A DNA stretch of 64,000 bases, from assembly GCA_963733035.1 (NCBI GenBank), contig CAVTBU010000005.1, positions 832,001 to 896,000 of the forward strand, in the 5' to 3' direction. This document shows, piece after piece, positions 1 to 64,000 of this stretch. Within the stretch, counting starts at the first letter, position 1. Every line of letters begins with the position of its first letter. The position numbers and the translations under genes are program-made. Origin of the DNA: Pirellulales bacterium (lineage in GTDB: Bacteria; Planctomycetota; Planctomycetia; Pirellulales; PALSA-1355). A model generated the notes under the pieces. It saw only the letters and a list, made by a program, of their open reading frames with translations, did not search any database and was not told the origin of the DNA.

Positions 1-93
1 GTCTCGGCGAGAGGCGATGACCCGGTTGAGTTGCTGCTCGGCGACGAAAGTTTCGTGGCAGGGACATGGGTGGCAGGGGAGCGACTTGCTTAG
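1..93 (+). CDS. 3' end of a CDS truncated by the window edge, possibly amidohydrolase family
   Basis: Frame 1 reads VSARGDDPVELLLGDESFVAGTWVAGERLA*. The V-x-x-T-W-V-A-G ending resembles amidohydrolase C-termini. Confidence 0.45.
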   Translation, partial: VSARGDDPVELLLGDESFVAGTWVAGERLA

Positions 94-127
94 TCAGTGA
101 TCACCGCGGAAGCGAATTGCGCAGCGC

Positions 128-172
128 AAAAAAAGAACCCGCCGCGGGCTTGGCTAATCCCGGGCGGGTTCT
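128..172 (-). terminator. Intrinsic terminator downstream of the 16S rRNA gene
   Basis: Minus strand AAGAACCCGCC...GGCGGGTTC followed by an 8-T run. Confidence 0.8.
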
Positions 173-309
173 TACTTATTCAATTCAGTAGCTTGCTCGG
201 TCAAATATCACTCGAAAGTGAAACTTGCTGAGCTGACCTCTGTCCAACACAAGAGCTGTCTCCACAATTCTTAACTGCTGGATGTCGCCATCCAGGCAGC
301 AGGAATCCT

Positions 310-1836
<1,527 letters not shown>

Positions 1837-1997
1837 TTTGTAAGCTTGCCGCTCGCCGACCGAAGCCGACTCACGGGTTAATAGCCATCAAAACTTCTGA
1901 GTTTGGTTTGCCAGGTTATCGCACCCTTCGTGAAAAGAATGCGACCCCAGCTAAGCACAGTCTTGTGCTGGCAAAAAAATTCAGAGGTCACTACCGA

Positions 1998-2010
1998 ATT
2001 GTCAAAGATC
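1998..2010 (-). promoter_or_regulatory. rrn leader boxA antitermination-like site
   Basis: Minus strand GATCTTTGACAAT between the promoter and 16S. The adjacent leader (1982-1990) is complementary to the trailer at 234-242 (processing stem). Confidence 0.65.
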
Positions 2011-2071
2011 GAATAAAAATCCCCGGCTGACATTCCTGTCGCAAAGGACAGTGCCTTCCAGGGAGCTCATC

Positions 2072-2099
2072 ATTCTAGAGGCTTATAGATTCCTGTCAA
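2072..2099 (-). promoter_or_regulatory. Sigma70 rRNA promoter (proximal)
   Basis: TTGACA-16 nt-TAGAAT. Confidence 0.8.
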
Positions 2100-2244
2100 C
2101 GGCCCGTGCCGAATTTTTCAGCGTGAAAAACTCGCGGCCGTTCGCAGAGGATCCCTCCAGAACGGGCGGCAAAGACTTTCGCTTGGCGTCAGCCTTGATT
2201 TCCGCCTCCATCTGAATACGTCACCCGTCTCAGATGGTTCACGC

Positions 2245-2272
2245 ATTCTGGTGAATTTCGGCCCCTTGTCAA
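2245..2272 (-). promoter_or_regulatory. Sigma70 rRNA promoter (distal, tandem)
   Basis: TTGACA-16 nt-CAGAAT. Confidence 0.65.
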
Positions 2273-2360
2273 GCGGTCGCACGTTGCATTCGCCCCGCCA
2301 CGCCACTTGGCAAACTTTTCCGCCGCGCCAATCCGCGCCGATCACCAACTCAACCCGGTT

Positions 2361-3320
2361 TCAATACGCAAAGTCCACGATCAGCGGCCGGTGGTCCGAA
2401 CCCACCGCCGGTCCCACCTGCCGATCCAAGATCGCAATTTGCTGCGAAACCAGACAATGGTCGATCGGAATTCGCAACGGCAACGGAAACCACGGCCAGG
2501 TCGGTTCCACGCCAAATCCGCGGCGGCTGTCGCGCAGGCCCGACACGTCCAACAGGTCCTGAAAAAACGGCGACCAGCCTGTTGTATTCAGATCGCCGAT
2601 CACCATCACCGGACCGCTGCGGGCGGCGGCCAACTCGGCCACTTCTCGCAGCTGCCTATTCCGCACTTCAAAATTTCGGGTTGAGCCGGGGCTTGCCGGG
2701 TGCGTTGCCAGCAGCGTCATTCGACCCTGTGGCATTTCGATTCCCGCCACCAGCGTCGGCAATCCCACCCCTGGCAAGCGTTTCACCTGAAGATCGGCAA
2801 TCGGATGGCGGCTGAACAATGCCACGCCATCGGGCCGATGGCTGGGTAGCACCTCGGAATAGGGATATTCCTTGTCGAGCCGCTTTAGCGCCTCGGCCCA
2901 AGCCGGCGTGACTTCCATCAGGAAGATCACGTCTGGATTGTCCCGCTGGATCAGATCGAGCGTCGGCCCGTAGTTGCGATTTAAGAAGTGCACGTTTAGC
3001 GACAAGATACGCAAATTCGCCTTGGCACTCGGCACCTCGTCGGGACCGAAATACAATGGCAGAATCACCGCCAGGTTGACGGCCGCGAGCAGCGCGGCGG
3101 AAGTCCCCCAGACCCATCGGCGCAAGAAAAGAAACAGGCCCGCCGCACCCGCCAGGGCCCAAAAATACTGCACGCGAAAGTGACATAGCAATTCGAATCG
3201 CCAGGACTGCCGACCATTGAAACCTGCCAGGGTTGCCGTACCGGCGGCCAGCAGCAGCATGACCGCCCCCAGAAACAGCGTCCGGCGGAACCAAATCCGG
3301 ACGGGTCGATGCTCCTCCAT
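2361..3320 (-). CDS. Membrane-anchored endonuclease/exonuclease/phosphatase family protein (YafD-like)
   Basis: N-terminal TM segments; LSLNV, PDVIFLME, GDLN, IDH and SDHRP motifs. Confidence 0.85.
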   Translation of the reverse strand: MEEHRPVRIWFRRTLFLGAVMLLLAAGTATLAGFNGRQSWRFELLCHFRVQYFWALAGAAGLFLFLRRWVWGTSAALLAAVNLAVILPLYFGPDEVPSAKANLRILSLNVHFLNRNYGPTLDLIQRDNPDVIFLMEVTPAWAEALKRLDKEYPYSEVLPSHRPDGVALFSRHPIADLQVKRLPGVGLPTLVAGIEMPQGRMTLLATHPASPGSTRNFEVRNRQLREVAELAAARSGPVMVIGDLNTTGWSPFFQDLLDVSGLRDSRRGFGVEPTWPWFPLPLRIPIDHCLVSQQIAILDRQVGPAVGSDHRPLIVDFAY

Positions 3321-3445
3321 GGGCGGGGCATTCTTGTTATGATGCGGCGCTTCGGTCGTCACGGTTTCTTTCGTGCCGGCCGAATTGCCGGCCTCCTGCT
3401 CGATTTTGGGCCGCCGTCGACCCAGTCGCTTCCCTCTTAGAACCC

Positions 3446-4792
3446 ATGTCGCACGACGCCACCCCAATGGTACCTTACGAGCGGCGGCGGGCGCTGGGCC
3501 TGGGCCATGTAAACGGAGGGCTTTGGGCGGCCGGAAACTCCCTTACGACCGGCTCGCTGGTTGTCTATTTGGCCCGCGACCTGGGTGCCCAGGGGCTCGG
3601 TCTGAGCCTCATCCTGGCCGCACCCAACCTGGCCGGACTCCTGCGGTTGGTTGCGCCGGCGATCATCTATTTCGCCGGTACGGCCCGACGCGCGTGTTTA
3701 CAACTGACGCTCGCCGCGTATTTGCTCATCGTCGGACTACCACTGGTCGCCGCGGCAGCTCCGGTCCTGAGCCGCCCGATCGCCGTGGGAGCAATGATCG
3801 GCCTGCTGTTCGTCCATCAGCTTCTTGAGTATCTGGGGACTGTGGCACTGTGGGCCTGGTGGGGCGATTTGGTTCCTGAGAGGATTCGGGGGCGATACTT
3901 TGCCCGACGGCAGCGGATCCAGCTCGCCGTAACGATTCCAACACTCCTTGCCGGCGGTTATTTTGCCGACCATTGGCGCGAGCAGTTTCGCGATCAGCCC
4001 GAACAACTGTTGTTGGCCTACGCCATTCCGACCGGTTTAGGCGCGCTATTTCTGCTGGCTTCGGTGATTCCGCTCTACCTGATGCCGCCGACACGCGCGT
4101 ATCCGAGGCCAAAAGCGCCCTTGATGGCACGAACGATTTGGTCGCCTTTTGCTGATCGGCGGTTCTGGAACTTGCTCATTTTTCGTGGCTGGTTCTCACT
4201 TGCCAATGGCATCTCGCAGGTCGTCCAGAATCTATTCTTTCCGAGGTATATCCTGGGATTTGGGATCGCGCCTATGTCGGCCCTGCGGGTCGTGACACAA
4301 GTCGGCCAATTTGGTGCGGCCCGAACTGCCGGCAAGTGGAGCGACCATTTCGGCAACCGTCCGGTACTCATCGGGGCGCAGGTTTGCGTTTCATTAGCGC
4401 TCGTGTTTTACATCGTCGCCCGGCCGGATACACGCTGGCTATTGGCGGGCGCCTGGGTGCTGTTCTCCGCCTACATCGTCCACAACATTTGTCTGCCAAA
4501 CCTGGTGCTCAAGCTTTCGCCGGAATTGGAGCGCCCTGCCTATGTCGCGGCCAATGAAGCGGTCGGCAGCGTGCTGCATTCGGTCTCGACTGTCGGCGGC
4601 GGTCTGCTCTACGATTACTTGCAGGCCATGACGCCCGATTCCGCCGCCGAACCGCTACGGAGCTGCTTGATCATCCTGACCATCGGGTTGCTGATGCGGT
4701 CGTGCGGCGTGCTGCTGTTGGCCAGGATCCGGGAACCGGGGGCTTGGACGTGGCGAGAGATTCTCGCCAGCCGGCGGCAACGACCGCAATAA
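3446..4792 (+). CDS. MFS transporter
   Basis: About 12 hydrophobic segments; GKWSDHFGNRP motif-A-like loop; LVPERIRGRYF. Confidence 0.8.
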   Translation: MSHDATPMVPYERRRALGLGHVNGGLWAAGNSLTTGSLVVYLARDLGAQGLGLSLILAAPNLAGLLRLVAPAIIYFAGTARRACLQLTLAAYLLIVGLPLVAAAAPVLSRPIAVGAMIGLLFVHQLLEYLGTVALWAWWGDLVPERIRGRYFARRQRIQLAVTIPTLLAGGYFADHWREQFRDQPEQLLLAYAIPTGLGALFLLASVIPLYLMPPTRAYPRPKAPLMARTIWSPFADRRFWNLLIFRGWFSLANGISQVVQNLFFPRYILGFGIAPMSALRVVTQVGQFGAARTAGKWSDHFGNRPVLIGAQVCVSLALVFYIVARPDTRWLLAGAWVLFSAYIVHNICLPNLVLKLSPELERPAYVAANEAVGSVLHSVSTVGGGLLYDYLQAMTPDSAAEPLRSCLIILTIGLLMRSCGVLLLARIREPGAWTWREILASRRQRPQ

Positions 4793-4829
4793 ACGGTCAC
4801 CGTGGAAGGCCCCTCCCGTTGTTGCCAGT

Positions 4830-5978
4830 CTAGATATTCGTCCAGCCGGACTGAGGCGTGTTGAACACCTGCGGCGTTACGCTGCCTTGCAGTTGTGCAA
4901 CGTCTGTTTCGGCAGCGGAAACACCCTTTGTATCGGTGAGGAATTCCAGTTCCGTCTCGAACCTCGCCGTGGCGCCAGGGGCCAGTTCCACGAATCGTCT
5001 TTGTTCGCCTTCGAACGAGCGGGGATTAGGGAAGTTCGTCCCCGGTTCGAGTCCGGTCACGTAGCCATCGGCCTCGTGCGCGGTATTCTTCCAGAGCGTG
5101 AAACAAGGGAACTGCTTCGTGCTGTATCTCAGACTCACACCGGCAGTGCCGTGGGCATTTTTCAACAGCACATGCGTCCTGCCGGCCGTGTCACATGCGA
5201 GCTCGAAGAAATAGACCTGCTCTGTGAAGCCGGCCTGCGGTGCCGCGTAATTCTGCCAACTGGCAATTCCTTCCGCCGCCCGTGGATCTCGGGGCACGAT
5301 GGCTTTGACCGGGGCGACAATGCAAGCGCCTGCGTCGAGCACGGGAGGACCGAAATTGATGTGATAGAGGAGTTGCAATTCCGCCGAATTCCCGGATAGG
5401 TTCGTCACCTCGTCGACCACCGACAGTCCATTCTGGCCGACCGTCGTCGTATAGGTCGACTTGAGGCGAAGTTGGTGAAACAAGAATCGCGTTTCATCGA
5501 CCAGGCCGCTGACGCTCAATTCACCGGTGCCGTCGTCGGCCGAAACCTCGACGTGATGCGCCGGCAGGTTTGCAATTCGGCCATGGAGCGGGTAGCGCAA
5601 CCTGCCGCTGGAGTCAAAATCAGGCGCTCCATTGTTAATCAGCCCGCAACGGCAGAGCAATTCATCGAAGCCTTCGAGCCAGCCCAGGCCGCTGGGCTCG
5701 CTGAGCGGTACAAACTGCGGATGGACGGGGCCTTTGACCGGCGAATTCCAACCGTACTGAAACTTCCCAATCCGCGCTTTCCACAGCCCCATGCCGCGGG
5801 TCGGAACTACGCTAAACCGCAAGTGCCCGTTGTCAACTTCAATCACGTCCACACCCTCGCGCTTGCCACCGCGGAGGGTCTGCCGCCGAACCGAGAAGTC
5901 GGTCCCTTTTGGGCTTTGAAACTCGGGCTCATGGATTCGCTGCTCGGAATCGGTGAGGACCCAAATGCTCTGCGCCAT
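4830..5978 (-). CDS. Aldose 1-epimerase-like protein (DUF4432)
   Basis: PTRGMG, LHGRIANLPA, LYHINFG and GLEPGTNFP motifs. Confidence 0.85.
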   Translation of the reverse strand: MAQSIWVLTDSEQRIHEPEFQSPKGTDFSVRRQTLRGGKREGVDVIEVDNGHLRFSVVPTRGMGLWKARIGKFQYGWNSPVKGPVHPQFVPLSEPSGLGWLEGFDELLCRCGLINNGAPDFDSSGRLRYPLHGRIANLPAHHVEVSADDGTGELSVSGLVDETRFLFHQLRLKSTYTTTVGQNGLSVVDEVTNLSGNSAELQLLYHINFGPPVLDAGACIVAPVKAIVPRDPRAAEGIASWQNYAAPQAGFTEQVYFFELACDTAGRTHVLLKNAHGTAGVSLRYSTKQFPCFTLWKNTAHEADGYVTGLEPGTNFPNPRSFEGEQRRFVELAPGATARFETELEFLTDTKGVSAAETDVAQLQGSVTPQVFNTPQSGWTNI

Positions 5979-6243
5979 GGTGCGATGCTCCGCTTGGGGA
6001 TTCGAGAGGATATTGACGGTCGCAAGCCGTGGATAAGCCGTGCAATGTACGAATTGCGGCCGGCATTTGCCAGGATGAGCCGTGACTTGTCAGTCGCTAC
6101 GCCAGCGAATAAAACAGGGGCTTCCGGCCGGTTGTGGGCCCGTGTAGAGCCCATCCTTCCGTCCACCTAAGTCCCCCGGCTCGTCATGTAGTTGTTTTGC
6201 CGGATCGCCAACCAATACGCTACTCCATTTCAAGAACCAAACC

Positions 6244-7492
6244 ATGGCTACCGCGACTCCCCTGAAACGTGATAACGTCAGTAAGGCACTTTCCGCGGCA
6301 CTCGATGCGGGCGCAGGACTCCTGCGGCTCACGCCAACCTGGGTACCGCGCAGCTTCCTGCATCCTGGCAAGCGGATCAAGTTGGCACCGGGCGATTGGT
6401 ATGCATTTGGGGCGCATCGCGGCGGTATCGACGAACGCTGGTTTGCCAGCACGACTGAGGCGGCCAACGAAAACCGTACGCCGGACGAAGGCCTAAGCTA
6501 CATCACGCACGGCGGCAAGCGGTTCACATTGGCCGATGCGGTGGCTGAGGACGGCGAGCGGCTCATCGGCAAGGCCATGTTCGACAAGTACGAACGGTGG
6601 CCGGTCTACTCGAAATTCTTCGACAACATGGGGCCCATCCCGCATCACATGCACCAGGGCTTCAAGCATGCAGCGCTGACCGGTCAGCAGGGCAAGCCCG
6701 AGAGCTACTACTTTCCGCCGCAATACAACAACGTCGACAACAACTTTGCGTACACGTTCATGGGCCTCGAGCCGGGCACAACCAAGGCCCAGCTTCGCAA
6801 ATGCCTGGAAGACTGGCACAAGGGAGACAACGGCATCCTCGATCTGTCGAAAGCCTATCGCCTGAAGCGGGGCACGGGCTGGCTGATCCCTCCGGGCGTG
6901 CTGCATGCCCCGGGCTCACTGTGCACTTACGAACCCCAGTGGGGCTCCGACGTGTTCGGCATGTTTCAGTCTCTGGTCGAGGGACGCGAAGTCCCCTGGT
7001 CGCTGCTGGTCAAAGACGTTCCCTCGGACAAGCACCAGGATCTCGACTTCATCATCGAACAGCTCGACTGGGAAAAGAACGTCGACACGCATTTCAAGGA
7101 GCATAATTACCTCGAGCCAATCGTTGACGCATCACGTAGTGGCAATGGTTGCACCGACCGCTGGATCGTCTACGGCACAATCGACGGCGAGCAACTCTTT
7201 ACGCGCCAAGGAACTGACGCTCGAGCCGGGCGCCAAGTGCACGCTCAAAGATCCCGGCGCCAGCGGCTGGATCACCGTGCAAGGCCGTGGCCGGATCGGG
7301 AAGCTGGCCCTGCAAACGCCCGCCATGATCCATTTCGGCGAAGAAACCGAGGACGAGGTGTTCATCACGCACGAGGCCGCCAATGCCGGCGTCGAAGTGG
7401 AAAACACCGGCAGCGAACCGCTGGTCAGCCTACGCTACTTTGGGCCCAACACGCACAAAGACCTGCCGGCCGTTGGGGACTATTTGAAGTAG
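6244..7492 (+). CDS. Cupin-fold, mannose-6-phosphate-isomerase-like protein; frameshift at about 7202
   Basis: PHHMH...GKPESYY...LHAPG metal-binding cupin motifs. Continues in another frame as AKELTLEPG...DYLK*. Confidence 0.7.
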
Positions 7493-7498
7493 GAGGGT

Positions 7499-7608
7499 AG
7501 TGATTGGTGATTAGTGGTTAGTGGTTGGTGTGCAGCAAACAGGCACCAATACGCCGCGGCACCATCACAACGAATCTCCTTCGCACTAACCACTAATCAC
7601 CAATCACT
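7499..7608. repeat. Perfect 25-bp inverted repeat of RGTGRTT heptamers enclosing 60 bp
   Basis: 7499-7523 AGTGATTGGTGATTAGTGGTTAGTG is the exact reverse complement of 7584-7608. Confidence 0.95.
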
Positions 7609-7609
7609 C

Positions 7610-8649
<1,040 letters not shown>

Positions 8650-8650
<1 letters not shown>

Positions 8651-9130
8651 GTGATTGGTGGTTGGTGGTTAGTCACACGATGAATTCAGGTGCTGGATAC
8701 GCATCGTGGACAGGAAACCCTCGGAACCGAAGATCCAATCTTTCCGCGACTTGGTCGTTTGGCAGCGTGCGATGGTACTGGCCGAGCGAGTTTACGCGGT
8801 AACACAGGATTTCCCGAAAGCAGAAACTTACGGACTCACCGCCCAGATGCGGCGAGCGGCCGTTTCGATTGCGAGCAACATCGCCGAAGGACAAGGCCGC
8901 AACGGCAGGAGGGAGTTGCTACAATTCCTGGGGCACGCGCGAGGACCTCTCGCAGAGCCGAACACTCAAATCATGTTGTCCGCCCGACTGGGCATGTGCT
9001 CCGTGGAAAGCGAACGGGAACTCACCAGTTTGGCCACCGAAGTGGGCCGACTACTCAACGCCCTGCGGACTTCACTGAAAAAACTCGACGACGACTCCCA
9101 CTAATCACTAACCACCAATCACCAATCACT
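8650..9130. mobile_element. Putative insertion cassette: four-helix-bundle gene flanked by 24-bp heptamer inverted repeats
   Basis: Left arm 8650-8673 AGTGATTGGTGGTTGGTGGTTAGT pairs with right arm 9107-9130 (23/24, the mismatch being a G-U pair). Mobility is inferred. Confidence 0.6.
8706..9104 (+). CDS. Four helix bundle protein (23S rRNA intervening-sequence protein family)
   Basis: [42 protein letters not shown] signature. Confidence 0.93.
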
Positions 9131-10288
9131 ATGTCCAAACCTCTCAATATCGGCATGATCGGCTACGGTTTCATGGGCCGGGCTCACTCCAACGCTTATC
9201 GGCAGGTGAGCCAGTTTTTCCAGCGCGAGTATCGGCCGGTGCTCAAGGCCTGTTGTGCTCGCAAGGAAGACAAGATCAAGGCATTTGCTCAAAACTGGGG
9301 CTACGAGTCCTATGAGACCGATTGGCGGAAGCTGATCGAACGGAAAGACATCGACGTAATCGACGTGGGATCGCCAAATAACACGCACAAGGAGATCGTG
9401 TTGACGGCCGCCAAGGCTGGCAAAATGATCCTCTGCGAGAAGCCGCTGGCCATGAACATCGCCGAGGCCGAGGAGATGTGTGAAGCGGTCGAGAAGGCTG
9501 GCGTGGCGAACATGGTGTGGTTTAACTACCGCCGCGTACCCGCCATCTCGCTGGCCAAACAGGTCGTCGACGAAGGCCGCATCGGCAAGCCATTCCACTA
9601 TCGGGCCACGTATTTGCAGGATTGGACGATTGCCAGCGACGTGCCGCAAGGCGGAGCGGCGCTGTGGCGCCTTGACGCGAGCGTGGCCGGCTCCGGCGTG
9701 ACCGGCGATCTGCTTGCCCACTCGATCGACACGGCCGAATGGCTAAACGGCCCAATCGCCCGCGTGACGGCTGCCACCGAAACGTTCGTTAAAGAACGTC
9801 AGCATGCCGAAACCGGCAAAATGCAGCCGGTTGGCATCGACGACGCCTGTATGTTCCTGGCGGTGTTCAAGAACGGATCGATGGGCACGTTCGAAAGCAC
9901 CCGCTACGCCCGCGGACGCAAGAACTACAACACGTTTGAGCTTAACGGTGAGGCGGGCAGCGTATTCTTCGATCTGGAAGACCCACAGTACCTGCAGTAT
10001 TTCAAGTACTCCGACCCCAAGACCGGCACGAAAATCGAGAGCCACCTGACCGGCTGGCAAAAGATCCACGTCACAAATCCCGAGCATCCCTACATGAGTC
10101 ACTGGTGGGTACCCGGCTGCACGATCGGCTACGAACACACCTTCATCAACGCCTTGGCCGACTTTCTGGAAAGCCTGGAAACCGGCAAGCCCGTTCAGCC
10201 CGACTTCCGTAGCGGGCTGCGGACGCAGAAGGTATGCGACGCGGTGCTGAATAGCGCCAAAAGTGGCGACTGGGTGGAGATCGCTTAA
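9131..10288 (+). CDS. Gfo/Idh/MocA family oxidoreductase
   Basis: IGYGFMG Rossmann motif, [20 protein letters not shown]. Confidence 0.93.
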
Positions 10289-10378
10289 TCACTTTTGTTC
10301 GGCCGACTTGAGCAATACGACGCGTCATCTGGTTTGAAAACGTACGTAGGCGCGCGATGTGGCACCGGAGCAATGCGA

Positions 10379-11023
10379 ATGAACTATTTCGCTCATGGGT
10401 GCCAATTCGTTCACGAGCCGTACTTTCTTGCCGGCACGGCGCTGCCGGATTGGCTGAACGTGGTCGACCGGCGGCTGCGGGTGCGTACCAAGCATGCGCT
10501 GCCCCACGTCGGCGTTTCCGACCGGGCCGTCTCCCAACTCGCGGCGGGCATCGTGCGGCATCATGCGGACGACGCGTGGTTTCATGGCACGCTGGCGTTT
10601 GCCGAATTGTCGCTCGAGCTGTGTCGAATGCTGCGTAGGGATCTGCCGGCCGACGACGGCTTTCGACCGCACTTTCTGGGACACATCCTGGTTGAAATCC
10701 TGTTGGATGCGGAACTGATTGCGGAGGATCCCGCTCGGCTGGAGACCTACTACGCCGCACTCGACAACCTCGACGTCCAGTTGGTTGCCATGGCGGTGGA
10801 GCGAATAGCTCCACGGCCGGCCGAGAATCTCGCCACATTCATTGGCCTGTTTTCCCGCGAGCGGTTCTTGTTCGACTATGCCGACGATGGCAAACTGTTG
10901 TTTCGCTTGAACCAGGTGATGCGCCGCGTGGGCCTACCGCTGTTACCGGCCCCCATGGCACAGACGTTGGGCGCGATGCGGCCCTTGGTACGCCACCGCC
11001 GCAAGGAATTACTTCCAAGTTAG
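10379..11023 (+). CDS. Hypothetical protein, ACP-phosphodiesterase-like His/Asp motifs
   Basis: MNYFAH...GTALPD...GIVRHHADDAWFH...HILVEILLD. Confidence 0.55.
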   Translation: MNYFAHGCQFVHEPYFLAGTALPDWLNVVDRRLRVRTKHALPHVGVSDRAVSQLAAGIVRHHADDAWFHGTLAFAELSLELCRMLRRDLPADDGFRPHFLGHILVEILLDAELIAEDPARLETYYAALDNLDVQLVAMAVERIAPRPAENLATFIGLFSRERFLFDYADDGKLLFRLNQVMRRVGLPLLPAPMAQTLGAMRPLVRHRRKELLPS

Positions 11024-11051
11024 CCACCAAAACGCTTCGGAGATTCCCCCG

Positions 11052-11891
11052 ATGAAATACGGCATGAACCTGTTGTTGTGGACCGGCGACGTGACGGATG
11101 AGCATTTGCCGGTGCTCGAGAGTTTGAAAAAGATGGGTTTCGACGGTGTGGAGATTCCGATGTTCGCCCCAGATGCAGACAAGTTTGCCAGGCTCGGCAA
11201 GCGGCTCGACGCGTTGGGGCTAGCGCGAAGTGCCGTGACGGTTCGCAACGCGGCCGACAATCCGATCAGTCCGGACGCCCAGATCCGCGCCGCCGGCGTG
11301 GAGGCCAATAAGCGGATTCTTGATAGCTGCCAGGCCCTTGGCGCGCACACACTAGTCGGGCCATACCACTCGGCCATCGGCGAATTCACGGGGGTCGGCC
11401 GCACCGAGAACGAATGGAAGTGGGGAATCGACAGCATGCGACAGGTGGCCGAGCATGCGGCGAAGTGCGGGGTGACGCTGGGCGTGGAGTACCTCAATCG
11501 TTTCGAATGCTACTTCCTCAACACGGCCGCCGACGCGGTCCGATTTGTCGAGGCAGTCGGGCACCCCAACTGCAAGACGATGTACGACACGTTCCATGCC
11601 AACATCGAGGAAAAGAACCCAATCCAGGCCATCCGTACGGCGGCCCCACATACGGCCCTGATTCACATCTCGGAAAACGACCGCAGCACGCCAGGCCAGG
11701 GCAACATTCCGTGGGCCGAGACGTTCCAGATGATCAAGGAAACTGGCTATGACGGCTGGCTAGTAATCGAAGCCTTCGGCCTGGCGCTCCCCGAACTGGC
11801 GGCAGCCACCAAGATCTGGCGTAAGATGTACGACAGCGAGGAGCAGCTCGCCCGCGAGGGCCTGGCGTTCATGAAGCAGCACACGAGCTAG
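11052..11891 (+). CDS. D-psicose/D-tagatose 3-epimerase family protein
   Basis: EYLNRFE, DTFHANIEE, HISENDRSTPG and VIEAF motifs. Confidence 0.9.
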   Translation: MKYGMNLLLWTGDVTDEHLPVLESLKKMGFDGVEIPMFAPDADKFARLGKRLDALGLARSAVTVRNAADNPISPDAQIRAAGVEANKRILDSCQALGAHTLVGPYHSAIGEFTGVGRTENEWKWGIDSMRQVAEHAAKCGVTLGVEYLNRFECYFLNTAADAVRFVEAVGHPNCKTMYDTFHANIEEKNPIQAIRTAAPHTALIHISENDRSTPGQGNIPWAETFQMIKETGYDGWLVIEAFGLALPELAAATKIWRKMYDSEEQLAREGLAFMKQHTS

Positions 11892-11973
11892 CTGCCGGGT
11901 CGGAATTCAGATAGATTTGCGCCTCGTATGAGTCCGCTTGCCGTCGAGGGAACCGGACGCCTATAGTGCGCGT

Positions 11974-12744
11974 ATGGCACGCTCGCAAAAAGCAAGCGGC
12001 GAACGCAGCGAATCAGCCGGAGGGCCGCCCGCGCTTGCCGCACAATCTGAAACGTCCGGACTGGCGCTCGATCAGCTGAGTGCGGCCCTGGCCGGCATGC
12101 TGGATAGTGGTGCCGATCCGTATACGCCCGCGTCTGACTTGCAATTGCAGACCGAGGCCAACTCCGCAATATCCGACAGCAGCCCGGCCAACGACGCCTG
12201 CGAGATTACACCGCGCAGCATCTTGGAAGCCATGCTGTTTGTCGGCAGCCCGGCCAACGAACCGTTATCGAACCGTCAGGTCGCGGCCCTGATGCGCGGC
12301 GTACGGCCGATGGAGATTGACGGCTTGGTGAGTGAATTGAACGCCGACTATGAGCGGCGGAATTGTCCGTACACGATCGTTGAGGAAATCGGTGGCTATC
12401 GGCTGAAGTTGCGCCCGGAGTACGATCGACTGCGTGACAAATTCTTTGGCCGCACGCGCCAGGCCCGTCTTTCACAAGCCGCAATTGAAGTCCTGGCGGC
12501 GGTAGCCTACCACGAACCGGTGACCGCCGACGAAGTCACCAAGCTCCGAGGGACGGCCAGCGGTCATGTCTTGTCCCAACTCGTTCGACGACAACTGCTG
12601 CGGCTTGAGCGAACCGAAGCGAAACCAAGACGGCATGTGTACTGGACAACCGAGCGATTTCTCGAACTGTTCGGACTATCAACGCTCGCCGATCTGCCCC
12701 GGAGCAGTGACCTGGAGCCGCCCGCCGGAGCCACGGGGAAATAG
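11974..12744 (+). CDS. scpB: SMC-Scp complex subunit ScpB
   Basis: ILEAMLFVG, LSQAAIEVLAAVAYHEPVT, YWTTERFLELFGL..LADLP. Confidence 0.88.
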   Translation: MARSQKASGERSESAGGPPALAAQSETSGLALDQLSAALAGMLDSGADPYTPASDLQLQTEANSAISDSSPANDACEITPRSILEAMLFVGSPANEPLSNRQVAALMRGVRPMEIDGLVSELNADYERRNCPYTIVEEIGGYRLKLRPEYDRLRDKFFGRTRQARLSQAAIEVLAAVAYHEPVTADEVTKLRGTASGHVLSQLVRRQLLRLERTEAKPRRHVYWTTERFLELFGLSTLADLPRSSDLEPPAGATGK

Positions 12745-12983
12745 ATAATCTGTTTGCTAATAATCACTTACACTCTCTTTGCGAGAACCTGCGCAGGCGC
12801 GCCCAAGGGGATTGCTAGAATAATGCACTGGTTTGACGGATGCTGATTCGCAGGACCCATCGCGGCGCCCCGTGGGCGTCTGCCGGATTCGCCAGCCAAC
12901 GCGAGGCGGTTTAGGTGTTTCGCGAAAATGGAATCTCGTACGCTGGCGGTGCTTAACAGGTTTATTCTATTGCGTCCCCACTC

Positions 12984-13700
12984 GTGGTAGACACGCCCTC
13001 CTCTTCCCGCCGTCGGCGCTATGCGGAAATGCGCGCTCGGGCTCCCGTCGTCGTGCCGTCACTGTTGCTGTGCGATTTTGGACATCTTGCCGATGAAGTC
13101 CGGCGTCTTGAAGACGACGGGGCGCAGGCCCTGCATCTTGACGTGATGGATGGCCATTTTGTGCCCAACATGTCATACGGTTTGCCGATCGTCTCGGCGG
13201 TTCGCAAAGTGACTCAGTTACCCATTGAAACGCACCTGATGATCTCCAATCCGGCCGACTATATCGAGCGATTTCATACGGCTGGCGCTAATGCGGTCAC
13301 GTTCCATTTCGAGGCCGTCGACAACCCGCGCCCTCTGTTGGATAAGCTGCGATCGCTCGATGCCGAAGCCGGTTTGGCGATCAACCCGGAAACGCCCGTG
13401 GAGGCGATCCGCCCCTATCTCGACGTTCTCGACGTGGTGCTCGTCATGAGCGTTTCACCAGGCTTCGGTGGCCAGGCCTTTGAAACCGTCGCACTGGATA
13501 AATTGAGACAGCTTCGTGAATCAGTTGATTCTCATGTGATTCTAGAAGTCGACGGCGGAGTGAACGTCAAGACAATCGCCTCGTGCGCCGAGGCGGGCGC
13601 TCATTCATTCATAGTCGGCTCGGGAATCTTCAAACAGCCCGACTACGCCGCTGCCATGGCCACATTGACCGGCCTGGCGCAAGCCGCTGAAACGCACTGA
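12984..13700 (+). CDS. rpe: Ribulose-phosphate 3-epimerase
   Basis: HLDVMDGHFVPN, HLMI, MSVSPGFGGQ, EVDGG; start may be ATG 13029. Confidence 0.95.
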   Translation: MVDTPSSSRRRRYAEMRARAPVVVPSLLLCDFGHLADEVRRLEDDGAQALHLDVMDGHFVPNMSYGLPIVSAVRKVTQLPIETHLMISNPADYIERFHTAGANAVTFHFEAVDNPRPLLDKLRSLDAEAGLAINPETPVEAIRPYLDVLDVVLVMSVSPGFGGQAFETVALDKLRQLRESVDSHVILEVDGGVNVKTIASCAEAGAHSFIVGSGIFKQPDYAAAMATLTGLAQAAETH

Positions 13701-13743
13701 CACTCGCATAGCCAATTGAATTTACCAAGGACGCAATAAGAAA

Positions 13744-14328
13744 ATGGTCCGGATCGTTTTGATACGCCCTGCCGCCACGGAATACGATGAGCAGGGTCGC
13801 ATTCTGGGCACGCTTGACATTCCCCTTAGCGAGCAGGGCGAACGCGACGTCTCGCGAATTATCGACGAGATCCGTCCGCTGGCCATCAACGCCATTTATA
13901 CGGGTCCCTGCCAATCGGCCTGCCAGACCGCGACGGCAATCGCCGAAGCGCTGGACGTAAAACTGAGGAAAATAGAAAGTCTGCGCAATATTGACCATGG
14001 ACTATGGCAGGGTATGCTGATCGAGGATGTCAAACGTAAGCAGCCCAGGGTCTTCCGACAGTGGCAGGAACAGCCGGGGATTATTTGCCCGCCTGAAGGT
14101 GAAATGCTGAGCGAAGCTCGCCAGCGGGTCCAAGCGGCATTGACGAAGATCCTAAAAAAGTACAAAGAAGGCACCGTGGCCTTCGTCATTCCCGATCCGC
14201 TGGCCGGAGTGGTTCAGGGAGAGCTATTGCAGCGCGAAATCGTGGATTTCTGGAAAACCCGTTCCGCCTGCGGAAAATGGGAAATTATTGACGGCGAACC
14301 GCACAATTTCGTCGAGGCACACTCCTAA
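13744..14328 (+). CDS. Histidine-phosphatase (phosphoglycerate mutase) fold protein lacking the catalytic His
   Basis: LIRPAAT (RHG degenerate), DIPLSEQG, GLWQG, PPEGE. Confidence 0.8.
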   Translation: MVRIVLIRPAATEYDEQGRILGTLDIPLSEQGERDVSRIIDEIRPLAINAIYTGPCQSACQTATAIAEALDVKLRKIESLRNIDHGLWQGMLIEDVKRKQPRVFRQWQEQPGIICPPEGEMLSEARQRVQAALTKILKKYKEGTVAFVIPDPLAGVVQGELLQREIVDFWKTRSACGKWEIIDGEPHNFVEAHS

Positions 14329-14436
14329 AAACTGACCGAAATATCGCCGCTGGCGTCTAACGATTGCCGATGGTGACATAGATAGACGAATCAACAACCT
14401 GGCTGCCCCCTAACCGGGTTCAGGTTTCAACAAAGC

Positions 14437-15297
14437 ATGTCGACAATTCCCTCGCAACCCAACGTTTCGGTCCCCGCAACGCGACGCCCCAAGCGGGGCG
14501 TCCCTGAGGGACTTTGGCAGCGATGTCCCGGCTGCCAGCAAACCATATTCCGTAAGCAGGCCGAGCGTGCCCTAGGAGTCTGCCCCGAGTGTGACTATCA
14601 CTGGTACGTCTCGGCCCGTGATCGCATCAGACAGGTCCTCGACGAAGGGACTTTCGAGGAGTGGGACGCCCACCTCGAACCAAGCGATCCGCTGAGCTTT
14701 GTCGATAAGACACCTTACGCCGAGAAGCTCAAGAAGGAACAAGCCCGCACCGGTCTGAAGGAGGCCGCCGTGGTCGGAACGGGCATGATCCGCGCCCGTC
14801 GCGTGGCGTTTGGCGTGACCGACTCGGCATTCATCATGGGGAGCATGGGAGCGGTCGTCGGCGAAAAACTCACCCGGCTCGTGGAGCGTGCCACGGCCGA
14901 GCGATTGCCGCTGATCATCATTAGCGCGTCAGGCGGCGGCGCCCGCATGCACGAAGGCATTCTCTCGCTGATGCAGATGGCCAAAATTTCGGCCGCCCTG
15001 GCACGCTACGATCAGGCCGGAGGTTTGTTTATTTCGGTGCTCACCAATCCGACAATGGGTGGCGTCGCCGCCAGCTTTGCTTCTCTGGGCGACATTATAT
15101 TTGCCGAACCAAAGGCCCTGATCGGTTTTGCCGGACCGCGCACGATTCAGGCCACGATTCGCATTGAATTGCCCAAGGGGTTTCAAACGAGTGAATTCCT
15201 GCTCGAGCACGGCTATATCGACCGCATCGTGCGACGTTGCGATTTGAAGACCGAGATCGCTCGAACGATCGACTACTGCGGCAAGATGCCGCGTTAG
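14437..15297 (+). CDS. accD: Acetyl-CoA carboxylase carboxyltransferase beta subunit
   Basis: CxxC...CxxC zinc finger, [31 protein letters not shown]. Confidence 0.96.
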
Positions 15298-15445
15298 GGC
15301 CTGCGTGGCAGGGGTTCGCGTTCTTGCTTGGCAAAGCGGGGAACTTGCCTGCTCGTGCGCCGGGGCCTAAAGTAGCGCTAGGCCGTCGTGGACCGGTTCA
15401 AACGGGCGTTCGCCCTGCCGCGATGGTCGGTGGAGAGGCACCTCA

Positions 15446-16309
15446 ATGGGTCTGCTGGACAAGCTGTTCAAGGGCTCGAAGACCAACCTCAAGTCGCGGT
15501 TTGAGCTGCTGCGCGAGGCGATCTCCGGCACGATGTCCACGTTTCACATGGCCCGCGACCGCAACACCAAGGAGGTCGTGGGACTCAAGATTCTCGATCG
15601 CGAGAAAACCGCGCATTTGGAATCGAGGTTCGTCGGCATTGATAAGCCGAAGGAGGGCGAGATTGCTGTTTCGATCTCGCACGAGTACATCGTCCGCACG
15701 ATGGAGCATGGCATCTCCACGGATAATGAACAGTTCTTGGTAATGGAGTTTCTGGACGGTCCAGGCCTCAATTCGCTCATCGTCGGCCGGAGCGAAAAGC
15801 TGGAAGGTCGACGGGTTGAGCTCTTGCGCCAGGCTGCCGAAGCAATCGGGGCCGTGCATCGGGCGGGTTTTATTCACCGGGACATCTGCCCTAGAAACTT
15901 TGTCGCCGAGAAGGATTGCCAGTCGCTCAAACTAATTGATTTCGGCCTCACTGTACCGAATGCGCCTCCCTTCACGCTGCCGGGCAACCGCACGGGCACG
16001 GCCAACTACATGGCACCCGAAGTGGTTCGACGTCGGCCAACGAGCACGCGGCTCGATATATTCTCGTTCGGCGTCACGGCGTTCGAATTGTGTGCATTCG
16101 AGTTGCCGTGGCCGCGCGGAACCGGTGTGGCCGCGATGACCCACGGCGCAATCGAACCGGCCGACATCCGAAAGTTCTGCCCCAAGATTGATCCCCGACT
16201 CGAAAAGGCGATCTACGCCTGCCTGCAATCGGAACCGGACAAGCGCCCTGGATCGATGGAGGACTTCTTGAGAATGATCAAGAACGTAAAGCACGAATTT
16301 ACCGCTTGA
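15446..16309 (+). CDS. Serine/threonine protein kinase (catalytic domain only)
   Basis: GLK, HRDICPRN, IDFG, GTANYMAPE, DIFSFG. Confidence 0.92.
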   Translation: MGLLDKLFKGSKTNLKSRFELLREAISGTMSTFHMARDRNTKEVVGLKILDREKTAHLESRFVGIDKPKEGEIAVSISHEYIVRTMEHGISTDNEQFLVMEFLDGPGLNSLIVGRSEKLEGRRVELLRQAAEAIGAVHRAGFIHRDICPRNFVAEKDCQSLKLIDFGLTVPNAPPFTLPGNRTGTANYMAPEVVRRRPTSTRLDIFSFGVTAFELCAFELPWPRGTGVAAMTHGAIEPADIRKFCPKIDPRLEKAIYACLQSEPDKRPGSMEDFLRMIKNVKHEFTA

Positions 16310-16405
16310 AAGGGCTCGTCCGCAGTCAATCTTGCTTCCGCGAAGTCGCCCGTAAGCTAGATTTAAGGAGCCCAGTTTTCTAGCGTATGGTTCATCGGTG
16401 CGACC

Positions 16406-16999
16406 ATGATTCATCGACTTTTCTTGCTGACCGCGGCCGTCTCCCTGGCGTTATTGACAGGCTGCTCGGAAACACCCGAGGCGCAGGCACTTGCCGCGAT
16501 TGCAAGCGTGGGGGGGCAAGTCCGCTCCGACAACCAAGGACGCATCCTCTCGGTCGATTTAAGCGAAACACCCGCTCAAGACAACGTATTGGCGGCCATC
16601 GCCGTGTTGCCGCACGTGCAAACCATTAATTGCACCAACGCCCATCACATCACCGGCAGCGGATTGGCCGCCTTGAGTGGACTGACAGACTTGCAGACGC
16701 TCTATCTGGTAGGTACCGAACTCGACGACGTTGGATTGTCGCACATTGGCAACCTGACCTCGCTGAAGACGCTGCAAATTGGACATACCAAGATCACGGA
16801 TGCAGGCATGCCCGCGCTGGATCACCTGGAGAACCTGCAAACGCTGTCGTTGGGCAACACCGCCGTGACCGACCAGGGACTCGTCCAATTGCGCGACCTG
16901 CGTCACCTTTCCACGCTGATCCTGCGCGACACCAAGACGACCCGCCGCGGTGTTCAGGAACTTCGCCGCATGTTGCCCGAAGTACGCGTGGTTAATTAG
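16406..16999 (+). CDS. Leucine-rich-repeat lipoprotein
   Basis: LTGC lipobox; repeated LxxLxxLxLxxTxITDxG units. Confidence 0.85.
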   Translation: MIHRLFLLTAAVSLALLTGCSETPEAQALAAIASVGGQVRSDNQGRILSVDLSETPAQDNVLAAIAVLPHVQTINCTNAHHITGSGLAALSGLTDLQTLYLVGTELDDVGLSHIGNLTSLKTLQIGHTKITDAGMPALDHLENLQTLSLGNTAVTDQGLVQLRDLRHLSTLILRDTKTTRRGVQELRRMLPEVRVVN

Positions 17000-17055
17000 C
17001 AGCGCGGCTTTTCGTGCGTGCTGATTCTTGGCGGCGATGCCACGGCGCAATTACA

Positions 17056-18039
17056 ATGCCTTACCAGCGGCGGGGCATTGTGTTCCGACAGGACAATGAT
17101 GTGGCACGGGCTCATTCCGCCAGACGCGGCTTCACGATCGTGGAGCTACTGGTGGTGATCGCAATCATCGGTCTGCTGACAGGATTGCTGGTGCCAGCGG
17201 TTCAAGCGGCGCGCGAGAGCGCCAGGCGTACTTCGTGCCTCAACAACTTGAAACAGATCGGGCTCGCGTTGCACCACTACAGTGACGCGCACGGCCGGTT
17301 GCCTCCCTCCAGTACCTCGGCCGTCGATTTCGGCGTCTGGAATTATGCCTCGGATCCAGCCGTTCACCTGCACAGTTGGCGAAGCTTGATTCTGCCGTAC
17401 GCGGAAGGGGAAAATCTGGCCCGATCGATCGACTACGAGCGTTCATCACTGGCAACAGAAAATCGACCGGCGGCCGCGACCGTCGTGCCATTTTATCGCT
17501 GTGCCTCGTTCAGTGGACGCGACTACTCGGACGAACCGAAGTATACGGCCTTGTCGGCGAACTTCGCGATCGCCAATTACGTGGCCCTGGGAGCCACGAC
17601 CGTAGGCAAACTCTGGGAACCGTCGGCAAGCGGGGGCCGCCGCCCGGACGGCACAATCTATCCGCTGTCGGAGACCCGTCTGAAGGACGTCACCGACGGC
17701 CTGTCACACACGGTCATTGTTGCCGAAACGCGGGAACAAAACGCGGCGGTATGGATCGACGGCACCGCGGCGTCCGCCGTGGCCCACCGCTTCGACATCA
17801 GCCAGGTGCCGGAGTATGCCGGGCCGGAGCTCTCGCTCAACTATTCCCCCTACTACGAGTACGGCGATTCGAATGACTCGATCAATAGCCTCTATGGCCC
17901 GTCAGGCATGCACGCGAACGTTGTCCTGCACCTGTGGGGCGATGGCTCGGCCGGGCCGGTCGAAGTCCAAATCGCCCCCGAGCTGTACGATGCTTTGATT
18001 ACTCGGGCTGGCGACGAAGTTGGCTCGCCGCGACCTTGA
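17056..18039 (+). CDS. DUF1559 prepilin-type N-terminal cleavage domain protein
   Basis: GFTIVELLVVIAIIG, AREsARRTSCLNNLKQIGLA, DGLSHT, C-terminal H-x9-DG-like motif (HANVVLHLWGDGS); start uncertain (17056/17080/17101). Confidence 0.92.
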   Translation: MPYQRRGIVFRQDNDVARAHSARRGFTIVELLVVIAIIGLLTGLLVPAVQAARESARRTSCLNNLKQIGLALHHYSDAHGRLPPSSTSAVDFGVWNYASDPAVHLHSWRSLILPYAEGENLARSIDYERSSLATENRPAAATVVPFYRCASFSGRDYSDEPKYTALSANFAIANYVALGATTVGKLWEPSASGGRRPDGTIYPLSETRLKDVTDGLSHTVIVAETREQNAAVWIDGTAASAVAHRFDISQVPEYAGPELSLNYSPYYEYGDSNDSINSLYGPSGMHANVVLHLWGDGSAGPVEVQIAPELYDALITRAGDEVGSPRP

Positions 18040-18281
18040 TCGAACCGCGTTGCCGGCTTTCCTGCAACGATTCCGCGCTTGCTGGCCGCCCGTTTCAGGC
18101 ATATACTGAGCGGTTTCCAACCGCTGCACAACGTGGGTAAAATGCCAGTGCAGTGCGTCGGCGGGACAGAAACCCGCCAGTGTGGCTACGGCTCCCGAAT
18201 GCCGGCCCGCAAATCACCGAACACGGCGCGTCAGCCACGACGATCTGGCGAGCCAAACCGACTGAACAAGGAATTCTCACC

Positions 18282-18512
18282 ATGACGATGGATAAGAGCC
18301 TGCGGGTTCGCCGCGGATTGCTCCGTAGCCGTAGCGTGCTCACCCGGGCCGAACGGCTCAGCCGATTGCAAGAAGCGGAGCGTTGGAACGAAGGCGATAG
18401 CCCGTTGGGCCTGCCCAAGGTGCGCGTCTTCAAGCTTTCGATGAAGAAGAAGAAGAAGAAGAAGGAAGAGGAAACCGGCGAAGGCGCCGCGGCAGAAACC
18501 AAGAAGAAGTAG
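18282..18512 (+). CDS. PVC-superphylum small basic signature protein
   Basis: MTMDKSL...[10 protein letters not shown]...[10 protein letters not shown] with Lys-rich tail. Confidence 0.9.
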
Positions 18513-18607
18513 GCCAATCGGCGACTTGGTGCCGGAGTCACGGCGCAACCTCGTGCTGCGAAGTGCCAATCCGTGTTCAGGTTGCCCTTCAACGAGAAAC
18601 GTCGGCC

Positions 18608-19880
18608 ATGCGCGTTCGACTGGAATACGCTCGCACCGGCCTCGAGGTCGAACTGCCCGACAAGCACGTGGTACGCACGCTGGCGTATAAGGACGCCGCG
18701 CCGCTCGTGGATCCCGCTGCTGCCTTGAAGGCAGTGCTCGCGCAACCGACTGGCACACCTCCACTGGCGACGTTGGCTCGCGACCGTCACGACGCCTGCA
18801 TCGCCATCTGCGATATCACGCGGCCCGTGCCCAACAAGTTGATGCTGCGGCCGATCCTGGCCACGCTCGAGCAGGCGGGTATTCCGCGCGACAAGATCAC
18901 GATCCTGATCGCCACGGGCTTGCATCGCGAAAGCAGGCCGAATGAACTCGTCGAAATGGTCGGCGAAGAAATCGCGGCCAAGTATGCAATCTTTGATCAT
19001 CATGGCCAGCAGATCGAAGAGCACACCTATCTCGGCGAAAGTCCGCGAGGGGTACCGGTGTGGATCGATTCGCGATACGTTCACGCGGACCTCAAGATCA
19101 CCATCGGACTAATCGAGCCACACCTGATGGCGGGCTTTTCGGGGGGTCGAAAACTCGTGTGTCCGGGCCTGGCCGCGTTGCAAACGGTGAAAGTTTGGCA
19201 TGGGCCGGACTTCATCGAACACCCGAATGCCGACTGCGGCATACTCGAGGGCAACCCAGTTCACGAAGAAAACACCTGGATCGCGCGTTGCGCCGGCTGC
19301 GATTTTATTGCCAACGTCGTCATCGATGCCGAGCGTCGACCCCTCAAGTTCGTGGCCGGCGACATGGAACAGGCGTTTCTGGAAGGCGTCGAATTCGTCC
19401 GCGGCGTGGTGATCGACACGGTTGATGAGCCGGTCGACATCGTCGTCACTAGCTCGGCCGGTTATCCGCTCGACACGACCTTCTATCAATCGGTCAAAGG
19501 CATGACCGGCGCTGCCCATCGTAAAGCAAGGGGGCACGATCATTGTGGCTGCCGGCCTCACCGAAGGGATCGGCAGTCCGGAGTTTGAGCGGCTCTTCGA
19601 CGAACATCCCAATCTCGACGTGTTCGTCGAGCGCGTGCTGGGAAGGAACTACTTCGTGCTCGACCAGTGGCAACTGGAAGAATTGGCCAAAGTACGCCGC
19701 AAGGCAAAAGTGAAAATGGTGAGCGACGGCTTGCCGGCCGCAACCATCGACAGGCTATTCGTCGAGAGTGCATCGAGCGTCGAAACGGCCGTGGCCGACT
19801 CGCTAGCCGAATATGGCCCGGATGCCACGATCGCTGTGATTCCGAAGGGTCCGTATGTTCTGCCGAGGGTGGAAGCCTAA
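18608..19880 (+). CDS. larA: Nickel-dependent lactate racemase family protein; frameshift at about 19512
   Basis: [40 protein letters not shown]. Resumes as [10 protein letters not shown]...IPKGPY. Confidence 0.85.
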
Positions 19881-21130
19881 GTTCCAGTCGGCCGCGGCTG
19901 GGCTTTCGCCCATTCTTCCGGGGAGACCGAGCGTTTTTCGTGCAGCAGTACGTTCGCCCCTTTCATACCGCCCACGACAATGTCTGGAAGTCCGTCGCCG
20001 TTGACGTCGGAAACCGTTACCTGGCGTCCAATCCCGGTTTCTTCCGCAGCCATATGCGGAACCCAGTCGACGCCGTCTTTGTGCCGCACGAGTTTGAACC
20101 AATACACAACGGCGCCGGCATCCCACATCGGACTCTGGGTGTGATGTGACCAGTACGTTTTGCCGGTAACGATATCCTTCAACCCGTCGCCGTCCATGTC
20201 GACCAGGTTCACAGAATGCAGTTCGCTAAATACCAACCCGTAGCGATTCTGCGCCGGCTTGCTCCCCATGATCAAGTGCTGCCGAAACGCGATCTTTGCG
20301 CCATCGCGTCGCTGCTCATGCCAGGCAAGTCCAAAGTCATGTGCCGCCAGGCTCGTGATGACGTCGTTATCCCCATCGCCATCGACGTCGTAGACGTACA
20401 TTTCGGCCCCACCCGGACCAGCGAAATTCACTTTGTGGAACTTCCATTGTTCCGCGCTACCGAGAGACTCGGGCTGCTCGAACCAACCGTCCTTGGTGAC
20501 GATGTCGCTGCGTCCATCCCCGTTGACGTCACCGGCACCCAGGCCATGGCCGAAGGGGCGCGGCGCGTTTCGCTCGGAGATGATGTGAAACGTCCAGGCG
20601 GCAAGTGGCTTGTCCCAGTCGATCGTGGCGTAGCCAAAATAGCCGTTGTGCGTGCAGAGGAACTCGGGCCGCTCATCTCCCACTAGATCGATCAATTGCG
20701 GAGATTCGTTGCACACTGAATCGATCACCTTGTGACGTGGCCACGGTTTGTCGAACCCATCGGGTCCTGGGTTCTCGTAGACATAGGCAGGCGTCCCAGG
20801 GAAACCAGCCGTGAGTACGTCGTTGCGTCGGTCACCGTTAAAGTCGTACAGCCAGCAGAAGAAATGATCCGCGTAGGCTTCACGCGGCTGTGCCTTCGGG
20901 GGATAGATCTTGAAACGTTGGGTGAAATCAGGCCCTTTGAACCAGTAGGGGCCGTACACGGCGTCGACCGTGCCATCGCCGTCAATGTCGCCGACGTTGG
21001 CTCCCTCGGAGTAATAGACGTCCGTAAGCGGCACGACTTCGAAATGGTGGACGAAGTGTTCCTCAGCCGTGACGGCGGGCACCATGAATGGCATGACGAA
21101 CGCACACCACAATAGGCGACGACGAAACAT
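19877..21130 (-). CDS. Secreted FG-GAP/VCBS repeat protein
   Basis: Signal peptide; repeated GDxDGDG..D motifs. Confidence 0.85.
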
Positions 21131-21372
21131 GGGTCTCTCCTCGGGCGATTCAACTTGAGCAAACACTTTCCCGCCAGAGGCGAGCGTGCCCTGAATGCGC
21201 CTCACTCTGTCACAGGCATTGCCCGCTGTCAAAGGGATGGCGAAAAACCGGCAGCCGGCCGCAGTCTGGCTTGACTGAGCCCAGCCGTAACGTAGCGTTG
21301 CCTGGAGCGGTGCGCCTGCGGAATTGCCCAGGCGCCCGTGGTATCTCTCCCCTCAAATTCTGCCCGATCGCG

Positions 21373-22368
21373 ATGTCGACTCTGCTCCGCCAAATTGCCC
21401 TGGGTGTGGCGGCCGGTCTACTATGTGGTGTCCCAGCATGGGCCGCCGAAAGTCCGAGCCAGCGGTACCAGCGACTTGCCGTGTCGTATGAACAAGCCGA
21501 TGCAGCCGGCAAGCAGCGGTGGTTGGTTGACCTACTTCTCCACCGATCCGATCGCGCTTGTCGCGTCTACCTGGTCGCGGACGATCTGCAGCGGATTCGC
21601 GCCCGGCATCGCGCGATCCTGTTGCGTGCGGCCGCAGGTAGCGAGCTCAGCGACAGTGGCGTGCAGCGTCTGCTTGCGGAAGTCGACACTGAAGAACAGC
21701 ATGCCATTGACAGACTGCAGCGTGACTATGAATTCGCAACCGCCCAAGCATTTCACGACAACCGAGACCAGTTCGAAAGGTGGCACAATGCGTGGCACGC
21801 AATTGAAAGCAAGTGGCTCGCTGCCGGCCAACCGTTTTCGTGGCAGCCAAAGATAATCGCCTGGCTCCAGCAGGCAGGCGAACGTCAGGCACGGCTTGAA
21901 CCGCCAGTTCCGAGCAAGTCCACAGCGGAGCGAGCTGTTCCTCGGCCAGTGAGCCCCACCATCCGTGTCATCCCGCCACCGCTGAGAGCCAGCATCCGGC
22001 ACGACGAACTCGAAGCCAGGATCGCAGGCTATAATCTTGCCCTTTCGCGACTGATTTCCGACCTGCATATGCAGCACACGTGGACGGCTGAGGAACTTGG
22101 CCATGCTGCCAACGAGCTGGCCGAATTGGCCACCGTGCGGCACGACCTGACGCTCTATTGGGAACTACTGCCGCTTGACCATCGTGCTCGCATGCCATCG
22201 CTCGAAGCACTCGAAAGCGCAGTTTCACTGCTTGCAGCGCGCACGGCCCAACGGCGGCGCAAGTTGGAGGTCTCGGCTGCGTCGGCAAATAGTGATACAG
22301 CCAAGGAACTGCGTTGCTTGGACGAAGTTTCTCGCCGGCTGGCGACGCTAGCAGCTACCCGTTCTTGA
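21373..22368 (+). CDS. Hypothetical secreted helical protein
   Basis: Long ORF with a signal-peptide-like N-terminus (PAWA). Confidence 0.65.
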   Translation: MSTLLRQIALGVAAGLLCGVPAWAAESPSQRYQRLAVSYEQADAAGKQRWLVDLLLHRSDRACRVYLVADDLQRIRARHRAILLRAAAGSELSDSGVQRLLAEVDTEEQHAIDRLQRDYEFATAQAFHDNRDQFERWHNAWHAIESKWLAAGQPFSWQPKIIAWLQQAGERQARLEPPVPSKSTAERAVPRPVSPTIRVIPPPLRASIRHDELEARIAGYNLALSRLISDLHMQHTWTAEELGHAANELAELATVRHDLTLYWELLPLDHRARMPSLEALESAVSLLAARTAQRRRKLEVSAASANSDTAKELRCLDEVSRRLATLAATRS

Positions 22369-22594
22369 GCCAGTCGCGGCTCGGCCGAGGCACTTTGGGC
22401 GCTTGCCCACGAAGTGATCTTTTCCGCCAGGTCAAACTTTGCTACTTAAGCCGCCCGCCTGACCAAGCGGACATCGGTTCGCGCTGGTCTGGGGCAAAAT
22501 CGACCACGTCTAGGCCATATGTGTCCAAAGGCTCGTTCGCGCCAGTTTGCGGCTCGAACGGGCAACCCTTCACCTCGTTTGCGGACGCACGAAT

Positions 22595-24818
22595 ATGAAA
22601 CGTACCGTTTTCGGCGTATTGGTCATGAGCTCTCTGGTGGGAGTGGGCTCGGTGGGCGTGTATTACGCCCAGGGCAAACTTGCACCCAAAGCAAATTCAA
22701 CGACTGAAACCGATACACCAGACGATGCATCTGCCCGCGTGCCAAAGCCCATTCCGGTCACGCGAAAAGCCACGGCTACGTCGGCACCGCGCGCCATCGA
22801 CCCGTATGCGAACGAGGCCACCCAAGTTGTTGCCAGTGGCGATCGCTACCAGCCGGCCGACTATGCACAGTCTCCAGTCCGATCTGCGGCTGCCCGCATA
22901 CCGGCCGACGATACTCCGGATGTCGACCAGCTAGCCGACGACCGCTACGCCCCGTACGACGCGACGCCGGCGGCGGCCGCTGAGCCCGCGGTGAGCGACA
23001 TACCCGATGCCGATCAGGTCGCCGCCGTGCCCAGCCCAAGCCCATTCGCCGGACGGGAGCCGGGTTCCGCAATTCCAGCCAACAGCAATCCGCGCTATGC
23101 CGATTCGCCGGCAACAGCCGACTACGCCGACGAGCCGGCGGCGGAACCTGCGTATGCGGCGCCGGCCGATTCCTATTCAACCGCGCCCCGTCACCTGACC
23201 GGCGACGAAGCCGCTCCGGGCGAAGCCGGCAATCCATTGCGCACCGACTTTGACTCGCCGACGCCCCATGCAACGCAGACCCCCAGCGACCGATATGGCG
23301 ACGAGGCGTTCCCAGCCGAGCAGGGAGCGCCGCAGCCATACGATAACTTTGCCGCCGAAGCGGCCGCCGTGCCGTTGGCCGGCTCCGCACCACCCGAGAC
23401 GGAACCGGTCAGCGAAGGAACCGGACGTCCCGGCGACCCGCAGCTGAACGGCACACAAGCCCCCGCTCTGACGATCGAAAAAACGGCTCCGCCGGAAATC
23501 CAGATTGGCAAGCCCGCCAAGTTCACGATTAAAGTCAGAAACGCCGGCACGGTAACGGCTCACGGTGTGGAAATTCACGACTCGATCCCACAGGGAACAC
23601 AACTGATCGATTCGTCTCCGCCAGCCAATCGCGGCCCCCAAGGCGAGCTACTGTGGGAGTTGGGCGCACTCAAGCCGGGCGAAGAGCAGACGGTTGAGTT
23701 GCAACTAATGCCGACGCACGAGGGCGAGATCGGCAGCGTCGCCACGGTTCATTTCCACGCCGAAGCGTCGGTTCGCACGCTGGCGACGAAGCCCATGCTT
23801 GCGATTGAGGTCCTCGGTCCGTCGAAGGTCAACAAGGGAGAGCAGTTCAGTCTCCGCATTAAGCTCTCAAACCCCGGCACCGGTGCCGCCAACGGCATCA
23901 TGATCACCGAAAGCGTACCGCAAGGCTTGACGCATCCGGCCGGCCGCGAGCTGGAATTCGAACTCGGCACTCTGAAACCCGGCGAAACCCGTGAACTCGA
24001 CCTGTCGCTAACCGCCGCCCAAGCCGGGCAGGCAGTGAACCTACTGCGAGCCGAAGGAGAAGCCAGCTTGCAGGCAGAAGCGCAAACCGAGATTGAAGTC
24101 GTCGCTCCGCAATTGCAGGTAGGCGCTGAGTGGCCCGAAGCTCCGCTACCTGGAGCGCAACGCGACTCACAATATTTCCGTCTCAAACCCTGGGACGGCC
24201 TCGGCCAAGAACATCGACCTGGTGGCCGTCTTGCCGCGAAACCTGAAATTCGTCGAGGCCAACAACGGCGGACAGTTCGACGAGGCGACCCATGCGGTCT
24301 ACTGGAACCTCGAAGAACTGCCGCCGCAGGAAACAGGCACGGTCAAGCTCACCACGCTGCCGCTGGAAGCCGGCGATGCCAAGCTGCTCATTAAGAGCAA
24401 ATCGGCCGCCGGACTCACGGACGAGCGCGAGGAAGTGGTCTCGATCGAGGGCCTGGCCGCCATCAACTTCCAGCTATCGGATATCAAGGATCCGATTGAA
24501 GTCGGCGCTGAAACGGCCTACGAAGTGCGTGTCACGAACCAGGGAACCAAGGCCGCCAGCAACGTGCGGTTGGCAGTGCTTGCGCCGCGGGGCATGAAAC
24601 CCGTGTCGGCCGAAGGTCCGGTGCGCTATAAAATCGAGGGGCAGCGGGTCATTTTTGAACCGCTCCGGCAATTGGCCCCCAAGGCCGACACCGCCTTCAC
24701 GATTAAAGTGCAGGCAACAGAAGTTGGGGATCAGCGGGTGCAAGTACAGGTTGTCACGGACGAGATCCGCGATCCAATCAGCAAGGAAGAGAGCACGCGA
24801 GTCTACGGCGCGGAGTAA
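22595..24818 (+). CDS. DUF11 repeat (OmcB-like Ig-fold) envelope protein; frameshift at about 24122
   Basis: N-terminal anchor, Pro/Ala/Asp-rich linker, repeated V.N.G...A..V modules, DPIEVG..T.YEVRVTNQG. Confidence 0.8.
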
Positions 24819-24845
24819 TTCTTCGTCATTACGACGGTTGACGGC

Positions 24846-26474
24846 TCACTTCTTCTCCGTCGTCTTGTCCGGTCCAAAGCGGATATGCTTGCCTGCATGA
24901 CCGGCGAACGTGTCGCCCCACAGCCCGCGAATCAGTCCATAGTCTCCGGCCACCACCAGCACCGCACCTACGGCCACGGCCACGGCGGCGTTGCGCACGA
25001 GCAGTCGCAACGGCGGCACGGAGTCGACCCCGGCCGTGCGGTTGAAGCTGGGCAGTAGGATCGCAAATAGCGTACAGACGCAGGCGTTGAGGTGGATGGT
25101 ACCTTCGGTCACGAGTCGCTGCTCGGCGAAAGGAACCGTACGCGACAGGTTCCCCAGCACGATCCACCACAGAAACACAATGAAAAACAGTTGCCCTTTG
25201 CCAAGCCGCGTGGCGGGTAGGACTGGCAGTTCGCGGCCACGGTAGTGAACGAACAACGGCAGAGCAATCGTCACGGCCAAAGCGGCATAAGCAAGGTAGA
25301 ACCAGGTGTAGCTCGAATAACCCCACATCGTATCCGCCAGCGTACGCGGATCCTTGAGCCACACGGCTTCCAGGTTTTTGACGATGTTCACGTAGCTGAT
25401 CGCCAGCAGCACGAAAAACACGCAGACCGGCTCGGCCCACCGCCGCACGGGCGGATCTTCGCTATGCCGCACCGCTCGGGTCGACCAGTATCCCAACGCC
25501 AATCCGACGCCAACACCCGCGATGAAGCCGAACGTTTGCTCAAGCACGCTGTGCCAGTTCGTGCTGATGTGTCGACCAAAGAACCTCTCCTGAAAGCCGG
25601 GATGCACAAGCACGAGTTTGATGGTCGTCGCGCCAGTGAACCCAAGACCGCCAAAAAAACCCACCACGAGCGTCGACCAAAGGACTTCCCACTCGCGGCT
25701 GCGGTAGAGGAACACGATCACGGCCGCGAGCATTCCCAAACCGCCGGACCAGTTGTCTCCGCGGGGCGGAGTCATCCGCAGACCCAGCCCGAGCGTGAGG
25801 ACGCTGAAGCCGAGCCACCATCCGGCGCACATCGCCAGCCCGAGCCGCGTGCCCCAACAAAACCGCCGTCGCACAAGCCCTAGCACCGACAGTGTCACGG
25901 CTGCCACCAGGACTCCCAACCAGTCGGTGTCGTGCCAATCCAGCCACGCCAACTGTTGCTCCATCTGTTCGGCAGTAATGCTTCCTTCTTTCACTTGCTG
26001 AGCAAGGCCCGATTCCGACACGCTGAGATAAATATCCTGTGCGAACCAGGCCGCAAACACGACCAGCGCCGGCACCAATAGTTCCGTCAATCGCGCTCGG
26101 CTCAAGAACGCCGGCAAGGATGTGCCAGTTCCGCCAAGCCCGCCCCAGATGAAACCGATCACGAACAGGCAGGCCAGGCCATAGGCCACGCTCGGGGCGT
26201 GGCCGGAATGTGTGTAGGCGATCACTTGCATGTAAGAAATCGAGCCACCGAATGACCAACCCACCGCGGCAAAGAAGGCGAAAAACGGAATTCGGCGGTA
26301 CCAGTCGTCGCGACCGCTGGCGAGCACCGCGGCCATGGCCGCCAGCGCCCCGGGAATCATCGCCCCGAATTCGTGTCCCCAGTTGCCGCGCACACCCCAG
26401 CCAATCGAAAGCGCCAAAGCCGCAAACAAAATCGCCAAGGGAGATCGCCCGGGCGCATGAGAATTGACCGACAT
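24846..26474 (-). CDS. Polytopic membrane protein of unknown function
   Basis: Many TM helices; IGWGVRGNWGHEFGAMIPG, FGGSISY, NWHSVLEQ. Confidence 0.75.
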   Translation of the reverse strand: MSVNSHAPGRSPLAILFAALALSIGWGVRGNWGHEFGAMIPGALAAMAAVLASGRDDWYRRIPFFAFFAAVGWSFGGSISYMQVIAYTHSGHAPSVAYGLACLFVIGFIWGGLGGTGTSLPAFLSRARLTELLVPALVVFAAWFAQDIYLSVSESGLAQQVKEGSITAEQMEQQLAWLDWHDTDWLGVLVAAVTLSVLGLVRRRFCWGTRLGLAMCAGWWLGFSVLTLGLGLRMTPPRGDNWSGGLGMLAAVIVFLYRSREWEVLWSTLVVGFFGGLGFTGATTIKLVLVHPGFQERFFGRHISTNWHSVLEQTFGFIAGVGVGLALGYWSTRAVRHSEDPPVRRWAEPVCVFFVLLAISYVNIVKNLEAVWLKDPRTLADTMWGYSSYTWFYLAYAALAVTIALPLFVHYRGRELPVLPATRLGKGQLFFIVFLWWIVLGNLSRTVPFAEQRLVTEGTIHLNACVCTLFAILLPSFNRTAGVDSVPPLRLLVRNAAVAVAVGAVLVVAGDYGLIRGLWGDTFAGHAGKHIRFGPDKTTEKK

Positions 26475-26530
26475 GACGAGAGACTCTCCCACGATCATGA
26501 AATAGCGAGCGGGTGCGTTCTGGCCCGAGG

Positions 26531-28049
26531 TTAGTTCAAGCCGTAGAGCGGGGCAAGCTTCTCACGCAAGTGCGCCATAAGTGGGCCGTGCGACAGCGGT
26601 TTTCCCGTGATTTCCTGCACAAGCTCGGCCGCCCTGAAACATTGCCCATGCCGGTGAATCTTCTCTCGCAGCCACTCGCGTAGTGGGGTGAATTCACCTC
26701 GTGCAAATAGCGGTTCAAACGTCCCCAAATCGTATTGGGCCTGCTCGAAAAACTGCGACGCGTACAGATTTCCGAGCGAGTACGTCGGGAAATAGCCGAC
26801 GAGGCCCGCGCTCCAATGCACGTCTTGCAGGACGCCGTCGGCGTCGCTGGGTGGTCGAATGCCGAGATACTGTTGGTATTTGTCATTCCAAGCGGCTGGT
26901 AGGTCAGCGACAGGTATGTCGTCAGCCAAGAGTGCCTGCTCGAGTTCGAAGCGAATCAGGATGTGAAGATTGTACGTTGCCTCGTCGGCCTCGACACGAA
27001 TCAGCGACGGCCGCACGTCGTTGATAGCAAAGTAGAACGCGTCCAACGAAGTTTGGCCAAGCGCCTCGGGAAATGCCCGTTGCGCATCGAGATACAGCCA
27101 GTCCCAAAATGCCCGACTGCGGCCAACGAGGTTCTCCCACAGTCGCGATTGCGATTCGTGGATGCCCAGCGACACGGCTTCGCCCGGTGGCAAACCATAC
27201 CACTGGCCGGGTAAGCCCTGGTCATAAATCCCGTGTCCCGCTTCGTGTAGCACACCAAAGAACGCACTGCTGAAGAAATGTTCGTCGTAGCGCGTGGTGA
27301 TTCGGCAATCGTTTGGTCCCAGCCCGGTGCAGAACGGGTGCGCAGTCACGTCCAATCTTCCCCGGCGAAAGTCAAACCCAATCGCCCGGGCGCCACTGGT
27401 GGCCAGTGACACCTGCGCATCAATCGGGTAACGGCGTTCCAGAATTGACACGTCCGGCCGCCGCGAACTGGCGGCGATTTCGGCAACCAACGGCACCAGC
27501 GCCTCGCGCAAATCGGCCAACACGTGCGCAACGTTCGAGGTTCGTTCACCCGGCTCGTAGTCCTCCAGCAGCGCATCGTACGCCGTTTCCTCGAACCCCA
27601 AAGCAGCCGCTTCGGCCCGTTTGAGTTCGAACGTTTTGGCCAACAGCGGCGCGAAAATGGCGAAGTCGTCTTTCGCCCGGGCTTGCTCCCAAGCGTGTTG
27701 CCCCAAGGATGCCGTCCGTGCAAGCTCCTCGACGAGCGACTGCGGCAATTTGACGCGACGGTCATACTCGCGCTTCAATTGCCTGATGGTTGTGCCGGCT
27801 TCGCTGTGCGGGTCCGCGGTGAGCGGACTGTCGGCCAAAACGCTCAACCACTCGGCAATTCTCGGGTCGGTGCGACGCTGGTGCATCAGGCCGGCCAGCA
27901 GCGTCAATTGCTCCGCACGATACTCGGTCGCATCCGGCGGAAGCATCGTGCGCTCGTCCCATTCAAGGGCGCCTTCGGCCGCGGCCAACAGGGCCGTTTC
28001 GCGCGTGCCGGCAAAGTTCGGCGTATGCGGTTTCGTATTCCGGTTTCAT
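26531..28049 (-). CDS. Carboxypeptidase, M32 (Taq) family; frameshift at about 28001
   Basis: HPF, ITTRY, HEAGH, HESQS, IRVEADE, QDVHW, YFPTYSLG. Confidence 0.92.
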
Positions 28050-28325
28050 GGAATGGAACTCACGAGAATATTGGTTGACATTGTTGGTGTACCGTCTGCA
28101 TGGTCGCTGGACAAGGCGATGCATTGCTTGAAATCGCTGCTCGGCAACACGGTTTCCGCAGGCCGCGGCTGCGCCATGGTGCTGGCCGGACCAGCGAAAT
28201 CGGTGTCCTTGGCGGGGTGGGAGTGAAACCGGTATACTTGTACGGGGGCATTGCCCGCCGGCCAAAGGGACTGCGCTTTGGGCGACGGAGCCGCCCGACG
28301 CAATGATCTCATCCCACCTAAAGAC

Positions 28326-29162
28326 ATGCCCAAGTACATTGTGCGAACTGGCGTCATGCGAGCTCTTGGCGCTTGCTCGTCGAATCGTGACGAAACGTTT
28401 CTGCGCAGCAGTCGAGTCGTGGTCCGCACGGAGCGAGGTCTTGAAGTCGGAGAAGTGCTCTGCGAGGCCAACGAAACAGCACTGGCCCAACTCGACGAGC
28501 CCGGATCGGGGCAAATTTTGCGGCTGATGGGCGCGGATGATGATCGGGAATGGTCGCGGATGCTCAATGAGGCGCGTCAGGAATTCCAAACCTGCCAGCG
28601 TCTGATCGAGCAGGAAAAGCTCGAGATGCGCCTGGTCGACGTTGAACATATCTTCGGTGGCGAGCGAATCGTGGTGTATTACCTCGCCGAAAACCGTGTC
28701 GACTTCCGTGAACTGGTACGACAATTGGCCGCGGAATTTCAGACCCGCGTCGAAATGCGTCAGATCGGCGTCCGCGACGAAGCCAAGATCCTGGCCGATT
28801 ACGGCGATTGTGGGAAACCCGTTTGCTGTAATACGCACCTTTCCGAAATGCCGCCCGTGTCGATGAAGATGGCTAAGATCCAAAAAGCCACGCTCGACCC
28901 AACCAAGATTTCCGGCCGTTGCGGACGATTGAAATGCTGCCTCAGGTACGAATACGATACGTATGACGCCCTGCAAAAGGAACTGCCGCCGCTGGGGTCC
29001 GACGTCGTGACTTCTCGAGGTCGAGCTCGCGTGCTAGCGCAGGAGATTCTGGCCAGCCAACTGCTCATCGAAACTGAAGATCACCGCCGCGTGATGATTG
29101 CCGCCGACGAAGTGCTCACAGTGCTCAAACGCGGTGGCGGCGGACGCAAGAACTCGAACTAA
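28326..29162 (+). CDS. PSP1-domain / RicT (YaaT)-like Fe-S protein
   Basis: RVDFRELVR, QIGVRDEAK, CGKPVCC, ISGRCGRLKCCLRYE. Confidence 0.9.
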   Translation: MPKYIVRTGVMRALGACSSNRDETFLRSSRVVVRTERGLEVGEVLCEANETALAQLDEPGSGQILRLMGADDDREWSRMLNEARQEFQTCQRLIEQEKLEMRLVDVEHIFGGERIVVYYLAENRVDFRELVRQLAAEFQTRVEMRQIGVRDEAKILADYGDCGKPVCCNTHLSEMPPVSMKMAKIQKATLDPTKISGRCGRLKCCLRYEYDTYDALQKELPPLGSDVVTSRGRARVLAQEILASQLLIETEDHRRVMIAADEVLTVLKRGGGGRKNSN

Positions 29163-29198
29163 CCCGCCACCGAAACGTTCCGACAGCCCCGATTCACC

Positions 29199-29630
29199 AT
29201 GCTCGACCCGTCGCACCCGATCGCCAAACTGCTCAAAGAAGACCGCCGTTACAAAATCGACGCTTACGCGTTCGTTTTCGAGGCACTCAACTACGCTCAC
29301 ACGCAACTCGGCATGGGCACGGAGCACGCGGCTGAAAGTGAAGAGGAGCCCGAGGAAGGCTCGCAGCGCGAAAGCGAACGGCACTTGACCGGTCAGCAAC
29401 TTTGCGAAGCGATTCGTCAGTATGCCTTGGAACAATACGGCTATATGGCAAAGTGCGTGTTAAACAGCTGGGGCGTACAGAGGACCGGCGACTTCGGCGA
29501 GATCGTCTTTAATCTGATTGGCATCGGGCAGATGCGCAAGACGCCGGACGATCGTCGCGAGGACTTTGACGATATCTTTGACTTCGAAACTGGAATGCAG
29601 CAGAGCTTCAAGATTACTCGTCCCGAGTAG
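29199..29630 (+). CDS. Verrucomicrobia/Planctomycetes-restricted conserved protein (Minf_1886 family)
   Basis: DRRY..DAYAFV.EAL, RHLTGQQLCE, WGV..T.DFGEIVFNLI, D..EDF. Confidence 0.85.
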   Translation: MLDPSHPIAKLLKEDRRYKIDAYAFVFEALNYAHTQLGMGTEHAAESEEEPEEGSQRESERHLTGQQLCEAIRQYALEQYGYMAKCVLNSWGVQRTGDFGEIVFNLIGIGQMRKTPDDRREDFDDIFDFETGMQQSFKITRPE

Positions 29631-29663
29631 CGCCACCAACCTCGACGGATCGCCAGGCCCGAC

Positions 29664-29837
29664 ATGTCGCGCGCGGAAAAAGAAAAAGCTCGCCCCAACG
29701 AAGTGGCGTCGGCGGACCCCGATGGTTACTTGCCACCGACGGCGCTCCCGCGTAAGCATCCTCTGTTGTTGGCGATTGCCGTGACGCTCTTTGTCGGCTG
29801 GATCGTTTTTTTGATCGTTTTGGCGATCCGCGGTTGA
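29664..29837 (+). CDS. Small 57-aa protein with a C-terminal TM helix (below the ORF-track cutoff)
   Basis: MSRAEKEKARPNEVASADPDGYLPPTALPRKHPLLLAIAVTLFVGWIVFLIVLAIRG*, 33 bp after the preceding gene. Confidence 0.6.
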   Translation: MSRAEKEKARPNEVASADPDGYLPPTALPRKHPLLLAIAVTLFVGWIVFLIVLAIRG

Positions 29838-30139
29838 GATTCGAGTCGCGGCAGAAAAGCCTCGCAGCCATCGAGTTGCTGAACGAATCGCCGCGTGCGG
29901 CCAAAAAATCGCCAGGAAACACCGCGTGGCGAATGCAAGGGTCCTGCCGGTATTGCTGCCGTGTCGACCATCGGCGCCGGATTGCAAAGTAAGGTACGAC
30001 ATGGCGCGTCTTTTGCAGCTCTACAGAGATCTTTGCGTATCGACGTAAACTTGTCCATGCTTTCGGCTTTTGCGACAATTCGAGTATCGGCCCGAGAGCC
30101 CGTCTCGACCGGTGAAGACTTCTTTGGAGATTCTGATAC

Positions 30140-31249
30140 ATGAAACGCGCAGGTTGGATCCCGGTCGTCGCTGGATTCCTTATCACGAGTTGGTTCCTGG
30201 TCGGCACTGCCGTGCGAGCGGACGATGCCAAATCCTTCGAGCAAACTGTGGCCAAGGCCGCGGCCTTTTGCCAGAAGAGCCAGGCCGCCGATGGCTCCTA
30301 CAGCGGCGACTCGGGCCCGGCGATAACGGCGGTCGTCACGGCTGGACTGCTGCGTAACGGCCGCACGGCCGACGATCCGCTTGTGGCCAAGAGTCTCAAG
30401 TACTTGGAAGGCTTCGTTCATCCCGATGGAGGCATCTACGCCGAGGGTTCGACGCATCGCAACTACGAAACTTGCATCGCCCTGCAGTGTTTTGTCGAGG
30501 CCAACCGCGATAAGCGCTATGATGACTTGATCAAGAACGCGGAGCGGTTTGTGCGCGGCATCCAGTGGGATAGCGAAGATGGCATCGACAAATCAAGCCC
30601 CAATTTTGGCGGAGCGGGATACGGCGGCAAGCGGCGACCGGACCTGTCGAATACTTCCTTCTTGATGGACGCGTTGAAATCCGTCGGTGCCGGACCGGAT
30701 GACGAGGCCGTACAAAAGGCACTGGTCTTCGTTTCCCGCTGCCAGAACCTTGAAAGCGAGTACAATACGACGCCCTTCGCCGCGAAAGTCAACGACGGTG
30801 GATTCTACTACACGCCAGCAGCCGGGGGTGCGAGCATGGCGGGCGAGGCCCCCGGCGGTGGACTGCGCAGCTACGCCTCGATGACCTACGCCGGTCTCAA
30901 GAGCCTGATCTACGCTGGCCTGACGAGCGACGACCCACGCGTAAAGGCCGCTACCAAATGGATTCAGGAACACTACACACTCGATGAAAACCCCGGGATG
31001 GGCGCCGCCGGTTTGTACTACTACTATCAAGCATATGCCCGAGCGCTGGCCGCCATGGGCATTGATAAATTCAAGGATGCGAGCGGCAAGGAGCACGACT
31101 GGCGGTCCGAGTTGATCGCGGCGATCGCCTCGCGTCAACAAGCCGACGGCTCGTGGGTCAACGAGAACAGTCGCTGGTTGGAAGGGAATCCGAACCTTGT
31201 GACGGGATACTCGCTGCTGGCCCTGAGCTACGCCAAACCGACCAACTAG
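30140..31249 (+). CDS. Secreted prenyltransferase/squalene-oxidase-repeat (alpha/alpha barrel) protein
   Basis: Signal peptide; Q..DGS(W/Y) repeats; PDLSNT instead of the DxDD cyclase motif. Confidence 0.85.
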   Translation: MKRAGWIPVVAGFLITSWFLVGTAVRADDAKSFEQTVAKAAAFCQKSQAADGSYSGDSGPAITAVVTAGLLRNGRTADDPLVAKSLKYLEGFVHPDGGIYAEGSTHRNYETCIALQCFVEANRDKRYDDLIKNAERFVRGIQWDSEDGIDKSSPNFGGAGYGGKRRPDLSNTSFLMDALKSVGAGPDDEAVQKALVFVSRCQNLESEYNTTPFAAKVNDGGFYYTPAAGGASMAGEAPGGGLRSYASMTYAGLKSLIYAGLTSDDPRVKAATKWIQEHYTLDENPGMGAAGLYYYYQAYARALAAMGIDKFKDASGKEHDWRSELIAAIASRQQADGSWVNENSRWLEGNPNLVTGYSLLALSYAKPTN

Positions 31250-31288
31250 GACTGCCATTTCATCCGGCGAATAAGCCGGAAATACATC

Positions 31289-31843
31289 GTGCCAAAAGCC
31301 GTTCGCAAAACCACCCAGCCGCGTCTGCTCGGACGCGGCTTTTTCGCGCGCCCGGCACTCGTCGTTGCCAAGGAACTGCTCGGCAAATGCCTGGTGCGCC
31401 GAATAGGCGATGCGCAAATCGAGGCGGTGATCAACGAAACCGAGGCCTATATCGGCCCGCATGATCTCGCCTGCCACGGCAGCAAGGGGCGCACTGCGCG
31501 GACCGACGTGATGTTCGGCCCGGCGGGACATTGGTATGTGTATTTCATTTATGGCATACACTGGATGCTCAACGCAGTTACCGACGACATCGACCACCCA
31601 GCCGCCGTGCTCATTCGAGGCGCCGGTCAATGGGACGGCCCGGCCAAGCTCACCAAGGCGATGTCGATTGATAAGCGATTCAACGCCCTGCCCATCGATA
31701 CTTCCGCCGACCTGTGGATCGAAGACCAAGATATCGTCATCCCCAGCCGCAAAATCCGCCGCACGCCGCGGATTGGAGTAGACTACGCCGGAAAATGGGC
31801 GGCGAAGCCGTACCGGTTTGTGGTGGAACAGCGAAACGACTGA
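31289..31843 (+). CDS. mpg: DNA-3-methyladenine glycosylase (MPG/AAG family)
   Basis: ETEAYIG, YVYFIYGIH, AVLIR, GPAKL, TPRIG. Confidence 0.92.
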   Translation: MPKAVRKTTQPRLLGRGFFARPALVVAKELLGKCLVRRIGDAQIEAVINETEAYIGPHDLACHGSKGRTARTDVMFGPAGHWYVYFIYGIHWMLNAVTDDIDHPAAVLIRGAGQWDGPAKLTKAMSIDKRFNALPIDTSADLWIEDQDIVIPSRKIRRTPRIGVDYAGKWAAKPYRFVVEQRND

Positions 31844-31874
31844 CCCAGCCGAGGCAAGACAGAATCTCACCCAC

Positions 31875-32528
31875 ATGCGTGACCTCTGGCGTCCTTTGAT
31901 CATCGTTTGCCTGGCCCTGCTGGTGCCGGTGTTGCCGTTTCTTAGTTTTGGCGGTTGGCTGGAAGGTCGGGTTGCGCAATGGCTTGATCCGCCGCCACCA
32001 CCGTTGGCTGTTGCAATTGGCACAATCGCAATCCTTGCGACGGACATTTTGCTACCGGTTCCTTCCAGCGTCGTGAGTACCGTGGCGGGAGCTCAACTTG
32101 GAATCGTTGGCGCGACCGTCGCCTCGTGGCTCGGCATGACCATCGGCGCAACGATCGGGTTTTGGTTGGCCCATATGTTTGGGCGCCCGCTTGCCGTCCG
32201 TTTTTCGTCGCACGACGACCTGGACCGGATGGATTCGCTCGCCAGGAGGTACGGCCCGTGGATTCTCATTGCCACCAGGGCATTGCCCGTGCTGGCCGAG
32301 GCGGCGGTGCTGTTTCTCGGTACGACGCAGCTGGCATGGCGGCGGTTTCTTCCGGCAATTGCATTGAGCAACCTGGGAATTGCCGCGGTGTATGCCGTGC
32401 TGGGCCACTACGCCCGCTCGCAGGGTGAATTGCCGCTGGCGCTGGCCGCTTCGATTGCACTTCCGGTGGTGGCGGCGACAATGGCACGGTGGCTGTTGCC
32501 TCACCCATCGTCCTCCCCGCAAGCGTAG
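31875..32528 (+). CDS. DedA/VTT (SNARE-associated) membrane protein
   Basis: [15 protein letters not shown]...[11 protein letters not shown]. Confidence 0.82.
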
Positions 32529-32536
32529 TGACTTCC

Positions 32537-34549
32537 ATGAATCCAACGCGTTCGACCGGCGACGCAGGCACCGTACTCGAGTCCGACGATCCACGAATCT
32601 ATGACGTCATCACGACCGCGCTGGGCCCGCAGGGCTCGTTGCCTCTCGACGCAGAGATGCTTCGCAATTGGCCGAGCGGCGATCTGTTCGGCCTGTCGCA
32701 GAACGCTGGCATGGGATGGGATCCGGCCGCGATGATCGGCCCACAATTCCTGTTGCTCAGTACGCAAGGGGGCATCCGAGCGGACGACGGAAGGCCAATC
32801 GCGCTGGGCTATCACACCGGCCATTGGGAAGTCGGGCTGCTGGTGGCCGAGGCCGCTAAGACGCTGAAGGCGGCCGGCGCGGTCCCCTTTGCGGCGTATT
32901 GCTCCGATCCGTGCGACGGCCGCACTCAAGGCACCGTCGGAATGTTCGACAGCCTGCCCTACCGAAACGACGCGGCGATTGTGTTCCGCCGATTGATCCG
33001 GTCGTTGCCTCGCCGGCGCGGCGTGCTGGGAGTGGCCACTTGCGACAAAGGCTTGCCCGCCATGATGTTGGCCTTGGCCGGGACGCCGGATTTGCCCTGC
33101 GTGCTGGTTCCTGGCGGCGTCACGTTGCCTCCGAGCGCGGGCGAAGACGCAGGCAAGGTCCAGTCGATTGGCGCCCGCTATGCCCACGGTGAAATAACCC
33201 TCGAAGAAGCGGCGGCGGCCGGCTGTAGCGCATGCGCTTCGCCGGGTGGAGGCTGCCAGTTCCTGGGCACCGCTGCGACCGCCCAGGTCGTTGGAGAGGC
33301 ACTCGGTCTCACATTGCCCCATGCTGCCCTCGCGCCGAGCGGCCAGCCCATCTGGCTCGACATGGCCCGCCGCAGTGCCACCGCTTTACTCGATCTAGAT
33401 AAACGTCAGATCAAGACCTCGGAAATTCTCACGGACGAAGCGGTCCACAACGCGATGGTCGTCCATGCCGCATTCGGCGGATCGACAAACCTGTTACTAC
33501 ACCTCCCGGCGATTGCGCACCAAGCCGGATTGCGGCGTCCAACGGTCGAGGACTGGGAACGTGTGAATGCCCAGGTGCCCCGATTCGTGGACGCCCTACC
33601 GAACGGTCCGGTCGGGCATCCCACAGTTCGCGTGTTCCTGGCCGGGGGCGTACCGGAAGTCATGCTGCATCTGCGACGCTTGGGCCTGCTTAACCTGGAC
33701 GTGTTGACGGCGAGCGGTTGTCGTCTCGGCGACGTGCTCGACTGGTGGGAACGCTCAATGCGGCGTGCGACGCTTCGCGAAGTGCTTCGAATTCGCGACA
33801 GCGTCGACCCGGACGACGTAATTTTGCCTCCGGAGCGAGCGAAGCAGCGCGGCCTGACGGCGACGGTTTGTTTCCCACGCGGGAACTTGGCTCCCGAAGG
33901 CTCCGTCATAAAGAGCACCGCAATTGATCCCCGCGTGGTCGACGCCGACGGCGTCTATCGCAAAACTGGCACGGCCCGAGTGTTCACCCGCGAACGCGAC
34001 GCGATCGCGGCCATCAAGGGCCAGGGCGACAAACAAATCTCCCCGGGAGACGTTATCGTGCTCGTCGCCCGAGGACCGATGGGCTCCGGAATGGAGGAGA
34101 CCTACCAGGTCACTTCCGCGCTTAAGTATCTCGAATGGGGACGCGAGGTGGCCGTCGTGACCGACGCGCGATTTTCCGGCGTTAGCACCGGCGCGTGCAT
34201 TGGCCACGTAGGACCCGAGGCGTTGGCCGGAGGTCCGATTGGCAAGGTGCGGGAAGGCGATCGCATCCAAATTGTAATCGACCGCAACCGACTCACGGGA
34301 AGCATCGACCTGGTGGGCGATGCCCTGCGAGAAGTTGGCGTTGAGGAAGGAACTCGCATCCTCGCCGCCCGAGCGCCTCGAGATGACTTGCATCCGGATG
34401 AACGGTTGCCGGACGACACGCGCCTGTGGGCGGCCTTGCAGCGAGCCAGCGGCGGAACATGGGCCGGGTGCGTGTACGACGTCGCGCGCATCGAGCAGGT
34501 GCTGGCAGCGGGTGAGCGGACGCTACGGGAGCGAGGGGACGCGAGCTAA
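32537..34549 (+). CDS. YjhG/YagF family D-xylonate dehydratase (IlvD/Edd superfamily)
   Basis: [45 protein letters not shown]. Confidence 0.92.
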
Positions 34550-34612
34550 GTCCATTCGCCTACGGAATGGACGGCCGCGCCAAGCGACGCGCGATCGAAC
34601 AAGCCAATCGAG

Positions 34613-34861
34613 CTACTCTTCATCGTGCTCGGCGCGTTCGATTTGCTTGTCGTCGTATTCGTCGATGATTTTACGCGCGCGTTCTTCGTCCTGAACGCTG
34701 ACTAGCACGTCGGGGGCGGCGATCGACAAGCCGGCGAGCGGTTCGTTCTCTTCCGAAACAAAGGCTTCGATGCCCTCATCGAGCAGCAAGTTCATGACCA
34801 GATGAGCCTCGGTGACATTGGCCCCCTGATAGACGGAGACGAGATCCTTGGGATCGCTCAA
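34613..34861 (-). CDS. DUF2007 / putative signal-transducing small protein
   Basis: TTG start after GGAG; VY...N..EAHLV.NLL.DEGI.A...VLV...D.ERA..II. Confidence 0.75.
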   Translation of the reverse strand: MSDPKDLVSVYQGANVTEAHLVMNLLLDEGIEAFVSEENEPLAGLSIAAPDVLVSVQDEERARKIIDEYDDKQIERAEHDEE

Positions 34862-35099
34862 GGGTATGCTCCTGCGAAAGTTACGAGGTTTCCTTGATGG
34901 ACGGCGCCACGGGTAAGCGGCCCGCACGTAGATTATACCCCTCGCGGCGCTGGGCGGAGGGGGACTGTCAAAGTGGCAGTTGAATCGGCCCCGTGAGCCA
35001 TGATTACGGCGCTCTTGGCACATTGTGGATGGCTGGGTCGGCCGCCACGAATCCACGCAACCCATTTCTACTGAATGAGTTCCAATTCCTTTTCTCTTT

Positions 35100-35116
35100 C
35101 CGGCGCGGCACTTGCA
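35100..35116 (+). promoter_or_regulatory. Putative sigma54 (-24/-12) promoter of groES-groEL
   Basis: CCGGCGCGGCACTTGCA versus consensus YTGGCACG-N4-TTGCW, with correct GG-N10-GC spacing. Confidence 0.5.
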
Positions 35117-35243
35117 TTTCACGCCGCAAGCCGAGCACCCCGCGCGCCTAGATTGGCAGTTTGCCCGGGCATGCCGCATGGGTGCGGCGTCCAGATTCGG
35201 ACCCTACACAGCAGAACGATCGACTTGCGGAGGTCAACCACTA

Positions 35244-35570
35244 ATGTCGACAGCGACCAAGGTCAAGAAGAAAAGCAACACCATCAAGATTCAGCCCCTG
35301 GGCGACCGCGTGGTCGTCAAACGCGAAGAATCCGAAGAGAAGACGGCCGGGGGCATCGTGCTGCCCGATTCGGCCAAAGATAAGCCGTCGCGTGGCAAAG
35401 TCACGGCAATCGGCGACGGCCGGCTGCTGGACGATGGCTCGCGCAGCAAGCTGCAAGTCAAGGTGGGCGACAACGTGCTCTTCACGAGTTACGCCCCCGA
35501 AGTCATCAAGATCGAGGATGAGGAACTGCTGTTGATGCGCGAGGAAGACATCCTGGCCGTCATCGAGTAA
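35244..35570 (+). CDS. groES: Co-chaperonin GroES
   Basis: [34 protein letters not shown]. Confidence 0.97.
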
Positions 35571-35630
35571 CTCACGTACCCGCACACCCCAGACTCGTTG
35601 CTCGCCCCATGAGTGTGCGAGCGAATTTGA

Positions 35631-37271
<1,641 letters not shown>

Positions 37272-37356
37272 TCGGCCAACCCGAAGGACCGCTCGGAAGA
37301 CGGATGTGGTTTTACCGAGCGGGCATCGCGGGCCAGCTACCGATTTTCTCACTCAG

Positions 37357-37390
37357 AGCCCGCCGAAACTTGGTTTCGGCGGGCTTTTTT
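37357..37390 (+). terminator. Intrinsic terminator of groESL
   Basis: AGCCCGCCGAAAC-TTG-GTTTCGGCGGGCT followed by a T run. Confidence 0.9.
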
Positions 37391-37564
37391 ACCTTTCCGT
37401 GACGCGGTAGAGCTTCTATGTGGCCGTCTGATTTCTGTCACCGCAGGACGAAAAACCTTGGCAATTTCCCGGTTTACGGATTATTCTGTAGGAACCCCCG
37501 TCAAAGCGCATCTCACGCGCCGGGAAACGGAACAGAACATGCGGATTCGCTGGAGGACCTGATT

Positions 37565-38377
37565 GTGAACTCTTCAAAGCAAAACTGGTTGCGCGTTGGG
37601 CTACTGGGCTCTCTGCTGACGATTCCCGGTCTGCTGACAGCTGCCGACCGCAGCGTGAAGAATCTGCGCAGGCCGAACCCGGACGATCGCACGGTTGAGA
37701 TGTTCGCGGCAATGGATTCAAAAGAGATCGAGGTCAAGCTGATTCCCAAGGATGACACGGAAGCTCGTGTCATCATCAAGAACAACACCCCCAAGCCGCT
37801 CAATGTCAAACTGCCCGACGCCTTTGGTGCCCGCCCCATCCTCGCGCAAGTTGGTGTCGGCGGCGGTGGCGGTGGCGGCCGTGGTGGTGCTGGCGGCGGA
37901 AATCAAAGCATGGGCGGCGGCATGGGCATGATGGGGGGCGGTATGATGGGCGGCGGCATGGGCATGATGAACATTGCGCCTGAGCAGGTGGGGCAGTTCA
38001 AAGTCCCAACCGTCTGCCTCGAACATGGCAAGAAAGAGCCGCGACCGCAGATTCCCTATGAAATCGTCAAGATCGAAGAAATCACGACGGATCCGGCCGT
38101 CAAGGAATTACTGACGGTGTTTGGCAAGAAACGTTTGAGCCAGCGAGCCACTCAGGCTGCCGCATGGCACTTGGCCAACGGCATGAGTTGGCAGGAACTG
38201 GCCGCCAAGCGCATCGAACACCTCAACGGTGCCAGCGAGTCTTGGTTCTCACCACAAGAGATTCGGGCGGGTATGCAATTTGCCACGTTTGCCAGTGCAC
38301 TTGCAGCCCAGAATGCAAGCGAGACCCCTAGCGAGAACAAGGGAGTCTCGCTCTTCCAAAGGGTGGGCGAAGAGTAA
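37565..38377 (+). CDS. Secreted hypothetical protein with Gly/Met-rich insert and CLEHGK motif
   Basis: GGAGG SD before GTG; signal peptide; VCLEHGKKEP, QAAAWHLANG. Confidence 0.75.
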   Translation: MNSSKQNWLRVGLLGSLLTIPGLLTAADRSVKNLRRPNPDDRTVEMFAAMDSKEIEVKLIPKDDTEARVIIKNNTPKPLNVKLPDAFGARPILAQVGVGGGGGGGRGGAGGGNQSMGGGMGMMGGGMMGGGMGMMNIAPEQVGQFKVPTVCLEHGKKEPRPQIPYEIVKIEEITTDPAVKELLTVFGKKRLSQRATQAAAWHLANGMSWQELAAKRIEHLNGASESWFSPQEIRAGMQFATFASALAAQNASETPSENKGVSLFQRVGEE

Positions 38378-38391
38378 GCGCGTCTGCTCGT

Positions 38392-39647
38392 TTAAGCAGC
38401 CGTGACGCTACCTTCAACTCCGCCCCGGCGTAGGAGCCGGCGGATTTCCTGCTCCAGGCGGAAGCGTTCGCTCTGCCACTGGGCTTTCTCTGCCTCGAGT
38501 GCGCTGCGCTGCTCGTCCAGTTGCCGCTCGCGGCCACTGAGGGTCCGGGCATAGCGTTCGAATTCGCGCAGACGTGCGGTAGCCCAGGATTGTGTTTCGG
38601 CCCGCTGCCCGGCGATCTTCCGATACTGCTCTGCAACACGTTCGGCCAGTTGCTTGATATCCGCCCGCTCTTTGGCGAGATCCGCCTTGGCGAGGCGAAA
38701 CTCATCGGCCAGCTTCAAGCGGATTTTTCCCAGTGATTGAGTCAGACTGGCCGGTGACTGGTCGCCGCTTAGATGCGACCAGAGTTCCTCTGTCGCCAGC
38801 CGCATCTCCAGCGTTTCCTGCTGCACTCGGACGACGTCCGATCGCAACGTCTCGAGAGCCGCCAAGCGACTGGTCAACTCGACTTCCTGGCGTTTCAAGT
38901 CGCGGTGCTGCTCACCGAGCGAGGCGTTGGCCCGGCACCGTTCCTCGGCCAGCTTAGACCGTTCACTCTCCACGTGCCGAGTGAAGGCGATTCGCTGCTC
39001 AGCCAACTCCCGCGATTTCTTCTGCCATTCGGCCTGTTGTTCAGCAAGGAGCCGCTCGGCACGTTCGAGGTTGGCACGGAAACTTTCAAGCGACGCTGAA
39101 GTCCCCTTCGTATCATCAGTCGAGCCGAACCTTCGACCGAGCCGCTCGGCAGCCGCCGCGAGTTCCGCTTCGCGCCGATCAAGTTCCGCGGCCCGTTCGT
39201 CGAGGGCAACGTCGTCGCCACTCCGACGAGCCGTTCGCAAGTTCGTTTTGGTCCCGTCGGGAGCATCGGCCGCTTGCGTCAGTCGTTGCTCACGGCGCGT
39301 GAGTTCTGCTTCGCGCTGAGCTAGTTCCGCCTGACGTTCGTCGAGCCACAAGCGAGCCGTTCGGATCTGATTTTCCATCGCGGCAACGCGAGCGTTCAGC
39401 TCTGCTTCGCGATGGTCGAGCGTGGCTTGCTGTCGCTGCAGGTGTGTGGCGAGCTGGGCGGCCTGCAAGCGAATCTGGCCAGCCGTAACGTCCGGTCCGG
39501 TTTCGACAGCGGCCACGGGCGTCCGTTCGCAACCTGACGAGTCGGCTTCCCGCGGCTTTTCGTCCGCGCGCCGTGGGCCGGATCGACGCGAGTCGCCGGT
39601 CGCGACGCATCGTCAGGGCCATCATTGTGCGAGACGTCTGAAGCCAT
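38392..39647 (-). CDS. Long coiled-coil protein; probable frameshift at about 39568 (otherwise GTG start at 39516)
   Basis: Heptad E/R/Q/L-rich ORF. The frame is open upstream of 39516 and can join the ATG-39647 frame at a GCGCGC. Confidence 0.65.
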
Positions 39648-39883
39648 GGTATTTCGAGTCAGCGGCCGGATCTTGCGACGTGTGTGTTCCTTGAAACCTC
39701 CTGGGTTTCCACATCGTGAGTCTTAACCGTCAAAGTTTACCCAAGCGCATTATTCGGCTGCGGAACCGGCTGAAGTTGAGCCCAATGCCTCGTCGTGCGC
39801 ATGACAGCAGTGCCAGCAGCGCAAGAAAAGACCTCGCAGGAAACCCGCGAGGTCAAAACGGCCATTGGAAGCGATGCGTTGGC

Positions 39884-40210
39884 CTATCCCTTGGCGGCGT
39901 CAAGCGCCTGTTGCAGTTTGGCTTTGGGCTGCACACCGACAAAGCGATCGACCACTTCCCCCTTGTTAAAAAGCAGAATGGTGGGAATGTTCATCACGTT
40001 ATACGCCTGGGCCGGCCCCGGGTTGTCGTCGATGTTCACCTTGCCCACTTTCACAGAGCCGCTGTACTCGCTGGCAAGCTCTTCGATTACTGGACCGATC
40101 ATGCGACACGGGCCACACCAGGGAGCCCAAAAGTCTACAAGCACGGGCTCATTGGCCTGCAAGACTTCCTGTTGGAAGTTTGCGTCGGTAAACTCAGTGG
40201 CGTTCCCCAT
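39884..40210 (-). CDS. trxA: Thioredoxin
   Basis: VDFWAPWCGPC, IPT. Confidence 0.97.
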   Translation of the reverse strand: MGNATEFTDANFQQEVLQANEPVLVDFWAPWCGPCRMIGPVIEELASEYSGSVKVGKVNIDDNPGPAQAYNVMNIPTILLFNKGEVVDRFVGVQPKAKLQQALDAAKG

Positions 40211-40472
40211 GTTTCGACTTCTCCTGCGGTATTCGAACGACTAGTCCGTTGGCGAGCCCCTTTGGCTCACAATAAAACTAGCCCCCACCAAACCAATCGG
40301 CCCCCGAGGCATCCTGACGTGAAGCCTCCGGGGCCTTGTGCAGAATTATAGGGGGGTGATAGCGAGTGTCAACGAATGCCCGCTTCGGGTGGCAGGCTCG
40401 TCCATATTTCGCATCTGGCCAAACCAGTCGATTGGCCCGGCCACTCAAATTTCCCGCCACGGAGCGACGGCC

Positions 40473-40886
40473 ATGCCCTTTGAAACTTTTGAACACACTG
40501 CCGATCTGGGCTTGCGCATCTGGGCCGACAATCTGAACGCGCTTTTTGCCGACGCGGGGCGAGCGCTGTTCTCGTTGATCGTGCCAGACCGGGACAGCGT
40601 CCGGCCGACAGAGTCGTTCTCCTTCGAACTTGCGGACGAGGAGATCGAGCTTCTGCTTTTCGACTGGCTCAACGAGTTGCTCTACACCTACGAGGTCCGC
40701 CATTTGCTACTGGCGGACTTCGAGGTGCGTGTCCGCAAAGACGGCCTCACGGCGACCGCGCGAGGCGAAACGGTCGAACCGCAACGACACATTCTCGATC
40801 ATGAGGTCAAGGCAATTACGTACCACGGCCTAAAACTCGAGCGACAAGCGAACCTTTGGCGTGCCGAGGTGATCGTCGATATCTAG
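40473..40886 (+). CDS. Archease
   Basis: EHTADLG, WLNELLY, EVKAITYH, terminal VDI. Confidence 0.93.
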   Translation: MPFETFEHTADLGLRIWADNLNALFADAGRALFSLIVPDRDSVRPTESFSFELADEEIELLLFDWLNELLYTYEVRHLLLADFEVRVRKDGLTATARGETVEPQRHILDHEVKAITYHGLKLERQANLWRAEVIVDI

Positions 40887-40917
40887 CTTCACATAACACA
40901 CCGCTCAGGTGCCTCCA

Positions 40918-42380
40918 ATGGCTAAGCAGCGATTCACCGGACCGCTCGAACGCATCGACGATACTTCATGGCGTATTCCCAAAAGCTATCGCGAAGGAAT
41001 GCGCGTCGACGGCGTGATCTACGCCAACGACGCGCTGATTGAGTCCATCCGCCAGGACCAGGCCCTTGAACAAGTGGCGAACGTTGCCTTCTTGCCGGGT
41101 ATTCAAACGGCAAGCCTGGCGATGCCCGACATACACTGGGGCTATGGCTTCTGCATTGGCGGCGTCTGCGCCACGGATCCGAATGAAGGCGGCGTGATCT
41201 CGCCAGGAGGCGTCGGCTATGACATCAACTGCGGCGTGCGGCTTGTGCGCTCGAATCTCACGCGACGCGACGTCGAGCCGCACCTGACCAGGCTCGTAGA
41301 CGAACTCTACAAACAAGTACCGACCGGTACCGGTCGAGGCGGCAAGTATCGATTCACTCCAACCGAGCTCCGCCGTTTGATGGGCGAGGGTGTGAACTTT
41401 CTGGTCGACCGTGGCCTGGCCGTGGACAGCGATTTGGAGCATACAGAGGCCCGTGGCAAGCTCGCTGGTGCCCAGCCCGACTTCGTGAGCGACCGCGCAC
41501 TCCAGCGGGGTTATGACCAGTGCGGCTCGTTGGGGTCAGGAAACCACTTTCTTGAAGTGCAAGTGGTGGACTCGATTCATGATGAAGCGGCTGCCCAGGC
41601 CATGGGACTGGTTCGCGAGATGGTGGTCGTACTAATCCATTCCGGATCGCGCGGTCTGGGATACCAGGTTTGCGACGATGCCTTGAAGACGCTGCGGCAC
41701 GCGCCCGAGAAATACGGCATCAAGTTACCCGATCGACAGCTGGTATGCGCGCAATCGAGAGCCCCGAAGGACAGCAATACATCGGTGCCATGTGCGCCGC
41801 GGCAAACTTCGCCTGGTGCAACCGCCAACTCCTGATGTGGCAAACTCGCGAGTGTTTCGAATCGATCTTTCATCGTTCCTGGCAGGAAATGAGCATGGAC
41901 CTCGTCTACGATGTCGCACACAACATCGCCAAGTTCGAAGAGCACCAGGTCAACGGTCAACGCAAACGAGTGTGGGTACATCGGAAGGGAGCAACACGAG
42001 CCTTTCCCGCCAATCATCCCGAGACGCCGGAGGCCTATCGTGCCATCGGTCAGCCCGTAATCATTCCCGGCGATATGGGCCGTGCAAGCTGGGTGCTTGT
42101 CGGCCAGGATGGCAGCATGCGGCAAACCTTCGGCTCGGCCTGCCACGGCGCCGGTCGCGTCATGAGCCGTACCGCCGCGATCAAGTATGCGCAAGGTCGT
42201 CAGATCGACCGGGAATTGGCCGAACAGGGAGTCGTTGCCCGGGCCCGCAGCTGGAAGGGGCTGGCTGAAGAACAACCCGACGCGTACAAGAATGTCGACT
42301 TGGTTGTGGAGGTAGTCCATCAGGCGCAGTTGGCCAAGAAGGTGGCTCGCTTGCGCCCTATCGGAGTGATCAAAGGGTAG
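40918..42380 (+). CDS. rtcB: RNA-splicing ligase RtcB; frameshift at about 41752
   Basis: MPDIHWGYGF, GYDINCG, GSGNHFLE, HSGSRG, HNIAK, VHRKGATR, HGAGR, EE.P.AYK. Confidence 0.93.
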
Positions 42381-42493
42381 TTCAGCGAAACGACCGCTCC
42401 GCGCACGCGCCGATTGCCAAAACGCCGCTGATGCAAAGAATTTCAGCGATCGCCTTCTTGGCATCGTTAGCACGACGAGCCACCCTGGACGAA

Positions 42494-44305
42494 TTAGCGG
42501 TTGACCGCCGTGCTGGTTCGCCCAGCTGTTTCGACGTAGAGCGGCAGATAGCGGTAGTAGACCTCCAGGCACAACGTGCACAGGGAAGTGCTATACACCC
42601 GGCCGCCACATCGCCCCCAAACGGGATCCGGATCCCAACTGCCCGCCCACGAACCGTCGAGTCGTTGGCTCGCAAGCAGCGTGTTTTGCAGCGATTCGTT
42701 CCACCGTCGCCACGGTTCTCCGCCGGCCTGATGGAGCGCAAGCGTCGCGTAGTACCAGTAGTAATGATTGGAATGCCCCGTCCCCGGAGTTTCCCGAAGC
42801 AGAAATTCGCACGCTTCACCCACCGTTTCCGGTCGATCGTCGACACCGAGGAATTGTCGGCAAGCCAACGCTTCGGCCGTCATCGAGCGCGTCGCGATCG
42901 GACGTGTTGGCTGATAGCATGCTAAGCCGCCACTTCGCCCGGACGCCACGCTGCGTAAGAACCGTTCCATGTTAGAGCGTGTTTCGCGGGGTATTGCCAG
43001 CCCTCCCAATTCAGCACTCTTGAGCGCCATTACCTGCCAACCGAGTTGGCTTGTGTCGCCAGGTTGACCAATCTGGTAGCGCCAACTTCCGCTGGCTCGG
43101 TCCTGCATACGAATCGTGTACTGGATGGCGGAACGCAGCGCGGGAAGGATCCGCTGGTCGCGCGTCATTGCGTACGCCTCGCTGAGCGCGCAGCAAGCCA
43201 TGGCGTGACAATACATCCGCTCGTAGAGATTGTCAGTGGCCCCCAAATTGCCCGTGGCGTCCTGCGATGCCAGCAGAAATTCGAGTCCGCGGCGGACATT
43301 GTCGCGATAAGCTCCCTGCAAATGCGTATGACCGGATGCCAAAAAGGTGAGCAGTGCCAGCCCGGTGAGACCCGTGTCGGCATGCGCGCCAGCAGACTGC
43401 CGCTCCTCGCCGTCGGCCGCGCGTCCAGTCCCGGCCTCCAGGCGTCGCGGGTCCCAGCGTCCGTTCGAATCCTGGTTCGCGGCCAACCAGCGCAGCGACG
43501 CCCGCACCGCAGCCTCGGTTTCCTTGGTCGCTCCGTTCGCTGTCGGCCCCAGGTGATTGCCGGTGCGACCTTGGTATATCTTTGGCACCGGAACCTGCTC
43601 GTTCGATTGCTTGCCGGCAAGTTCGCCTGATTGAGCGGAGCCGCTTTCGCCGCTTGGCCGCGGGGTCTCGGTAGCATCACCGCGGGGATTATTGTCCGGA
43701 GGTGGCACCAACGGTTCGGCCGGTCGCTCGGGCGGAGGCACGAGGTCGGGACTTTCTGCGTCCTCCGTAGGAAGCTCGGTCGGCTCGGGTCGCGGCCGCG
43801 GCCGTACCAAGGGCTCGTCGCGTGCGACCAACTCGGGTGCAGGCGCCTCGTCGGTAGTCGGCCGTTCGGGAAGGTTGGTGAGCGTCGACACGGCGGGCTC
43901 TTCCGGCAGTACGCGCTTCGGCTCCGCGACCTCTCCGAGCGGAGGCACTTCCGTTGTAGGCGAAAGGTCAACAACGTCGAGCGGAGTGACCGTCGCGGGA
44001 GCAATCGCGTTCCATCGCTCGGGTGAAAATGCCTCATCGAGCGGTTCGTCGGATGAGCCAGCGACGAGCGCCACGTGAACTCCACCGGTATTCGGAGAGT
44101 CGACGGGGGCTGTAACGATGTTGACCGTCGTCATGTAAATCGCAAGTAGCAGATGCGCTAGGAGCGACAGTACGACGCATTTACCAAGCGGCTGCTGCCC
44201 CCAGCGCGTGCGGATGAGCAGCAACAGGGCGACGGTGAGCAGAACGAGACCACCCCAGACAGCCCAGCGAGCAAGCTGCGCGTCCCACCAGAGGGCGATA
44301 ATCAT
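42494..44305 (-). CDS. Membrane-anchored protein: TonB-like TM helix, Pro-rich linker and prenyltransferase/squalene-oxidase-repeat barrel
   Basis: Two N-terminal TM helices (SLLAH), about 170-aa Pro/Glu/Thr-rich stretch, Q...G.W repeats, YYWYY, LEVYYRYLP. Confidence 0.85.
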   Translation of the reverse strand: MIIALWWDAQLARWAVWGGLVLLTVALLLLIRTRWGQQPLGKCVVLSLLAHLLLAIYMTTVNIVTAPVDSPNTGGVHVALVAGSSDEPLDEAFSPERWNAIAPATVTPLDVVDLSPTTEVPPLGEVAEPKRVLPEEPAVSTLTNLPERPTTDEAPAPELVARDEPLVRPRPRPEPTELPTEDAESPDLVPPPERPAEPLVPPPDNNPRGDATETPRPSGESGSAQSGELAGKQSNEQVPVPKIYQGRTGNHLGPTANGATKETEAAVRASLRWLAANQDSNGRWDPRRLEAGTGRAADGEERQSAGAHADTGLTGLALLTFLASGHTHLQGAYRDNVRRGLEFLLASQDATGNLGATDNLYERMYCHAMACCALSEAYAMTRDQRILPALRSAIQYTIRMQDRASGSWRYQIGQPGDTSQLGWQVMALKSAELGGLAIPRETRSNMERFLRSVASGRSGGLACYQPTRPIATRSMTAEALACRQFLGVDDRPETVGEACEFLLRETPGTGHSNHYYWYYATLALHQAGGEPWRRWNESLQNTLLASQRLDGSWAGSWDPDPVWGRCGGRVYSTSLCTLCLEVYYRYLPLYVETAGRTSTAVNR

Positions 44306-44309
44306 GGGG

Positions 44310-44744
44310 TTAGCGACGTGCATGCGTGCTCTTGGCATCAGCGATTTCGACGGAGATCGCCAGATCGGCGATACCGGCCTGCTTGCAGACGTTGAGTACG
44401 TTCGCCACCCGTTCAAAAGGAGCCGTGCCGTCTCCTCTCACCAGCACTCCCAGGGCGTGGTACTGTGCATGTGCCGCGGACAGTTGTGTCTTCAATTCAT
44501 CGAGGTTGACGTTCTTGTGATCGAGCGTAATTTGTCCGTCACGGTAGACGTTTACGACCTTCTTCTCCGGCGCGGCGGACAGAGCATCGTTCGGACCGAC
44601 CTGCGGCAGCTTTAGTTCGATTTGTCGTTCGGCTTCGATGAATTTCGTGCCGATTACAAAGAAAATGATCAACAGGAACAGGACGTCGATCATCGACGTC
44701 AAGTTCAACGTGGGCATTTCTTCAACCTGACTTCGAATCGGCAT
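44310..44744 (-). CDS. exbD: Biopolymer transporter ExbD/TolR
   Basis: NLTSMIDVLFLLIIFF with conserved Asp; VRGDG. Confidence 0.92.
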   Translation of the reverse strand: MPIRSQVEEMPTLNLTSMIDVLFLLIIFFVIGTKFIEAERQIELKLPQVGPNDALSAAPEKKVVNVYRDGQITLDHKNVNLDELKTQLSAAHAQYHALGVLVRGDGTAPFERVANVLNVCKQAGIADLAISVEIADAKSTHARR

Positions 44745-44783
44745 GGTGAAACTCGGTGCGAGGAAACGGAATTGAACGGGTGT

Positions 44784-45662
44784 CTAAGCGGCGGCCGGCG
44801 GACGCCCTTTCTGACGGCCTCGCCGATCTTCGTGCAGCGCTTCCGCGGAGATCAGCCCAGCCAACTCCTGGGCCAGCGAATCGATGGCCATCAGCAATCT
44901 CTCCACGCGGCCGAGGAAATAGAGGTGAATCAGCAGCGCTGGGATGGCTAGTAGCAGGCCGGCGGCGGTCGTCAGCAAGGCTTCGCTGATCCCGGCGGCC
45001 AGCAGTTCCGTGCGCCCCATGGCATCGGCGCTGGAAATGGCGTCGAACAGACGAATCATGCCCACAACCGTTCCCAACAAGCCCAGCAGGGGACTGATCG
45101 TGGCCACCGCGCTGAACAGTCGGGTGTAACGCCGCAGTCCCGGTGTAACGCGGTCTTCCGCATCAATGATGGTTTGTTCGATTTCGACCGAAGGACGGCC
45201 CCATTTTTTGACCACGGCCGCAAACACTTCGGATACGGGGCTGCTGCTCTCGTCACACAGGGCAAGGGCACCGTCGCGGTCGAGTTTGCCTTCGCTGACC
45301 TGATGCAGGAACCGCTTGACGTACGGGCGCGGAATGACGCGGCCGCCACGAAGGCTGATGGCGCGTTCGAACAGGAATACGAGCGTGAAGAACGAGCACA
45401 CCAGCAGCGGGATCATCATCACGCCGCCGCTTCGAATGATCTCGAAGAGGCTCTTATAGGATGTTGCTGAGTCGATTGCCGGGGAGTCCCCGAGCGACGC
45501 GGCCTCAGCCGAAGCCTGCGCCGGCGCATCTTGTGCGGAGGAGGTTGTCCACGTTGATCCGGCCAACGCCAAAAACAATATGCACCTGAAGATCAGGCTC
45601 CCAACCTTTGAATTACCGGCGTGGAAATGGTGCCGAGTTATTGCATCCATGCAAAGCCTCAC
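44784..45662 (-). CDS. exbB: MotA/TolQ/ExbB proton channel protein
   Basis: SPLLGLLGTVVGMI, GISEALLTTAAGL; start 45662 (overlaps the upstream stop) or 45650. Confidence 0.93.
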   Translation of the reverse strand: MRLCMDAITRHHFHAGNSKVGSLIFRCILFLALAGSTWTTSSAQDAPAQASAEAASLGDSPAIDSATSYKSLFEIIRSGGVMMIPLLVCSFFTLVFLFERAISLRGGRVIPRPYVKRFLHQVSEGKLDRDGALALCDESSSPVSEVFAAVVKKWGRPSVEIEQTIIDAEDRVTPGLRRYTRLFSAVATISPLLGLLGTVVGMIRLFDAISSADAMGRTELLAAGISEALLTTAAGLLLAIPALLIHLYFLGRVERLLMAIDSLAQELAGLISAEALHEDRRGRQKGRPPAAA

Positions 45663-48460
45663 TTTCGCGCGGTAGGTCCACTCGCCAGTCGCTGTCGCAT
45701 GGCGACAAGTCGTCGGTTGGCTTCCGCATTGAGTTCGCTATCGGGGTATAGTTCGAGCAGTTTCTGATAAAAGTCGGCCGCCCGTTTCCATTGTCCTTGG
45801 GCCTGTTCGGCTTTGCCCGATTGCAAAAGGGCCGCCGCGTGCCAATGCGGGAAATGGCCGTCAACCTGTAGGTATTCGGCTAGTGCCTGTGGATATTTCT
45901 CTTGATGGAAGTAACTTTCGCCAAGCATCCAACGGGCCATGGCCGCTGTTTCACTGCCGACGGCCTCCGGAGCTTCGAGTGTTTTCTTGTACCACTGCCG
46001 TGCGGAGTCAAAATCGGCCTGGGCCGCATAGGCACGCCCAAGCAGATAATTTACCTCGTACTGCTCAGGGAAATTTGGAAAACGCGCGGCAATCTTCTCG
46101 GCAACGGCCAACGCCTCGTTCCAACGACGAAGTTGTGCAAGTGCTTGCGCGCGGCGTAGCTCCGCGGTCGGCAGCCAGGTGTCGTTCAGTTCGGCAGTTT
46201 TTTTCGCAAGCGCGTCGAGCCGACTGGCGGCCTGCTCAAAGTCTCCTTGCCGAAAGCTGGCCTCACCGAGCAGGTACTCCGCCGGAAGGGCAAGGTCGCT
46301 GTCTGCGTGTTCTTTCAACAGCTGCGTGAGGGGACGCTGAGCCGCCGTCCAGTGTCCGCTGGCCAGCTCCGTGCGCCCCTCCAGATAGAGCGCCTGCGGT
46401 CGGATCTCCAGGGGCGCGTCGGGACGCGTAACTTCTCGGAGCAATGTCTTTGCCGTTTCGAAATCGCTTTTCGCGATGGCCGCTTCTGCCAGGCGTAAAG
46501 TTGCATCACTCACGTACGGGCTCGCGGCAAACTCCGTCCGAAGACGGTTGAACAATTCGTTCGCAGCCGCAGGGTTTGACGTGAGTCGAAGGCAGGCGCT
46601 GCGGTAAATTGCTTCATCGAGACCGACAAACTCAGGGTGCGTTTCGATCAGCGTGGCGTAGCCACGACGGGCCTCGTCAAGCCGTCCCAGTTGTTCGTGC
46701 AAACGAGCGGCGCAGAGCATCGCCTCCGCGGCGCGTGGTGTGTCCGAATAGCGGTTTACGACCAGTTCGTACATGGCCATCGCTTCGTCAGGGTGATCAA
46801 GATGCTCTAGCGCTCGGCCGCGCATCAGCGCCGCTTCGGCAGCCAACGGATCACCGGGAGCTGCGTCGAGTACCTGCTGAAATGCATCGGCGGCCTCGGT
46901 CCACCGCCCGGCATTGAAGTAGTTCCAGGCCAGGCTCGATTGGGCCCGACTCGCGATTTTTGCCGACCCTTCGACGACGCCCGCGAGCAAGTCTTGGGCA
47001 AGCGGTTGCTGGCCCGCCAATTGCGCGAGTTCTCCGACGCGAAGCTTGGCTTCGTCGATGACTTCCCTGGCAGGGCTACTTTGGGCAAGCGTGGCCAGGG
47101 TCTTTCGTGCGTCGTCGAAGTTGCCCAGCTTCGCCTGGCAGATGGCGAGAATGCCTTGTGCCCGGGCGCGTAACTGATCGGCATCCGGGATTGTTGCCGG
47201 ATCGGCGTCCAGAAGCGAGCGGAGTTGTACGACCGCGTCGGCCGGCTTGTCGAGAAGGGCCAGGGCCTGGCCCTTGGCGAGCCTGGCTTGGTCGACGAGC
47301 GGACTGTCAGGAAACCGCTTCAGCAGATCTTCGGCCAGCTCTAGGCTTTCGGCGGCGTCTTTGTTTTCGACGGCAATCCGTAACTTGCCGAGCAGCGAGT
47401 CGTCTGCCCAGGCCGAGTCGGGATACCGTTGCAGCACGCGATCAAATGCTTCGCGCACGGCCTCGAAGTTGCCTGAGTGCAGCAGGGCATCGGCCGAATG
47501 AAAGTTCACGGCTGGAGCCAGCACATGCTGCGGATCCAACTTGGTTTGCGAGAGCGTTTCACTGGCAACCCGCCATTGTCCCTGGGCCGCCTGAGTCAGT
47601 GCCAAATAGTAAGATGCCTCAAGCTGCGTGGCCGGACTGGCAGCCAACGCAGTAAAGACTTGTTGGGCCTCTTGCGTTCGCCCCAGCTTGAGCATGGCGT
47701 ATCCGCGACCGAGATGGGCTTTGTCGATCAGTTCGCTCTGGGGAAACTGCCGGATGAAGTCGTCGAATGTCGCCAGCGCCGCGGGGTGTTCGCCCAGCAC
47801 GTTTTCGATGGCTCCGACCTGCAATAGTGCCGGCTCGGTGAGTTCTCCGCCCTGTTCCACCACATGCCGATAAGCAGTGAGAGCTTCCTTCGGCTCGCCC
47901 CGCATGTGATAAACTTGTGCTAGACCAAATTGTGATTCTGCGGCCATCGGACCATGGGGATAGCGCTCGAGAGAGGCTTCAAACCACTTTTGCGCGACAT
48001 TGGCTTGCTCCGCTTGAAGCGCCAACCCACCAAGATAGGCAAGCCCATAGGCGTTGAGCGGGTCGTCTGGATAGCGGTCTGCAAATGCGGTCAATTGGCG
48101 TTGGGCCTCGGCATCATCGCCGACCATGTAGGCCGCCTCACCGACACGGAACAGACATTGCTGCGAATGAGGCCCGGACGCGTCGAGTTCGAGGACTCGA
48201 GCGAAGTGCGGGCGGGCGTCGTTCCAACGTCCAAGTTGCACCAGCGCCTCACCGTAAAAGAATTGCATTTCACTTCGCCCGGCGGCCTGTGGGTCCGACT
48301 CGAACAGCCGCGCGAAGGCCTCGCACGCCTGCTCCCAGCGCCCGTTGCGATAGTGTCCAGCGGCAACGGCAAACAGACCGCTGTCGTCCGCGCGTACGCT
48401 GCCGCCTGCCATCGCGAAGAGCGTTAGCAATAGCAAGCATGACTGCCGGACGTTCCGCAT
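45659..48460 (-). CDS. Large secreted TPR-repeat protein (CpoB/YbgF-like repeats)
   Basis: Signal peptide; many TPR units ending in xxYPxS. Confidence 0.88.
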   Translation of the reverse strand: MRNVRQSCLLLLTLFAMAGGSVRADDSGLFAVAAGHYRNGRWEQACEAFARLFESDPQAAGRSEMQFFYGEALVQLGRWNDARPHFARVLELDASGPHSQQCLFRVGEAAYMVGDDAEAQRQLTAFADRYPDDPLNAYGLAYLGGLALQAEQANVAQKWFEASLERYPHGPMAAESQFGLAQVYHMRGEPKEALTAYRHVVEQGGELTEPALLQVGAIENVLGEHPAALATFDDFIRQFPQSELIDKAHLGRGYAMLKLGRTQEAQQVFTALAASPATQLEASYYLALTQAAQGQWRVASETLSQTKLDPQHVLAPAVNFHSADALLHSGNFEAVREAFDRVLQRYPDSAWADDSLLGKLRIAVENKDAAESLELAEDLLKRFPDSPLVDQARLAKGQALALLDKPADAVVQLRSLLDADPATIPDADQLRARAQGILAICQAKLGNFDDARKTLATLAQSSPAREVIDEAKLRVGELAQLAGQQPLAQDLLAGVVEGSAKIASRAQSSLAWNYFNAGRWTEAADAFQQVLDAAPGDPLAAEAALMRGRALEHLDHPDEAMAMYELVVNRYSDTPRAAEAMLCAARLHEQLGRLDEARRGYATLIETHPEFVGLDEAIYRSACLRLTSNPAAANELFNRLRTEFAASPYVSDATLRLAEAAIAKSDFETAKTLLREVTRPDAPLEIRPQALYLEGRTELASGHWTAAQRPLTQLLKEHADSDLALPAEYLLGEASFRQGDFEQAASRLDALAKKTAELNDTWLPTAELRRAQALAQLRRWNEALAVAEKIAARFPNFPEQYEVNYLLGRAYAAQADFDSARQWYKKTLEAPEAVGSETAAMARWMLGESYFHQEKYPQALAEYLQVDGHFPHWHAAALLQSGKAEQAQGQWKRAADFYQKLLELYPDSELNAEANRRLVAMRQRLASGPTARK

Positions 48461-48656
48461 CACAACGACGCCGCCGGGTTCGTGAAACAATGTCCCTAGT
48501 TTGGTCGCGAATCGTAGCGGCGGCGGTAGAAATGCCGCAAGGCCGCTTCAATGAAGCGACCTTGCCAGCTGACGTTCGAGTTTTTCACCCGTGGAGCGCC
48601 GCCGGGCTGCTAGCCTTGCTAGCCTCTTTGCGACGGACTCTCGGTGATAAGCGATG

Positions 48657-49226
48657 CTAGAAGTCGACCGAGCCAGTCTCTACGTTTCCAACCATGTGGA
48701 AGTGGTTGTGGTCAACGTAGATTACCTCGCGGGCATCTTCGTTGCGGGTCGTATACGGCAGCGGCCAACCGACCCGTGTTACCTCGGTGTAGTACACCGT
48801 GCACTTGTAGTGAGCATGATGCTGCTGGGCAGGCCCAATAAGCGGATAGAATCGTGGTGGATCGACATAGTCGGCAATCTTTTCCTTGATGATCCGCACG
48901 TTGTTCCGCTGTACTTCATGCATCACTGGCAAACCGCCCTCGACGGGATGAGCCCGCTCCAAGGCCCGCATGACCTCGTCGTCGCTCGGTTCGTCGAGTG
49001 CTTGCACGGGACCGCCTGCGGTGAGCGGACCGAGAATCGGCACTCGCTCATAGCGTTCCTTCATCCACCACTCGTCTTCCTTCTTGTCCTGAAAGAATGG
49101 GCTGACGGGAATTGGCACGCCGAAGACGCCCAGGTTTGGACCGGCCACGCCAGCACATCCCGTACTGCCGAGCAGGGCCAGGCCCAAGAGGATCAATCCC
49201 ATTTTGCCGGACGTCATGCGTGCCAT
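48657..49226 (-). CDS. Conserved hypothetical lipoprotein
   Basis: STGC lipobox-like; PPRFYPLIGPAQQHHAHYKC, YVDHNHFH. Confidence 0.75.
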   Translation of the reverse strand: MARMTSGKMGLILLGLALLGSTGCAGVAGPNLGVFGVPIPVSPFFQDKKEDEWWMKERYERVPILGPLTAGGPVQALDEPSDDEVMRALERAHPVEGGLPVMHEVQRNNVRIIKEKIADYVDPPRFYPLIGPAQQHHAHYKCTVYYTEVTRVGWPLPYTTRNEDAREVIYVDHNHFHMVGNVETGSVDF

Positions 49227-49476
49227 AACTCGATTCCCTCACACCCGCTGTGAACGTTGGGGGCACTACCCCCGGCCTTTTCTAGCCGCGTTTCGGGAGC
49301 GACGTTGCCGTAGCGGCTTGGTGTGGCCATACGACTGTGCAACGTCACCGCGACGTTAGCCCTAGTTATCGAGTTGGTCTGGGGCAAACTTGTGGGATTT
49401 TCCGGTTTTGACGAAAAATCGGAAGTTCCGACCCAATGCGTCAACGTTTTCGACGGTGGCAACGCTAGCGACGCGC

Positions 49477-49514
49477 AAAAAAAGTCCCGTCCGGGCACTC
49501 ACCCGGCGGGACTT
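49477..49514 (-). terminator. Intrinsic terminator after the BON-domain gene
   Basis: Minus strand AAGTCCCGCCGGG...CCCGGACGGGAC followed by a 7-T run. Confidence 0.75.
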
Positions 49515-49538
49515 CAGAGTTCATGCGACGGCGTCCGT

Positions 49539-50303
49539 TTAATGATGGCTGCGGTCGTAGAAGTCGAGGAACCACCAGCCATCATCCCATTCCAACGCTA
49601 CCTTACGCCAACCGAGCGGCACCTGGGGATATGGGTAGAACGGACCAATGTACGGCCACGCGGTGGGCGAGTATTGCTGCGGATAGGTCAGGGCTGAGTA
49701 GTTCGGGTAAGCAGCATAGCTTGGCCAGGCGTAGTTCGGCATGTACGGCTGATCGTAGGCCGGGGGATTCACCGCTGGACCACCAGCCGGAGCATACATC
49801 GTCGGCGGGCAGGCATGTCGCGCGGCTTTGCGAGCCAGGTGGTTGTAGCCGGCAGGCGCCACCTGCCCTCCTTCGGTGGCCGAAGCAACCGGAAGTTCTT
49901 GCCCAGTCGCCGCTGCGGCAGGATCAAAATCGGCCGTTGTCGCCGAAACTCGACGCGTCATGTGGCTGATCGCCGGACGACCGGGTCGCGCGGCGCCCGG
50001 CGCATGCTGCTTCGCGGCCCTGGCGACCGTCATGTTGTTAACGATTTGGTCAATCCCTTCGATGTCGCTGACGACTCCCAATGCTGCTTGCAGCTGCTGA
50101 TTGTTGGAGACTCGCCCAGAAAGCCAGACGGTTCCGTCTTTGTACTTTACACCGACACTGTAGTCCTTCATTCTCCCGCTGTCCCGCAAGATCGTGGCAA
50201 TCTGCTGGGCAGCTGCTCGTTCTTCGCGGTCGTCGGCCAGCGCTCGGGCTGGTGCGGTGGCGGCAATCGAAGCGATCACCAAGCTAAACAAGATCCGTCG
50301 CAT
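49539..50303 (-). CDS. BON-domain protein with Tyr/Pro/Trp-rich C-terminus
   Basis: GGAGG SD; signal peptide; GTVWLSGRV...GIDQIVNNM; YAWPSYA...WPYIGPFYPYPQVPLGWRKV.LEWDDGWW. Confidence 0.82.
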   Translation of the reverse strand: MRRILFSLVIASIAATAPARALADDREERAAAQQIATILRDSGRMKDYSVGVKYKDGTVWLSGRVSNNQQLQAALGVVSDIEGIDQIVNNMTVARAAKQHAPGAARPGRPAISHMTRRVSATTADFDPAAAATGQELPVASATEGGQVAPAGYNHLARKAARHACPPTMYAPAGGPAVNPPAYDQPYMPNYAWPSYAAYPNYSALTYPQQYSPTAWPYIGPFYPYPQVPLGWRKVALEWDDGWWFLDFYDRSHH

Positions 50304-50560
50304 TTCCCCCCCTCCTGAATGAATGCCATGGCATCCGTTGTTGAGGCGCCCGCCTTTGTGGGCCTCGTGTTTATTTCCGCGTTGAGCCAATACGCCGGGA
50401 GTCTCCCCGGTGCATCGGCCATTCACCCGACTATAGGTGTCGGTTGCGGATTGTGCCGAAGGGGAGCTTTTTTCCGATCCTAGCGGTTTTTGCGGGAAGT
50501 TGGCCGGCAGCTAGCTGGCGAAAACCCACAGGCATCAGGAAGCGCAAGGCGGGAGAGCCG

Positions 50561-50845
50561 CTAGTGGATGGTGGCGCTGGCATGTGCCCGGAAATCCCAA
50601 ACGGCAGCCAGCACCATCACTGATAGCGTGGCGCCAGAACCAAGCCAGTGGCGTGCTCCTAGGGCGACAAAGGCCATGGTGGCCAGCCCCATGACTGCCA
50701 GGCATCCAAAAAACAACGAATGGCACCAGGGCTGGCTGGAAGAGCCCTCACTGAGCCGAGCCAACCAGGCACTAAGGAGGCCGACCACTTGCATCAAACC
50801 CAGGGTCCACGCCAAAGCCGAGCTTTCTAGGTACGTCATTCGCAT
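50561..50845 (-). CDS. Small three-TM membrane protein
   Basis: GGAG SD; three hydrophobic segments, ARLSEG loop. Confidence 0.65.
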   Translation of the reverse strand: MRMTYLESSALAWTLGLMQVVGLLSAWLARLSEGSSSQPWCHSLFFGCLAVMGLATMAFVALGARHWLGSGATLSVMVLAAVWDFRAHASATIH

Positions 50846-51400
50846 AGGTCTCCACGAATCCCTTCGATAGACATGACACACGCGGCCTGGAATCCGACTC
50901 ATCCTGAGTCCGAATTTCAGTTGTCGTGTGCCCAGAGCGACTTGCGTGCCGCGGTCGGCGCGACCAGGGAGTTTCCTTGACTTTACGGCGTTAAACTACT
51001 GCAATTAAAGAGCTTGCGAATATATCGACGCTTACTTCTATCCCCGAAGATGCGGTGAATTTCAGGGCTTTCGCAGATCAATAGTTTGCAAGATCTGCAA
51101 AACCTCCCTCAAGTTCCGAGCATTTGCAGCCGCGTGAAATGGACCATTTTACACGTGCCGGCGCAGCGTTTGCCGGCTGTGCTAGCAATCCGCGCGATTC
51201 ACCAAATTGGTGAATTGTCACAATTCTTGGGAAATTGGCTCGACGTGATCTTGCCTAAACTAACTTGTTCGGCAAACGAATTGACGGGGCGAGTCGAATC
51301 TTGCACATTGGCGCAAGTCCTTAAGGTTCGGAGCTTCTTGCCGATCGGTCCCCATTATTCGGACGATCTCAAGAGCGTTCCGGCGACTTGACTGGACTGT

Positions 51401-51417
51401 CCGGCACGAAGATTGCA
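51401..51417 (+). promoter_or_regulatory. Putative sigma54 (-24/-12) promoter
   Basis: CCGGCACGAAGATTGCA, one mismatch to YTGGCACG-N4-TTGCW. Confidence 0.65.
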
Positions 51418-51476
51418 AATTGATGCAATCGGTGTCCAAGAGGTGTCAGATTCTAACTCTTGTAAGGAGCTCGCCA

Positions 51477-51647
51477 ATGGATGACGAGACGAAAGGGGAT
51501 TTCGAGTCCCACCGTACGCGACGTACGCCCAATTCGCGTCAGCGCACGCCGCAAGCAACCCGCGCAACGCGTCACAAGAAGAAGTCTCCTGATGCCGTTG
51601 GCATGGGGGGCGTTCATCGGCGACGCAACAAACACTGGAGTTGGTAG
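51477..51647 (+). CDS. Small basic 56-aa protein
   Basis: TAAGGAG SD; MDDETKG...GMGGVHRRRNKHWSW*; promoter upstream and terminator downstream. Confidence 0.7.
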   Translation: MDDETKGDFESHRTRRTPNSRQRTPQATRATRHKKKSPDAVGMGGVHRRRNKHWSW

Positions 51648-51709
51648 GTGTCAGCTAGCCATCCGGTGTAGGCGCCCACGGGCGCAAAGAATCCCTGGTC
51701 ACGAACAAG

Positions 51710-51735
51710 AAAAGCCGCGCGAAAGCGCGGCTTTT
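51710..51735. terminator. Bidirectional intrinsic terminator
   Basis: AAAAGCCGCGC-GAAA-GCGCGGCTTTT between convergent genes. Confidence 0.85.
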
Positions 51736-51781
51736 CGTTTGCGCGAATGACCGATCCGAGCCGACTTTTGCTCGGCCCTGC

Positions 51782-53646
51782 TCACTTCAACAGTTTTTGC
51801 AGCTCCGTCTCGAGTTCGTCGGTCCTGATGTTCCGGTTCACAACCTTGCCCTGTTTGTCGACGAGGATCATCGTGGGGACGATCTGAATCCCAAGCTCGG
51901 TCGCATATCGGCTACCCTCGAGTCCCCCCTCCTCGTAAAGCTGGGGCCAGCGGGGATCGTTCTGCTTGAGAAAGGCGATCATTTCTTGCGGATCATTATC
52001 GAGACACACACCGACGACTTCGAAGTTTTTGCCGTATTTGGTTCGCAGTTCTTTAAGCAGCGGCATGTCTGCCTTCGAAAGGTCCGACCAGGTGGCCCAG
52101 TACTGAATAAGCACCACCTTGCCGTGACGCTCGGCCAGATCGAACATCTGGCCGCCATTGATCATCTTGCCCTTGAGCGAGATCGACTTGCCAGGCGACT
52201 CCAAGCGCGTCTTGCGCCCAGGGCCTTGGTATACAGCGGCGAGTCAGGGTAGCTCTTGACGAGTTCGTCGTACCACTTCAGCGCCTTCGTATCGTCGCCG
52301 CCGAACTCCTCCGAAATTGCCAATTCCATCACCGCTTCGGCCGAAAGCGGATACTTCTTGGCCTTGTCGACGAATGCTGTCAGATCGGTGATCCAGTGGG
52401 ATTGGATCAAAGCGAAATCTGCTTTCGGCTGCGACAATTCGTGGCCGTGTTGGGCGGTCATCCAACGCCATTCGATGTAGGTTGCTAGCTCGTCGTTGGC
52501 CGGATCCTTGGCCAGTTCGTCAGACAACTCGCGTAGCTTCGCAATGCCCTCCTCGTAACCCCCGGTTTGCACGGCGGCGCTGAGCGTGTCGGCAATTTGG
52601 TGGTACCACTGCGTGTGATTCTCGGCGTCTTCTTCGGCCAGTTGCTTGAGCAAGTCGACTCGCTTGGCGTGTTGCTCGGGCGTACTGCTAGCAAGATCTG
52701 GCAGCGATTGCAGCTCCTTCATGATGTCTTGCATGCGTTGCGACGGCTGACCGGCGACAGGAGCCCCATCCGGCTGTTGTGGCCGCGGCATGGGGAAGAA
52801 GAATGGCTCGGTACCGTTTTCCGACATGCTGGGCAGGTCGATCAGCCGCCAATTGTCGCCGACGCGAACTATCGTCCCGACTGACAGCGGCTGGGGCTTG
52901 CCGTCGGTCTCGACCATCGCCATCACGTTTTCGTAGACCGTCAGGTCGGCGGTTGAATCATCGGTGCCCGCAGGTACTAGCCCTGGCTGCATGCCCCCAA
53001 AGGAGACCCACTTCGAGTCCTTGCCAATGATCGACTGGCCAGCCGCCAGCTTGGCGAAGCTGGCGGCCGCTACCTCGATTTTCTTGCGCAACTGTTCGGT
53101 TTTGCCGGCGCCAGCGCCGAGCGATTTGAGCTCGTTGGTGTGGAGCAAAATTCGCTCGAATCTTTCACGGTCATGGTCCCGCAGGGCAGCCACCAACTCG
53201 GCGGTCACTTCCTCGGGCGAGATGCTCTTCCAGTAGTCAATCTTCCCATCTTCGTTGCGATCGACGCCCCACCGCGAGCCGCCAGTGTTCAGCCACCGGC
53301 ACTGGTCGGCTTTGCGGTTGAAGTTTGAGTCGATATCCCGGTAAACCTCGACGCCATCCTTGAAGTAGCACCATTGGTCCACCACGTTGTCGCTGTTGGA
53401 ATCGGTGAACGTGCGTAGGATCTGGCCCGACACGTCACGCACGACCCAACCTCGCTTGCCTTCCGCCTTGATCGTGCATTTTTCGATCTCGTCACCCGAC
53501 GGACGTTCGATATCGACGTCTTTCTGCACTGGCTGGAGCGACAGAGCATCCTTGGCAGACGGACTGGCGGCCAGCGCATCGCGCCCGGCAACAAGCGCCA
53601 AGAGAAGCGATGCGACCAAGGGTGACTTGCGAAACGTGATAGTCAT
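51782..53646 (-). CDS. Secreted protein with C-terminal TlpA/redoxin domain; frameshift at about 52214
   Basis: Signal peptide; DxNxD repeats; GKVVLIQYWATWS (CxxC absent), VPTMILVDKQG. Confidence 0.82.
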
Positions 53647-53900
53647 CGACGAGTTACCTCCCACGGCACGGACGAGGGCGTTGAGATGTGGCCCCAGAGA
53701 CAGGCGCATTTATCTTCGGCAACCTGCGCAGCAAAAGTGAAATTGTTCCGCATTTGTGGGCTCGACCGATTAAACGGCATCGCCTATTGCGTTGCAAATC
53801 CTATGCAGATTGAGCATCCGCGGAGGCAATTTCGCTGCGAATTTGCTGGTAGCACGCGAACAGACGGCTGTGTGTGCTAGCCGTGCTATATTGAGACGAA

Positions 53901-53928
53901 TTGACAGCCAGCCGGGGGCACCTAAAAT
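53901..53928 (+). promoter_or_regulatory. Sigma70 promoter of the tRNA pair
   Basis: TTGACA-16 nt-TAAAAT. Confidence 0.8.
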
Positions 53929-53959
53929 GCGATATTCGCCAAGGGCCAGCCCCTGAGCC

Positions 53960-54033
53960 CGGCGCATAGCTCAGTTGGTTAGAGCGCGTCCCTGATAAGG
54001 ACGAGGTCCGAAGTTCGAATCTTCGTGCGCCCA
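53960..54033 (+). tRNA. tRNA-Ile(GAT)
   Basis: Cloverleaf; anticodon arm CGTCC-CTGATAA-GGACG; T-arm CGAAG-TTCGAAT-CTTCG; CCA not encoded. Confidence 0.96.
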
Positions 54034-54121
54034 TTTTTGGTCAGGCCGCCCCATGTGGCGGCGGTTCCCGCAGGCACTTGGAATCCAGCCAGGGAGGGGG
54101 CCAGCAGTCGCTAGCAGCCAA

Positions 54122-54194
<73 letters not shown>

Positions 54195-54659
54195 TTTCTT
54201 CTGACGGTCACCTGTAAACCGGCCCGCGGCTGATTCGGGTATGCCGGAAACTTGGCGGCATGTTTCGCTGCCGTCCAAATTGCACACGCTCGTCTTTTGC
54301 CTATTGGGCACTGCGAAGTCCTCGCGCGACAGGCGCACAGAGTTGCGTCGTGGTGATCGTCGCGGTGTCGATTGCCGACAATCTCGATTTGTCGATTTCG
54401 CGTTTTTTGGGTCGCGGCGGTCCCGGCTTTGTCGGATTCGCGTCAGAGTGCCGTCCGAGTGTGATCGACCATCGTGGCCATGAACCGTCCGGTCGGGCCG
54501 CTGTCTGTTGATCATTTGGCGTTCGACGTGTTCGCGGTCTCCGAGGCATTCGCTTCGTCTTCCCCAAGTGCGTTGACGCCCTCGCCTGCGGTGACCAAGA
54601 TACCGTTTGTTCCGTATTTGCTTTTCCGGGCCTTTTGCGGTGGTGAAATTGTGACGGAT

Positions 54660-57622
54660 ATGGCTCGCTCGGCGATTGGCATCCTACTGTTAGTCGGTCT
54701 TCACGCAACTGTCTCAGGAGCGTCGGCCGACGACGTAGCGAGTCCGCTTGAGCCGAATGATGCGATTGCGTGTTTTCAAGTCGACGCAGGCCTGGAGGTC
54801 GAACTGGTCGCTTGTGAGCCAGACGTGGTCGACCCGATCGCGATTCGCTTTGACGAGGACGGCAGACTGTGGGTCGTCGAAATGCGCGACTACCCACACG
54901 GACCGTCCGACGGTCAGCGGCCGCTGTCAAAGATTCGTGTGCTTACCGATCAAGACGGTGATGGACGCTATGAGACGTCTCGAACATTCGCCGACGGTCT
55001 GTTGTTTGCCACGGGCATGCAGCCATGGCGAGGCGGAGTGATCGTCACGCTTGCTGGCGAAGTCATCTACCTGAAAGATACCGACGGCGACGACCGTGCC
55101 GATCTGCGAGAAACCTGGTATCAAGGTTTTGTCGCCGAGAATCCGCAGCTCAGAGCCAATCATCCGCGTTTTGGACTCGACCACCATGTGTATATCGCCA
55201 ACGGACTGCGCGGCGGCAAGATTGTCGATCCACGGCTCGAGAAAAGCGAAGCAGTGGAAATCAGTGGTCGCGACTTTCGCTTCGATCCGCGGGATGGGAC
55301 GTGCGAGGCAGTTTCCGGAAACGGACAATTTGGACTTACGTTTGACGATTTTGGCAATCGGTTTGTTTGCTCGAACCGGCAGCCACTCGATCATGTTGTC
55401 TTGGAAAACCGCTATTTGGCCCGCAATCCGCTGGCGGCCATTCCAGCAGTGCTCTCGCCCGTGGCGGCGCCAGGCGAACAATCGAGGGTTTATCCGCTGA
55501 CGAGCGCCTGGACGACGTCGAACTTACATGCCGGGCAATTCACGGCCGCTTGCGGCATCGACATCTATCGAGGAACCGCGCTTGGTGACGCGTACCACGG
55601 CAACGGTTTCACGTGCGAGCCGACCGGCAGCCTGGTGCACCGTGAAGTCCTCGCTCCGCAAGGGGCAACGTTTACTTCGAAGTCGGCGACCCCCCGCAAA
55701 GAATTCCTTGCATCGCCGGATTCCTGGTTTCGGCCAGTGAACCTGGAAGTTGGTCCCGACGGAGCGCTCTATGTGGTTGACATGTACCGGGCCGTCATTG
55801 AGCACCCACAGTTCATGCCCAGCGAGCTGCAGCAGCGGCCCGACCTGCGGCTCGGCGACGACCGGGGGCGAATCTATCGGATTGTTCCCAAGCGATTTGA
55901 ACGGCCGAGCCGACAGGTACACCTGTCGGCAGCGAGTACTGCCGAGGTTGCCGCACAATTAGCAGACGACAATGTCTGGCAGCGCGAGACGGCCGCCCGG
56001 CTGATTTACGAACGGCAAGACAAAGCAGCGGTCGCACCGCTGGAGAAATTGGCGCGAGAGTCCGACTCCCCCGCCATTCGTATCGCCGCACTTTGGGCGC
56101 TTGATGGGCTTGAGAGCCTTCGTGCAACGCTCCTTGCCAAGACGCTTGACGACGAAGCGCCTCATGTACGTGAGCAGGCGGTTGTACTGGCCGAGCCTCT
56201 GCTCAACGACAACGCCAAGCTCCGAGATCGAATCGTTGGTCTAGCGAGCGATTCCGATCCACGGCTCCGTTTTCAAGTGGCGCTGAGTCTGGGGGGCGTT
56301 ACTGCCAATGAGGCCATTCCGCCGCTGGCAGCGATCGCCGTGAACGGAGCCAACGATGTCTGGACGCGGAGCGCTGTGGCGACGTCCCGGCCGGAGTCTG
56401 TCGCGGCGATCCTGAACGTGGCGTTGCATTCGAACGAAGTGGCAAATGCTCGGTTCGATTCGTCCCAATCGCAAGCGATCCGCGAGCTAGCCGCGATCGT
56501 GGGAGCACGGCGCGACCCCGATGAAATCTCCTCGCTCATTCGTCAGGTTTGTGAAATCAACCGAGCAAGTCGCGAGGTTCGCGCGGCAACCCTGTTGGGA
56601 CTGGCCGACGGATGTAAACGCCGTGGCACAGCCCTATGGTCGTTGGTCGCCGCACTGCCGGACGGTGTGTCGCTGGAGAAGCTGTTGACCACGTTTTTTG
56701 ATGAAGAAGTTTCCACAGCAGAGAGCGTAGCCGCGCCTGAAATTGCGCGGCTACGCGCATTGGATCTGCTGGCTCACTCTCGTCAGCAGGCCGCGACCAA
56801 GGCATGCTTGCGGCTCGCAACTGAGAGTTCGTCGCAGCAAGTTCGAGTGCACGCGGCAGCGGCGTTGGCCGAACATCCTGACGAGTCTATCGCCCCTGCC
56901 CTGCTGGCGAGTTACCCAGAGCAGACACCCATCGTGCGCAGTGCGATTCGAGACTCGCTTGCCGTACGGCCCGAGGCGGCGAGGCAACTGCTGGACGCGG
57001 TTCGATCTGGTCAGATCGCCCGAGCGGAACTCGGCGCGGCCTGCGAGCGTCGTCTGATCCAGCATCGGAACGAAGGCGTCCGACGACTTGCGGCGGAGGT
57101 GCTGAAAACCGAAGTGCCGGCCGAGCGCCGCGCTGTTTTGACGGACTACCAGGGGGTGATTGACTTGCCGGCCGATCCGCGCGCGGCAAGAATCTGTTTC
57201 GACAGCATTGTGCTACCTGTCACCATATTGGCGATGTTGGCGTGGACGTCGCGCCGGACATCTCCGATTCGCGCGTAAAAACGCCCAGTCAGCTCCTCAC
57301 CGACATCCTTAACCCCAACCAAGCCATTGATAATAACTACGTGAGCTATACCGTGGCGACTTCCGACGGCAACGTCCACTCCGGCCTGATTGCCGCTGAG
57401 ACGGCCTCCGCAGTAACGCTGCGTCAGCCAGAAAACAAGACGCTGACGCTGCTACGCGCGGACATTGAAGCGATTCGTTCCAGTGGCGTTTCGCTAATGC
57501 CGGAGGGATTTGAGAAGCACCTCTCGCACCAGCAAATGGCGGATTTGATCGCGTTTGTGAAGAATTGGCGTTATCTGGAGCAACCGATTCCCGGTACAAT
57601 CGGAGCGAAAAGGGCCAAATAG
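54660..57622 (+). CDS. PVC-type membrane-bound dehydrogenase / haem-binding CxxCH protein; frameshift at about 57180
   Basis: LVACEPDVVDP..VVEMRDYP, FRPVN..GPDGALYVVDMYR, HEAT repeats; after the shift RGKNLFRQHCATCH...SLMPEG. Confidence 0.88.
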
Positions 57623-57647
57623 CCGATTCTTAAGTCGATCGCTCGCC

Positions 57648-58775
57648 ATGGCAAAGACGCGGCACAATTCGTTCTCACGCCGCCGATTCACGCAGGCCTC
57701 GCTGGCGGCCGGATTAGGTGCCGTCTCGGCGTTCTTCCCACGCGCATCGGCGCAACGACTGCCGGACGCTCGAGACGTGCCCTGGCTGGCCGAAATACAA
57801 CAGGCCCCTGCCAAGATACCCGCCGACGTGCCAAAGTTACTTCCGCTGTTGGTCGATCCGGGCCGGAACCCCATCCGCACGCTGCAGCACTGGGAGCAGC
57901 AACGCACCTATCTTCGCAATCAGTGGCGCGATCTGATCGGCGCCATGGAGCGGCCGAAGTTACGCCGACCGCCGACGTTCGAAATTCGCGAATCCGACCA
58001 AATCGAAGGAATCGTCCGTCGCAGGATTCGCTACGAAACCGAACGGGACATGCAGACCGAGGCGTATCTCATGATGCCATACAAGCCAAATCGCCGGCTG
58101 CCGGCAGTGGTCGTGCTGCACTCGACGGTCGACTATACGATTCGGCAGGGGGCGGGCTTGGAAGGTCGGCCGGAAGCAGCCTGGGGACTCCAATTGGCCA
58201 AGCGCGGCATGGTTACCATCTGTCCGCGCTGTTTCTTGTGGGACGACCGGCACACGAAGGATTTTACCGCCAGAGCCGAGGAGCACCGACGCCGACATCC
58301 GCTTTCGCGCGGCATCGCCAAAATGCTCTACGATGCTCAGCGTGCCGTTGACCTGCTCACTAGCCTGACTGAGGTCGACCCGAAACGAATTGGCGCGGCC
58401 GGGCATTCCCTGGGGGGAAAGGAAACGCTTTACCTTGCCGCGTTTGACGATCGCATTCGCGCCGCGGTCAGCAGTGAATGCGGAATCGGTACGACTTATT
58501 CGAATTGGAATGCGCCTTGGTATTGGGGCGACGACGAATTTTTCGGCCGCGAGCATCACGACCTGTTGGCAATGATCGCGCCGCGCGCATTTCTGTTGAT
58601 CGGCGGCAATTCGGCTGACGGCGATCGTAGTTGGCCGTTTATTGAAGCCGTGTTGCCGGTGTACCGGTTCTACGGCGAGCCGTCTCGCATCGGCCTGTAC
58701 AATCACGGACAAGGTCACACGATCCCGCCGACGGCCGAGCGACGCGTCTACGAGTGGCTCGAGACGTATCTCTAA
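57648..58775 (+). CDS. Tat-exported alpha/beta hydrolase (dienelactone hydrolase-like)
   Basis: SRRRF Tat motif; GHSLGG nucleophile elbow; D and H triad positions. Confidence 0.85.
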   Translation: MAKTRHNSFSRRRFTQASLAAGLGAVSAFFPRASAQRLPDARDVPWLAEIQQAPAKIPADVPKLLPLLVDPGRNPIRTLQHWEQQRTYLRNQWRDLIGAMERPKLRRPPTFEIRESDQIEGIVRRRIRYETERDMQTEAYLMMPYKPNRRLPAVVVLHSTVDYTIRQGAGLEGRPEAAWGLQLAKRGMVTICPRCFLWDDRHTKDFTARAEEHRRRHPLSRGIAKMLYDAQRAVDLLTSLTEVDPKRIGAAGHSLGGKETLYLAAFDDRIRAAVSSECGIGTTYSNWNAPWYWGDDEFFGREHHDLLAMIAPRAFLLIGGNSADGDRSWPFIEAVLPVYRFYGEPSRIGLYNHGQGHTIPPTAERRVYEWLETYL

Positions 58776-58777
58776 AA

Positions 58778-61700
58778 CTAGGCGGCCTGCGAATCGTCGC
58801 CGGCCTCGGCCAATTCGGGCTCGACCTCCTCCTCGACCCACAAGTCCTTGCGCACTCGGTCTGCCAACTCACCGTCGAACTCCTCAGCCGACCAGCGAAT
58901 CTGCTCAGTCCGATGCAAAACGCGACGACGACGCTTTCGCATTGGCGGCCGCGATGCCGGCTCAACGGGCGGGGGAGGCGGCGCGGTTGGCTGCACTTCC
59001 GGAATTTCCTCGGCCTCGATGTCCATCACGACCGGCTCCGGTTCGACAATTTCAGCTTCGAACTCCTCGACGTCGGGCTCCTCGACAACCGCTTCGGCTT
59101 CCACGACTTGCGGCTCTGGCTCGACCTCGACCAGCGGCTCCTCTTGCATGATCGGTTCGGGCTCTGGTTCGGCCTTCTCTCGTAACCGAGTGGGACGCGC
59201 GGGCGGCTCATCTGGCGAAGCTTGTAAGCGGTCGGGCAGATTTCGGACGTCCGCATTGACCTTGCGGAACAGTTTGGCGATGTGCTCGTGGCAGGTGAAG
59301 ATCAAAACCTGGTGACCACGCTTGGCGAAATCGCGCAGCACCAGAGCGGCGGCACGGGCCCGCGTCACGTCAAAATTTACCAGCACGTCATCGAGCACTA
59401 GCGGCAACTCCACGCCGCGCCGGGCGAATGAGCTGACCAGCGCCATCCGCAGGGCCAGGAAGAGTTGTTCGCGAGTCCCGCTGGAGAGTACATCGACCGT
59501 CAGGCTATGTCCTTCGTGATCATCGACCCGTAGGGAGTGCTCGCCCAGAGGCGTCCATACGCGTGTATATCGACCACCAGTAAGCTTCTTCAAATAGGTC
59601 GAAGCCTCGCGGAGCACCTGTGGTTGATGTTCGCGTTCGTAAAAGTCGCGGACGGCGACCAGCAGTAAGTTACAAACTGCCAGCACACGCCAGCGATGAA
59701 TGGCATCGGCTAGCCGCTTCTCGACAACCTCGAGTTCCAGATGCTTGTCCGCAAGCTGACGATCTTCGGTCATTTGCCGGAGGCGATGATTCATTTCGCC
59801 ACGCCGTTCCGCAGCTTCGCTTAGCCGGGTAGATGCGGCCCGACGAGCTTCACTGGCATGAGTTTCAAGTTCGTGCAGATTCTCGCCATCAGCCAGCCAT
59901 GAGGCCACCGGTTCGTGGGCCGCATCAGCAAGCGAGGCGGAGATCTCGCGGTCGAGTTGAGCGTGTTCGCCACGCAATCGCAGAGCGTCCGCCTGCAATG
60001 CCGCTCGTCGGCGAAATTCGATCGGGTCGAGCGTGCCCGCCGCCCGCAACAGTGACAAACGCCGGCGTTTTAGTTTGTTGCGCTGCGCACGAGTTTTTGG
60101 TAACGTTCTCGCAGTCTGCCGACTTGCTTCGTTAGTTCGCCACGTTGCTTGAGCAGCGATTGCTGCTCGGCCAATTCGCTTTGACACTGTTGCAACTGCT
60201 CAGTCGGCCGGGCGGATTTGGGTGTGATTCCGACCTGGCTCACGAGTTGTGAGACGCGTGCGGCAAGCGATTCGAACTCGATGCGACGGCGTCCTAACTC
60301 GGCTTTCTTGTCGGCAATCTCCGAACTAAGACCGGCCGCCTGACGCCGACCGCGGGTAAATGATTTGAGTTGGCGGGGCGGCAGATCGTCGGGAAGTCCG
60401 CTTTCAGCGAGCAGGCGTCGCCAATGGCGGCGAGTCTCGCGGCAGCGATTCCGAACGGCCTCAGTTTGCTGGCGCGAACGCTCAGCCGCGGCCGCGGCGC
60501 TGTCGCGTTCGGACTCCAGCGGCAGAAGTTCCTCGAGCTTGGCCAGCGACTTTTCAGCGGATTGCAACCGAGCGACGAGAGGGCCACCGCCGCGGGGCAG
60601 CAACTCGTCGAGATCGTCGCGGTCCTCTTTGGCCTGCTTGATTTGCTGGCCAAGCAAGTTTAGCTGCTGGTGGCACTTATCGACGCGTCCCTCAGCACTG
60701 CGTTCCATGCCGAACTTCATGAGTGCCGCGATGCCAGCCGCCCCCACGCCGATCAGGCCGACTGGCCAGCCAATGGATTCGCCCAGCGATCCCGGCAGTA
60801 GTTTGGCAGCCACGTAAATCAGCACCAGGGCGCAACCGATGACGAACATGCTGCCGAACCCGGCTAGAGCCCAGGTTGGCAGCATTTGTTTCTCCAGATG
60901 CTCTTGCCCCTGCTGTTCGAGTTCACTCTCACGGGCGGTCATCTGCCCGATGCGTTCGTCGAGCTGTACGCGTTTGCGAAGCATCGACACCAATTCGCCA
61001 GCTTCGGCCAGCGCCTCGGTCAGGGTGCAATTCTTGACTCCTCCGAGCGCCTCGTGCACACGACCGCCCACCGCCGCGGCTTCCTGCTCGGCCGCGGCGG
61101 CCTGCTGGTGCAGTTCCTGGGCCTGGCGGCGCGCCTGCTGCATTTCACGAGCGGCCTGACGAAGCTCATTAATCGCGCGCTTCGTGAGGGCTGGAGTCGC
61201 ACCACCGACCGCCCATTGCTTGTTGGTTTCTTCGCTATTGGCTTCGAGATCGAGGAGGTCGTTTTCAAGCTCGCGAATCTGCTTTTCGAGCGACGTCATC
61301 CAAGGCTGTTGCTCGGCCAATGCTTCGATCCGCAGCGAATGGCGTCTGAGAGATTCGTTAATTTTAAGTTCGGCTATTTCGCGTCGAAGCCTGCTTCGCT
61401 TGCGTTTGAGGCGCCTAGCACGTCGAGCATGGAGGGCCAAGCTCGATTCGATCCGTTCGAATCGCTCCAATCCATTCTCGGGCAGCGTCTCAACGTGTCC
61501 TAATAGTTGTAGTTGCTGGTCGAGCAAAGCGCGTCGATGCCAGCGATCCGAAAGCCCGTGGGCTAGCGCAATTCGCCGGGCATGTTCTTCCCAGCGGCCA
61601 TGTTCGGCCTTCAACGTTTCAATTTCAGCATCAAGACGCCGTCGCTCGGCGGCCAGCGAAAGATAGCGCATCGTCACTTGGCCGTATTCTTCCAGCTCGT

Positions 61701-62292
61701 CTTGTAACCGCTGGCGTTGGCCCAGCAGTTGGCTGACAAGCGAGGGCCGGTCATCCATGGCCAACAGCCGCTCGCGAGAGGCGCTAAGCTCCTTCAGCAC
61801 GTCGACCAGCGAGACACGATCGAGCCCCAAGGCCAGGCCGTAGAGTTCCCCTGCGGCTCGAGTGTCGCCGAGCGTGGCAAGTTCCTGGATTTCGTGCAGC
61901 CCGAATACGAACACGTTCTTGAAGGTCGGTTCGTCCACCTCTCCCAGCAAAGCGGACAACGCGTGCTCATGATCGAGTGCATGGCGGTTGCCACGCGCGA
62001 CGAGAAGTTGTCCCAACGGGTTCTCCTCATCGGCATAGCGGGCAATCGAGTACTGTGCTTCGCCGGCAACCAGGTCGATCGTGCCGCCGGGCCGACCGCC
62101 GCCGAGCGGCGGCAAATAGCGTTCTTTTCGCTCTGGAGAAAAACCAAAGAACACCGAGCGGACAAACTGCATTAGCGTGGTCTTGCCGGCCTCGTTGGGC
62201 CCATAGAACACATTTAGCCCCGAGGACAGCGACTCAATTCGCAGCCCACTCCAGACGCCAAATCCGTCGACGGACAGGTCGGTAATTCTCAT
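58778..62292 (-). CDS. YhaN-like SMC/Rad50-type ATPase; frameshift at about 60084
   Basis: Walker A GPNEAGKTT, coiled coils, LSSGTREQL signature, LVLDD Walker B, FTCH. Confidence 0.88.
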
Positions 62293-63512
62293 AGCCGCTC
62301 CTCCGTCGGGCTGAGCAGATCAACACCCAAAGCTGCGGCTTCGGTCAGCACTTGACGCCGCAATTCTGGATCATTGAGCGCTGCCAAGGGAGCCAACGCA
62401 CCGGCCAAGTGGCGTTCGGCCAGGTAGGCTTCCAGGCTGAGCGGCTCCTCGAGGTTTTCCAGTTGCTGCTGCGCAGTGCGCAGGAATTCGCCGAGCAGCG
62501 TCTCCTCCTCGTAAAGGTCCTCGGGCAGTTCCGGTTGGTCCACATCCAGCGAGAGAGACCAGGCGGCTGGTTTTTTCGAGCCGTGCTCGGTGCGAAGGCG
62601 CGACAGCAGATCGCCGGGATGATTGCCAGAATGCAGCGATCGGGCCATGGCCTCGCTGCCTTCAATCGTCCAACTCACGAGCAACTCGGGTCCAAACGGA
62701 TCGATGAGCAGTTCGCCGACGCGTTCGTTGAGCAATTCCGTAAGTGAACCGATGGGCGTGGAAGGACCGACAACGACACGCTCGTGCGAATAGCGTACAG
62801 CATCCGTCGGTAAGAACGTGGTTCGCACGCGCCCGGTTTCGTCGACTTGCACAAGCGTACAACCATGCGGACCGCTTTCCTCCGGGGTCCTGCCCTGTGG
62901 CGTACCACAATAGTGCGCAGTGACCGTTCCACCGATCAGGGTTCGTCGGTCATGCTCACCGCCCAACGCCCAATACGCGATTGCATGTCGGGCCAGGGTT
63001 TCAGGATCGGCTATTCCGTGGGCAACCGCGACGGCAAACAGTCCGTCGGCGGCGTGAAAATCGGCGGCAGCAATTCTCTTTTGGTGATTGCCGCTGGTGC
63101 CAAGGATTTGCACCAGCGGCTCACCGGCCCGGTGATGAACGATACGTTCGACGCGTTCGACATCGAATCGATGGACGGTGTCCGGTAGAGGCCACAGGTC
63201 GGTCCACAATTCAAACCCATCGAGGGGACTGCCGGCCCAATAGACGCGAATGCCGACGTCCGCCAGCTTTTGAAATTGTGTCTCCAGAAATTCGATCGCA
63301 CGTGGTCCCGCCGCTCGCGGATTCAGCACGTCACCGGCGAGGACGACAAAATCAACGCGATGTTTGAGGGCCGCGTCGAACACGCGTTCGGCCGTCCGAT
63401 AGGCCGCGTCGGCCACGACTTCTCGCAGCTGGTCGGGAATCTCCGCCAAGCCGCCTAGGGGACGTTCTAAGTGTAGATCGCCTGCATGCAAAAATCGGAA
63501 GGTAGGGTCCAT
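62289..63512 (-). CDS. YhaO/SbcD/Mre11-like metallophosphoesterase
   Basis: FLHAGDLHL, LAGD, YWALG, GTPQGR...E.G..GC. Confidence 0.85.
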   Translation of the reverse strand: MDPTFRFLHAGDLHLERPLGGLAEIPDQLREVVADAAYRTAERVFDAALKHRVDFVVLAGDVLNPRAAGPRAIEFLETQFQKLADVGIRVYWAGSPLDGFELWTDLWPLPDTVHRFDVERVERIVHHRAGEPLVQILGTSGNHQKRIAAADFHAADGLFAVAVAHGIADPETLARHAIAYWALGGEHDRRTLIGGTVTAHYCGTPQGRTPEESGPHGCTLVQVDETGRVRTTFLPTDAVRYSHERVVVGPSTPIGSLTELLNERVGELLIDPFGPELLVSWTIEGSEAMARSLHSGNHPGDLLSRLRTEHGSKKPAAWSLSLDVDQPELPEDLYEEETLLGEFLRTAQQQLENLEEPLSLEAYLAERHLAGALAPLAALNDPELRRQVLTEAAALGVDLLSPTEERL

Positions 63513-63639
63513 CGCAGCCCTGCTCGTGTTGTGTGCGAATCGAGTGGCCAGCTCGACCTGGAAGTTTAACCAAGCGAGGCAAAAGGGGCCACCCGAGTTT
63601 ACCTAACCGACAAAGACATCGGACCTTGGGTATCTCGTA

Positions 63640-64000
63640 CTATGGGTGGCGACGAGGCCCATTGGTCTTCTTTGGTCGACGCGATGGCTGCGGTGTCGAC
63701 TTGCCATCGGGTTTAAAGCGACGAGTGTGGGAACTGTCATTATTATCTGCTACCGAGCGAGACTGCCGGGCCTGGGGACTATCGGCTTGGCCCGTAAGCT
63801 CGTAGAGAAAGCGACTGGGCACCGTCGGGCGTGCCTTTCCCCATTTCATTCGCGAGAGGGACAAACTGATTGTCAGACGATCCTGTGCTCGAGTGATGCC
63901 CACGTAGCACAGGCGGCGTTCCTCGTCGATTGCGGCACCCTCCATTTCCACTGAGCGGCGATGCGGGAGTAGCCCTTCCTCCATGCCGACCAGGTAGACC
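63640..64000 (-). CDS. C-terminus of a UvrD/PcrA/Rep helicase (truncated by the window edge)
   Basis: [32 protein letters not shown]. Confidence 0.92.

Follow-up and report, generated by a model that had tools for sequence, protein, structure and literature searches.

A gene-less heptamer-armed hairpin in a planctomycete sugar operon, a probable relic of an intervening-sequence-type cassette

How is a gene translated when it has no Shine-Dalgarno (SD) motif left and a perfect 25-bp duplex reaches to within one base of its start codon? This testable question is raised by a 110-bp gene-less element at 7499-7608 of the window (the whole 64,000-nt stretch of Pirellulales DNA analysed here), at an intercistronic junction in a planctomycete sugar operon. 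The operon genes and elements described below all lie on the + strand. The element consists of a G-rich left arm (7499-7523; AGTGATTGGTGATTAGTGGTTAGTG) with about 3.5 RGTGRTT heptamers, a 60-nt loop (7524-7583) and a C-rich, G-poor right arm (7584-7608) of AAYCACY heptamers. The arms are 100% complementary, with 25/25 bp paired, and the right arm ends 1 nt before the start codon, with C at 7609 and ATG at 7610. At the opposite foot, an SD-like hexamer, AGGAGG (7491-7496), overlaps the upstream stop codon and lies 2 nt 5' of the stem. The preliminary description had given this layout, a perfect inverted repeat around 60 bp with AGGAGG over a TAG on one side and ATG one base past the stem on the other, with every coordinate correct.

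The upstream gene (6244-7492) is cupin-like by motif, with no Pfam match, and is frameshifted near 7200 in this assembly. Read in the frame of 6244, its residues 1 to ~320 share 89% identity with the ortholog of a same-genus relative (G403), and its last 95 residues, 96% identical to that ortholog, are found in the frame of the ORF 6905-7492. The upstream stop therefore needs a correction: the TAG at 7490-7492 exists and terminates the ancestral frame, the one with the conserved C-terminus, while the long ORF 6244-7500 ends at another TAG (7498-7500) within the left arm of the hairpin. The downstream gene (7610-8650) encodes a xylose-isomerase-like TIM-barrel protein (PF01261). Wherever a locus includes the 5' end of the gene, the ortholog alignment starts at one of residues 1-4, which favours ATG 7610 over a true start elsewhere.

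One gene downstream, the next junction carries a full sister cassette. Its 24-nt left arm (8650-8673) is followed by a PF05635 four-helix-bundle gene of the 23S rRNA intervening-sequence protein family (8706-9104; E 4e-34; 2gsc_A, E 6e-23), and its 24-nt right arm (9107-9130) ends directly at ATG 9131 of a GFO/IDH/MocA oxidoreductase gene (9131-10288), the last of the conserved triplet. The PF05635 gene is the only one in the genome; it starts with GTG and has proline at two conserved helix positions. The cassette arms are 96% complementary and pair in both the MFE and the centroid folds of 8630-9150. They are 89-91% cross-complementary to the arms of the gene-less hairpin and of a near-identical RGTGRTT type; the two elements thus share one heptamer type, as had been claimed from the letters.

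The gene-less hairpin is not a chance structure. The two-unit pattern RGTGRTTRGTGRTT has 10 matches in the window against 0.00 expected (100 shuffles), all within the four arms of the two elements. Folded as RNA, 7470-7640 reaches -72.1 kcal/mol, compared with -44.1 +/- 3.8 for shuffles (z -7.4; 0/200 shuffles as good). Only 33 perfect inverted repeats of at least 18 bp and at most 1.5 kb apart exist in the whole 6.65-Mb genome, and the 25-bp hairpin is tied sixth longest among them. The genome search for heptamer pairs that the preliminary description proposed places the RGTGRTT type at these two junctions only, with no third site, and a whole-genome search found the three-unit pattern nowhere else. 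Rfam gave no match at the element. It does not resemble an intrinsic terminator, the stem being followed by CATGAACTCC with no T-run, and a terminator scan returned no + strand site there; such hairpins should be annotated neither as terminators nor as riboswitches. A G-quadruplex reading was rejected as inapplicable, since G-runs in the RGTGRTT arms never reach a length of 3.

The family to which the sister cassette belongs gives a wider view of such arms. We scored 79 PF05635 loci, which represent at least 10 phyla; inverted arms are present in 61 of them, with a period of 7 in 53 and 8 in 7. The arm 5' of the gene has more G than C in 56/61 cassettes (p 1e-12), and the cassette of this operon does likewise. 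The gene-less hairpin shares these properties: its terminal inverted arms form a stem well within the range of about 20 bp or longer (25/25 bp, z -7.4), these arms consist of tandem repeats about 7 nt long (RGTGRTT), and, read in the direction in which the flanking genes run, the G-rich arm precedes the C-rich one. It also has a coding partner with matching arms and occupies a junction that holds coding or decaying copies in relatives.

A comparison of 30 orthologous loci from relatives revealed a decay series at the junction of the gene-less hairpin: some loci keep the cassette intact, others have it as a pseudogene or as C-terminal remnants, and others again show a gene-less hairpin, one arm alone or no element at all. 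In the tree of the TIM-barrel gene, a well-supported clade of 11 genomes (100/98) bears elements at one or both junctions in 9/11. An intact PF05635 cassette is found in G424 and a cassette with an internal stop in G406, and C-terminal PF05635 remnants of 41 aa (E 2.5e-4) and 16 aa (E 1e-3) are left in G413 and G420, respectively. Gene-less hairpins occur within the clade in the present genome, G416 and G414, and also in G401, which is off the tree as its TIM-barrel gene is cut by a contig end. G419 retains the right arm only, and G402, G403 and G423 have no element at this junction. The orthologous junction thus holds the cassette in every stage of decay, and this series supports the view of the hairpin as a gene-less sister of the cassette. 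The operon is an unusually clean natural series, in which a single junction, compared in about 12 related genomes, passes from the full cassette through the emptied hairpin to no element.

The 60-nt loop itself holds no ORF and no detectable PF05635 remnant (tblastn, no match at E up to 0.05) and resembles the interior of the neighbouring cassette no more than shuffles do. Therefore, descent by deletion is a comparative inference and does not rest on residual homology in this copy; the earlier proposal of a non-autonomous or deleted cassette holds for a gene-less sister, as judged from heptamer type and the relatives' decay series, but not for a deleted copy of the neighbouring cassette itself. 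A loop without a PF05635 remnant is what a fully emptied copy is expected to have. Loop similarity among the hairpins of this genome, G401 and G416 is weak (124-196 of 2000 shuffles score as well), and given this the gene-less hairpins may be independent insertions at one hot spot. The heptamer type varies from genome to genome and agrees between both junctions of one genome in 3/3 informative cases (GTG/GTG here, GGG/GGG in G416 and GTG/GTG in G419). A PF05635 protein tree, built to see whether a GTGGTT-type cassette had taken the place of the present one, gave an unresolved star in which the present cassette has the longest branch. A search of metagenomes with GGNGAYTAYTTGAAGTAR for further orthologous junctions matched 116 stretches; 0/80 retrieved loci encode the upstream gene, the TIM-barrel gene or PF05635, and the matches are therefore attributed to chance.

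As had been noted from the letters, neither ATG 7610 nor ATG 9131 has GGAG, GAGG or AGGA at -19 to -4. Among 38 orthologous starts of the TIM-barrel and oxidoreductase genes, an SD-like tetramer is present in 0/13 with an abutting arm versus 13/25 without an arm (Fisher p 0.001, a significance that is overstated because the genomes are kin). The arrival of the element removed the linear SD motif of the downstream gene, which loses and regains that motif along the series of the junction.

We lean towards regarding the gene-less hairpin as a co-transcribed, tolerated selfish relic of an intervening-sequence (IVS)-type cassette, whose duplex would be a substrate of RNase III, rather than as an evolved ribosome-binding device; this reading seems somewhat better than even. 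On this account, 7499-7608 would be a gene-less remnant or non-autonomous copy of a small palindromic cassette, the full form of which has inverted arrays of 7-nt units on both sides of a PF05635 four-helix-bundle gene and would correspond to the ORF-bearing intervening sequence of 23S rRNA, here in sugar-operon spacers. The element would be transcribed with the operon and fold into a perfect 25-bp RNA duplex, which the RNase III of the genome (99.8 bits) may cut, by analogy with rRNA intervening sequences. The cut would separate the cistrons; a short leader, poor in G and rich in C and A, would remain on the TIM-barrel mRNA, and translation from this leader may proceed without a canonical SD.

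Two known systems lend this account its precedents. ORF-bearing intervening sequences of 23S rRNA (Leptospira, Coxiella burnetii, Brucella and Xanthomonas; S23p ORF) encode the same protein family as the full sister element, have complementary ends that form a long stem, carry an ORF prone to reductive evolution and are patchily present among relatives. According to the sections of PMC4990558 on such elements, they are excised by RNase III, an established step there and a presumed one here. In contrast to them, the present elements lie in operon spacers rather than in an rRNA helix, their arms are arrays of 7-nt units and the gene-less hairpin has no ORF at all. The only rRNA in the window is a 16S at 314-1837, and the hairpin, located between protein-coding genes, falls outside the strict definition of a 23S rRNA IVS as an rRNA-helix insertion. 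The second system is the 5'-UTR hairpin of Haemophilus influenzae hmw1A/hmw2A, in which a heptamer array pairs with a G-rich partner arm directly upstream of the gene; in the portions of PMC12721329 that describe this long hairpin, RNase III cleavage raises expression (of hmw1A). There, however, the pyrimidine-rich repeats form the left arm, whereas the G-rich arm comes first here; the hmw hairpin is phase-variable by repeat number, is given no link to a PF05635 cassette in those portions, and lies in a promoter-proximal 5'-UTR instead of an intercistronic spacer.

The gene-less hairpin can be considered an IVS-related element type known from rRNA, in a setting (operon spacers, heptamer arms) for which our literature search found no description. 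That search returned no publication linking heptamer arms to PF05635 genes outside rRNA; the supplements of PMC4679880 and PMC4692102 might list such neighbours. A search on the names of the PF05635 protein family likewise found no publication on heptamer repeats. If the account is true, it links the conserved four-helix-bundle gene in some rRNA intervening sequences with the origin of abundant intergenic heptamer repeats in many bacteria.

Such repeats have been reported as TAACTGA in Beggiatoaceae (PMC4679880) and as GGGAATC in Xanthomonas and GGGGAYT in Nostoc (PMC4692102). As far as the relevant sections of these papers go, they resemble the present arms in being 7-nt units in intergenic DNA; the commonest end of the TAACTGA arrays is 1 nt before a start codon and ribosome-binding sites are rare there, and the Xanthomonas repeats include 70-75 convergent (inverted) pairs. 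They differ in having been described, in those sections, as simple repeats, sites for regulators or sequences that form G-quadruplexes, and the text of PMC4679880 never mentions '23S'.

A broader proposal extends the relic reading to the whole family, and we put it forward tentatively, as fairly unlikely. Operon mRNAs would have intervening sequences of their own, namely PF05635 cassettes and the hairpins left when these are emptied: self-insulating selfish elements that would land exactly between stop and start and erase the downstream SD, and that would be tolerated through RNase III removal of the stem or through cistron bridging. The gene-less arms would be kept in concert with the resident coding cassette, which would suggest that the pentameric four-helix-bundle protein, related to Avd of diversity-generating retroelements, maintains or mobilises them in trans. 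In unrelated armed cassettes, a same-strand upstream ORF ends -30 to +25 nt from the left arm in 52/61 and a same-strand downstream ORF of at least 200 aa begins at most 30 nt from the right arm in 32/61, counts that rest on crude ORF calls (open frames of at least 100 codons) in G+C-rich DNA and carry no random-position control. The idea of a family that targets intercistronic junctions thus stands as a positional rule, which either targeting or the survival of tolerated insertions may have produced. Separately, retro-mobility via a resident reverse transcriptase was rejected, the genome (92% complete) having no PF00078 match.

Among the alternatives to the relic reading, a purely DNA-level palindrome survives best, although we regard it as fairly unlikely. 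On this view, gene conversion within the palindrome or between elements would maintain the perfect match of a relic that is neutral or recombinogenic; no RNA processing would be involved, and initiation would be SD-independent once the RNA is unwound. The antisense strand of the hairpin folds as well as the sense strand (-73.2 versus -72.1 kcal/mol), and arm mismatches in the 61 cassettes, examined as a test for RNA-level selection, show no sense-strand bias (57 G-U versus 45 A-C, p 0.28). Selection on RNA rather than on a DNA palindrome is therefore not indicated. The perfect mirror despite heterogeneous units and the heptamer type common to junctions 1.1 kb apart resemble copying more than selection, and heptamer arrays that abut starts without a ribosome-binding site are published as direct repeats in the part of PMC4679880 that treats them. 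However, the strong polarity of the arms noted above points to a strand-specific constraint or generating process, and a perfect 25-bp duplex in a transcribed spacer, if formed, would hardly escape RNase III.

A composite ribosome-binding site, which the preliminary description had expected folding to create, is unlikely as the purpose of the hairpin, although the geometry for it is present. The stem would place AGGAGG (7491-7496) beside ATG 7610, and 30S subunits would start on the folded, uncut mRNA, the gap then being G7497, T7498 and C7609 plus one helix width. AGGAGG is complementary to the anti-SD CCUCC, which the genome's own 16S 3' end carries (CCTCC in the DNA), the genome uses SD motifs, with a peak at -13 to -11, and ATG 7610 has no linear SD of its own. 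The T4 precedent that had been invoked is real: at the intercistronic junctions of genes 25 and 38, as presented in the relevant part of PMC3014915, an intervening hairpin joins a distant SD and the AUG, shortening the spacing from 22 to 5 nt and from 27 to 11 nt. The bridged segment is 16-17 nt in T4 versus 110 nt here, or, counted from SD to AUG, 22-27 nt versus 113 nt, and the T4 arrangement is conserved among T-even phages, whereas the SD of the present hairpin is not conserved in orthologous hairpins. Neither of the two orthologous gene-less hairpins compared, G401 (GAAGTAAGGGG) and G416 (GAAGTAGGGATT), has an SD-like tetramer 5' of the stem, nor does the sister cassette of this genome (GGTGGAAATAA). 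In a sample of 43 unrelated cassettes, such a tetramer precedes the left arm in 1/11 with a start at most 7 nt from the arm versus 6/32 others. At the second junction, GGAGG or GGAAGGAG stands before the left arm in 4/6 cassette-bearing relatives, but cassette-free orthologs have the same coding-end motif. The perfect 25-bp duplex is, moreover, an expected substrate of RNase III. We consider that AGGAGG at the foot of the hairpin is probably incidental, though it may help in this one genome. An AGGAGG at the exact bridging position is improbable by chance, and the relic reading leaves it unexplained.

Equally doubtful is a stabiliser of the REP type, in which the hairpin, whole or cleaved, would shield the upstream cistron against exonucleases at its 3' end and thereby set the ratio of the operon products. 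The stem is intercistronic, co-oriented and very stable, lacks a terminator T-run, and resembles REP/BIME elements and the early RNase III sites of T7. However, the cistron to be shielded is the frameshifted one, and the same-genus genomes G402 and G403 have no hairpin at either junction; the stabiliser function is therefore dispensable.

The least probable of these readings, in our estimate very unlikely, is a restart of terminating ribosomes, which the stem would allow, with coupling preserved, by keeping the upstream stop (7490-7492, or in the shifted frame 7498-7500) near ATG 7610. The stop is 0-8 nt from the foot and the start 1 nt past the stem, the medians in unrelated cassettes are -3.5 nt for the upstream stop relative to the left arm (61 cassettes) and 18 nt for the downstream start past the right arm (the 43 where one was found), and reading frames are intact despite the absent SD. 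However, no precedent is known to us for ribosomes reinitiating past the foot of a hairpin 110 nt long, and the downstream distance is often 20-60 nt, with an ordinary SD in 11/32 such cases, so that coupling is not generally needed. The related idea that the 7-nt period makes the arms three-frame stop signals also failed, since left arms close all frames in 11/43 cassettes versus 9.2 expected (p 0.29); right arms do so in 10/43 versus 4.9 expected (p 0.012), which is not a general property.

Returning to the relic reading, the hairpin can also be compared with MITE and REP palindromes, which are likewise short, non-coding, inverted at their ends, co-transcribed in operons and gene-less derivatives of a coding parent. 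The present elements fall outside the MITE class, with two sites only in their genome and a parent cassette that encodes no transposase, and by eye no target-site duplication or direct repeat flanks either of them. A multi-copy hairpin family with a conserved loop, as in MITE and REP palindromes, is found in a distant planctomycete (G014), which has 12 PF05635 genes and 64 two-unit RGTGRTT matches: 8/10 places examined there are gene-less hairpins, and 6 of those 8 have the common loop GAAGAAAAA.

The gene-less hairpin, a perfect inverted repeat upstream of ATG 7610, is well beyond chance. Its 25-nt left arm (AGTGATTGGTGATTAGTGGTTAGTG, 7499-7523) is 100% complementary to the right arm (7584-7608) across a 60-nt loop, and a C at 7609 precedes the ATG. 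The TAG stop of the upstream gene lies at 7490-7492, and AGGAGG at 7491-7496. The preliminary description of this sequence is confirmed. The window contains 10 matches of the two-unit RGTGRTT heptamer pattern against 0.00 expected, all within the four arms of this hairpin and a sister element downstream, and the three-unit pattern occurs genome-wide at these two elements only. The predicted fold has -72.1 kcal/mol (z -7.4), and the opposite strand is equally strong (-73.2 kcal/mol). Among the 33 perfect inverted repeats of at least 18 bp and at most 1.5 kb apart in the 6.65-Mb genome, the hairpin is tied sixth longest. An intrinsic terminator can be dismissed here, the terminator scan being negative at the hairpin. 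The genome also carries other perfect palindrome families (C5:1911607-1912481, C5:2308871-2309633, C7:538042-538109, C6:844063-844896, and C10:165294-166697), among them a 48-bp inverted repeat 669 nt apart, a GGTCAGGCCCTGGCCTGAC-type palindrome found in several places, and a recurring GAAAAGGGGACATCACTGAT end.

The hairpin is located inside a co-directional triplet comprising an upstream gene with no Pfam match (6244-7492), a xylose-isomerase-like TIM-barrel gene (TIM, 7610-8650), and a GFO/IDH/MocA oxidoreductase gene (GFO, 9131-10288). Judging from orthologs, ATG 7610 is the real start of TIM, since the alignments start at residues 1-4 wherever the locus includes the 5' end (orthologs in 35 of 41 genomes searched); Asn-Phe, conserved in these orthologs, lies within a few codons of the start. 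Comparison with orthologs shows a frameshift in the upstream gene near 7190-7210. Residues 1 to ~320 are in the frame of 6244, and the C-terminal 95 residues, which are conserved (96% identity to the relative G403), follow that of ORF 6905-7492. Translation in the shifted frame would continue to a TAG at 7498-7500, within the hairpin arm. This frameshift may be a true mutation or an assembly indel.

Between TIM and GFO, the arms of the sister element (8650-8673 and 9107-9130; 24 nt, 96% complementary) are paired in both the MFE and centroid structures of 8630-9150, and are 89-91% cross-complementary to those of the gene-less hairpin. They enclose the only gene in this genome of PF05635, the 23S rRNA intervening-sequence protein family (8706-9104, 132 aa; PF05635 E 4e-34, 2gsc_A E 6e-23). 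This gene may be decaying: it starts with GTG, its branch is the longest of the family tree, and its product carries Pro81 at a position that is Ser in 80 of 80 homologs and Pro85 at one that is not proline in 79 of 80 (73 of them with Leu, Val, Met, or Ile).

The proposal that the hairpin is a gene-less sister of this cassette is supported by the shared heptamer type and by the series of states in relatives at the upstream-TIM junction (junction 1). Both this and the TIM-GFO junction (junction 2) were inspected in the orthologous operon taken from 30 loci. Junction 1 holds an intact PF05635 cassette in G424, one with an internal stop in G406, and a C-terminal remnant alone in G420 (16 aa, E 1e-3) and G413 (41 aa, E 2.5e-4). 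The window's genome (GTGRTT units), G401 and G416 (GGGRTT units), and G414 (other units) carry gene-less hairpins; G419 retains the right arm only and G418 the left arm only, and no element is seen in G402 and G403 (the window's genus), G423, and several more. Junction 2 carries a PF05635 cassette in the window's genome, G416, G423, G419, G405, and G417, a divergent one (arms of the ATGACGA type) in G431 and G433, and ordinary element-free spacers of 58-102 nt in G402, G403, G404, G408, G411, G418, and G434.

In the TIM-protein tree (25 rows), the family's element-bearing genomes form one 11-genome clade (support 100/98), and G402 and G403 are nested inside it beside the window's genome. The simplest reading of these sequences is that the ancestor of the clade had cassettes at both junctions, and that the junction-1 cassette was emptied in the window's lineage and entirely lost in G402 and G403. 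Alternatively, the gene-less hairpins might be independent insertions at a hot spot. The loops of three of them (window's genome, G401, and G416) are indeed only weakly similar, with 124-196 of 2000 shuffles as good, and the window's loop retains nothing recognisable of the neighbouring cassette or the PF05635 protein. The element-free 68-nt junction-1 spacer of G402 and G403 (L033/L034) offers a hint of a fully decayed element: it ends in ...ACCAATCC ATG and contains CCATCCAATCGC, which by eye resemble worn right-arm units beside a newly placed AGGA.

Several loci hold additional ORFs. At junction 1, G413 (L044) has a 158-aa membrane-like ORF with Cys pairs at its end in place of the PF05635 gene, the intact gene of G424 (L042) is preceded by two more ORFs and by a duplicated 29-aa piece of the PF05635 N-terminus, and G431 (L061) has a 237-aa ORF between G+C-rich hairpins (CCGACGGCTCCGCCGTCGG type), which we take to resemble IS200/REP-associated tyrosine transposases in its motifs. 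At junction 2 of G419 (L037) and G405 (L048), a second ORF of ~170-197 aa lies within the same heptamer arms; its ...FLEVKS... motif presumably resembles those of PD-(D/E)xK nucleases.

The heptamer type varies from genome to genome and is equal at both junctions of the window's genome (GTG/GTG), G416 (GGG/GGG), and G419 (GTG/GTG). Compared with the window's junction-1 arm, its own junction-2 arm scores 20 and the GTGGTT arms in G405 and G419 score 22-23; the orthologous arms in G401 and G416 score just 11-13. In a PF05635 tree, built to see whether the window's own cassette was replaced, the sequences form a star. In three aligned orthologous hairpins, two-sided changes preserve pairing at 13 of 41 predicted pairs. 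In palindromic elements, which may have arisen as new copies, such changes are no evidence of selection at the RNA level, and the arm mismatch spectrum of 61 cassettes from many phyla gave no sign of it.

These cassettes come from a sample of 80 PF05635 loci in many phyla, 79 of them scorable. Clear inverted arms are present in 61 of the 79, with period 7 in 53 and period 8 in 7. By crude ORF calls without a random control, 52 of the 61 have a same-strand ORF that stops between -30 and +25 nt relative to the left arm, which supports the claim that such elements occupy intercistronic junctions. By the same uncontrolled calls, a same-strand ORF of at least 200 aa follows in 43, and the downstream start lies a median of 18 nt past the right arm (at most 30 nt in 32). 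G exceeds C in the 5' arm of 56 of 61 (p 1e-12), the polarity of the gene-less hairpin. The distant planctomycete G014 has 12 PF05635 genes and 64 matches of the two-unit RGTGRTT pattern. Gene-less hairpins occur at 8 of 10 places examined there, 6 of the 8 sharing the loop GAAGAAAAA, and lie 9 to 159 nt from the next gene; loci L157, L158, L163, L166, L168, L177, and L180 represent a multi-copy family with AGTCGTT/AGTGGTT arms. Gene-less families of the RGTGRTT heptamer type therefore exist. Heptamer arrays ending 1 nt ahead of start codons without RBSs (PMC4679880) and inverted GGGAATC pairs (PMC4692102) have been published, the consulted portions of both papers containing no link to PF05635, and our literature searches, including by the family's names, found no paper tying heptamer arrays to PF05635 genes.

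The genome has the anti-Shine-Dalgarno (anti-SD) CCUCC; its 16S rRNA gene (314-1837, reverse strand) has the 3' end GGATCACCTCCTTTCT, and two tRNA genes lie at 53960-54194 on the forward strand. Across 3529 crudely defined starts, GGAG frequency is highest at -13 and -12, reaching roughly nine times the background. Among 38 scorable starts of TIM and GFO orthologs, 13 of the 25 that lack an abutting arm carry an SD-like tetramer between -19 and -4, and none of the 13 with such an arm does, a difference whose p of 0.001 is overstated, the genomes being kin. The element therefore displaces the SD, and TIM and GFO stay intact despite this.

We favour intercistronic processing, followed by SD-independent initiation, by analogy. 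RNase III would be expected to act on a perfect duplex of 25 bp lying in a transcribed spacer, the genome encodes the enzyme, and two published systems are analogous. In rRNA, intervening sequences with a PF05635-type ORF are excised by RNase III and the ORF decays (PMC4990558); in Haemophilus, RNase III cleaves a 5'-UTR hairpin built of a heptamer array, and expression rises (PMC12721329). RNase III would process the duplex between the cistrons, and initiation would then proceed without an SD on the G-poor, C/A-rich leader.

The preliminary description instead proposed that folding creates a composite ribosome-binding site, as in T4. This is possible at the gene-less hairpin, where AGGAGG is at the right place for a bridged SD, but it is not the rule. 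The T4 precedent was correctly invoked, as the relevant part of PMC3014915 describes; bridged initiation there spans 22-27 nt, compared with 113 nt here. An SD-like motif 5' of the stem is absent at junction 1 of G401 and G416 and at junction 2 of the window's genome, and where four relatives have such a motif ahead of the junction-2 stem, it belongs to a conserved coding end also present in cassette-free orthologs. In unrelated cassettes, an SD-like tetramer precedes the left arm in 1 of 11 with a start at most 7 nt from the arm and in 6 of 32 otherwise.

Follow-up and report, generated by a model that had tools for sequence, protein, structure and literature searches.

What is a gene of the 23S rRNA intervening-sequence protein family doing inside a hairpin between two genes of a sugar operon? 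The question is raised by a locus in the window, that is, the whole 64,000-nt stretch of a Pirellulales genome that was analysed here. The 480-nt gap between the stop codon of a xylose-isomerase-like TIM-barrel gene (TIM) and the start codon of a Gfo/Idh/MocA oxidoreductase gene (Gfo) is occupied by a single unit, which consists of a left arm, a leader, an open reading frame (ORF) and a right arm (Table 1). In the following, this unit is referred to as the cassette, its ORF as the four-helix-bundle (4HB) gene, and the junctions gene1-TIM and TIM-Gfo of the conserved gene1-TIM-Gfo block as J1 and J2. The explanation that we propose, and that we hold to be moderately probable when taken as a whole, is that the unit is a resident copy of a widespread gene-plus-hairpin cassette, which would be co-transcribed with the operon and cut by RNase III, and whose arms would be kept complementary at the DNA level. 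The part of it that concerns layout, generality, inheritance as a unit, purifying selection, arm complementarity, and residency and exchange at the operon is, considered alone, highly probable.

Table 1. Features of the gene1-TIM-Gfo block and of its two hairpins, in window coordinates
Feature	Position	Strand	Remarks
gene1 of the conserved gene1-TIM-Gfo block	6244-7492	+	TAG stop 7490-7492
J1 hairpin, left arm (G/T-rich)	7499-7523	+	AGTGATT GGTGATT AGTGGTT AGTG
J1 hairpin, loop	7524-7583	+	60 nt, ORF-free
J1 hairpin, right arm (A/C-rich)	7584-7608	+	ends 1 nt before the TIM-barrel ATG
Xylose-isomerase-like TIM-barrel gene	7610-8650	+	PF01261; true start ATG 7610, judged from orthologs; ends TAA 8648-8650
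J2 cassette hairpin, left arm	8650-8673	+	AGTGATTGGTGGTTGGTGGTTAGT; RGTGRTT heptamers (repeat search)
Leader, left arm to GTG start of the 4HB gene	8674-8705	+	32 nt
4HB gene	8706-9104	+	132 aa, PF05635 (23S_rRNA_IVP)
J2 cassette hairpin, right arm	9107-9130	+	inside longer array 9099-9130
Gfo/Idh/MocA oxidoreductase gene	9131-10288	+	starts ATG 9131-9133

The cassette begins on the last A of the upstream TAA, which is the first base of the left arm, and ends on the right-arm base that directly precedes the Gfo ATG. According to the repeat search, the 24-nt arms are 96% complementary and lie 433 nt apart, and their sole mismatch sets a left-arm G against a right-arm T, i.e., a G-U pair in the + strand RNA. 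The original prediction of a stop-to-start layout closed by 24 bp of RGTGRTT heptamers, with one G-U mismatch in the sense transcript, is upheld, except that its right end had been placed at 9131, one base beyond the actual 9130. Given the longer right array, an alternative register is possible as well, in which 8651-8673 pairs with 9100-9122 at 91% complementarity. In the predicted RNA fold of 8630-9150 (z -4.24), arm pairing is seen in the MFE as well as in the centroid structure, and none of 100 shuffles folds equally well. Six neighbouring ORFs were scanned (4830-11891): four of them match DUF4432, PF01261, Gfo and PF01261, one has no match, and one is the 4HB gene itself. With sugar-type genes on its flanks and a PF05635 gene as its passenger, the cassette carries, as had been predicted, a gene unrelated to the surrounding operon. 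A scan for promoters and terminators returned nothing above shuffled expectation; it revealed neither a promoter-like nor a + strand terminator-like site in the cassette, nor a sigma-70-like promoter in the leader, and the cassette is therefore probably read through with the operon.

A second hairpin is found at J1. It spans 7499-7608 and has a perfect 25-bp stem made of the same heptamers as the J2 cassette, and its left arm begins 6 nt past the stop codon of gene1. Compared with its intact 416-aa ortholog in the congener G003, gene1 has one extra nucleotide, at 7202. The predicted RNA fold of this hairpin reaches -63 kcal/mol (z -7.88), and 0 of 200 shuffles are as good. Compared by eye, its loop looks homologous to the J1 loops of two relatives (G001 and G016), though much diverged. 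Arrays of at least three RGTGRTT-type units occur only in the J2 cassette and the J1 hairpin in this 6.6-Mb genome, and the arrays at the two junctions are not a matter of chance. A dispersed repeat family was also considered for this genome and rejected, because the genome contains a single PF05635 gene and only six period-7 arrays of any kind; there are only the two adjacent hairpins and one solo C-rich array elsewhere.

The encoded protein matches PF05635 over profile positions 1-106 of 106, with an E-value of 4.1e-34 and 117.4 bits (cut-off 33.8); its four-helix-bundle fold is taken from the name of this family. The closest solved relative is PDB 2gsc (XCC0516 of Xanthomonas; E 6.2e-23 for residues 15-125), the one entry comprising 5 chains. 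Of the two kinships that had been proposed, the one with the 23S-IVS protein family stands, since PF05635 is matched over its cut-off, while the one with Avd is that of a weak relative, the bAvd model PF22296 being matched at 30.8 bits, under its cut-off of 40. PF05635 is described as resembling Avd, a DGR accessory protein, in the available text of PMC10053308, and the cassette protein has the related four-helix-bundle fold and family in common with Avd. It differs from Avd in that the bAvd match lies below the cut-off and that the six neighbouring ORFs scanned contain no reverse transcriptase. Most likely, the 4HB protein binds nucleic acid as an Avd-like oligomer. For the six pairs with an estimable dS, the dN/dS of the 4HB gene is 0.07-0.17 as against 0.06-0.14 for TIM, with dS estimates that rest on 113 codons, are noisy, and are saturated in 3 of 9 pairs. 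The 4HB protein is under purifying selection; it is therefore probably made and matters to its carriers, unlike the Coxiella IVS ORF, which is described as decaying in the text available (PMC4990558).

The layout, i.e., a PF05635 gene between inverted 7-nt arrays, is general in this gene family. From 30 of 40 related genomes, 88 PF05635 places were retrieved, the gene having been located in each by a purpose-built profile. Of these, 72 are usable, being complete and flanked by 150 nt or more on either side, and 16 were dropped for a partial match or a short flank. Inverted repeats between the two flanks of each locus were scored without gaps, and the threshold was the 95th percentile (score 11) of 300 cross-locus pairings of a left flank with a right flank. 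Own-pair repeats exceed this threshold in 51 of the 72 loci, which are not independent events because the genomes are kin; owing to heptamers that some loci have in common, scores of 25-26 are attained even in the cross-locus control. The broad sample, drawn from one-genome-per-species contigs, was made up of the best 80 of at least 596 hits, 78 of them usable; the search profile was built from 9 closer sequences, and an alignment of 22 sequences gave no usable conserved stretch. Inverted repeats above the threshold are present in 63 of the 78 loci from these best 80 hits, and the sample spans Acidobacteriota, Planctomycetota, Chloroflexota, Verrucomicrobiota, Proteobacteria, Clostridia and Bacteroidota. 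The arms are period-7 arrays with a locus-specific unit (GAGGTTA, CGGTAGG, GAAGGCA, CATTTGT and others). Roughly a fifth of the loci fall under the threshold, and some of them are not true exceptions; for example, the right arm of G019 and G005 comes only after a second ORF, about 650 nt off and outside the 300-nt limit of the search. Others of the low-scoring loci belong to a distinct subfamily, which seems, by eye and unscored, to have a short heptamer hairpin wholly 5' of the gene (7 loci).

Comparison of the loci indicates that the gene and its arms are passed on together and diverge together, and that the arms stay complementary while their sequence changes. Both the J1 and the J2 arms read xGTGxTT in this genome (G000) and xGGGxTT in G001 and G016, which agrees with the 4HB protein tree, where G001 and G016 stand together against G000. 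The gene-less J1 hairpin shares the heptamer variant of the J2 cassette in each of the three genomes compared, and the operon hairpins still fold at -46 to -59 kcal/mol despite their diverged loops. One related metagenome contig has an extra AACCACC unit in the J1 right arm. In general, the less alike the proteins, the greater the distance between their heptamers: it is 1.29 for proteins at least 70% identical and climbs steadily to 3.68 for those under 30%. Where one genome contains multiple cassettes, each has its own heptamer, and closely related hairpin-type cassettes are found in homologous flanks.

The history of the cassette at this operon can be read from its relatives. The block is conserved among them, and the 4HB gene lies directly 3' of the TIM ortholog in G000, G001, G016, G023, G019, G005 and G017; in these seven carriers, no more than 0-13 nt separate the junction arrays from the stop and start codons. 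At least 7 genomes of a 15-genome clade are thus carriers at the TIM-Gfo junction. Judging by coordinates, G007 also has a copy in its TIM-Gfo junction, one that contains three in-frame TGA codons. In G024 the 4HB gene is found in the preceding junction (J1), where G006 has a broken copy, and gene-less J1 hairpins are present in G000, G001 and G016. The congeners G002 and G003 have neither hairpin; their ordinary spacers of 64 and 81 nt are heptamer-free and hold no heptamer remnant, and they provide the empty alleles for which the original prediction had suggested a search. In other lineages, J1 and J2 hold other small selfish-looking genes, namely Uma2 and DUF4058.

All carriers fall inside the 15-genome clade of the TIM protein tree (support 99/99), and the operon-resident 4HB proteins form one clade (95/96). 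The TIM tree nests the empty alleles as (G000,(G001,(G002,G003))), with support values of 99/93 and 98/85. A recent insertion into an empty site, the simple reading, was rejected: the cassette is common to several genera at this junction, and on the TIM tree the empty alleles are enclosed by carriers. The cassette is therefore long established here, and the simplest view of the empty alleles is that they are secondary. As their spacers are without remnant, we infer that they arose by replacement with an empty allele rather than by precise deletion. The 4HB tree pairs G001 with G016 (100/99) and not with its congener G000, contrary to TIM, which places G000 with G001 (99/93). Grouping the 4HB proteins of G000 and G001 is rejected by the AU test (p 0.0017), the group having been chosen after the identities were seen, and the synonymous divergence between the two genomes is saturated for the 4HB gene as compared with a dS of 0.71 for TIM. 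The two cassettes are more diverged than their hosts, which argues that cassettes are swapped. In short, the cassette has persisted at this junction across genera; some lineages do not have it, and at least one has received a deeper-diverged copy in its place.

The level at which arm complementarity is maintained can be judged from the mismatches between arms. In the sense transcript, these amount to 54 G-U against 52 A-C in the 51 loci of the related genomes and to 86 G-U against 96 A-C in the 63 broad-sample loci (140 against 148 when pooled), and the G-U-biased covariation that had been predicted is absent. Such symmetry is expected from neutral transitions or from DNA-level copying of arms, and not from selection on a sense-strand stem. 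DNA-level copying therefore fits the pairing of the arms better than selection on RNA pairing does; the RNA stem is not visibly policed, and a purely RNA-level function is weakened. Whole-unit insertion and the concerted G/T difference in all four arms fit slippage together with template switching or conversion. On the explanation that we propose, arrays would slip internally, and the arms, like the two hairpins, would exchange sequence by template switching or conversion; it is these processes, and not selection on RNA pairing, that would keep the arms complementary.

The arms are nevertheless oriented with respect to the genes. The 5' arm has more G than C in 47 of 51 and in 54 of 63 loci, i.e., polarity is conserved. 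The flanking genes, where decidable, are co-oriented in 34 of 40 cases upstream and 30 of 38 downstream (undecidable: 71 of 114 upstream and 75 of 114 downstream). With crude ORF calls, the stop-to-arm gap lies within -9 to +8 nt in 31 of 47 loci, beyond the residual-spacer expectation, and the arm-to-start gap is at most 17 nt in 29 of 50, a measure that is biased because the first in-frame ATG, GTG or TTG was taken. The polarity, the co-orientation and the codon-hugging arms together argue for a strand-specific constraint linked to expression. The arm left in front of the next start codon is the A/C-rich one. What was found agrees with the original prediction on three points: relatives without the insert exist (G002 and G003), other family members have heptamer arms (51 of 72 and 63 of 78 loci), and arm ends lie near flanking codons rather than at random. 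The idea that the heptamers serve as stop signals in all frames was discarded, as stop-free left arms number 31 against 33.2 expected (114 left arms) and the excess of arms closed in all three frames arises from periodicity alone.

The position of the arms relative to codons also speaks for a first rival explanation, the folding or ribosome-transfer variant of the original prediction, in which the RNA hairpin stays uncut and couples translation: the stem would join the TIM TAA to the Gfo ATG, and a ribosome terminating at this TAA would melt the stem base and thereby either expose the start codon or be passed on to it. Stop and start codons abut the stem base here and in the J1 hairpins of G000 and G001, and the gap counts given above point in the same direction. 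In addition, no Shine-Dalgarno-like stretch is present upstream of Gfo here, because the right arm abuts its ATG, and the empty alleles of G002 and G003 have AGGA or GAGGA 8-13 nt before the ATG. Against coupling, the G-U bias is absent, many cassettes leave gaps of 50-270 nt, and the arm-to-start measure is biased. Moreover, a perfect 24-bp duplex should be cut rather than persist in a cell with RNase III, and hairpin-mediated transfer of ribosomes is not known in bacteria. We regard this explanation as distinctly unlikely.

A second rival takes the arms as the terminal inverted repeats of a DNA-level mobile element, either MITE-like or dependent on single-stranded DNA hairpins, which would be served by an enzyme encoded elsewhere or aided by the 4HB protein, the gene-less hairpin being a deletion derivative. 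MITEs and REP elements are small intergenic palindromic inserts with gene-less copies, and the architecture of the cassette resembles terminal inverted repeats. Its presence varies among congeners, gene-less copies exist, different genomes have many different junctions occupied, the Uma2 and DUF4058 genes occupy the same two junctions in other lineages, and the mismatch types are symmetric. It is important to note, however, that neither a target duplication nor a transposase was seen in the J2 cassette by eye, the same outcome as in the original prediction; its flanks read ...GGAAATA / arm ... arm / ATGTCC, and the inspection showed no direct repeat. Nor are there identical or near-identical copies, the 6.6 Mb containing one cassette and one empty hairpin. 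The cassette thus departs from MITEs and REP elements in three respects: it lacks a target duplication, it does not belong to an identical family of high copy number, and its arms have another sequence at every locus. Because the heptamer changes from cassette to cassette within a genome, one trans-acting enzyme could not serve them all through sequence recognition. Related cassettes are, in addition, syntenic across genera, with a conserved polarity that places the G-rich arm 5' of the gene. A mobile element is a distinctly unlikely explanation.

A third rival, which we rate as just as distinctly unlikely, is a domesticated regulatory module, in which the 4HB protein would bind its own heptamer stem, as RNA or as DNA, and govern how the flanking cistrons are processed, how stable they are or how they are translated; the variety of heptamers would then prevent cross-talk among several modules in one cell. 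Purifying selection on the protein, the co-divergence of protein and heptamer with distinct copies within a genome, the long retention at one operon junction, and the heptamer variant shared between the J1 hairpin and the adjoining cassette in 3 of 3 genomes compared would all suit such a module. However, the co-divergence can also be explained by descent alone, two congeners live without both hairpins, and the Coxiella protein appears, from the available text of the source, not to be made in vivo (PMC4990558).

Least probable of all, and very unlikely in our judgement, is a self-specifying unit, in which an Avd-like 4HB oligomer would bind its own repeat stem and direct templated rewriting of the arrays, including those of the neighbouring gene-less hairpin; if true, it would explain the shared J1/J2 variant, the complementarity without a wobble signature and the origin of bacterial heptamer repeats, and 23S intervening sequences would become one special case of a self-specifying class.

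In the explanation that we prefer, the resident cassette would have no promoter of its own and would be transcribed together with the operon. An RNase III gene is present in this genome, and stems of 24-25 perfect pairs are typical RNase III substrates. The host enzyme would cut the 24-25-bp stems, as it does in 23S rRNA intervening sequences of the same build. Cutting would free the 4HB mRNA and leave Gfo with a short A/C-rich leader, and the insert would for that reason be tolerated. The host RNase III, the suitable stems and the excision of the Coxiella IVS together favour excision from the mRNA, although the RNase III step, drawn by analogy, is tentative, and we give it somewhat less than even credence.

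ORF-bearing 23S rRNA intervening sequences (IVS) occur not only in Coxiella but also in Leptospira and others. Like the cassette, they are about 430 nt long and are closed by a long stem whose loop contains a PF05635/S23p ORF. In Coxiella burnetii, RNase III excises a PF05635-bearing IVS from helix 45 of the 23S rRNA, according to the available text of PMC4990558. The same text describes this IVS as acquired horizontally and then kept vertically, with an ORF that is decaying and not translated; the horizontal and then vertical history matches that of the cassette here. The cassette differs in its location, as it lies between PF01261 and Gfo/Idh/MocA genes and not in an rRNA helix, and in its stem of tandem heptamers. 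Excision, which has been demonstrated for the Coxiella IVS in that account (PMC4990558), is putative for the cassette.

Heptamer repeats are also known from other intergenic regions. Xanthomonas (GGGAATC) and Nostoc (GGGGA(C/T)T) have intergenic G-rich heptamers with 70-75 convergent inverted pairs per genome (Rehm 2015, PMC4692102). In the text available, these repeats resemble the cassette in having 7-nt units, an intergenic location and a G-rich array facing a C-rich one that can form a stem-loop, and their length and sequence vary between close relatives at conserved positions (PMC4692102). By contrast, the available text of that paper links them to no four-helix-bundle gene and discusses G-quadruplexes rather than gene-carrying hairpins. 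In marine Beggiatoaceae, TAACTGA heptamers form direct repeats, the largest class of which ends 1 nt upstream of a start codon (MacGregor 2015, PMC4679880). As in the cassette, these are intergenic heptamer arrays ending close to start codons; in the portion of the paper available, they differ in being direct, with only one inverted case, and the 4HB gene is not mentioned (PMC4679880). A full-text literature search, with subscription-only papers and supplements outside its scope, returned no description of PF05635 genes with heptamer inverted repeats on their flanks. In the text available, the papers that come nearest deal with one of the two alone, namely heptamer repeats in PMC4692102 and PMC4679880 and the gene in PMC4990558 and PMC10053308.

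The 4HB / 23S IVS protein family (PF05635) is very large, and its function has long been unexplained. The cassette unites this family, the ORF-bearing rRNA intervening sequences and the over-represented intergenic heptamer repeats in one testable object. The operon amounts to a natural experiment, as one genus provides, at the same two junctions, the complete cassette together with a diverged allele of it, a hairpin without a gene, and clean empty alleles. The absence of a wobble bias is a warning against calling such stems RNA structures from complementarity alone. The gene-plus-hairpin package is common across bacteria, and, by analogy, the cassette seems to be to a protein operon what excised spacers are to some rRNAs.

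The gene that precedes the TIM-barrel gene in the operon carries one extra base at window position 7202 when compared with its intact 416-aa ortholog in the related genome G003, and it is therefore split into two frames; the extra base reflects a frameshift or else an error in the assembly. Metagenome contigs about 92% identical to the window stretch have a longer right arm in the gene-less hairpin that follows; they contain additional bases (window 7587 and 7592), namely an extra AACCACC in run X5 and an extra CCAACC in run X2, which is length variation on the scale of a unit. Outside the window, the genome from which it comes has a solo C-rich heptamer array, CCACTAx, and a second array lies approximately 25 nt past it; no complementary G-rich partner for the CCACTAx array was found within 1.5 kb.

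The four-helix-bundle (4HB) protein encoded by the cassette of the window (8706-9104) has an end branch of 0.54, the longest within the operon clade, and reads GPLAEP at a place where GSLAEL or GSLSEL stands in the 8 other copies from the operon. Additional ORFs are present in some cassettes of related genomes. In two of them, a second ORF separates the 4HB gene from the right arm, and its sole match, to NOV_C, is weak and under the cut-off. In G024, the left arm and the 4HB gene have an ORF between them, and a Pfam search with it gave no match. Because the start of this ORF repeats the N-terminus of the 4HB protein of the same genome, its sequence suggests a 4HB copy that was duplicated or interrupted.

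Arms of other designs were observed near PF05635 genes in further records. In three loci from Acidobacteriaceae and Tepidisphaerales records (L169, L179 and L180), the arms that flank the PF05635 genes have a repeat unit of 8 nt instead of 7 nt (AGCGAGTC, AGCGACGA). In one PF05635 subfamily (seven loci), there are no arms around the gene, and a short heptamer-armed hairpin, recognized by eye, seems to lie entirely 5' of the start codon. Also by eye, a CTCCTGCGGTC-like motif that opens the C-rich arm is common to these loci. Related proteins that share 70-93% identity are found here in non-homologous flanks.

Coordinates of the features in the window genome, related genomes and other records
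Feature	Location	Genome	Remark
First operon gene	6244-7492	G000 (window)	
Solo CCACTAx array	C5:2385702-2385726	G000	
Second cassette ORF	L102:403-918	G019	172-193 aa (both)
Second cassette ORF	L113:1462-2040	G005	
ORF between left arm and 4HB gene	L107:3334-3705	G024	
Hairpin upstream of PF05635 gene	L057, L058, L059, L061, L064, L066, L069		~120 nt upstream of gene; by eye
Uma2 putative endonuclease gene	L114:518-1294	G029	
DUF4058 gene	L116:651-1445	G026	
ORF in pre-TIM junction	L126:641-1342	G031	234 aa

In other relatives, the two operon junctions that hold hairpins in the window carry different small inserts, namely a Uma2 putative endonuclease gene and a DUF4058 gene, and these junctions seem to act as insertion points for single genes. 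In G031, the ORF in the junction before the TIM-barrel gene has a repeated segment on either side, and a Pfam search with this ORF gave no match at E 0.01.
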